From Candidatus Woesearchaeota archaeon (lineage in GTDB: Archaea; Nanobdellota; Nanobdellia; Woesearchaeales; SKGA01): a stretch of 24,726 nucleotides of DNA. Where the stretch lies: NCBI GenBank assembly GCA_016926395.1, contig JAFGOT010000020.1:1-24726 (forward strand), in the 5' to 3' direction. This document shows positions 1 through 24,726 of the stretch, piece by piece; positions within the stretch are counted from its first letter, which is position 1, and the number at the start of each line of letters is the position of its first letter. The notes under the pieces were generated by a model. That model saw only the letters and a list, made by a program, of their open reading frames with translations. It searched no databases and had not been told where the DNA came from. Position numbers and translations under genes: made by a program.

Positions 1-182
1 AAAGCTTTGGGTTGAAAGAAAAAAAATTCTTTAGAGTAAACTCCAAATAAAAAATAAGCAACTCCTGTTTTTAAAAGTTCCTCTTAACGCAATAGTGAAA
101 AGCAATATCAAAGGAGCTTAAACAATAATATTAAAAAAAGGAAGGAAAGTTTAAAAGAAGAAAACAACTAAAAGGAATTAAA

Positions 183-1913
183 ATGGATTACAAAAACTCT
201 CTAGCAAAAGAAGTCGCTCTTATAATTGGAAAAAAAGAAAGCGAAATAATAGAATTATTTGAAATACCAAAAGACGAATCAATGGGAGATTTCGCATTCC
301 CATGCTTTACGCTGGCTAGAGACTTACGCAAATCACCACAAGAAATTGCTACAATGATTGCTGATGAATTTGTTAGAAGTAAACTTTCAGAAATTGCAAA
401 AGTAGAAGCAATCAACGCATATGTTAATTTCACGATAGAAGATAAAAATCTAATCAAAAAAGAACTTAACAAAATTCTTAGTGCTAAAAAAATAATTGAA
501 AAAACAGAAAAGAAAACAACTACATTAATAGAATCTCCAAGTCCAAATACAAACAAACCATTACATCTAGGACACTTAAGAAATATGCTTTTAGGAGCAA
601 GTATTGCAAACATGCAAAAAGCAATAGGAAAAGACGCAAAAATTGTTAACCTAATCAACGATAGAGGAGTTCATATTTGTAAATCAATGTTAGCATATCA
701 AAAGTCAGGAGAAAAAGAAACACCTGAAAAAGCTAAAATAAAGTCAGATCATTTCGTTGGAAACTATTACGTTGAATTTAATAAGCTAGGAGCAAAAAGT
801 GAAGCAAAGAAAAATATGCTTGAAGAAGAAGCTCAAGAAATGCTTGTTAAATGGGAAAAAGGAGATACAGAAATTCACAAACTTTGGGAAAAAATGAACA
901 AGTGGGCTTTGGATGGTTTTGAAGAAACATACAAAAAAATTGGTTTTAAGATTGAAAAAAACTACTACGAAAGTCAAGTCTACCAAGGCGGAAAGGAAAT
1001 AATACTAAAAGGATTAAAAGAAAAAGTTTTCGAACAAGATGATACAGGAGCAATATTTGTTGATTTAACAAGTAAAAAACTTGATAAAAAAATTCTTCTA
1101 AGAGCAAATGGAACATCCGTTTACATAACACAAGACATCAATCTAGCAAATATAAGACACGAAGAATACAAATTTGATGAATTGATTTATGTTGTCGGAA
1201 ATGAACAAGAATATCATTTCAAAGTACTATTTGAAATATACAAATTATTAGGTTGGAACTTTGGGGAAAAGTGCAAACACTTCTCATATGGAATGGTCGA
1301 GTTACCAGATGGTAAAATGAAATCTAGAGAAGGAAATGTTATTGACACTGATGAGCTAATAGAACAAGTAACCGAACTAGCAAAAACAGCAGTAAAAGAA
1401 AGATTTAAAGAACTAAAATCAAAAGAAATAGAAAAAAGAGCAAAAACTATCGCACTAGGAGCAATTAAGTTCTTCTTCCTAAAAAATGATCCTTTGAAAA
1501 ATTTTGTATTCGATCCAAAAGAAAGTTTATCTTTTGAGGGAGAAACAGGCCCATACATACAATACTCCCATGCAAGGATTTGCTCAATACTAAGAAAAGC
1601 AAAATACGACGATTCAAAAGTTAAATCATACGATGCAAATTTACTTTCAAGAGAAGGAGATAAAAAATTAGTAAAACTAATGAGTAAATTCCAAGAAGTA
1701 GTTGAAAGATCAGCAAGAGAACTAAAACCAAACCACGTTTGTAATTACTTGATTAGTTTAGCTCAAGCATTTAACACATACTATTCAAAGCATAAAATAA
1801 TCCAAGAAGATAAAAAAGTCCAAGAAGCAAGATTAACACTAATTGCAGCACTCAAAAAAATATTAGCAGAAGGACTTGATTTAATTGGAATAGAAGCTCC
1901 TGAAAAGATGTAA
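183..1913 (+). CDS. argS: Arginine--tRNA ligase
   Basis: Class I aaRS motifs: SPNTNKPLHLGH (HIGH) and KMKSREG (KMSKS). N-terminal GDFAFPCF and C-terminal GETGPYIQY..ARI..IL/DALR anticodon-binding domain. Confidence 0.97.
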   Translation: MDYKNSLAKEVALIIGKKESEIIELFEIPKDESMGDFAFPCFTLARDLRKSPQEIATMIADEFVRSKLSEIAKVEAINAYVNFTIEDKNLIKKELNKILSAKKIIEKTEKKTTTLIESPSPNTNKPLHLGHLRNMLLGASIANMQKAIGKDAKIVNLINDRGVHICKSMLAYQKSGEKETPEKAKIKSDHFVGNYYVEFNKLGAKSEAKKNMLEEEAQEMLVKWEKGDTEIHKLWEKMNKWALDGFEETYKKIGFKIEKNYYESQVYQGGKEIILKGLKEKVFEQDDTGAIFVDLTSKKLDKKILLRANGTSVYITQDINLANIRHEEYKFDELIYVVGNEQEYHFKVLFEIYKLLGWNFGEKCKHFSYGMVELPDGKMKSREGNVIDTDELIEQVTELAKTAVKERFKELKSKEIEKRAKTIALGAIKFFFLKNDPLKNFVFDPKESLSFEGETGPYIQYSHARICSILRKAKYDDSKVKSYDANLLSREGDKKLVKLMSKFQEVVERSARELKPNHVCNYLISLAQAFNTYYSKHKIIQEDKKVQEARLTLIAALKKILAEGLDLIGIEAPEKM

Positions 1914-1997
1914 AACATTTATTTTTAATTTATTTTTTTAATTCTAAAAAAAGTCTAATGAGAAATAATGTGATAAATAAAAAGTAAAGAAAAAAAC

Positions 1998-2399
1998 TTA
2001 TTCAAAGTCATCAGGAGAAGAAATAGAACTATTACTTCCGCCACCACGATAAATTTCTGCAAAGCTTGGAGTTACAACAATGTAATCATCACCAAATCCA
2101 GCAATATCCCCATCAACTGCTTCACAAGTTTTTTTCAGTTTGTTAATAGATCGTTTTAGTTCTAGAAGGTCTTTTTCCTTTAAAGGTTTAATATTAACTA
2201 ATGCAATAGTATAACTTTCTCGAAGAGAATCAAGAATGGGTTTTACATCCGCAAAATCAGTTATTACAAAAGGTCTAACAATAACTTTTTGATCAGGCTC
2301 ATGACGAGAGCTATTAGTATTAAGTTCTACATATTCCTCAGTTTGCATACCATCATCTTCATCAAATGATTGTTTTTTCTTGCTTGAAAAGAATCCCAT
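1998..2399 (-). CDS. sepF: Archaeal cell division protein SepF
   Basis: C-terminal SepF core (ILDSLRE..IALVNI..LK..D...LKR....LKKTCEA.DGDIAG..D.YIVVTP). GGAGG Shine-Dalgarno at 2409-2413. Confidence 0.88.
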   Translation of the reverse strand: MGFFSSKKKQSFDEDDGMQTEEYVELNTNSSRHEPDQKVIVRPFVITDFADVKPILDSLRESYTIALVNIKPLKEKDLLELKRSINKLKKTCEAVDGDIAGFGDDYIVVTPSFAEIYRGGGSNSSISSPDDFE

Positions 2400-2629
2400 T
2401 ATTTACATCCTCCAGTAAAAATCAATTTCCTTGAAATCTCAAGGCACACTCCCTCTACATTGTGTGTTATATAGAATTTTTAGAGTTTAATTGGTTTATA
2501 AAGGTTTTGATATGCAATAATTCAAATATTTATAAAAAACAGAATTTTACTACTGTAAAGTAACTAATATTTCGAAACATTTATATACTTGTAAATCTAT
2601 AATAATAGTAATAAGAATGAGGCGATAAT

Positions 2630-3793
2630 ATGACTGAAAACAAAATTGAAAATCCTTACAAAACACTTGGATTAGACAGTACTGCGACAGCAGAAGACAT
2701 TAAAAAGGTTTACAGACAATTAGCAATTCAATATCACCCCGATAAACTTATGCAACTATCTCCTGAAGAAAGAAGAAAAGCAGAAGAAACATTCAAAGAA
2801 AAAAATGAAGCATATAAAATTCTTAATGATCCTTTAAAGAAAGTAAGATTTGACACTAAAGAAAAATTTAAGGAAAAACAATGGAAAGCAAATAGCGAAT
2901 ATAGAGCAGACATAAACAATTACGCAGATTTCTTTAGACAAACCATTCAAAACATCAAACAACAAAACGAACAACTGCAAGATAAAAGCGACGAAGAAGT
3001 ATTACACTTACAGCTAGAACACATGGTTCGAAATAGAATGTACAACACACTAGAAAGTGAAGTAGTTATTGGTGGACAAAAAAGGAAACAAGTTCAACAA
3101 TATGGGCTAGTAGACTATGTAACATTTGCAGCAAAAGAAGAACTAGTAGATCCAAAAGACGTAAATGAACTGATTAGAGAAAATATAGAAGTCAACGAAG
3201 GCAACATCCACAATCTGGAAACAGATTTAGAAGCGATAATAGACATATCTAACTCAAATAAGTTAAACAGACAAGAAGAACTAGAACCTGTAATTGAAAA
3301 CGTCACCAGCATGTACAGTTATTTACTGGAAGCTAAAACAGAATACGCCACTGCCAAAAGAGAAGGCATTAATCCCCATCAATTAACAGACATAATTGAC
3401 CACATAGAAAAAGTCTACGAAGGCAAATTCCTATTAAATAAAAACGAATTAGCAAAGAAAAGAGCAGAAATTGAAGAAAATTTATACGAACGATTAAAAG
3501 AAGATTTATACGAAAACATAATCTCTCAACCGGATGAAACAATAGCTAAATGGTACATCGATACAATTGAATTTGTTAATGGATACCTTGGTAGAACAGA
3601 CAGATTCCAAGATGTTAAGAATAATTTATTACCTGAACTAATGGAACAAGCAATTGCCGAAGAAGGGGAATTTAGTGAAAGTGCAAATGTGATTAGAAAA
3701 ATTGCAGAGTACATTGGAAGCGATCTTCAAAGAGCAAAAGAACAAGAGGAAAAATTCCAAGTTACAAAAGAAGTAGCTAAGTACACACTATAA
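2630..3793 (+). CDS. Class C J-domain (DnaJ-like) protein with uncharacterised helical C-terminus
   Basis: N-terminal J domain (NPYKTLGL...IKKVYRQLAIQYHPDK...F....EAY.IL.DP) with intact HPD. No G/F region or zinc finger. GAGGCGA SD-like sequence upstream. Confidence 0.85.
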   Translation: MTENKIENPYKTLGLDSTATAEDIKKVYRQLAIQYHPDKLMQLSPEERRKAEETFKEKNEAYKILNDPLKKVRFDTKEKFKEKQWKANSEYRADINNYADFFRQTIQNIKQQNEQLQDKSDEEVLHLQLEHMVRNRMYNTLESEVVIGGQKRKQVQQYGLVDYVTFAAKEELVDPKDVNELIRENIEVNEGNIHNLETDLEAIIDISNSNKLNRQEELEPVIENVTSMYSYLLEAKTEYATAKREGINPHQLTDIIDHIEKVYEGKFLLNKNELAKKRAEIEENLYERLKEDLYENIISQPDETIAKWYIDTIEFVNGYLGRTDRFQDVKNNLLPELMEQAIAEEGEFSESANVIRKIAEYIGSDLQRAKEQEEKFQVTKEVAKYTL

Positions 3794-3795
3794 AA

Positions 3796-5625
3796 CTAAG
3801 ATCTAACTTTATCCTTAGCTTCTTTTTCTTTTTTATCTTCTTCAGCAATTATATCTTTAACTTTTTTCAAGACATTATTTCTGCCAGCATAAAGAACCTT
3901 AGTTGCATCCAAATAAGCTTCAACAGCGTGCAAAGCAGCATCGTATTCAGGAGGAGGAGTTTTAGTTTTTGCATGAGTCACAGCTTTTCGAACAGATTCA
4001 ACTTCAGGACCTAAAGACTCAAGAATAGAAATAAAATTAGAAACAGCTGAACGTGTTGATTTTTTATCTTTAATTAAATCATCAGTTTCGGAAATTATTT
4101 TTTCAACATGAGCATCACGATCTACAAATATTTGTAAAATCCGCTCTAAAAGGTCAAAAGTTTGAGTAACATAAGTATCAACCATTCTAGTCCCATAACC
4201 AGTACTGACTTTTCTTTTAACTTCTGCAGTAATAGTTCTTGCATGGTGAACATAATTAGATAAAGTGTTATGTGCTCTTTGCATTTCGGTTTTAATTTGA
4301 CCACCAAATTTAGTGTAAACGCCAGTTAAATCCTTTTCTTTATCTTTATCTTTTCGCATCTTTTCTTTAATTATAACAATTTCATCACGTGCAAGTTTCA
4401 TAACTGCAGTTTGATGTCGTTCCAGTTCGGACACTAAAGTAGATATTTTTGAAGAAGCTGCTTTTAATTTTGTTCCAACATTTGGTTCTTGTTCAACAAT
4501 AGAACGTAATTCATCTAAGTGTTTGTGAGCTCTAGCATAATCACCATCAAAAATAGCATCTCTCATTTCACTTGCTTCAAGATGTTTTTTCTTATAACCA
4601 AGATTATCAAAAACTTCTGTTTGACGAGTTAAATGCTCTCTTAAAGCAGCCAGTTCAGAAATGATAGAATGCATATATCTAAAGTGATCAGAAAGAAGTT
4701 TATTCTCCGCCATTAATTTCGTATACTCTTTTTCATCAACTTCATGACCTATTGAAGCTACAACACGTCGGAAAATGTGAATCATTTGTTTTTCAACACT
4801 TTCTTCCTTCATCTCATCATGAGCCCAGTGTGAAAGTACAGAATTAATTTTTTCAACTAAAGAATTAACATCACCATCTAGAACATCTTCATGTTTCATA
4901 GAAGTAATCAAAGCACCAATGTGATTACCTAAAGCTTGAGCGTATTGATGAACCAAACCTTGTTCTCCTTTTTGAGCCGCAGAAGCCAATTGTTGCATCA
5001 ATCTAGTGATTTCATCAATTTGATTTTTCTCGCTTCCAGCCAAGGAAATAATTTCGTCAATGTCATCATTTAATTTATCAAGATCTTTATTGACTCGTTT
5101 GTAATATTTTTTATCCAAAGCAACATCATGTTTTATTTTGTAAAGCTCTTTTCTTGCTTCTAAATCGGACTTGTGAGCTAAATGCATTTGCTGTGCAACT
5201 TCAAAGTGATTTTTCTTATTATGATTTAGGAAAATTATAAACATGAAAATTACAGCAGTAACAAATGCAGCAATTAAAAATAGAGTACTCCAAGAAAGTA
5301 TTGCATTATACACTGATTGTTGAGCCAAGCCAAGAATTGAAATGCCAATAGCAATCATCCTAGCATATTTATGATGTTCTTCATCCTTGAAAATAGTTGT
5401 TACAGCAATAAAATAAGTTAGTCCAAAGACAACCACAATCAAACCAATCAAAGGTGCTGCCGTAACCAAATTGTCCGCAGTACAACCAGCACTTAAGTGA
5501 AATAAACATTTGAAAGCTTCGAAAAAAGCACTTAAATCTCCTCGAACAGTGTGCGTTTCAGCAAGAACTGCAGGAAAAGAGAGAAATATTGCCAGAATAG
5601 ACGCTAAAGTAAGTTTTTTCACCAT
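3796..5625 (-). CDS. Hypothetical membrane protein: signal-like N-terminus, ~3 TM helices, long coiled-coil/helical domain
   Basis: Long ORF with hydrophobic segments in the first ~135 aa, then a charged helical region. AGGTG SD at 5631-5635 favours ATG 5625 over the track's GTG 5631. Confidence 0.85.
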   Translation of the reverse strand: MVKKLTLASILAIFLSFPAVLAETHTVRGDLSAFFEAFKCLFHLSAGCTADNLVTAAPLIGLIVVVFGLTYFIAVTTIFKDEEHHKYARMIAIGISILGLAQQSVYNAILSWSTLFLIAAFVTAVIFMFIIFLNHNKKNHFEVAQQMHLAHKSDLEARKELYKIKHDVALDKKYYKRVNKDLDKLNDDIDEIISLAGSEKNQIDEITRLMQQLASAAQKGEQGLVHQYAQALGNHIGALITSMKHEDVLDGDVNSLVEKINSVLSHWAHDEMKEESVEKQMIHIFRRVVASIGHEVDEKEYTKLMAENKLLSDHFRYMHSIISELAALREHLTRQTEVFDNLGYKKKHLEASEMRDAIFDGDYARAHKHLDELRSIVEQEPNVGTKLKAASSKISTLVSELERHQTAVMKLARDEIVIIKEKMRKDKDKEKDLTGVYTKFGGQIKTEMQRAHNTLSNYVHHARTITAEVKRKVSTGYGTRMVDTYVTQTFDLLERILQIFVDRDAHVEKIISETDDLIKDKKSTRSAVSNFISILESLGPEVESVRKAVTHAKTKTPPPEYDAALHAVEAYLDATKVLYAGRNNVLKKVKDIIAEEDKKEKEAKDKVRS

Positions 5626-5732
5626 CGACACACCTAAATATACATGTATGAGTTTAAAACTGGAAGTTTTACTTTTTAAATCTTACTATAAAAAAACACT
5701 CATTAAAGCAATAAATAGAAACAAAAGCCAAT

Positions 5733-7598
5733 CTAAAGACCAAGAGTTTCAAGCATCTCGTCTTTATCAAAAGGCTTTAAATCATCATAAGTTTGACCAG
5801 TACCCAAATAAAGAATAGGTTTTCTAGTCACATAGCTAACACTTATCGCAGCACCACCTTTTTCATCAACATCTGCTTTTGAAAGAATAATACCATCAAT
5901 ACCAACAGCTTCATTGAAAGCAACAGCTTGCTCAACACAATCATTACCAGTGATAGATTCGCCAATAAAAATTGTTAAATCAGGTTTATTTACCCGAACT
6001 AGTTTTTTCAACTCATCCATGAGATTAGAATTAGACTGCAATCGTCCAGCAGTATCAATAAGAACCAAGTCCAAATCTTTAGCTTGAGCATGTTTTATAG
6101 CATCAAATGCAACTGCCGCAGGATCAGCATCATAATCATGTTTAATTAATTTGACACCTAATTTATTTGTGTGTTCTTCAAGCTGTTGAATTGCAGCAGC
6201 ACGAAAAGTATCAGCAGCAGCTACGACCATAGATAAATTTTGTTTCTGAAATAAATTAATAAGTTTTGCAAGAGTGGTTGTTTTTCCGCTGCCATTAACA
6301 CCAACCATACAAATTACAAACGGCAAACGAGAATCAGAATTCTGCGAAACAGATTGACGGTGTTTTTTTATTTTTTCAATCAAGTCAAAAGTAGGAACGG
6401 ATAATATTTCATCAAGAGAATTTTTCAAAGTTTCAAAAATAACATCTCCAACTTCTTTTCTTGAAACATTCTCAGAAGTTAATTTTTCTTTAAGATCAGA
6501 TTTGATTTTTTCGATAACTTCGCTTGCCACATTACCTTCAAGCAGGGCAAGTTCAAAGTCCCAAAATATTTCTTCAAAAACATCATCAGTTAATTGGAAT
6601 TTAACTACTCGTTCTTTTAATTTACCAAAGAAACCTTTTTTCTTTTTAGTTGAATCATCAACATCTTCTTTTAATAAATCTTTATGAGCAACTTCTTTAT
6701 TTATAGATTGAGAACGGTCAACAGAAGAAGTCATCGTTTCTTTTTCGCTTTCTACTTCTTTAACAACATCATCTAAATCATCAGCAATTTCTTCTGCAAT
6801 TTTATCGGAAGAATCGTCTTTTGAATCATCATCTTCAATTAAAGACACATCATCATCGAAATCATCTTTAGCTTCTTTTTTACCAAATATTTTCTTGAAA
6901 AAACCTTTTTTTTCCTCTTTCTCCTCTGCAATATCAACTACATCTTCGGTATCAACAGGCAAAACATCTTCAACAACATCAGTATCAACTATTTGGTCAT
7001 CAACTATTTCTTCTTGTTTGATTTCTTCATCTACAATAGCAATATCATTTTGAGAATTTGAATCATTAGCAAAAATTTCTTCTTTGTCACTTTCTTCGTT
7101 ATAATTATTAACTTCATCAACATCGGGAGCGTTGGAAGCTTGTTGTTCTGCTTCTTCAAAAGATTTATTTCGTTGAACAACTTCTTCAACTAAAGGATCA
7201 ACTTCAATAACTTCTTTTTCCACACTGGAAGAAACATCAGACTCTTTAACTTCATCAACAATAAGTTCATTAGATTCATAAAGAACTTCGTCTTGTTCAT
7301 CATCAAGAGATTCATCTTCAACAATTAAAGATTTTCTAGATTTGATTTCATCATCAACATCAGATATCAAATCGTCAACAGAATGAACTAAATCACCAGC
7401 ATCATCAGAAGATTCGATAATATCTTCTTTATTAGGTTCGACTACGGATTCAATTTCTTTTTTTTCTTCTTCTAAAGAGAGTAATTCATCTTGAGTAAGA
7501 TTATCAACGGACAATTCTTCACTTTCTTCTTCAGCTTTTTTTGTAAACTTTTCAACAGTTTCTTTTAGCTTATTTTTTAGAAATTTAAACATTGCCAC
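5733..7598 (-). CDS. ftsY: Signal recognition particle receptor FtsY with ~310-aa acidic N-terminal extension
   Basis: SRP GTPase motifs GVNGSGKTTT, DTFRAAA, DTAGR, SKAD, GGAA, G.GQ.Y.DL. Start is GTG 7598 or ATG 7592 (GGTGA SD upstream). Confidence 0.96.
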   Translation of the reverse strand: MAMFKFLKNKLKETVEKFTKKAEEESEELSVDNLTQDELLSLEEEKKEIESVVEPNKEDIIESSDDAGDLVHSVDDLISDVDDEIKSRKSLIVEDESLDDEQDEVLYESNELIVDEVKESDVSSSVEKEVIEVDPLVEEVVQRNKSFEEAEQQASNAPDVDEVNNYNEESDKEEIFANDSNSQNDIAIVDEEIKQEEIVDDQIVDTDVVEDVLPVDTEDVVDIAEEKEEKKGFFKKIFGKKEAKDDFDDDVSLIEDDDSKDDSSDKIAEEIADDLDDVVKEVESEKETMTSSVDRSQSINKEVAHKDLLKEDVDDSTKKKKGFFGKLKERVVKFQLTDDVFEEIFWDFELALLEGNVASEVIEKIKSDLKEKLTSENVSRKEVGDVIFETLKNSLDEILSVPTFDLIEKIKKHRQSVSQNSDSRLPFVICMVGVNGSGKTTTLAKLINLFQKQNLSMVVAAADTFRAAAIQQLEEHTNKLGVKLIKHDYDADPAAVAFDAIKHAQAKDLDLVLIDTAGRLQSNSNLMDELKKLVRVNKPDLTIFIGESITGNDCVEQAVAFNEAVGIDGIILSKADVDEKGGAAISVSYVTRKPILYLGTGQTYDDLKPFDKDEMLETLGL

Positions 7599-7611
7599 TT
7601 TTACATCACCA

Positions 7612-8016
7612 TTATTTTGAACGCATTTCCTTTTCGATTTTCTCTTGAAGTTTTAATGCTCTAGAAACTGTTTGTTCGTATAAATTATTTGTTTCTAAAG
7701 AAAAAATATTTATTTGTTCAGCTTGTTTGTTAATATAATTTATTGCTTCTAAAACAGGCTTTTCTACAACAACACCAGCACCAACAACAACTTTAACATT
7801 TTTTATATCTTTAGCATCAACAGTGGCAAAAGTTCCACCACCAAGAGGAACTAATAATTCTTGACCTTCAGTAATATTAGTTAATGCATTAAGCATTTCA
7901 AGTGCAATAGCAGAATGTTCTAATTGCTGATTTGCAAACTCCATCGTTTGACTAAGTTCAGATAGTCTTTGATTTAAAAGTTCAAGTTCGACATAATCTT
8001 TTTGATTTACATTCAT
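7612..8016 (-). CDS. pfdA: Prefoldin alpha subunit
   Basis: Coiled coil - double beta-hairpin (ELLVPLGGGTF...VKVVVGAGVVVEK...EAI) - coiled coil. Directly upstream of ftsY as in the conserved archaeal cluster. AGGTG SD favours ATG 8016. Confidence 0.9.
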   Translation of the reverse strand: MNVNQKDYVELELLNQRLSELSQTMEFANQQLEHSAIALEMLNALTNITEGQELLVPLGGGTFATVDAKDIKNVKVVVGAGVVVEKPVLEAINYINKQAEQINIFSLETNNLYEQTVSRALKLQEKIEKEMRSK

Positions 8017-8103
8017 GAAAAACACCTTTAATAAATTGTCAAAATAAATTTAACCATCAACTCAATGAAAATATATTTACATTCTCAAGCAGTACAATTC
8101 TTT

Positions 8104-8772
8104 TTAGCCATCAATAAAACCAAGTGCATGATCTGCATTCATTATTTCTGGACCACCACTGATAGTTCCAACAACAAAACCCTTATCGTTAACTGCAATT
8201 CCACTAGAAACTTGAGGACTACCCATATTAACAGTTCCAGGAATTAATCTTAGACCAAGATGTTTACTTAAAGAAGCTATTTGTTTATCTGATAAATCAT
8301 GACTTACAAGACCAAAAGAATTGTTGTGTGCAATAAAAGAACCAATTATTGGAATTTCAAAATCAGATAACTGAACAGGAATATTTAGAAACTGAACAAT
8401 CTGTTCAATTGCAGACTTTTCTAAACTAGGATTACAAACTAAACCTTTTTTTGTAAAAACAAGATTATTACCTAAACAAGTGTTCGCAGTATTGACTAAA
8501 ATATAAGGAATTCCAGTTTTATCTAATAATTCCTTTTCATGATTGAAAAGAATATTCGGAACTAACAATTTCTCACCATCTGTTGCTAAAAAGACACCCA
8601 ATAAAGACGTACCAGCTACGGACATAGGAAATACTTTAGCTTGAAAAATCTCTTCAAGCAAAGAATAGTCCTCTTCAGGTACTTCATTTCCAACTAATAC
8701 AATATTATCAAGAGGAAAAATGTACAAACCTACAAGGCTATTACCATTAATATCTAATTTACTTACGTGCAT
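8104..8772 (-). CDS. eif6: Translation initiation factor 6 (aIF-6/eIF6)
   Basis: Pentein repeat pattern: GN..VGLY, GTSLLG, GNN, GTVNMGSP.V.SG..VND.G.VVG...SGPE. Confidence 0.93.
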   Translation of the reverse strand: MHVSKLDINGNSLVGLYIFPLDNIVLVGNEVPEEDYSLLEEIFQAKVFPMSVAGTSLLGVFLATDGEKLLVPNILFNHEKELLDKTGIPYILVNTANTCLGNNLVFTKKGLVCNPSLEKSAIEQIVQFLNIPVQLSDFEIPIIGSFIAHNNSFGLVSHDLSDKQIASLSKHLGLRLIPGTVNMGSPQVSSGIAVNDKGFVVGTISGGPEIMNADHALGFIDG

Positions 8773-8833
8773 AAAAACCCAATAACAAGAAGCAGTTTAA
8801 AAAGTTTTGCGAATAAAGGTGTTTAAAAAAGGG

Positions 8834-9640
8834 TTACTCCGACTTCTTGAATTCAATATCGAGAAGTTTTCTATTGAATATCTCCACTTCAATAGGTCCA
8901 AAATGAAATTCTTGATTTAAGTTTATTTTACGTTGATTTTCAAGATGAAGTAAAGGTAAAAAAGTAAAAACAACGTCTTGTTTTTCTTGAGAAGGCAAAA
9001 GTGATTCAAAAGGAATTGTGGATTTAGATTTAGTTAGCAATTTTTTAAGAGAATGCTGAATAGAATTCATTGAAACAGTCAAATCAAAAACCCTAACAGG
9101 AGCAGAGGGTTCATCCTCTTCTATACGAACCTGACTAAGAGTTCTTTGGCGTCTAATATCAGTTTCTAAAGCTGCTTCTAGCGCATCCACCAAGTCATAA
9201 ACAGAAACTTTTCGTTCTCGTGGTTGGGGAGTACGAGGAACAATTTGTCGTTGATCATTAAGAAATTGATTAATGTCAGTTTGTTCAAATTCAAAACCAT
9301 CTTCCTCAAGGAAGTCGTCTTCCAGAGCAGGACCGTTAATTAAACTATCAAGACCTGCAATATCATCTAAAAGAAGCTTATCACTCTTTATTTTTAGAAG
9401 TAAACTAGAGGTTAAGAGCATCTTTCCTCCAACTCTAAAATCAGTTTCTTTAAGTTTATTTAAGGTTTCAAGAAATTTCTTTGCAAGAAGCGAAACGTCA
9501 ATATCCCAAGGATTCATCCCTTCTGCTCTCACTAAATCATATATTAACTCTTTCCAATTCAGCTCATCTTTTTCAAAAACGATTTCAAAAACAGCATCTT
9601 GGGTTGACTTAGTTTCATGAGGAATAGCTTCAGGGGTCAT
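8834..9640 (-). CDS. scpA: Segregation and condensation protein A (SMC kleisin)
   Basis: MNPWDIDVS.LA..FL, GK.LL.SS.LLKIKSD, RERKVS..DL..AL, C-terminal V.TFLPLLHL.N..KI.L.QE..FG.I. TATA spacing favours ATG 9640 over GTG 9655. Confidence 0.92.
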   Translation of the reverse strand: MTPEAIPHETKSTQDAVFEIVFEKDELNWKELIYDLVRAEGMNPWDIDVSLLAKKFLETLNKLKETDFRVGGKMLLTSSLLLKIKSDKLLLDDIAGLDSLINGPALEDDFLEEDGFEFEQTDINQFLNDQRQIVPRTPQPRERKVSVYDLVDALEAALETDIRRQRTLSQVRIEEDEPSAPVRVFDLTVSMNSIQHSLKKLLTKSKSTIPFESLLPSQEKQDVVFTFLPLLHLENQRKINLNQEFHFGPIEVEIFNRKLLDIEFKKSE

Positions 9641-9823
9641 TGATATTAATCTCACATTAGTTTTAGTATATAAATATACTGATTTGGCTACTGATATACT
9701 TATTGTTAGGCACTGAAATATTTATAGGCAATAATAGCTCAAAACCACAGTAAACGGACTCAAATTGCATTTAAATGAGTTTTGGAAATGAAGAATAAAG
9801 ATCAAAAAAGAATAAGATAAGAA

Positions 9824-9852
9824 ATGGTGGGCTCACCCGGACTCGAACCGGG
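9824..9852 (-). repeat. Exact 29-bp duplicate of the tRNA-Val 3' end (T-arm, acceptor 3' strand, ACCA, plus one flanking base); att-like
   Basis: atggtgggctcacccggactcgaaccggg occurs at 9824-9852 and 9921-9949. Confidence 0.95.
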
Positions 9853-9921
9853 CAATCTCATTAACATTCGAAGTCCGATTCTAAGTAATTAAATAAAACA
9901 ATAATCTGCTAAAGAATAATA

Positions 9922-9997
9922 TGGTGGGCTCACCCGGACTCGAACCGGGGATCAATGCCTTGTAAGGGCACTGTCATAGCCACTAGACCATGAGCCC
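9922..9997 (-). tRNA. tRNA-Val (UAC), intronless, CCA encoded
   Basis: Minus strand folds as GGGCTCA/TGAGCCC acceptor, GTGCC-CTTACAA-GGCAT anticodon arm, CCCGG-TTCGAGT-CCGGG T arm, then ACCA; 76 nt. Confidence 0.96.
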
Positions 9998-10032
9998 ATG
10001 CTTAATAAGCAAAAAGAAGTATCGTGGATTCA

Positions 10033-10040
10033 TTTATAAG
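10033..10040 (-). promoter_or_regulatory. TATA box of the tRNA-Val promoter
   Basis: Minus strand CAAAACG-CTTATAAA (BRE-like plus TATA), 35 nt upstream of the mature tRNA 5' end. Confidence 0.6.
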
Positions 10041-10056
10041 CGTTTTGATTGAAACA

Positions 10057-11319
10057 CTAGAATTTAGCAAACTTAGCTTTCTTACCAAGTTCTTCTTCAA
10101 TTCTTAATAGACGATTATACTTAGCTACCCTATCACTTCTAGCAGGAGCGCCGATTTTTATTTGACCCAAACCAAGACCAACACTAAGGTCTGCAATGTA
10201 AGGATCTTCAGTCTCTCCACTTCGATGGCTAACCATCACATTCCAACCAGCACGATCTGCTAAATGAGCAGAAGCTAAACTTTCCGTAATGGAACCTATT
10301 TGATTAATTTTTAGAAGAAGAGCATTACATAATTTTTTGTCAATCGCGAGTTGAACTCTAGCAGGGTTAGTAACAGTTAAATCATCACCAACAATTTGTA
10401 GCTTTTTATTATTTGCAGTAAAAGATTGCCAAGCATTAAAATCATCTTGTTCAAAAGGATCTTCTAAAGAAACAATAGGATAACGAGAAATTAAAGATTC
10501 ATAATAATTTGCAAGTTTCTGTGCAGATAATTTTTTTGTTAAATAAGTTTTCTTAGATTTATTATAAAATTCACTAGACGCAGGATCCATTGCAATTCGA
10601 AGTTTATTTTCATAACCAACATTCTCAATTGCGTTCATCAAAATTTTAAGAGTTTCGTCAGCAGTTTTAACAGGAGGAGCAAAACCACCTTCATCACCAA
10701 CATTGGTTGCATTCTTACCGTACTTTTTTTGAAGAACAGATTTTAGTTCATGATAAGTTTCTGAAACTATTCTAGTGGCTTCACTAAAAGAGTTTGCTTT
10801 GATGGGTGCAATCATGAATTCTTGCATTTCCAAAGCATTACCTGCATGAACACCGCCATTTAATACATTAGCAAAAGGAATTGGAAGAACTAAATTTTTA
10901 TTGTGAAAATTTCCAGCCAAAGATTGATATAAAGTCTTACCAGAAGAATCAGCAATAGCACGCGAAAAAGCCATACTACATGCAAGAATAGCATTCTCCC
11001 CAAGCTTAGCTTTATTAACAGTGTTATCGAGTTTAATTAGAAATGTATCAAAATCCATTTGATCTTTGAAAGTTTTATTTTTTATAGCAGGTGCTATTTT
11101 GGTGTTAACATTTTTTACAGCAACTAAAACACCTTTGCCACCAAAAAGTTTTGTATTATCTCTTAGTTCTAAAGCTTCGTGAATTCCAGTTGATGCACCA
11201 CTTGGAACAATTGCACTAGCAACGCTTTTATTAACATAAATAGTAGCTTCAACAGTGGGATTACCACGTGAATCTAGAACTTGACGAGCAATAACATTTT
11301 TAATTTTATAACCAACCAT
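10057..11319 (-). CDS. eno: Enolase (phosphopyruvate hydratase)
   Basis: DSRGNPTVE, PSGASTG.HEA.ELRD, GDEGGF, EDPF, VGDDL, LLK.NQIG, SHRSGETED, QIK.GAP.RS.R.AKYN.LLRIEEEL. Start ATG 11319, with an AGGTG SD overlapping the glgP stop. Confidence 0.97.
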   Translation of the reverse strand: MVGYKIKNVIARQVLDSRGNPTVEATIYVNKSVASAIVPSGASTGIHEALELRDNTKLFGGKGVLVAVKNVNTKIAPAIKNKTFKDQMDFDTFLIKLDNTVNKAKLGENAILACSMAFSRAIADSSGKTLYQSLAGNFHNKNLVLPIPFANVLNGGVHAGNALEMQEFMIAPIKANSFSEATRIVSETYHELKSVLQKKYGKNATNVGDEGGFAPPVKTADETLKILMNAIENVGYENKLRIAMDPASSEFYNKSKKTYLTKKLSAQKLANYYESLISRYPIVSLEDPFEQDDFNAWQSFTANNKKLQIVGDDLTVTNPARVQLAIDKKLCNALLLKINQIGSITESLASAHLADRAGWNVMVSHRSGETEDPYIADLSVGLGLGQIKIGAPARSDRVAKYNRLLRIEEELGKKAKFAKF

Positions 11320-11323
11320 TAAT

Positions 11324-13063
11324 TTACACCTTATTATTTCTTGCATAAGCACCAACTAAATACTGATTGACCATCCTATGCGTATTAAAGTAAGCAGCAT
11401 TAATTGCAATTGCATTTCTCATAACTGTAACATAAGCCATCGGGTCATTATAGTAAAGAGGCACAATTTGTTTTTCTAATTTTTCATACAAATCATTCGC
11501 ATCCATTTCGTCAATTTTATTATCATCATGTTCAGTAATTATTTCTTGTCCAATACCCCAACCAGTAACACCTTCAATCAAACCTTCAACCCACCAACCA
11601 TCAGGAATTGAAAGAGAAGGAACACCATTGTGAGTTGCTTTCATTCCACTAGTTCCACTTGCTTCAAGAGGGCGCTTTGGAGTATTAAGCCAGAGGTCAA
11701 CACCACTAACCATTTTAAGAGAAACATCCATATTATAATTTTCTAAAAAAACTATATCCACAGTTGGACTTAGTTCTTTTGATAAATTGATTATGTGTTG
11801 AATGATGTGTTTACCATTATCATCATGGGGATGTGCTTTACCTGCAAAAACAAGTTGAATCTTTCCAACAGTTCTAGAAATGTGTTTTAACCAATCAATA
11901 TTTCTAAATAATAATTCTGCCCGTTTGTAACCCGTAGCTCGACGAGCAAAACCAATTGTGAAAATGTTTGTATCAAATTCAACTCCTTGAGTTTCTTTAA
12001 TGTAATCAAACAAATCTTGTTTCGCTTTTTGGTGAGCAGATTGTAATTCTTCCAAAGGAATTTTATAAGAATTTCTAAGTTCTAAAGGATTGACTCTCCA
12101 ATCAATAATGTGTTTATCAAAAACAGCAGCAATTCTATCACTTACCCAAGTTGTTGAATGAACACCATTAGTAATATAGTGAATATGAAATTCAGGAAAC
12201 ATACGTTTTGAAACTTCTTGATGTTTTCGTGCAACAGCATTAACATAAGAAGAATAATTAAGAGCAAGTAAAGTCATATTAAATTTGCCATCACGAGTTA
12301 CAAGATCAAGAATATATTTTGGCATGACACTACCAAGTTGTTTTTCAATCATCTCATTTGGAAAAACATCATGACCTGCAGCAACAGGAGTGTGAGTTGT
12401 AAAAGAACAAAGCTCTTGCAATATTCTTTTTTTCTCATCTTCATAGACTCCTTTTTCATCAGAAAGAGAATGAAGTTCTCGGTATAGTTCCAAAATTAGA
12501 AAAGCGGCATGACCCTCATTCATGTGATACTTTCGTGGATTGTATCCAAGCTCTCTTAAAATTTTAATTCCCCCAATACCGAGAACTATCTCCTGCCTTA
12601 GTCGATAAAGATTATCTCCGCCATAAAGATGACTTGTCAAACCTCTATCATCATCATGATTGTCTTCTAGATTAGTATCTAAAAAAATAATAGAAACTTT
12701 TTTCCCCTTAACACCAACAAGATTGTATCTCCAAGCAGAAACTTTAACAATTCTGCCTTCAATAAAAACATTAATTGTCACGTCGAGTTTTTCAAGTTCT
12801 TTTTCAAACGGCCAAGAAGTATACTCTTCTCGCTGGTAACCCCACTCATCAATATTCTGTTTAAAATATCCTTTTTCATTAAGTAAAGTTACAGCTACAA
12901 CATCGATACCTAAATCTGCAAAAGATTTTAATGTGTCACCAGCTAAAACGCCAAGACCACCACTATAAGTGGGAATATCAGACCTAAAACCAATTTCCAT
13001 ACTAAAGTATGCAATCTGATTTTTTTTAACAGTAAGAAGTTGACGAGTATTTCTAAGTGCCAT
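11324..13063 (-). CDS. glgP: Alpha-glucan (glycogen/starch) phosphorylase, short form
   Basis: YFSMEIG...YSGGLGVLAGD, HMNEGHAAF, FTTHTPV.AGHD, ITNGVH, GFARRAT.YKR, PLP-lysine motif EASGTSGMK. Confidence 0.95.
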   Translation of the reverse strand: MALRNTRQLLTVKKNQIAYFSMEIGFRSDIPTYSGGLGVLAGDTLKSFADLGIDVVAVTLLNEKGYFKQNIDEWGYQREEYTSWPFEKELEKLDVTINVFIEGRIVKVSAWRYNLVGVKGKKVSIIFLDTNLEDNHDDDRGLTSHLYGGDNLYRLRQEIVLGIGGIKILRELGYNPRKYHMNEGHAAFLILELYRELHSLSDEKGVYEDEKKRILQELCSFTTHTPVAAGHDVFPNEMIEKQLGSVMPKYILDLVTRDGKFNMTLLALNYSSYVNAVARKHQEVSKRMFPEFHIHYITNGVHSTTWVSDRIAAVFDKHIIDWRVNPLELRNSYKIPLEELQSAHQKAKQDLFDYIKETQGVEFDTNIFTIGFARRATGYKRAELLFRNIDWLKHISRTVGKIQLVFAGKAHPHDDNGKHIIQHIINLSKELSPTVDIVFLENYNMDVSLKMVSGVDLWLNTPKRPLEASGTSGMKATHNGVPSLSIPDGWWVEGLIEGVTGWGIGQEIITEHDDNKIDEMDANDLYEKLEKQIVPLYYNDPMAYVTVMRNAIAINAAYFNTHRMVNQYLVGAYARNNKV

Positions 13064-13129
13064 TCGTCATAAAAAGAGAAATTATACCTTATAAGTATTT
13101 AGTACCAAGAAACAATAGTAACAATACAA

Positions 13130-13540
13130 TTAATTGTGTTTGAAATCAAGAGTTTTGTCAATTTCTTTAGCAGTAGTTAGTAAATTATCAAACATAATAT
13201 CTACTTGACCTCGCATATCTTCAACAAGATCCTCTAAAGAATTGTGAGGAATATAATATTTATTTGCCTCAGCTACTATAATTCCTGCAGATGTTAAACG
13301 ATTTAAATGATGAACAACAGTTCCTCTGGTTAAACCGGTTTGAATTGCAAGCTCATCACTAGAAAGTTTGACACCTCGTTTTAAAGCACGAACGAGAGTT
13401 ATGAAAATACGATAACAACTCTTATCCTTATCTCTAAGAGTGAAAAGTCCAAGACGCTCACCAAACAAAAGAAGCAAATCATTAATATTGTTCTTTGGCT
13501 GACCACCTTCTCTAATTATCGTGAAACGAGTTATTCGCAT
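13130..13540 (-). CDS. Archaeal winged helix-turn-helix transcriptional regulator (ArsR/TrmB-like fold)
   Basis: LSSDELA..TGLTRGTVVHHLNRL..AGII wHTH signature followed by a C-terminal helix. Confidence 0.8.
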   Translation of the reverse strand: MRITRFTIIREGGQPKNNINDLLLLFGERLGLFTLRDKDKSCYRIFITLVRALKRGVKLSSDELAIQTGLTRGTVVHHLNRLTSAGIIVAEANKYYIPHNSLEDLVEDMRGQVDIMFDNLLTTAKEIDKTLDFKHN

Positions 13541-13697
13541 AATATAGAAAGAAGAAAGCTTGTATTTAAAGATTTCTACACTTGCGTTCCGTTAATCCTG
13601 TGGATGTTAATATAAGGATGTTCAAATAGGCTGTTCTTGAATAATTTTCGGTATTTATAAAGGAAGTCTTTTAAATATCCTTAATTTTAGTTTAAAA

Positions 13698-14363
13698 ATG
13701 CGCATAAAAGAGATCTCTTTAGATAATAGACCTAGAGAAAGAATGGAAAAGCAAGGAGCATCAGTACTTTCAGATGCAGAACTATTAGCAGTCATTTTAC
13801 AAAAAGGAACAAGAGAAGAAAATGTTATTGATATGTCGCATAGATTGATTTCTAAATATGGTGTCGATAAATTGTCATTTTGTAGCTTGAATGAATTGCA
13901 AGAAATTAAAGGGATTGGAAAAGCTAAAGCTTCTCAGATTTTAGCATTGTTTGAATTTAATAAAAGACATACTTTGTCTAAGCAAAACGGTAAACCAATA
14001 AAATCTGCAAAAGATGTTTATGACTATTGTTCTCCTAAACTTGTTGGAACAGACAAAGAACATTTCATGATTTTACATTTAGATACTCGTAATAGAGTAA
14101 TCAAAGATGAAATTGTATCAGTTGGTACTTTGAATAGTTCTTTGATACATCCTCGTGAAGTCTTTAAATCAGCAATCAAAGAAAGTGCAAACTCAGTAAT
14201 CTTAATTCATAATCATCCATCCGGAGTTGTCGAACCATCTGATGAAGATATTAAAATAACGGATGTTTTGATTAAATCTGGAGAATTATTATCTATAAAA
14301 GTACTTGATCATGTAATAGTTGGAAGCGAAGGATATTATAGCTTTAACGAGAGAAGAGATTAA
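13698..14363 (+). CDS. radC: RadC family protein (JAB/MPN domain)
   Basis: RPRER...G...LSDAELLA.IL..GT, HhH IKGIGKAKA, KEHF..L.LD..N.VI, GTLN.SLIHPREVF..AI...A..VIL.HNHPSG..EPS..D, LDHVIVG. Confidence 0.95.
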   Translation: MRIKEISLDNRPRERMEKQGASVLSDAELLAVILQKGTREENVIDMSHRLISKYGVDKLSFCSLNELQEIKGIGKAKASQILALFEFNKRHTLSKQNGKPIKSAKDVYDYCSPKLVGTDKEHFMILHLDTRNRVIKDEIVSVGTLNSSLIHPREVFKSAIKESANSVILIHNHPSGVVEPSDEDIKITDVLIKSGELLSIKVLDHVIVGSEGYYSFNERRD

Positions 14364-15835
14364 CTCTCTGTTGGATTTAAAGTTTTATTAAATTCTTTTG
14401 CACCCGTTATGATCTGATTTGAAATTTTCTTCAGTCTCTTACTTATTTTTTCATCCAGATTAGTTCCTGACTTTAATGTGATTTTTATCTGATCAGGCGA
14501 ATATGAAGGTTTACCTAATTCAATCAACTTTGCAGTAAGTAAATCTGCATCTTTTGATGCCCAATCACTTAATGTTTCAACTTCAAAATGAGTTTTTATC
14601 TGTTGGTAGTTTGAGATTATAAATTCTCTTTCACAAGGAAGAATACCTTCACAAAAAATATTAAATGGTATAACTGAAAGTAATTCATGGGGTGTTATTG
14701 AAGACTTGGTTATTTCACTCCATAAAACTGAATCTGAATAGTCGTAGCCCAACTTAAACCACTCTAAAGCATTATAACATTTTTTTAGATTTTCATTAGA
14801 AAAACTTTGATTAAAAGGTAGTGTGTAAGTCTCACTATTTAACAAATCAAGAGGAACTATTCGAATAATTGCTTCTGAACTTATTTCAACACTATTTTTT
14901 ATGTCTTTTAGGAGACTTTTAGCAGTTTGAAATGTTTCTGTTTTTATAATATAAACTCCAAATCTTGCATAAATAGGCATTTGTGTTGTTCCACCTGACA
15001 TACCCAATCTTGAAAACTTATGAAGATACTCTTTCAGGTTATTTCTATCCGTTGGATTAGTGTTATTTGTAAAAAGAACAAAAGTATTAGATGACTTTGC
15101 TTTTTTAGTAATCTCTTGATTTAATTTTTTTATTGTTTCTTCAGTAATGCCATACGTCGATAGTTTTCCTTCTTTAATAATCTTAATTAAAGTTTCATGC
15201 AAGTTCTTGTTTTGATGAAATTTATCTTTGATTTCAAAAAACTGTAAATCTTTGTAATAATTTGTAATAAAATTAATAATAACTTCTTTAACTTCTTTCT
15301 CAGTAATATTCTCAGATAAATCAATGCTTACTTTTTTTATTATTAATTGATTGTATATCTTTGCAAAATTCTTAATATCTTTATTTACGTGTGAATATTT
15401 AATTCCTAAAGATTCCGAAATTTGTTTTATAGACTCATAATTAATTGGAGATTTATCAAGTTCCCATTTCTTACAATAATAACATAATGTAATTATATGA
15501 ACAAAATCGCTAGTTATTCCTTGAATATTACTTTTTAAAAGTGAATCTACAATTTCTTTTTCAGTAGCAGACTCATCAAACTTTCTTGGTATTTCTAACT
15601 CAGGAAGACTTTTTGCAAAAAAATCTTGAAGATTCTTTGCAACTGTCTTATAGTCATTTTTAGTTTTCTTTCTTAATTTAATATCTGAAATTATATCTTT
15701 CATAGAAAGACCAGTAGCTCCAATTAAAATTCCAAAGATAGTTAAAGAGATTTCTTTATAGATTCCTGCAGGAGCTAAAAGAATAACTAAAACTTCAACA
15801 ATTACCAAAATAATAAAAGATATTAAAACAATCAA
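14360..15835 (-). CDS. Hypothetical protein with two N-terminal TM helices and a large soluble domain
   Basis: 491-codon ORF. TTG start overlaps the hsdS TGA (TTGA) with a GGGGAG SD-like sequence upstream. Residues 2-22 and 30-44 are hydrophobic. Confidence 0.8.
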   Translation of the reverse strand: MIVLISFIILVIVEVLVILLAPAGIYKEISLTIFGILIGATGLSMKDIISDIKLRKKTKNDYKTVAKNLQDFFAKSLPELEIPRKFDESATEKEIVDSLLKSNIQGITSDFVHIITLCYYCKKWELDKSPINYESIKQISESLGIKYSHVNKDIKNFAKIYNQLIIKKVSIDLSENITEKEVKEVIINFITNYYKDLQFFEIKDKFHQNKNLHETLIKIIKEGKLSTYGITEETIKKLNQEITKKAKSSNTFVLFTNNTNPTDRNNLKEYLHKFSRLGMSGGTTQMPIYARFGVYIIKTETFQTAKSLLKDIKNSVEISSEAIIRIVPLDLLNSETYTLPFNQSFSNENLKKCYNALEWFKLGYDYSDSVLWSEITKSSITPHELLSVIPFNIFCEGILPCEREFIISNYQQIKTHFEVETLSDWASKDADLLTAKLIELGKPSYSPDQIKITLKSGTNLDEKISKRLKKISNQIITGAKEFNKTLNPTES

Positions 15836-17004
15836 ACCAACTCCCCCTTAAACGCTTTTTGCATCAATGCATCAAATAACGTGTTTATTTCTTCAGTTGA
15901 AGATTGTTGTTTGGATTGGATTGATTCAATAAGTTGAACTTTCTTTGCAAACTCTTCTTGGAGTGGAAGAGGTGGGACTGATAAAGAAACGTTTTCAACT
16001 GTTTTTTTACTTATTTCTTTAAAAGTTGCTCCTGTCCCAATTGAATTTAGATAATCTTTTCTGGTTAACAACCAAACATAAAGATAGACTGGATGGATTA
16101 ATTCATCATTACAAATTATGTTTTTAAAGCCTTGATTTGAACACATTTCATTTCCCGCAATAGCAACTTTACCTATTGGGGCTCTAGTTGTTAACATAAC
16201 TGTTCCGATTGGGAAAAGTCTGTTACCAATAGATTTTAATCCTGCATCTGATATTTTTCTTTGAGTTTCATAATAGTAATAATTATCTCCATCAATTAAT
16301 TCTGCAGGAGTTATCCAATTTATTTTTCCATTCCAAAATTCTTTATTGGTTGTTTTTGGTGTTGAACCAGAAACGACTTCTCCTATCTCTGAAATTGTTT
16401 TAACACCCCATCCTTTCTCCTTTTTCACAGGGTCGCCAAACATTTCATAAAATAATGATTGAATTATCTTTTGTGTTTCTTTGTTTGTTTCTTCTCGTTT
16501 TTGTTTGAGATTCTTTGCTTTTTCAAGGATTGAAACGATTTGTTTTTGGACTGGGAGAGGTGGGAGAGGAAAGGAAAAATTACGAATATCTTTTAATGAA
16601 AGGAAATTTTGAGTTCCACCCCTTTTATTTTTTTTAATATATCTTTTGAATAAACTACTGCTCAATACATGTTTCAAGAATTTATTATAGATAATATCTT
16701 GATTAAATTTTATCAATGCTACATTTTTAATTGCGAACTCTCTTTCTTTTTTAACAATGATTGGATTTCCTATTGTTCCAATCATGGGCATGATTATATC
16801 TCCATCATCAACAAAGGATCTTTTATTAACTGCATCAAAATCTTCTTTGGAGATTAGATTTGCTGTTGAAAAATCAATTTTTCCATCTTTAACATTTTTT
16901 GAGGTAATTAAAGGATAACCTTCTTGTCTATACTTAGGGGAATCGTGTGTTCCATCACGAACATCACAAATATCATTTAGCTTTACTATTTTAGAATTTT
17001 TCAT
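15832..17004 (-). CDS. hsdS: Type I restriction-modification specificity subunit
   Basis: Two TRDs, each followed by a conserved region (PLPPLPVQKQIV; VPPLPLQEEFA...L...LMQKAFKGEL), plus GSTPKT and GATFKEIS. Start is ATG 17004 (GAGG SD) or 17013. Confidence 0.95.
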   Translation of the reverse strand: MKNSKIVKLNDICDVRDGTHDSPKYRQEGYPLITSKNVKDGKIDFSTANLISKEDFDAVNKRSFVDDGDIIMPMIGTIGNPIIVKKEREFAIKNVALIKFNQDIIYNKFLKHVLSSSLFKRYIKKNKRGGTQNFLSLKDIRNFSFPLPPLPVQKQIVSILEKAKNLKQKREETNKETQKIIQSLFYEMFGDPVKKEKGWGVKTISEIGEVVSGSTPKTTNKEFWNGKINWITPAELIDGDNYYYYETQRKISDAGLKSIGNRLFPIGTVMLTTRAPIGKVAIAGNEMCSNQGFKNIICNDELIHPVYLYVWLLTRKDYLNSIGTGATFKEISKKTVENVSLSVPPLPLQEEFAKKVQLIESIQSKQQSSTEEINTLFDALMQKAFKGELV

Positions 17005-17671
17005 TTTGAACATCCTCTTGATTAATTACTTTAGTAACATCATTAATTATTACTTCAAAAGCTTTAAGCTCTTCTGAGAAATATTTAAGATAAATTTTAT
17101 CTAACTCATTAAAAATTGAATCTGTATCGTTTTGTAATAAGAAAATATCGTCATTTATCTTGTGCAATAACCTGTTATTCTCTTTATCAAAAAATGTTTT
17201 ATGTTTGGGATTATTACACCCTTGTGTAAAAAGAACATCTTCTTCTTTTATTTCAGAAAGTGATTTCCAAAACTCTTTAGCAATATGTAGTTTTGAAGGA
17301 AGTGCTTTAATACTATATGCGCAATCAATACAGAATAATTCATTTTTATTCACATCTTCAGACTTAACAAAGTATTTACTAATAATTGGATATATCTCAA
17401 AAGCTAGGGATTCACATTTCTTTGCAAATTTTTCTAACTGTTCTTTTGTGATTGTTGCTCTAAAAATTGAATGAGATTCATTTGTATCTTGGTTTTTTAC
17501 ATGGATATCAAAAAAAGCCCCTTCTTCAACTTCTTTTGTATAAGCAGTTATGTGAAATTTGTTTTCTTTCTTATATGTTATTGGAATAACAAGACCGTCT
17601 TTTGAATTAGCCAAAGCTACAAAGTCCTCATAATTCTCTGAAATAGGAAAATAAATCTTGTCTTTGCTCAT
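16991..17671 (-). CDS. Hypothetical protein (226 aa) inside the hsd operon
   Basis: ATGA overlap with the upstream gene and overlap with the hsdS start; no recognised family. Confidence 0.78.
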   Translation of the reverse strand: MSKDKIYFPISENYEDFVALANSKDGLVIPITYKKENKFHITAYTKEVEEGAFFDIHVKNQDTNESHSIFRATITKEQLEKFAKKCESLAFEIYPIISKYFVKSEDVNKNELFCIDCAYSIKALPSKLHIAKEFWKSLSEIKEEDVLFTQGCNNPKHKTFFDKENNRLLHKINDDIFLLQNDTDSIFNELDKIYLKYFSEELKAFEVIINDVTKVINQEDVQNEKF

Positions 17672-18576
17672 TTTGAAACCTCATTTAATAACAAACAAAT
17701 CGTCATAACTTCATTCATTTGAAATCTTGCTGTTTCTCTTAGAAATTCAGAATCATCAAATTTTTCATTCGGACTATGTGATTTAAGTTTACTTCTCAAC
17801 CCATATACGCAAGCAATTTGTGATTTAATCTTTCCTTTAAACTCGGGCAATGTAAATATTCCTTTAAAATTATTTTTTTGAAAGTCTGCATAGTTATCTA
17901 CTGCAGATTTATCCATATTGCCAGTTTTAATCTTTAGAAATCTTTCAAGAGTTAAATAAGAATTTTCAATAGAACCTTTAAAATCTTTTTGAGTAAAATT
18001 TATGATAGAGTTAGTGAAGTACTCATTAGTCTTTTTGTCTTTAATTAAATCAAAAAACTGTTCTTTTGTTTGTTCTTCTTGCTCGTTTAATTTATTCTCA
18101 ATATATAAACGATCTAAAATTTTATTGTATGAAAATTGATAAGGTATTTTATGATAATCTAACAAGTTATTAAATGCTTTAATAAATTCAACTAAAATGT
18201 TACTTGTATCGTATCTTCTGGAACTAAAACTTCCAGTAACATGTTGTTCATATCTTTGAATTCTCTCAGACATACAATCAACATATAACTCTATACAAGA
18301 AAATAACTCATTTAGCTCACAATAAATAAAATAGTTTTCAAAATTATTCAAATGTTTTGAATCGATTAAGTATTTTAATTTAGATTTCATTAAATCTAAA
18401 GTATCGTTTGAATAAGTTCCAGTTATTACTGCAACACTAGAGGTATCTAATTGATTTAAATCAAAATCGTTGAAAAGCATAAGAATTTTCTTTCTTATTT
18501 CTACTGGAAAATAATCTTTATTTAATTCAGAATTTTTCTTTCTTTCTTTAAATAAACCTCTAGGAATTAATTTCAT
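17668..18576 (-). CDS. Putative HEPN-domain protein (AbiJ/Abi_C-like)
   Basis: All-helical C-terminus with DFKGSIENSYLTLERFLK (conserved-E helix, E211) and R261-SKLKS-H267 (Rx5H). Starts 3 nt after the hsdM stop. Family call by motif only. Confidence 0.62.
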   Translation of the reverse strand: MKLIPRGLFKERKKNSELNKDYFPVEIRKKILMLFNDFDLNQLDTSSVAVITGTYSNDTLDLMKSKLKYLIDSKHLNNFENYFIYCELNELFSCIELYVDCMSERIQRYEQHVTGSFSSRRYDTSNILVEFIKAFNNLLDYHKIPYQFSYNKILDRLYIENKLNEQEEQTKEQFFDLIKDKKTNEYFTNSIINFTQKDFKGSIENSYLTLERFLKIKTGNMDKSAVDNYADFQKNNFKGIFTLPEFKGKIKSQIACVYGLRSKLKSHSPNEKFDDSEFLRETARFQMNEVMTICLLLNEVSK

Positions 18577-18579
18577 CTT

Positions 18580-20058
18580 CTAAACCATCCTCTTCAGCTC
18601 TTCCAGCTCTTTCTTTATCTCATCTTCTGCTTTCATCACTCTTTCAATTATGTCTTTTGGATCATCATATTCGATGTCTTCGTGAGCTAACTCCCTATAA
18701 CGAGAAATTGATAAAATGTAATCATTCTCTTTAATTTCAGTGAATGGGACAACTATTGATTTTTCTCCGACTTTTTTCAAAGAATATGATTCAATAATGT
18801 CTGGAATGTCTCCTTTTCCATCAATGAAATCTCTTTTATCATCTAACGAGAAACCATCTGCAGTCATTTCATAGAACCAAACATTATCTGTTGTTCCACC
18901 TTTACTAAATATCAAAATAGAAGTTGCAACCCCTGAATATGGTTTAAACACTCCTGAAGGCATTGAAATGACTCCTTCCAATGAACATTTTTCCATCAAT
19001 AACTTTCGAACATCTTTGTGGGCATTTGAAGAACCAAACAATACGCCGTTTGGAACAATAACTGCACATCGTCCACCAATCTCAAGCAAATTATAGATTA
19101 ATTCTAAGAACAACAATTCTGTTTTTGTTGTCTTAACCATGAATTCATCATTAATGTCTGATTTATCTATCGAACCAGTAAACGGGGGATTAGCTAAGAT
19201 AACATCATAATCTGATTTAATGTCAAATGATTTAGATAAAGTATCTTTTCGTACAATATTAGGTTTCTCTAAACCATGTAACAACATATTCATTGAGGCA
19301 ATTCTTGCCATAGTTCCATCAAAATCAAAACCAAAAAAGGATTTGCTTTTCAGAAATTCCCAATGTTCCTTTCCAACAATCTTATCTCCTATTAGATTAT
19401 ATGGAACCCCTTGATCATCGTGTTTAATCATTTCTTTAGAGGTGTTTTTCAAAAGGACATGTTGATATGAATTGACTAAAAAACCGCCTGTTCCACACGC
19501 AGGGTCTAATACTCGCTCTCCCAATTTTGGATCAATGATATCAACCATCATTCGGATAATATGTCTTGGTGTTCGAAATTGACCTGCACGTCCTGCTTGA
19601 TTTAACTCCGATAATAAAAATTCATAAATGTCTCCTTGCGTATCTTGGTTTTGAGCAGTAATGTTTAACTCATCAATAATAGAAATTGCATCTTGCAAAA
19701 GAGATGGTTTTGGTATCATAAATACAGCATCTTTCATTTGCTCTGTAAATGAATCATCTCCTCGTTTTATGCCTTTAAAGAAAGGAAATACAACATCTCG
19801 AACATGAACTAATAAATCTTCAGCATTAAAGTGTTTGAAGTGTGACCATTTGCAATCGTCATGATCTTTAAAGATAGAGTTATATTCTTCTCCTTTTGCT
19901 TGTGCTCTTTTCATATGAAGATTATCCAAATCTTCAAGTCGTTTCATAAAAATCAAGTAAGATACTTGTTCTATTGCCGTAAGTGGGTTTGCAAGTCCTC
20001 CTGCCCAAAATCTATCCCATAATTTGTTTATTTTTGATTTAAGTTCTGCGGTTAACAT
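18580..20058 (-). CDS. hsdM: Type I R-M N6-adenine methyltransferase subunit
   Basis: GQFRTPRHII..MV, DPACGTGGFL (motif I), ANPPF (motif IV). N-terminus LKSKINKLWDRFWAGG..NPL..IEQ..YL.F.KRL is typical of EcoAI/EcoEI-like HsdM. Confidence 0.97.
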   Translation of the reverse strand: MLTAELKSKINKLWDRFWAGGLANPLTAIEQVSYLIFMKRLEDLDNLHMKRAQAKGEEYNSIFKDHDDCKWSHFKHFNAEDLLVHVRDVVFPFFKGIKRGDDSFTEQMKDAVFMIPKPSLLQDAISIIDELNITAQNQDTQGDIYEFLLSELNQAGRAGQFRTPRHIIRMMVDIIDPKLGERVLDPACGTGGFLVNSYQHVLLKNTSKEMIKHDDQGVPYNLIGDKIVGKEHWEFLKSKSFFGFDFDGTMARIASMNMLLHGLEKPNIVRKDTLSKSFDIKSDYDVILANPPFTGSIDKSDINDEFMVKTTKTELLFLELIYNLLEIGGRCAVIVPNGVLFGSSNAHKDVRKLLMEKCSLEGVISMPSGVFKPYSGVATSILIFSKGGTTDNVWFYEMTADGFSLDDKRDFIDGKGDIPDIIESYSLKKVGEKSIVVPFTEIKENDYILSISRYRELAHEDIEYDDPKDIIERVMKAEDEIKKELEELKRMV

Positions 20059-20059
20059 T

Positions 20060-20929
20060 TTATTTTACCCCATTAAGTTTGCTTAACATATCTATAGCTT
20101 CTTTCTCAAACTTTGAGAATGCAAACCATTTTTTTCCAAGATCTTTTAATGATGCTCCAAAATGATATACTTCTTTAGAATCTATAATAAGAAATCTATC
20201 GTGAGAGTTGTTAAATTGCTTTACAAGAATCGGTTCATGTTGCGCATTGAATTTTTCAACATCTAATTTTAATTGTTTGGAAATAGTTTTTGTATATATG
20301 TGAACAGAAACGCCTTTTTTTCGTTTAGAAAAAAAAGTTAAAACACTTTCATCTACATAATTATCAATTAACACGATTTGTTTTTTTGCTTCTTTAACCA
20401 AATCACAAACAAATACATATGCATCGAATACCTGTCCATCATAAAATATGCCTTGCTTTTTCTCACTGGTTTCAAGAGCTTTGAAAACTTTCTCAAATTT
20501 ATCATCATGCTCTAATTGTTTTAACTCGACTCTGTCTAATCTTTGAAAAACAGAAGCATTTTGAGCGATAAATTTACGCATTGCAACAAAGGCATTCATT
20601 ATGTTGATACTTACTTGGATTGCTGTTTTGCTTTTTAAAACTCCTGACAACATAGAAACGCCTTGTTCTGTGAAAACATAGGGTAAATATCGCCTTCCTC
20701 CCCACTCCGAACTTGAGGTAACAATTTGTGACCTCAAGATTTCCACCTCTTTTTCAGTCAATTGAAACATGAAACTTTCAGGAAATCTCTCTGAATTTCT
20801 TTTAACAGCTTGATTTAAAGCTTTTACAGGCACATTATACAGATTTGCTATATCGCTGTCCACGATAACTTGCATTCCTCTAATAGTATGAATCCTGCGT
20901 TTTATATCTGTAACTATTAACTCATTCAT
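20060..20929 (-). CDS. ORF6N (KilA-N-like) DNA-binding domain fused to a PLD-like C-terminal domain
   Basis: IRG.QVIVDSDIA.LY.V..KALNQAVKRN.ERFP..FMFQLT..E (ORF6N); C-terminal HDRFLIID...YHFGASLKDLG. GGAGGT SD at 20937-20942 gives start ATG 20929. Confidence 0.85.
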   Translation of the reverse strand: MNELIVTDIKRRIHTIRGMQVIVDSDIANLYNVPVKALNQAVKRNSERFPESFMFQLTEKEVEILRSQIVTSSSEWGGRRYLPYVFTEQGVSMLSGVLKSKTAIQVSINIMNAFVAMRKFIAQNASVFQRLDRVELKQLEHDDKFEKVFKALETSEKKQGIFYDGQVFDAYVFVCDLVKEAKKQIVLIDNYVDESVLTFFSKRKKGVSVHIYTKTISKQLKLDVEKFNAQHEPILVKQFNNSHDRFLIIDSKEVYHFGASLKDLGKKWFAFSKFEKEAIDMLSKLNGVK

Positions 20930-20957
20930 TGGACATACCTCCAATTCCTATAATGGC

Positions 20958-21010
20958 ATCACAGTTTGTGATACCTTTTCCAAACAGGTCGATTTCGACC
21001 CCTTTATAAG
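20958..21010 (-). promoter_or_regulatory. Promoter of the ORF6N-hsdM-hsdS operon: TATA box with two operator-like palindromes
   Basis: CTTATAAA at 21003-21010 (minus); GGTCGA-TT-TCGACC at 20987-21000; ATCACA-GTT-TGTGAT at 20958-20972. Confidence 0.6.
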
Positions 21011-21013
21011 TAG

Positions 21014-21424
21014 TCATTCTTCAACCTCATAATCAAGAACATCTGTTGGAACTATTGTTTTATCTCCTAGTTTTGCCTGTTCTTTTCTTCTTTCTTCTAG
21101 TGCTTTGTCAAGTGTAACTTTCATTTTTTCTAAAAAATCAACAGAGACATTCTTGCTCAAAATATGCTTTTGACTTCCTAAATCTAATTGCCACAGAAAT
21201 TTATCTTCAGAAATAGAATATTCAAAAGAATGTTTACCAGTTGCAGGAACTCCTTTGTCTTTTCGCAGAGTTCCAGGATGAAGCATGAACTCTAACTTCT
21301 TTTCAATTAGTCCTTTAATGAGTTTATTTGGACTAATACTTTCACGCTCACAGAAGTCATTAAGTTTCATCTTAAGATCTCTTTCGAGCTTTACTGATGT
21401 TGTAGTCCATTCACTTTCTGCCAT
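21014..21424 (-). CDS. Ribbon-helix-helix (CopG/MetJ-like) domain protein with unknown C-terminal domain
   Basis: TTTSVKL (strand), ERDLKMKLNDFCERE (helix A), SPNKLIKGLIEKKL (helix B). Own TATA box TTTATAAA at 21448-21455, 23 nt before the ATG. Confidence 0.75.
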   Translation of the reverse strand: MAESEWTTTSVKLERDLKMKLNDFCERESISPNKLIKGLIEKKLEFMLHPGTLRKDKGVPATGKHSFEYSISEDKFLWQLDLGSQKHILSKNVSVDFLEKMKVTLDKALEERRKEQAKLGDKTIVPTDVLDYEVEE

Positions 21425-21469
21425 AGAAAAGAGTAAAAGCTAACTTATTTATAAATATTTCTAAAATAT

Positions 21470-21498
21470 GGTTTACAAATTAGTTTATTTTGTAAACC
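21470..21498. repeat. Perfect 10-bp inverted repeat with 9-nt spacer at the hsdR stop (terminator or operator)
   Basis: GGTTTACAAA (21470-21479) and TTTGTAAACC (21489-21498). Confidence 0.8.
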
Positions 21499-24302
21499 TA
21501 TGTTTCGGCAAATACTTCTTTTTCTAGTTTTTGACACAACCCAACTAACTCTTTTAATTCGTGTTCCTCAAACAAAGGCATAGGTGCGTTTACACCAAAA
21601 TTCGTAAAAGGCGCTTCAAAGAAATCGCCAAATTCAATATGTTTTTTCCGCACAAATACAGTTTGTAGTGTTCTTAAGAAATTAATTTGATTTGCAGAAT
21701 ACACTTCATTATGTCTTGCTATAAAATTTCTAAATTCTTCATCAATCTTTTCTTCAGGAGTCTTTAACTTTTTCACATTTAATATGTGCTTCAAGAATTC
21801 TGTTAACGTTCCTTTTTGCTCATAGATTTTTTGAAGATTCTTCTCATTGATGTAAAGGTCAGCAGAATTCAAATTTTCTTCTAATTTTTCTACATCTTCT
21901 CCATAAATAGGGCTTCCTTCTTTAATTTTCATAACGGTTGGATCGGAGGTTGCAAGGTCATAGATTTTTTCTTCAACTTGCTTTTTATAGACATCAACAT
22001 ACTCTTCTTTGCCGTCAGGAGCGAATTCAATAAGTTTTCTTTGTTGAACAACATCATCAATATCAAGAATAATCATCGGTCTTGGTTCTTTTCTTTTGTA
22101 GGGCATTAATGGAGCGAATTCTTTTTCAAGCGTAGATATATTATCATAAGTTATTTCTTGCCAATACCCTTCTGTTAATACTTTATCAAGTAAAGTTTTT
22201 TTATCTTTAACTTGTTGCAAAGTTACTGGCAAACATCTAAGCCATTCAGTGATTTTTTCCTTTGCTCTTTCAAATTGTTTTTCATCACCTTTAGCAAGAG
22301 CAAGTTTTAATTCATCACACTTCAAAACAAACGATGCAATCATCGGGTTAACATCTTGTTGATATCTCATCAAAGGCATAATGTGTTTTTTCAAGTAGTT
22401 AGAATAATCTAAACCAACACCGTTCCAGAAATTTTCTTGGTTTACTTGTTCGATGTGATGGATATTTTCTTTAATACTTATGGACTCTTTTGGAAGCTGA
22501 TTAACAGAATCAAGAATTTTCTTTTGATTTTCCTTCATTCGAGGAAGATCTTTATTTTGATCAAAATATTTTACAAGTTCGACTCTTACTTTCATAATTC
22601 GTGTAGTAACAGCATCTGTTGCACTTGCTTCCTTTCCTTTTGGATGTAAATCAAAATACTCAAAATTTCTCCAAAAGTCAAAAATAAGAAAATTTTCTTT
22701 TTTACCAAAAGGCAACCATGAACGATTTTTACAAACAGAATCATGACGAGTTCCTCTACCAACCATCTGCCAGAACTTAATTTTTGAAAAGACTGGTTTT
22801 GCAAAAACAAGGTTGCAGACCTCAGGAACATCAACTCCTGTATCAAGCATATCTACTGAAATTGCGATTCGAGGGAAACTTTCTTTTTTGAATTCTTTTA
22901 GCAAGTCATCTGCTCTGCTATCTTCTGAAGTAATAACTCGAGTTAATCGTCCTTTGTATTCAGGATATAACTTTTCAAATGCTTCCCATATTCTTTTAGC
23001 ATGTTTTTTACTTACTGCAAAAATAATTGTTTTAGCTGGAAGAGTTCCTGATTCATCAAGAAGACAGTTTTCCATAAATTCTTTAACGATTACTTCATTT
23101 GTTCCAAGAACTGCAATCTTCTTTTCAATATCTGTTCCTTCCCAATTGAGTTCTTCTTCATCCATTCCTTCTTCGAGTAATTTCTTCTTCACAGCATCTG
23201 GTAAATCTCCTTTTCCCACACCTTCCATTTGAAAATGTGTTTGCACACCAGTTACTCGATAATCGCAAAGATAGTTTTCTTCTATTGCTTTATCATATGT
23301 GTAAAGAGCAGTGGGTTTTCCATCGTTACATTCGAAGAATCTGAAAGTATCCCTATCAATCCAATCTGAAGGTGTTGCAGTAAGTCCAATTTGAATCGCA
23401 TCAAAATATGTAAAAACTTCTTTCCATTTGTTATATATTGAACGATGACATTCATCTGCTATAATTACATCAAAAGAACCTATGGAAAATTCTTGAAAAC
23501 ATTCCATAAATGTTTGAATAGTAGAAACATGAATTTTTGAGTTTTTATCAAGTTCTCCTGCATAAATTTTTGATTTTGATTCAGGAGGTATGTGTTCTTT
23601 AAATGCATCAAATGCTTGATCTCGCAAAGCTTTTCTATCTGCAAGAAATAAAATTCTTTGAGCCTTTTTTCCTCTAAGAAGCACATCAACTAAAGACATT
23701 GCAGTTCTTGTTTTCCCACAACCTGTCGCCATCACTAACAAAGATTTTCTTTTTCCACGTTCAATATTATCAACAACTCTCTTAATGGCTTCAATTTGAT
23801 AAGGCCTATTTGTAATGTCTTCTTTTATTTTTAATTCTGACAAATTTTCTTTTGCAGAATTTTGAAATCTCAGTCGTTCTAAGTCTTCTTGAGTGTGAAA
23901 TCCCATCACTTTTCTTGGAGATTCATGAGGATAATTCCAGAAAATATTTTGATAACCATTTGAAAGATAAATAAAAACATCTTTGCCCGTTTGCTTTTTT
24001 ATATCCATTGCATATTGCTCAGCTTGCTTTTGACCGATAATAGGATCTTTGGTTGTTCGCTTAGCTTCAATTATTGCAAGTGGATCTCCATTAGAATCTA
24101 GGAGAAGATAGTCAACATATTTACTTTCTTCTTCATTTTTAAGAGTTTCAGAAACATCTTTATAGATTTTTTTTGTGAAATCAGATTGTTTTGTATCGAT
24201 TTCCACTCGAACATTAAATTTATCTTTAACATTCCAACTAGCACTAAGTAATTGTACATCAATTTTTTCAAGTCTTGTTTTCCATTCAGGCAAATCTTCC
24301 AT
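21498..24302 (-). CDS. hsdR: Type I restriction endonuclease/translocase subunit (EcoAI/EcoEI-like)
   Basis: Nuclease motif VDYLL....PLAIIEAK; helicase motifs RPYQ, MATGCGKT, FLADR, DECH, GLTATP, SVDMLDTGVD, FWQMVGRGTR; EcoEI-like C-terminal region (SANQINFL..L). Confidence 0.96.
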   Translation of the reverse strand: MEDLPEWKTRLEKIDVQLLSASWNVKDKFNVRVEIDTKQSDFTKKIYKDVSETLKNEEESKYVDYLLLDSNGDPLAIIEAKRTTKDPIIGQKQAEQYAMDIKKQTGKDVFIYLSNGYQNIFWNYPHESPRKVMGFHTQEDLERLRFQNSAKENLSELKIKEDITNRPYQIEAIKRVVDNIERGKRKSLLVMATGCGKTRTAMSLVDVLLRGKKAQRILFLADRKALRDQAFDAFKEHIPPESKSKIYAGELDKNSKIHVSTIQTFMECFQEFSIGSFDVIIADECHRSIYNKWKEVFTYFDAIQIGLTATPSDWIDRDTFRFFECNDGKPTALYTYDKAIEENYLCDYRVTGVQTHFQMEGVGKGDLPDAVKKKLLEEGMDEEELNWEGTDIEKKIAVLGTNEVIVKEFMENCLLDESGTLPAKTIIFAVSKKHAKRIWEAFEKLYPEYKGRLTRVITSEDSRADDLLKEFKKESFPRIAISVDMLDTGVDVPEVCNLVFAKPVFSKIKFWQMVGRGTRHDSVCKNRSWLPFGKKENFLIFDFWRNFEYFDLHPKGKEASATDAVTTRIMKVRVELVKYFDQNKDLPRMKENQKKILDSVNQLPKESISIKENIHHIEQVNQENFWNGVGLDYSNYLKKHIMPLMRYQQDVNPMIASFVLKCDELKLALAKGDEKQFERAKEKITEWLRCLPVTLQQVKDKKTLLDKVLTEGYWQEITYDNISTLEKEFAPLMPYKRKEPRPMIILDIDDVVQQRKLIEFAPDGKEEYVDVYKKQVEEKIYDLATSDPTVMKIKEGSPIYGEDVEKLEENLNSADLYINEKNLQKIYEQKGTLTEFLKHILNVKKLKTPEEKIDEEFRNFIARHNEVYSANQINFLRTLQTVFVRKKHIEFGDFFEAPFTNFGVNAPMPLFEEHELKELVGLCQKLEKEVFAET

Positions 24303-24377
24303 CGTATCTCATTTATAAATAATTTTAAGTAAAATATAAAGTTTAAGGTTTTAAAAGCGTGTCCGTTGTCACTTTAG

Positions 24378-24471
24378 AGTTCATTACCTGAAAAATAGGG
24401 GGAGAGACCAACCAAAGTAAACACGCTAATTTTAAACATAGTGAGTCCCCTCGTTTTTTAACTAATGAACT
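24378..24471 (-). other. ~94-nt imperfect fold-back upstream of hsdR (structured leader or small RNA candidate)
   Basis: Closing stem AGTTCATTA (24378-24386) / TAATGAACT (24463-24471), with nested AAAAA/TTTTT and AGGGG/CCCCT blocks. Confidence 0.45.
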
Positions 24472-24572
24472 GAAGAGTGGTAAATTGTTGATTGATTTAT
24501 ACATGTGTCTTAATCTTTGTATAATAATATAAAGAAAGAAACTTATTTTATTATTAGTTAGATATAAGACTG

Positions 24573-24722
24573 TCATTTTTTCCTCTTTTTAGGCTTATTC
24601 CAATATGGACTCTTGCACTTAGGACAAATAACAGGATCTTCATTTACTTTAATCCTAGGAATCCATTCATGATTACATCGTTCACATCGATATCCTTTTA
24701 CTGTAATCATAATCTTAGCCAT
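24573..24722 (-). CDS. Small zinc-ribbon protein (49 aa), absent from the ORF track
   Basis: MAKIMITVKGYRCERCNHEWIPRIKVNEDPVICPKCKSPYWNKPKKRKK: two CxxC knuckles and a basic tail. The start may extend beyond the window edge. Confidence 0.85.
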   Translation of the reverse strand: MAKIMITVKGYRCERCNHEWIPRIKVNEDPVICPKCKSPYWNKPKKRKK

Positions 24723-24726
24723 AATA

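Follow-up and report, generated by a model that had tools for sequence, protein, structure and literature searches.

DPANN archaea cannot be grown alone and their defence systems are poorly known. In a 24,726-nucleotide stretch of a Candidatus Woesearchaeota contig (JAFGOT010000020.1; the window) a type I restriction-modification (R-M) operon is interspersed with further genes, which raises the question of whether these form a single multilayer defence system with the R-M enzyme, as the first-pass annotation proposed, or are separate units that share an operon. The assembly is small (1.02 Mb, 82.5% complete as judged by marker genes) with a GC content of about 30%, and eIF6, prefoldin, SepF and FtsY are encoded inside the window, all of which fits the DPANN-like archaeal setting that had been suggested. 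The gene order is also as originally described, with eight genes on the minus strand: hsdR, RHH, ORF6N, hsdM, genes for proteins of 302 and 226 residues, hsdS and a gene for a 491-residue protein. The locus is a mosaic of separate embedded cassettes and not one integrated system. The analysis established which genes are present, their folds and conserved motifs, the exchange of slots and the statistics of genomic context, and from these we put at about 70% the probability that a type I R-M scaffold of a DPANN subfamily, with an RHH regulator and three slots, hosts exchangeable defence cassettes that act independently.

The restriction-modification core and its RHH gene

The type I identity of the core genes is confirmed by both Pfam and PADLOC. 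HsdR (21498-24302, minus strand) is a 934-residue EcoAI/EcoEI-like restriction subunit with a motor and a nuclease N-terminus (ResIII 1.9e-42, EcoEI_R_C 3.6e-18, HSDR_N and Helicase_C; PADLOC REase_I 2.1e-150). HsdM (18580-20058, minus strand) is an N6-adenine methyltransferase of 492 residues with an HsdM_N domain (N6_Mtase 5.2e-64, HsdM_N 1.5e-13; MTase_I 3.2e-170) and HsdS (15832-17013, minus strand) is a specificity subunit with two target-recognition domains (Methylase_S in two stretches, 8.7e-41; Specificity_I 7.8e-75 over residues 9-392). Reading the junctions directly bears out the tight chaining of the last six genes, with gaps of 1-3 nt or overlaps of 4-23 nt. ORF6N and hsdM are separated by 1 nt (TAA-A-ATG) and hsdM and the 302-residue gene by 3 nt (TAG-AAG-ATG). 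The 302- and 226-residue genes share an ATGA overlap, the 226-residue gene and hsdS overlap by 23 nt at the hsdS start (a start at the second ATG would shorten this to 14 nt), and hsdS and the 491-residue gene overlap through TTGA. The candidate TATA box proposed for this six-gene operon is present as the TATA-like sequence CTTATAAAG at 21003-21010, between the RHH stop codon and ORF6N, and together with two palindromes it makes up a region at 20958-21010 (minus strand) ahead of the operon. At the other end a convergent RadC/JAB-domain gene (13698-14363, plus strand; PHROG DNA repair protein, 2.1e-38) overlaps the operon by 4 nt at the stop codons. This gene is a recurrent neighbour of this hsd locus, adjoining it also in G015, G220, L005 and L067.

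The RHH-like protein (136 residues; 21014-21424, minus strand; 31 cluster representatives) has no match in Pfam or to any HTH family. When a profile of 28 sequences was compared with solved structures, the best matches, over positions 4-56, were all ribbon-helix-helix proteins (CopG-family, DinJ and PutA), albeit weak ones (E 0.11-1.2), and one Atlas RHH_5 cluster scored 0.85. Among 401 sampled genomes of the phylum ten have the family, in each case directly downstream of hsdR. Immediately past the hsdR stop codon comes a dyad, GGTTTACAAA-N9-TTTGTAAACC (21470-21498), 14 nt ahead of the RHH-gene TATA box; it is unique in the window and had matches in none of 100 shuffles. Nine of the ten loci inspected have a related dyad or a tandem pair of 8-bp boxes at the same place, 4-27 nt ahead of the TATA box, that of L069 being imperfect. 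The dyad is probably the operator for RHH, and the RHH-like protein is probably a transcriptional controller and the conserved fourth gene of the R-M subfamily. Bound to the dyad beside its own TATA box, it would control the modification and specificity genes downstream. An effector role for this protein was rejected, given its conserved position after hsdR in 10/10 genomes and the dyad near the TATA box. The five accessory genes originally counted are thus reduced to four cargo genes, since RHH belongs with the core and regulation of the R-M system. Minimal loci of the same subfamily, which is specific to DPANN archaea, have the arrangement hsdR-RHH-hsdS-hsdM with 4-nt overlaps.

Exchange of genes in three slots

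Nearly the same scaffold is carried by two other genomes, G220 and G015 (HsdR 92-94% identical). For G220, HsdR is 92% and HsdM 94.5% identical to the window proteins, with about 85% identity at the nucleotide level, and for G015, HsdR is 94% and RHH 93% identical. The cargo in the same slots is quite different. Where the window has ORF6N, the 302- and 226-residue proteins and the 491-residue protein, G220 has the Shedu protein SduA (3e-28), PDC-S19/DUF3644 (1e-131) and PIN, while in G015 a different uncharacterised gene follows RHH (an 87-residue fragment at the contig end) and genes for 286 and 136 residues follow hsdS. DNA homology to both stops within a few bases of gene boundaries, at 21014-21018, 20064, 18584 and 15836. 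The first two of these delimit the slot-1 segment, in which homology is lost and after which it picks up again, the TATA-like box and palindromes lying within the swapped stretch. For hsdS the DNA match is confined to two conserved spacers, one central and one C-terminal. Elsewhere in the subfamily, loci hold OLD nuclease, Schlafen/AlbA_2, nucleotidyltransferase, HEPN, M48 peptidase, DUF3800/PDC-M04A and LmuA/PDC-M48B-like genes in the same slots.

The locus and its sister scaffolds amount to a natural swap experiment, in which either known (Shedu, PDC-S19, PIN) or unknown genes occupy the same three positions. The tightly coupled hsd operon appears to serve as a scaffold with three slots, one separating RHH from hsdM, another separating hsdM from hsdS and the last behind hsdS, in and out of which unrelated, self-contained defence cassettes are swapped. 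The cargo would gain expression and linkage through co-transcription with hsdM and hsdS, and each cassette most likely acts alone instead of joining the R-M enzyme as a subunit. The proposal of a multilayer system is not supported by this comparison: near-identical scaffolds hold different cargo, the genes do not behave as a co-evolving unit and each cargo family is found elsewhere without the others.

The extra genes could also be non-defence passengers, remnants of mobile elements or viruses (an anti-repressor-type ORF6N, a membrane protein and orphan ORFs) with no selected function at this site. The matches of ORF6N to phage anti-repressor PHROGs (2.3e-27), the lower GC content of the new cargo (24.5-26.9%) than of the scaffold (31-34%) and the near-orphan status of the 226-residue gene would all be consistent with this. 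However, intact ORFs and invariant motifs are conserved in each of the four cargo families, translational coupling is tight, the 302- and 491-residue families were found on no viral contig, and bona fide defence genes (Shedu, OLD) are present in equivalent slots. We regard this explanation as very improbable.

The cargo proteins

The presence of effector-type genes foreign to R-M in the hsdM/hsdS operon, as first annotated, holds for three of its products: the PDC-S05 protein, the 302-residue HEPN protein and the membrane-anchored 491-residue protein. PADLOC matched the hsd genes and PDC-S05, but the 302-, 226- and 491-residue families are not in PADLOC v2. The activities and antiviral effects discussed below are predictions from these comparisons.

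In slot 1, the ORF6N-domain protein (20060-20944, minus strand; Pfam ORF6N 1.8e-34) matches the PADLOC candidate PDC-S05 (PDLC04869, 1.5e-128) over nearly its full length, residues 10-291 aligning with positions 13-301 of the 306 in the model. The ATG at 20929 is the more likely start, because GGAGG lies 8 nt upstream and the homologues begin with MN. A motif in the C-terminal domain, HDRFLIID..YHxGASxKD, is invariant in an alignment of the 11 copies from the genus (H248-D-R250-FLII-D255 ... G263-A-S265-x-K267), with arginine replacing the lysine of HxK(x)4D(x)6G(S/T)xN. No Pfam PLDc match was obtained, an hhalign comparison with one PLDc_2 domain gave nothing, and residues 178-259 matched MkoB (0.0015) and NsnC (1e-4) weakly in PADLOC. 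Of the ORF6N/PLD assignment made initially, the first half is a clear Pfam match, while the second depends on the motif and the weak HMM matches. The protein is predicted to combine an ORF6N DNA-binding domain with a PLD-like C-terminal domain. Only one of the 11 copies, which come from eight genomes of the genus, is in an hsd operon and the other ten are outside.

The 302-residue protein in slot 2 (17668-18576, minus strand; gene GC 24.5%; 12 homologues) has no match in Pfam, including the models of the HEPN clan, or in PADLOC, NCBIfam or PHROG. In the AF2 model (pLDDT 79) an N-terminal domain of 165 residues, made up of helices and a β-hairpin, precedes a C-terminal domain (about residues 176-302) that, in the model, has the HEPN fold. 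The best VIA-align matches are to 1ufb (Z 11.4, 117 residues aligned, rmsd 3.6), 2hsb (10.8), the sacsin HEPN domain (3o10, 10.4) and 1wol (10.0), followed by the AbiA C-terminal domain (8oz7, Z 9.1) and then LsoA, RnlA and Csm6. Of the 20 best-ranked matches at least 12 are HEPN proteins; helical bundles can reach Z 8-11 by chance, but the matches ranked highest are HEPN throughout. Glu211 and the Arg261-x5-His267 pair are invariant in the family, and across 13 sequences with identities as low as 36% Arg261, Ser262, Ser266 and His267 never vary. Fold and motif together (Rx5H, within the Rx4-6H pattern) uphold the HEPN motif noted at first reading. We predict that the protein is an RNase acting by abortive infection.

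This family raises most directly the possibility of a layered system similar to PrrC, in which HsdM/HsdS keeps the HEPN protein, and perhaps the 226-residue protein, silent until a virus that inhibits R-M frees the RNase, with the other cargo providing R-M-dependent back-up layers. The gene begins 3 nt past the hsdM stop codon and is coupled to hsdS via the 226-residue gene. In four of five readable contexts, counting the window and four others and leaving aside those of eight database homologues, the family is in a type I R-M operon. The hosts are diverse (Micrarchaeota, Woesearchaeota, a Caldisericum bacterium and the window genome), the neighbouring hsdM of L002 and L003 is only about 24% identical to that of the window, and elsewhere the family is very rare (0/400 and 1/300 sampled genomes). 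Occurrence in operons of different hsd families could mean real functional coupling and not mere embedding, and PrrC, found almost only inside type I R-M, provides a precedent. Five contexts are, however, a small sample, the position of the gene relative to hsdM and hsdS varies between loci, and the homologue in L004 is outside any R-M locus. The protein also lacks an ATPase or other known regulatory domain and matches no PrrC or RloC model. Finally, the near-identical scaffold of G220 has PDC-S19 in this slot, and therefore the R-M system does not need the 302-residue protein. On balance a layered system seems unlikely, and independent cassettes remain the preferred reading.

The other slot-2 gene encodes a 226-residue near-orphan (16991-17671, minus strand), translationally coupled on both sides, with only three homologues in the database besides those in L006 and G015; an Atlas search yielded nothing informative. 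An invariant CxDC...C...H in the alignment is a probable zinc site, so this would be a small zinc-binding protein encoded downstream of the HEPN gene. HEPN toxins are common in toxin-antitoxin pairs, and the ATGA overlap would suit a HEPN toxin with the 226-residue protein as its antitoxin, the cargo then being addiction modules that stabilise the locus or its carrier element with no direct antiviral role. The equivalent slot of L067 has a nucleotidyltransferase gene like those found in MNT-HEPN toxin-antitoxin pairs, and PIN proteins are found in G220. The 226-residue family nevertheless occurs without the HEPN gene in L006, and the HEPN family occurs in L002-L005 without the 226- and 491-residue genes. 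Because each is found without the other, the two are not an obligate pair, and we think it improbable that addiction alone accounts for the cargo, although toxin-antitoxin and defence roles are not mutually exclusive.

The 491-residue protein in slot 3 (14360-15835, minus strand; AF2 pLDDT 74; 19 homologues) has no Pfam domain, and Foldseek against PDB and BFVD gave no significant match. The model begins with hydrophobic helices and also contains helical domains and, at its centre, a ferredoxin/ACT-like domain (about residues 249-333). Two transmembrane helices had been annotated; hydrophobicity is strong in the first of the N-terminal helices but just moderate in the second, so that two membrane spans are plausible rather than certain. 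With VIA-align the central domain matches ACT and ferredoxin-like proteins at Z 9.4-7, the best being ACT, PII and CutA (Z 9.4-8.7). As to a suggested relationship to Cas2/VapD, the fold is ferredoxin-like, Cas2 is only one of many matches at Z 7.1, and residues 249-333 contain no invariant acidic residue. Judged by sequence, this is a membrane-anchored protein that recurs in defence neighbourhoods. In L006 and L007 the family is found in the order hsdS-X-hsdM, in L008 beside DISARM-like genes (an HKD+Snf2 helicase, a DrmMI/IIG-type methylase and an ABC ATPase) and in L010 beside Vsr, Dcm and PDC-M33A. It was not found in the L002-L005 genomes, which carry the 302-residue family, and the two families never co-occur outside the window. 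A membrane-anchored protein with a ferredoxin-like domain of the ligand-binding type could be a sensor or a membrane effector.

Comparison with known systems

The RHH gene resembles the C proteins of R-M systems in being a small predicted DNA-binding protein inside an R-M locus, with a dyad at its own promoter and the modification genes downstream. C proteins such as C.PvuII and C.Esp1396I are of the Xre-type HTH class, whereas here the fold is RHH-like, the system is type I rather than type II and the promoter is archaeal, with a TATA box. An RHH-type protein thus probably controls this archaeal type I R-M system, and the candidate for its operator is a defined sequence. To our knowledge RHH control with metbox-like tandem operators has no description for type I or archaeal R-M.

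In PrrC of EcoprrI, and in RloC, a HEPN anticodon nuclease is encoded in a type IC hsd operon. The 302-residue protein is similarly a HEPN-type protein encoded beside hsdM/hsdS and occurring almost only in type I R-M operons. It differs in having no ABC-ATPase domain (Pfam, NCBIfam and PADLOC gave neither a P-loop nor an ATPase family, and the N-terminal half is helices and a β-hairpin) and no sequence match, in being dispensed with in a sister scaffold, and in that nothing points to masking by the R-M complex. With minimal and Abi-type HEPN proteins (TT1696, AF0298, the AbiA C-terminal domain, LsoA/RnlA and AbiV) it shares the four-helix fold, and has an invariant Rx5H, but it lacks an MNT partner and a Pfam HEPN-clan match and has its additional N-terminal domain. 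The roughly 13 known members come from DPANN archaea and a single bacterium, and hsdM/hsdS are nearly always their neighbours. We give some, limited, credence to a tentative proposal in which this family is a new PrrC-like guard that lacks an ATPase and is functionally wired to type I R-M complexes, the 491-residue protein is a new kind of defence effector, and an RHH controller acting at metbox-like tandem operators governs the DPANN subfamily.

For PDC-S05, a cold-seep study (bioRxiv 10.1101/2024.09.26.614923) reports protection of E. coli from T7, T5 and T4 by one representative. The window member is alike in its full-length HMM match and in being a single gene, mostly standalone in the genus. 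The tested representative, described with a RhuM domain, may differ in architecture from the window protein, in which ORF6N is joined to a PLD-like motif with arginine for the catalytic lysine.

The combination of genes had not been recognised in the first-pass annotation, but the embedding of defence genes in operons of the type I R-M, BREX, DISARM and Hma systems is documented as guilt-by-embedding (Payne et al, 2024; bioRxiv 10.1101/2024.01.29.577857). As there, same-strand genes lie between hsd genes, the cargo families are also found un-embedded, and the cargo mixes unknowns with known systems and catalogued candidates, among them PDC-S05 in the window and, in the sister scaffold, Shedu and PDC-S19. 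The present locus differs in its DPANN lineage, its conserved RHH gene, its three defined slots and its three cargo families absent from PADLOC v2. While the nesting of defence genes in R-M operons is thus already known, what look like new antiviral candidates are two uncatalogued cargo families, the 302-residue HEPN and 491-residue membrane proteins, picked out because known defence genes take the same positions in near-identical operons.

Organisation of the locus

The window, an entire contig of 24.7 kb, comes from an assembly of 1.02 Mb that is 82.5% complete and has a GC content of about 30%. Archaeal housekeeping genes occupy its left half (ArgRS, SepF, FtsY, prefoldin, eIF6, ScpA, enolase and a phosphorylase), and from 24302 down to 14360 there are eight consecutive ORFs on the minus strand, in the order hsdR, RHH, ORF6N, hsdM, 302-aa, 226-aa, hsdS and 491-aa. 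Three of the eight are identified by Pfam, PADLOC and NCBIfam as type I restriction–modification (R-M) subunits, namely hsdR (ResIII and EcoEI_R_C; PADLOC REase_I, 2e-150), hsdM (N6_Mtase and HsdM_N; MTase_I, 3e-170) and hsdS (two Methylase_S stretches; Specificity_I, 8e-75). ORF6N and hsdM are separated by 1 nt and hsdM and the 302-aa gene by 3 nt; the 302-aa and 226-aa genes overlap in ATGA, the 226-aa gene overlaps hsdS by 23 nt, or by 14 nt if the second ATG is the start, and hsdS overlaps the 491-aa gene in TTGA. Longer spacers are found between hsdR and the RHH gene (73 nt) and between the RHH gene and the six-gene block (69 nt), and hsdR, the RHH gene and the block each have a TATA-like box of their own. 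The gene order and tight junctions described in the first-pass annotation are therefore borne out by the ORF calls, the family matches and direct reading of the junctions.

Upstream of hsdR a 49-aa ORF (24573–24722, minus strand) has a zinc-ribbon-like CxxC...CxxC pattern, and this stretch is conserved with two other genomes, G015 and G220. A 77-aa ORF at 24343–24576, overlapping the hsdR promoter region, is probably spurious. At the other end, the RadC/JAB gene (13698–14363) is a recurrent neighbour of this hsd locus (L025, L062, L005, L067 and L032; five genomes). Its stop codon overlaps that of the 491-aa gene convergently, leaving no space for a terminator, and in L032 an ORF6N gene and RadC lie on one strand with a 4-nt overlap.

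Exchange of genes between near-identical scaffolds

A near-identical scaffold is present in G220, from the same order but a different family, and in G015, from the same genus. The G220 proteins are 92% (hsdR) and 94.5% (hsdM) identical in amino acid sequence to those of the window, with about 85% identity in DNA, the value also seen for the hsdR–RHH portion at 21018–24726 compared with the G220 locus, L062. For G015 the amino acid identities are 94% (hsdR), 93% (RHH) and 97% (226-aa protein). Since housekeeping genes of genomes within the genus share only 65–71% DNA identity, as against about 85% for the scaffold across families, the R-M scaffold seems to have moved horizontally, and the comparison suggests that this transfer was recent.

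The DNA homology to G220 and G015 breaks off at most a few bases from gene boundaries, at 21014–21018, 20064, 18584 and 15836. These breaks delimit three slots, the first between the RHH gene and hsdM, the second between hsdM and hsdS and the third after hsdS. In the first slot the window has ORF6N, a match to the PADLOC defence candidate PDC-S05, G220 has Shedu SduA (PADLOC, 3e-28) and G015 an uncharacterised gene, read as an 87-aa fragment at a contig end. The second holds the 302-aa and 226-aa genes in the window, PDC-S19/DUF3644 (1e-131) in G220 and the 226-aa gene in G015, where the remainder falls in an assembly gap. The third holds the 491-aa gene in the window, a PIN protein in G220 and genes of 286 and 136 aa in G015, the product of the latter being 55% identical to the G220 PIN protein. 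The G015 hsdM was not found, its expected region being the gap between contigs C85 and C57, and for the same reason no weight attaches to the failure to find the 302-aa gene there. In more distant loci of the subfamily the same slots are filled by other genes of defence type, for an OLD-family nuclease, a Bro-N protein, Schlafen/AlbA_2, a nucleotidyltransferase, HEPN, an M48 peptidase, DUF3800/PDC-M04A and an LmuA/PDC-M48B-like protein.

Four observations favour a mosaic of cassettes that were acquired independently and are carried on a type I R-M scaffold under probable RHH control: slot contents are exchanged exactly between near-identical scaffolds, the cargo genes are distributed independently, corresponding slots elsewhere contain known defence genes, and the new cargo has a lower GC content (24.5–26.9% versus 31–34%). 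A single co-evolving five-gene system was rejected on the grounds of the independent distributions and the exchanged slots.

Two other DPANN hsd loci are more crowded than that of the window: L005 (5858–17755), with the order hsdR-BroN-HEPN(302 family)-211-OLD-168-hsdS-298-hsdM-158, and L027 (2941–9532), with hsdM-ORF6N-164-133-371-Schlafen-hsdS. An unnamed family of about 215 aa also occurs within hsd operons, at L068 10043–10702 and L005 10914–11549; the two members are 45% identical, one following an RHH gene and the other a HEPN gene.

Proteins carried in the three slots

The 302-aa protein of the second slot has no match in Pfam, PADLOC, NCBIfam or PHROGs, and its 12 homologues share 36–75% identity. 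Foldseek searches of the PDB with the models of this and the 491-aa protein gave no significant match; a wide search with VIA-align was informative. In the AF2 model (pLDDT 79), the best fold matches to residues 176–302 are HEPN domains, those of TT1696 (Z 11.4) and AF0298 (10.8), followed by the sacsin HEPN (10.4), ST0689 (10.0) and the C-terminal domain of AbiA (9.1), and then by LsoA, RnlA, Csm6 and AbiV; helical bundles can reach such Z-scores by chance, though the ranking is consistent. Glu211 and the R261-x5-H267 motif are invariant in the family, and the N-terminal 165 residues are conserved with no fold assigned. Alignment of the family with hhalign to one DUF4145 protein gave nothing, the single-sequence template making this uninformative.

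The main alternative to a mosaic of unrelated cassettes is a functional link between the HEPN family and type I R-M enzymes, of the kind known for PrrC. The skew in the family's contexts hints at this, four of the five readable contexts being type I R-M operons (the window, hsdM-X-hsdS-hsdR in a Micrarchaeota MAG, hsdM-Schlafen-X in a Caldisericum MAG, where X is the family member, and a crowded hsd locus in a Woesearchaeota MAG), but the sample is five loci and the fifth, a Nanoarchaeota copy, stands alone. The family is rare: none of 400 other genomes of the phylum had it, 300 Micrarchaeota-side genomes yielded one partial match, a weak one, and the viral contigs scanned held no relative of either this or the 491-aa family.

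Returning to the mosaic of independent cassettes, the 302-aa and 226-aa genes are not an obligate pair, as each is found without the other: the 226-aa gene directly follows the RHH gene in L006, where there is no HEPN gene, and four loci have the HEPN gene alone. Relatives of the 226-aa protein are very few, and an Atlas search gave no usable match; it is the product of a real gene, as CxDC...C...H is invariant down to 27% identity, and these residues probably form a zinc site.

ORF6N in the first slot is a full-length match to PDC-S05 (PADLOC, 1.5e-128), one of the candidates drawn from genes nested inside type I R-M, BREX and DISARM systems (Payne et al., bioRxiv 10.1101/2024.01.29.577857). 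In a cold-seep study (bioRxiv 10.1101/2024.09.26.614923), one PDC-S05 representative is reported to have cut T7 and T5 plating on E. coli by about 1000-fold, although this representative was described with a RhuM domain and may not be equivalent to the ORF6N protein of the window. The gene is autonomous, since only one of 11 copies in eight genomes of the genus (L027–L036) lies inside an hsd operon; genome G129 has three copies and L035 a tandem pair, in genomes of about 1 Mb. The C-terminal domain carries the invariant motif HDRFLIID..YHxGASxKD, which resembles the HKD signature of PLD with Arg in place of Lys, and the same stretch gives weak PADLOC matches to MkoB and NsnC. On this motif a PLD-like C-terminus is plausible but unproven. 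A phmmer search of the PDB found no match, hhalign against one PLDc_2 domain gave nothing, with a single-sequence template that made it uninformative, and literature searches on ORF6N with either type I restriction or PLD brought up nothing specific.

None of the 19 homologues of the 491-aa protein in the third slot, one of them from a Flavobacteriales bacterium, has a Pfam domain, and all have a hydrophobic N-terminus. The model (pLDDT 74) has two N-terminal helices, helical domains and a central beta-alpha-beta-beta-alpha-beta domain (residues 249–333), for which the best matches are ACT, PII and CutA-type domains (Z 9.4–8.7). A Cas2/VapD reading of this domain was set aside, the fold being generic ferredoxin/ACT-like. 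Foldseek against BFVD gave no significant match and no catalytic signature was found; the protein may act as a sensor or membrane effector. Its relatives occur as hsdS-X-hsdM (L006 and L007), adjoining an HKD+Snf2 helicase, a DrmMI/type IIG-like methylase and an ABC ATPase (L008), adjoining Vsr, Dcm and PDC-M33A (L009 and L010), two genes upstream of a gene whose DUF4145 match is weak and falls under the Pfam cut-off (L011) and near a PIN_4 protein (L018). The family was not found in the four genomes with a HEPN-family gene.

The RHH gene and a candidate operator

The 136-aa RHH-like protein has 31 cluster representatives, and a profile of 28 sequences gave its best PDB matches, weak ones (E 0.11–1.2), to ribbon-helix-helix proteins (CopG family, DinJ and PutA). 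Full-length members were found in ten of the 401 genomes sampled from the phylum, and in all ten the gene sits a short way downstream of an hsdR belonging to the same subfamily. The first-pass annotation had counted it among five accessory genes; it is excluded from these, and a role as effector rejected, because by this association it is part of the R-M system and not cargo. In the simplest loci, L063 and L064, the order is hsdR-RHH-hsdS-hsdM with 4-nt overlaps; elsewhere as many as three small ORFs precede the RHH gene and as many as four variable ORFs follow it.

Directly after the hsdR stop codon, nine of the ten loci compared (the window at 21470–21498, L006 and L062–L069) have a related dyad or tandem pair of 8-bp boxes, and L069 has an imperfect one. 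The boxes are of GGTTWACC type with a period of about 11 bp, and lie 4–27 nt upstream of the TATA box of the RHH gene. In the window the dyad is GGTTTACAAA-N9-TTTGTAAACC, in L063 GTCAACC-tt-GGTTGAC, and the boxes are GGTTAACC-taa-GGTTAACC in L006 and GGTTTACC-taa-GGTTTACC in L067. The window dyad occurs once in the contig, and 100 shuffles gave none. Known RHH repressors, MetJ and Arc among them, recognise short palindromic boxes placed in tandem at intervals of roughly one helical turn. From its layout, the putative operator would allow the RHH protein to autoregulate its own promoter and thereby the hsdS and hsdM genes, and its conservation suggests that an archaeal type I R-M system is here under a controller of RHH type. 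The two palindromes preceding ORF6N (20958–21000), earlier tied to the RHH protein, do not share this conservation: they lie within the segment exchanged relative to L062 and L026 (20065–21017), are not conserved in the sister scaffolds and belong to the slot 1 cassette rather than to the conserved R-M part.

The proposed RHH autoregulation would be analogous to that by the C proteins of type II systems, and the mosaic of cassettes carried on the scaffold is the documented 'embedding' pattern.

What the first reader, a model, noticed from the sequence alone, without database searches (positions are those of the whole stretch)
17668..18576. HEPN-motif protein between hsdM and hsdS: possible PrrC-like guard without an ATPase
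Seen: helical C-terminal domain with the E211 helix (SYLTLERFLK) and R261-x5-H267 (codons at 17794-17796 and 17776-17778), 3 nt after the hsdM stop. Established: Rx4-6H is the HEPN RNase active site; AbiJ/Abi_C and PrrC/RloC use HEPN, and PrrC is held silent by its Type I R-M complex. Inference: the ~190-aa N-terminal domain, which has no Walker motifs, senses the state of the R-M complex and triggers RNA cleavage. The sensor would then differ from PrrC's ABC ATPase.
Basis: partly seen in the sequence, partly recalled or inferred. Interest (0 to 1): 0.75.

Follow-up and report, generated by a model that had tools for sequence, protein, structure and literature searches.

The report
AbiJ-like HEPN gene inside archaeal restriction operon
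The 302-residue gene between hsdM and hsdS is a divergent member of the known AbiJ abortive-infection family (AbiJ-NTD4 sensor domain plus a HEPN RNase domain with intact catalytic residues), from a rare clade that almost always sits inside restriction-modification operons; this is a useful annotation, not a new kind of system.

Summary
ORF 17668-18576(-) starts 3 nt after the hsdM stop, has no Walker motif, and carries E211-x3-K215 and R261-S-x4-H267 at the stated codons.

The motif alone is weak: 38% of shuffles contain an Rx4-6H. Three other results carry the case:
- H267 is invariant, and R261 and E211 nearly so, across 22 relatives down to 22% identity. The R-H spacing varies from 4 to 6.
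- Residues 176-302 of the model match solved HEPN domains first (Z 11.3-10.0).
- All 23 loci keep the RS-x4-H motif.

The N-terminal domain is not a new sensor. It is a sub-threshold AbiJ_NTD4 (27 bits against a cut-off of 34), and hhalign to bona fide NTD4 proteins gives 97.4% probability (E 1e-11).

The protein is therefore an AbiJ-type NTD4-HEPN protein in a DPANN (Woesearchaeota-like) archaeon. The clade is rare: 15 clusters among 1.84 billion representatives. Of 17 lineages, 12 lie in Type I R-M gene strings, usually hsdM-X-hsdS with overlapping or nearly abutting stop and start codons, and one more abuts a Type IIG enzyme. The 226-aa neighbour is not a conserved partner.

PrrC-like silencing by the R-M complex is untested, and the general idea was published in 2013. 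Verdict: new member of a known kind, moderate interest.

The parts
17668..18576 (-). X: 302-aa AbiJ-like protein (AbiJ_NTD4 + HEPN), P0001
   Evidence: ORF and translation. Family alignments A1 and A2. hhalign to the bona fide NTD4 family gives 97.4% probability.
18109..18552 (-). N-terminal AbiJ_NTD4-like domain (about residues 9-156)
   Evidence: PF18863 matches these coordinates at 27 bits, E 3.2e-6 per genome, profile positions 3-137 of 152, under the 34-bit cut-off. The 75%-identical relative P0002 matches PF18863 at E 3.1e-4 over residues 8-158. Folded alone: pLDDT 77.4, pTM 0.77, alpha+beta. No convincing solved fold, best Z 5.3.
17671..18051 (-). C-terminal HEPN domain (residues 176-302)
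   Evidence: The top VIA-align matches over residues 176-302 are HEPN structures: 1ufb Z 11.3, 2hsb 10.7, sacsin HEPN 3o10 10.2, 1wol 10.0, AbiA 8oz7 9.2. LsoA, RnlA, Csm6, AbiV and HepS follow.
17932..17946 (-). E211-x3-K215 (ERFLK), the upstream acidic motif of HEPN domains
   Evidence: E211 is at least 90% conserved in 22 sequences. EKYLK or ERFLK sits at the same place in 22 of 23 loci. The Ex3[KR] motif is defined in PMC3710099.
17776..17796 (-). R261-S262-x4-H267, the predicted RNase active-site motif
   Evidence: Codons read. H267 is invariant and R261/S262 nearly invariant, with spacing of 4-6 residues in distant members. Present in all 23 loci.
18580..20058 (-). hsdM (Type I methyltransferase), ends 3 nt before X
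   Evidence: PF02384 5.2e-64 and PF12161. PADLOC MTase_I 3.2e-170.
15832..17013 (-). hsdS (specificity subunit)
   Evidence: PF01420 8.7e-41. PADLOC Specificity_I 7.8e-75.
21498..24302 (-). hsdR (restriction/helicase subunit, EcoEI_R_C type)
   Evidence: ResIII, SWI2_SNF2, EcoEI_R_C and HSDR_N. PADLOC REase_I 2.1e-150.
16991..17671 (-). 226-aa near-orphan gene, ATGA-overlapped with the X stop and overlapping the hsdS start; not a conserved partner of X
   Evidence: No family in Pfam, NCBIfam or PADLOC. Only 3 relatives in 5.8 billion clusters. Absent next to X in the other loci. No similarity to the L004 gene in the same slot.

Best explanation
X is a divergent, single-polypeptide AbiJ-type abortive-infection effector. 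It has an N-terminal AbiJ-NTD4 domain, the presumed sensor or auto-inhibitor, fused to a C-terminal HEPN domain. The E211, R261-S262 and H267 site is predicted to cleave RNA without metal. The gene is co-transcribed with hsdM and hsdS of a Type I R-M system in a DPANN archaeon, and probably translationally coupled to them, so that DNA restriction and an RNA-targeting suicide or dormancy layer are made and inherited together. I commit to the reading that NTD4 itself holds the HEPN domain off until an infection cue arrives, as in single-gene AbiJ/SadR systems. On this reading the R-M linkage provides co-expression, co-mobility and layered defence, not obligatory physical masking. Shown here: domain identities, motif conservation and the conserved gene position. 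Inferred: RNase activity, the trigger and the defence role.
For: HEPN fold: the top five structural matches over residues 176-302 are HEPN domains at Z 9.2-11.3. Catalytic-type residues are conserved down to 22% identity, with variable Rx4-6H spacing, and are present in all 23 loci. They fit the published definition of Rx4-6H, a polar residue after the R, and an upstream Ex3[KR] (PMC3710099). NTD4 homology: PF18863 at 27 bits on the window and E 3.1e-4 on P0002; hhalign of A2 against A3 gives 97.4% probability, E 1e-11, over 225 columns spanning the NTD and the first half of the HEPN domain; the A2 HMM scores all 20 bona fide NTD4 proteins at 13.6-31 bits; the ESM Atlas nearest clusters are Abi_C + AbiJ_NTD4 at 0.96 (a lead only). 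An Abi_C protein, SadR, is an experimentally shown HEPN RNase: its R, N and H mutants lose both RNase activity and phage defence, and it works as a single gene (PMC13590631). Context: 12 of 17 distinct lineages lie in Type I R-M gene strings of two different HsdM/HsdR types, one lies beside a Type IIG enzyme and one beside a ResIII helicase; stop and start codons repeatedly overlap or nearly abut. No conserved second gene accompanies X. The gene is sporadic: it was not found in 299 other sampled genomes of the same order.
Against: No Pfam, NCBIfam or PADLOC model reaches its threshold on P0001 itself, and Abi_C (PF14355) gives no hit even at E<=10. Foldseek found no PDB match at E<=0.001. The VIA Z of 11.3 is below the roughly 13 that helical bundles can reach by arrangement alone (note). 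The model is of medium confidence (pLDDT 75.7, pTM 0.50), and I could not inspect coordinates to check that E211, R261 and H267 meet. The slot between hsdM and hsdS holds many unrelated cargo genes in these loci, so position alone does not prove functional coupling. No activity data exist for any member of the clade, and the mechanism of lactococcal AbiJ is still unknown (PMC13064643).
Confidence: 0.55

Rival explanations
1. PrrC-like guard. X binds the HsdM2-HsdS core through NTD4 and is kept silent by it. A viral anti-restriction protein or loss of the R-M complex then releases the HEPN RNase.
For: X is nearly always placed directly between hsdM and hsdS. Stop and start codons overlap by 4 nt or lie 3 nt apart in several lineages (window, L001, L010, L013, L014, L015). 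X keeps that position while the R-M family around it changes, including within the closest X subgroup. One member abuts a Type IIG enzyme. The PrrC-EcoprrI precedent, and its proposed extension to at least 16 R-M-linked HEPN clades, are published (PMC3710099).
Against: There is no evidence of any physical contact. In several loci other genes separate X from hsdM or hsdS: a Schlafen/AlbA_2 gene, an OLD-family gene, and unknown genes of 166-226 aa. L003 has no R-M gene within 10 kb on either side. Other AbiJ/Abi_C proteins work as stand-alone single genes. The hsdM-hsdS interval is a general cargo slot.
Confidence: 0.25
2. Two-gene toxin-antitoxin pair. The 226-aa protein downstream, which overlaps X by ATGA, is the antitoxin or adaptor that neutralises the HEPN toxin.
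For: The X stop and the 226-aa start overlap as ATGA. HEPN toxins often have cognate antitoxins (PMC3710099). Several other loci also have a small unknown ORF between X and hsdS. Two of these, in L017 and L022, are related to each other.
Against: The 226-aa protein has only 3 relatives in 5.8 billion clusters, whereas X has a wider family. It was not found in any of the 22 other X loci. The genes in the same slot in L004, L013, L017 and L022 are unrelated to it. In L001, L010, L012, L014 and L015, X runs straight into hsdS. There is no MNT or other known antitoxin domain.
Confidence: 0.07
3. Non-nucleolytic HEPN. X is an RNA- or nucleotide-binding accessory or regulatory subunit of the R-M system, for example modulating methylation or restriction, and not a toxin.
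For: Some HEPN domains, such as MtlR and the MNT-fused versions, are non-catalytic binders (PMC3710099). Cells carry the gene with no conserved antitoxin.
Against: Non-catalytic HEPN domains typically lose Rx4-6H. Here R, the polar residue after it, H and the upstream E are all retained across the whole clade.
Confidence: 0.1

Closest known systems
AbiJ / Abi_C family with AbiJ-NTD4 (CBY_0614 / STM4504-type proteins; Anantharaman et al. 2013, PMC3710099)
   Same: Same length (about 280-310 aa) and the same two-domain order. Profile-profile homology covers the NTD and the first HEPN helices. Both have a conserved acidic helix and a C-terminal His. Both are single-gene defence candidates.
   Different: P0001 falls below the Pfam cut-off for PF18863 and gives no hit to PF14355. 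This clade has a classical R-S-x4-H, whereas the canonical NTD4 proteins aligned here have Thr at the position hhalign pairs with R261 and an invariant adjacent R-H dyad. The clade comes mostly from DPANN archaeal and candidate-phylum MAGs, whereas AbiJ was listed as bacterial. R-M linkage was reported only for some N-terminal-domain-less ('solo') AbiJ proteins.
SadR of Staphylococcus aureus (Abi_C HEPN RNase; PMC13590631)
   Same: A protein of 266 aa with a C-terminal R-polar-x-H HEPN motif that defends against phages as a single gene. R, N and H are needed for both RNase activity and defence.
   Different: The motif is RNEYGDAH (R-x6-H) against RSKLKSH (R-x5-H) here. The N-terminal region differs. 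SadR sits near rlmH or in SCCmec, not inside an R-M operon. No detectable sequence match was tested or found here.
PrrC / EcoprrI (and RloC)
   Same: A HEPN-type RNase gene embedded in a Type I R-M operon, in a layered DNA-plus-RNA defence arrangement.
   Different: PrrC has an N-terminal ABC ATPase that senses nucleotides, whereas X has none. The PrrC HEPN domain is a distinct clade. Masking by the R-M enzyme is shown for PrrC and untested here.
Other R-M-embedded HEPN clades (ApeA, AbiU2, EC042_2821, pEK499_p136; PMC3710099 Table 1)
   Same: HEPN genes inserted in R-M operons and interpreted as a second line of defence.
   Different: They have different HEPN clades and N-terminal domains. 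None was matched by P0001 in Pfam.

Membership tests
HEPN superfamily | All-alpha, four-helix up-down bundle of about 100-120 residues | tested here: met
   Residues 176-302 match 1ufb (Z 11.3, 117 aligned residues, rmsd 3.6), 2hsb (10.7), 3o10 (10.2), 1wol (10.0) and 8oz7 AbiA (9.2). LsoA, RnlA, Csm6, AbiV and HepS also appear. Caveats: Foldseek was silent, and the Z values lie in the range that helical bundles can reach by arrangement alone.
HEPN superfamily | Conserved Rx4-6H motif with a polar residue after the R | tested here: met
   R261-S262-x4-H267. H267 is invariant, and R261 and S262 are at least 90% conserved in 22 sequences. Distant members have R-x4-H or R-x6-H. Present in all 23 loci.
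HEPN superfamily | Upstream conserved acidic residue, typically Ex3[KR] | tested here: met
   E211-R-F-L-K215. E211 is at least 90% conserved. ExxxK is present in 22 of 23 loci. Definition.
HEPN superfamily | Metal-independent endoRNase activity | not testable with these tools
   Needs biochemistry.
AbiJ_NTD4 (PF18863) | Score at or above the Pfam gathering cut-off (34 bits) | tested here: not met
   27 bits, E 3.2e-6 per genome, profile positions 3-137 of 152. hmmscan of P0001 listed nothing. P0002 scores 21.7 bits.
AbiJ_NTD4 (PF18863) | Homology to bona fide NTD4 proteins by profile-profile comparison | tested here: met
   hhalign of A2 against A3 (20 proteins, each recorded with or matching PF18863): probability 97.4%, E 1e-11, 225 columns. 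The A2 HMM hits all 20 at 13.6-31 bits.
Abi_C (PF14355), the AbiJ HEPN domain | Match to the Pfam Abi_C model | tested here: not met
   No hit for P0001 at E<=10 or for any of the 22 family members at E<=1. hhalign of A2 against one Abi_C protein aligns R261 with its motif Arg, but without significance (E 0.3). The ESM Atlas points to Abi_C clusters, which is a lead only.
PrrC/RloC anticodon nucleases | N-terminal ABC/Rad50-like ATPase with Walker motifs | tested here: not met
   No ATPase family and no Walker A pattern.
PrrC/RloC anticodon nucleases | Gene embedded in a Type I R-M operon (PrrC) | tested here: met
   hsdM-X-(226 aa)-hsdS in the window. The position is conserved in relatives.
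PrrC/RloC anticodon nucleases | Silenced by physical association with the R-M enzyme and activated when it is inhibited | not testable with these tools
   Needs pull-downs, genetics or complex prediction.
HEPN-MNT type TA pair | Adjacent minimal nucleotidyltransferase antitoxin | tested here: not met
   Neither neighbour matches NTP_transf_2 or any other family.

The most novel reading that the evidence does not exclude
This clade is a dedicated guard of the Type I methyltransferase core in DPANN archaea and other small-genome lineages. The AbiJ-NTD4 domain docks on HsdM/HsdS, or on the methyltransferase part of Type IIG enzymes, and releases a HEPN RNase when viral anti-restriction proteins disable the enzyme. 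That would be an ATPase-free analogue of PrrC and would give NTD4 its first assigned ligand.
Probability: 0.2. Interest if true: 0.7.

Novelty: new member of a known kind. Interest (0 to 1): 0.35.

Why it matters
The result gives a firm annotation to a protein that every curated model misses: an AbiJ-type NTD4-HEPN predicted RNase. It also extends the AbiJ family into DPANN archaea, whose antiviral systems are little studied. It defines a small clade whose position between hsdM and hsdS survives exchange of the surrounding R-M system. That makes the clade a clean test case for two questions. The first is whether R-M-embedded HEPN proteins in general are gated by the R-M complex, an idea proposed in 2013 and shown only for PrrC. 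The second is what AbiJ N-terminal domains sense. The general concept and the domain architecture are already published, so the surprise for a specialist is modest.

Tried and rejected
- Direct family scans of P0001 gave nothing: Pfam at E<=10, NCBIfam at E<=1 and PADLOC. A profile search of PDB sequences also gave nothing.
- Foldseek against the PDB gave only GPCR and repeat noise, for both the whole model and the NTD.
- The NTD folded alone has no convincing solved homologue. The best match is the Cas13a HEPN-2 region at Z 5.3, which is within noise.
- Rejected: the 226-aa neighbour as a conserved partner.
- Rejected: treating the bare Rx4-6H motif as evidence, since 38% of shuffles contain one.
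- tblastn of P0001 against the plasmid and phage collections, and a scan of viral contigs, found no relatives.
- hhalign of the family against a single Abi_C protein was not significant.
The contexts of P0002-P0010 therefore could not be fetched by identity, and contexts come from the search for related loci instead.
- Model coordinates are not exposed, so the proximity of E211, R261 and H267 could not be measured.

Full report
**1. What is in the window**

The minus strand carries one string of genes:
- hsdR, 21498-24302 (ResIII / SWI2-SNF2 / EcoEI_R_C)
- a 136-aa ORF, 21014-21424
- an ORF6N protein, 20060-20944 (PADLOC candidate PDC-S05, E 1.5e-128)
- hsdM, 18580-20058
- the gene in question, X, 17668-18576
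- a 226-aa ORF, 16991-17671
- hsdS, 15832-17013
- a 491-aa ORF, 14360-15835

The hsdM stop TAG ends at 18580 and the X start ATG begins at 18576, a gap of 3 nt. R261 is AGA at 17796-17794 and H267 is CAT at 17778-17776. The X stop overlaps the start of the 226-aa ORF as ATGA. X has no Walker A motif.

The left half of the window encodes eIF-6, prefoldin, SepF, FtsY/SRP54, ArgRS and enolase. The genome is about 1 Mb. A same-order genome is labelled Candidatus Woesearchaeota. The host is therefore a DPANN archaeon and the locus is chromosomal.

**2. Is the motif meaningful?**

Not alone. 38% of shuffles of this protein contain an Rx4-6H, and a second one starts at R105. The weight comes from conservation and fold.

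The family is small. There are 10 clusters at 90% identity among 5.8 billion, and 15 representatives at 50% identity among 1.84 billion proteins.

In a 22-sequence alignment reaching 22% identity, H267 is one of only two invariant columns. R261, S262, E211, L210 and L214 are at least 90% conserved. The most distant members have R-x4-H or R-x6-H in place of R-x5-H. That is the variation that defines the HEPN motif (PMC3710099). E211 sits in E-x3-K, the second HEPN motif named in that paper. All 23 loci recovered keep RS-x4-H at the same distance from the C-terminus.

**3. Fold**

AlphaFold2 on the 10-sequence alignment gave pLDDT 75.7.

Foldseek found no match at E<=0.001. The exhaustive VIA-align search placed HEPN structures first over residues 176-302:
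- TT1696, 1ufb: Z 11.3
- AF_0298, 2hsb: Z 10.7
- sacsin HEPN, 3o10: Z 10.2
- ST0689, 1wol: Z 10.0
- the AbiA HEPN domain, 8oz7: Z 9.2
- then Roquin, LsoA, 4nqf, SO_3166, Csm6, RnlA, AbiV and HepS

These Z values are within the range a helical bundle can reach by arrangement alone. Even so, the near-exclusive HEPN content of the top ranks, together with the motifs, makes the assignment solid.

**4. The N-terminal domain is a known one**

- The ESM Atlas pointed to Abi_C + AbiJ_NTD4 clusters at 0.96 (a lead only).
- Pfam PF18863 (AbiJ_NTD4) matches the 75%-identical relative P0002 at E 3.1e-4 over residues 8-158.
- A whole-genome scan scores the window at 18109-18552 with 27 bits, E 3.2e-6, profile positions 3-137 of 152. 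This is under the 34-bit cut-off.
- I built an alignment (A3) of 20 proteins, each recorded with or matching PF18863. hhalign of the X family against it gives 97.4% probability, E 1e-11, over 225 columns. The match runs from the N-terminus into the HEPN helix that carries the conserved Glu.
- The X-family HMM scores all 20 of these proteins at 13.6-31 bits.

X therefore has the AbiJ-NTD4 + HEPN architecture defined by Anantharaman et al. 2013.

It is a divergent branch. Abi_C (PF14355) does not match any member. The canonical NTD4 proteins aligned here have Thr at the position hhalign pairs with R261 and an invariant adjacent R-H dyad. X keeps the classical motif.

Folded alone, the NTD is a confident alpha+beta domain (pTM 0.77) with no convincing solved relative (best Z 5.3).

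**5. Context in relatives**

Twenty-two further loci came from genomes and metagenomes. Their X proteins fall into 17 lineages at 90% identity, counting the window.

Contexts by lineage:
- Twelve lineages lie in Type I R-M gene strings. The usual order is hsdM-X-hsdS, with stop and start codons that overlap or nearly abut. Examples are L001, L010, L013, L014 and L015.
- One (L023) overlaps the end of an MmeI-like Type IIG enzyme gene.
- One (L026) precedes a ResIII helicase gene.
- Three show no R-M gene. Two of these are on contigs under 3 kb. L003 has no R-M gene within 10 kb on either side.

Two different Type I families are involved: the EcoEI_R_C type as in the window, and a HindI-like type as in L001. 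Both occur within the closest X subgroup, so X keeps its slot while the R-M system around it changes.

The same interval also hosts unrelated cargo:
- a Schlafen/AlbA_2-HATPase_c_4 gene
- an OLD-family ATPase-TOPRIM gene
- Bro-N or ORF6N genes
- Hachiman, just past hsdS in L013

The interval is therefore also a general insertion site.

The 226-aa neighbour has three relatives in all and is absent from every other X locus. It is not a conserved partner.

X was not found in 299 other sampled genomes of the same order, as expected for a sporadic defence gene. No relatives were found on plasmids, in phages or in viral contigs.

**6. Mechanism**

Established background:
- The His and Arg of Rx4-6H are needed for RNase activity in PrrC and the KEN domain, and the His also in RloC.
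- The Abi_C protein SadR is a single-gene defence whose R, N and H mutants lose both RNase activity and protection.
- The mechanism and trigger of lactococcal AbiJ remain unknown, though phage escape mutants map to single-strand annealing proteins.

Inference: X is a HEPN RNase held inactive by its NTD4 domain and switched on during infection. It is made together with the methyltransferase core, so that restriction and RNA-level abortive defence are layered.

Whether the R-M complex itself gates X, as in PrrC, is open. The conserved position and close gene spacing favour gating. Three things argue for autonomy: the intervening cargo genes, the stand-alone L003 copy, and the single-gene behaviour of relatives. 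My weights are about 0.55 for autonomous AbiJ-type control, 0.25 for PrrC-like gating, 0.10 for a non-catalytic role and 0.07 for a TA pair with the 226-aa gene.

**7. Novelty**

The architecture, the HEPN assignment of AbiJ, and the idea that R-M-embedded HEPN proteins act like PrrC are all in PMC3710099. That paper lists AbiJ as bacterial and reports R-M linkage only for some AbiJ proteins without an N-terminal domain ('solos').

New here is a rare, archaeal-leaning NTD4-fused clade that lies below all curated thresholds and is tied to the hsdM-hsdS interval. That makes it a new member of a known kind.

Noticed in passing
window 14360-24302: The Type I R-M operon carries five interleaved accessory genes. 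The ORF6N protein (20060-20944) matches PADLOC candidate defence family PDC-S05 at E 1.5e-128. The 136-aa, 226-aa and 491-aa genes match no family.
   Followed up: partly
L013:3711-7242: A Hachiman-like pair, HamA (PF08878, 4.1e-26) plus a DEAD-box helicase, lies directly after hsdS in a locus that also carries an X homologue. This makes a three-layer defence string.
   Followed up: no
L004:11546-13276; L002:1591-3084 and L016-L021: Other cargo sits in the same hsdM-hsdS interval beside X homologues: an OLD-family AAA_15/TOPRIM protein, and a Schlafen AlbA_2 + HATPase_c_4 + wHTH protein.
   Followed up: no
alignment A3 (canonical AbiJ_NTD4 proteins, e.g. L007:1105-1989): The canonical NTD4 proteins aligned here lack the classical Arg of Rx4-6H. 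They have Thr at the position hhalign pairs with R261, an invariant adjacent G-I-R-H dyad, and an invariant DYRNSIKES helix. Their active site may be arranged differently from textbook HEPN.
   Followed up: no
window 18052-18576 (NTD model m82ab782a5d36): The best structural matches of the NTD include the HEPN-2 regions of three Cas13 structures: 5xwp at Z 5.3, 7os0 at 4.3 and 6vrc at 4.2. These are within noise, but they are the only recurring theme in the list.
   Followed up: no
window 9922-9997, 13130-14363: tRNA-Val (TAC) lies at 9922-9997. A winged-HTH gene (13130-13540) and a RadC/JAB gene (13698-14363) flank the R-M island on its inner side. This may mark the edge of an integrated element.
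   Followed up: no
window 16991-17671: The 226-aa gene is real but nearly an orphan. Its relatives, at 93% and 58% identity, occur only on short metagenome contigs, and a 133-aa fragment is recorded with a PF00512 tag.
   Followed up: partly
window 18241-18264 (R105-H112 of X): A second Rx6H (RIQRYEQH) lies in the NTD. H112 is invariant only in the closest subgroup and not in the wider family, so it is probably fortuitous.
   Followed up: yes
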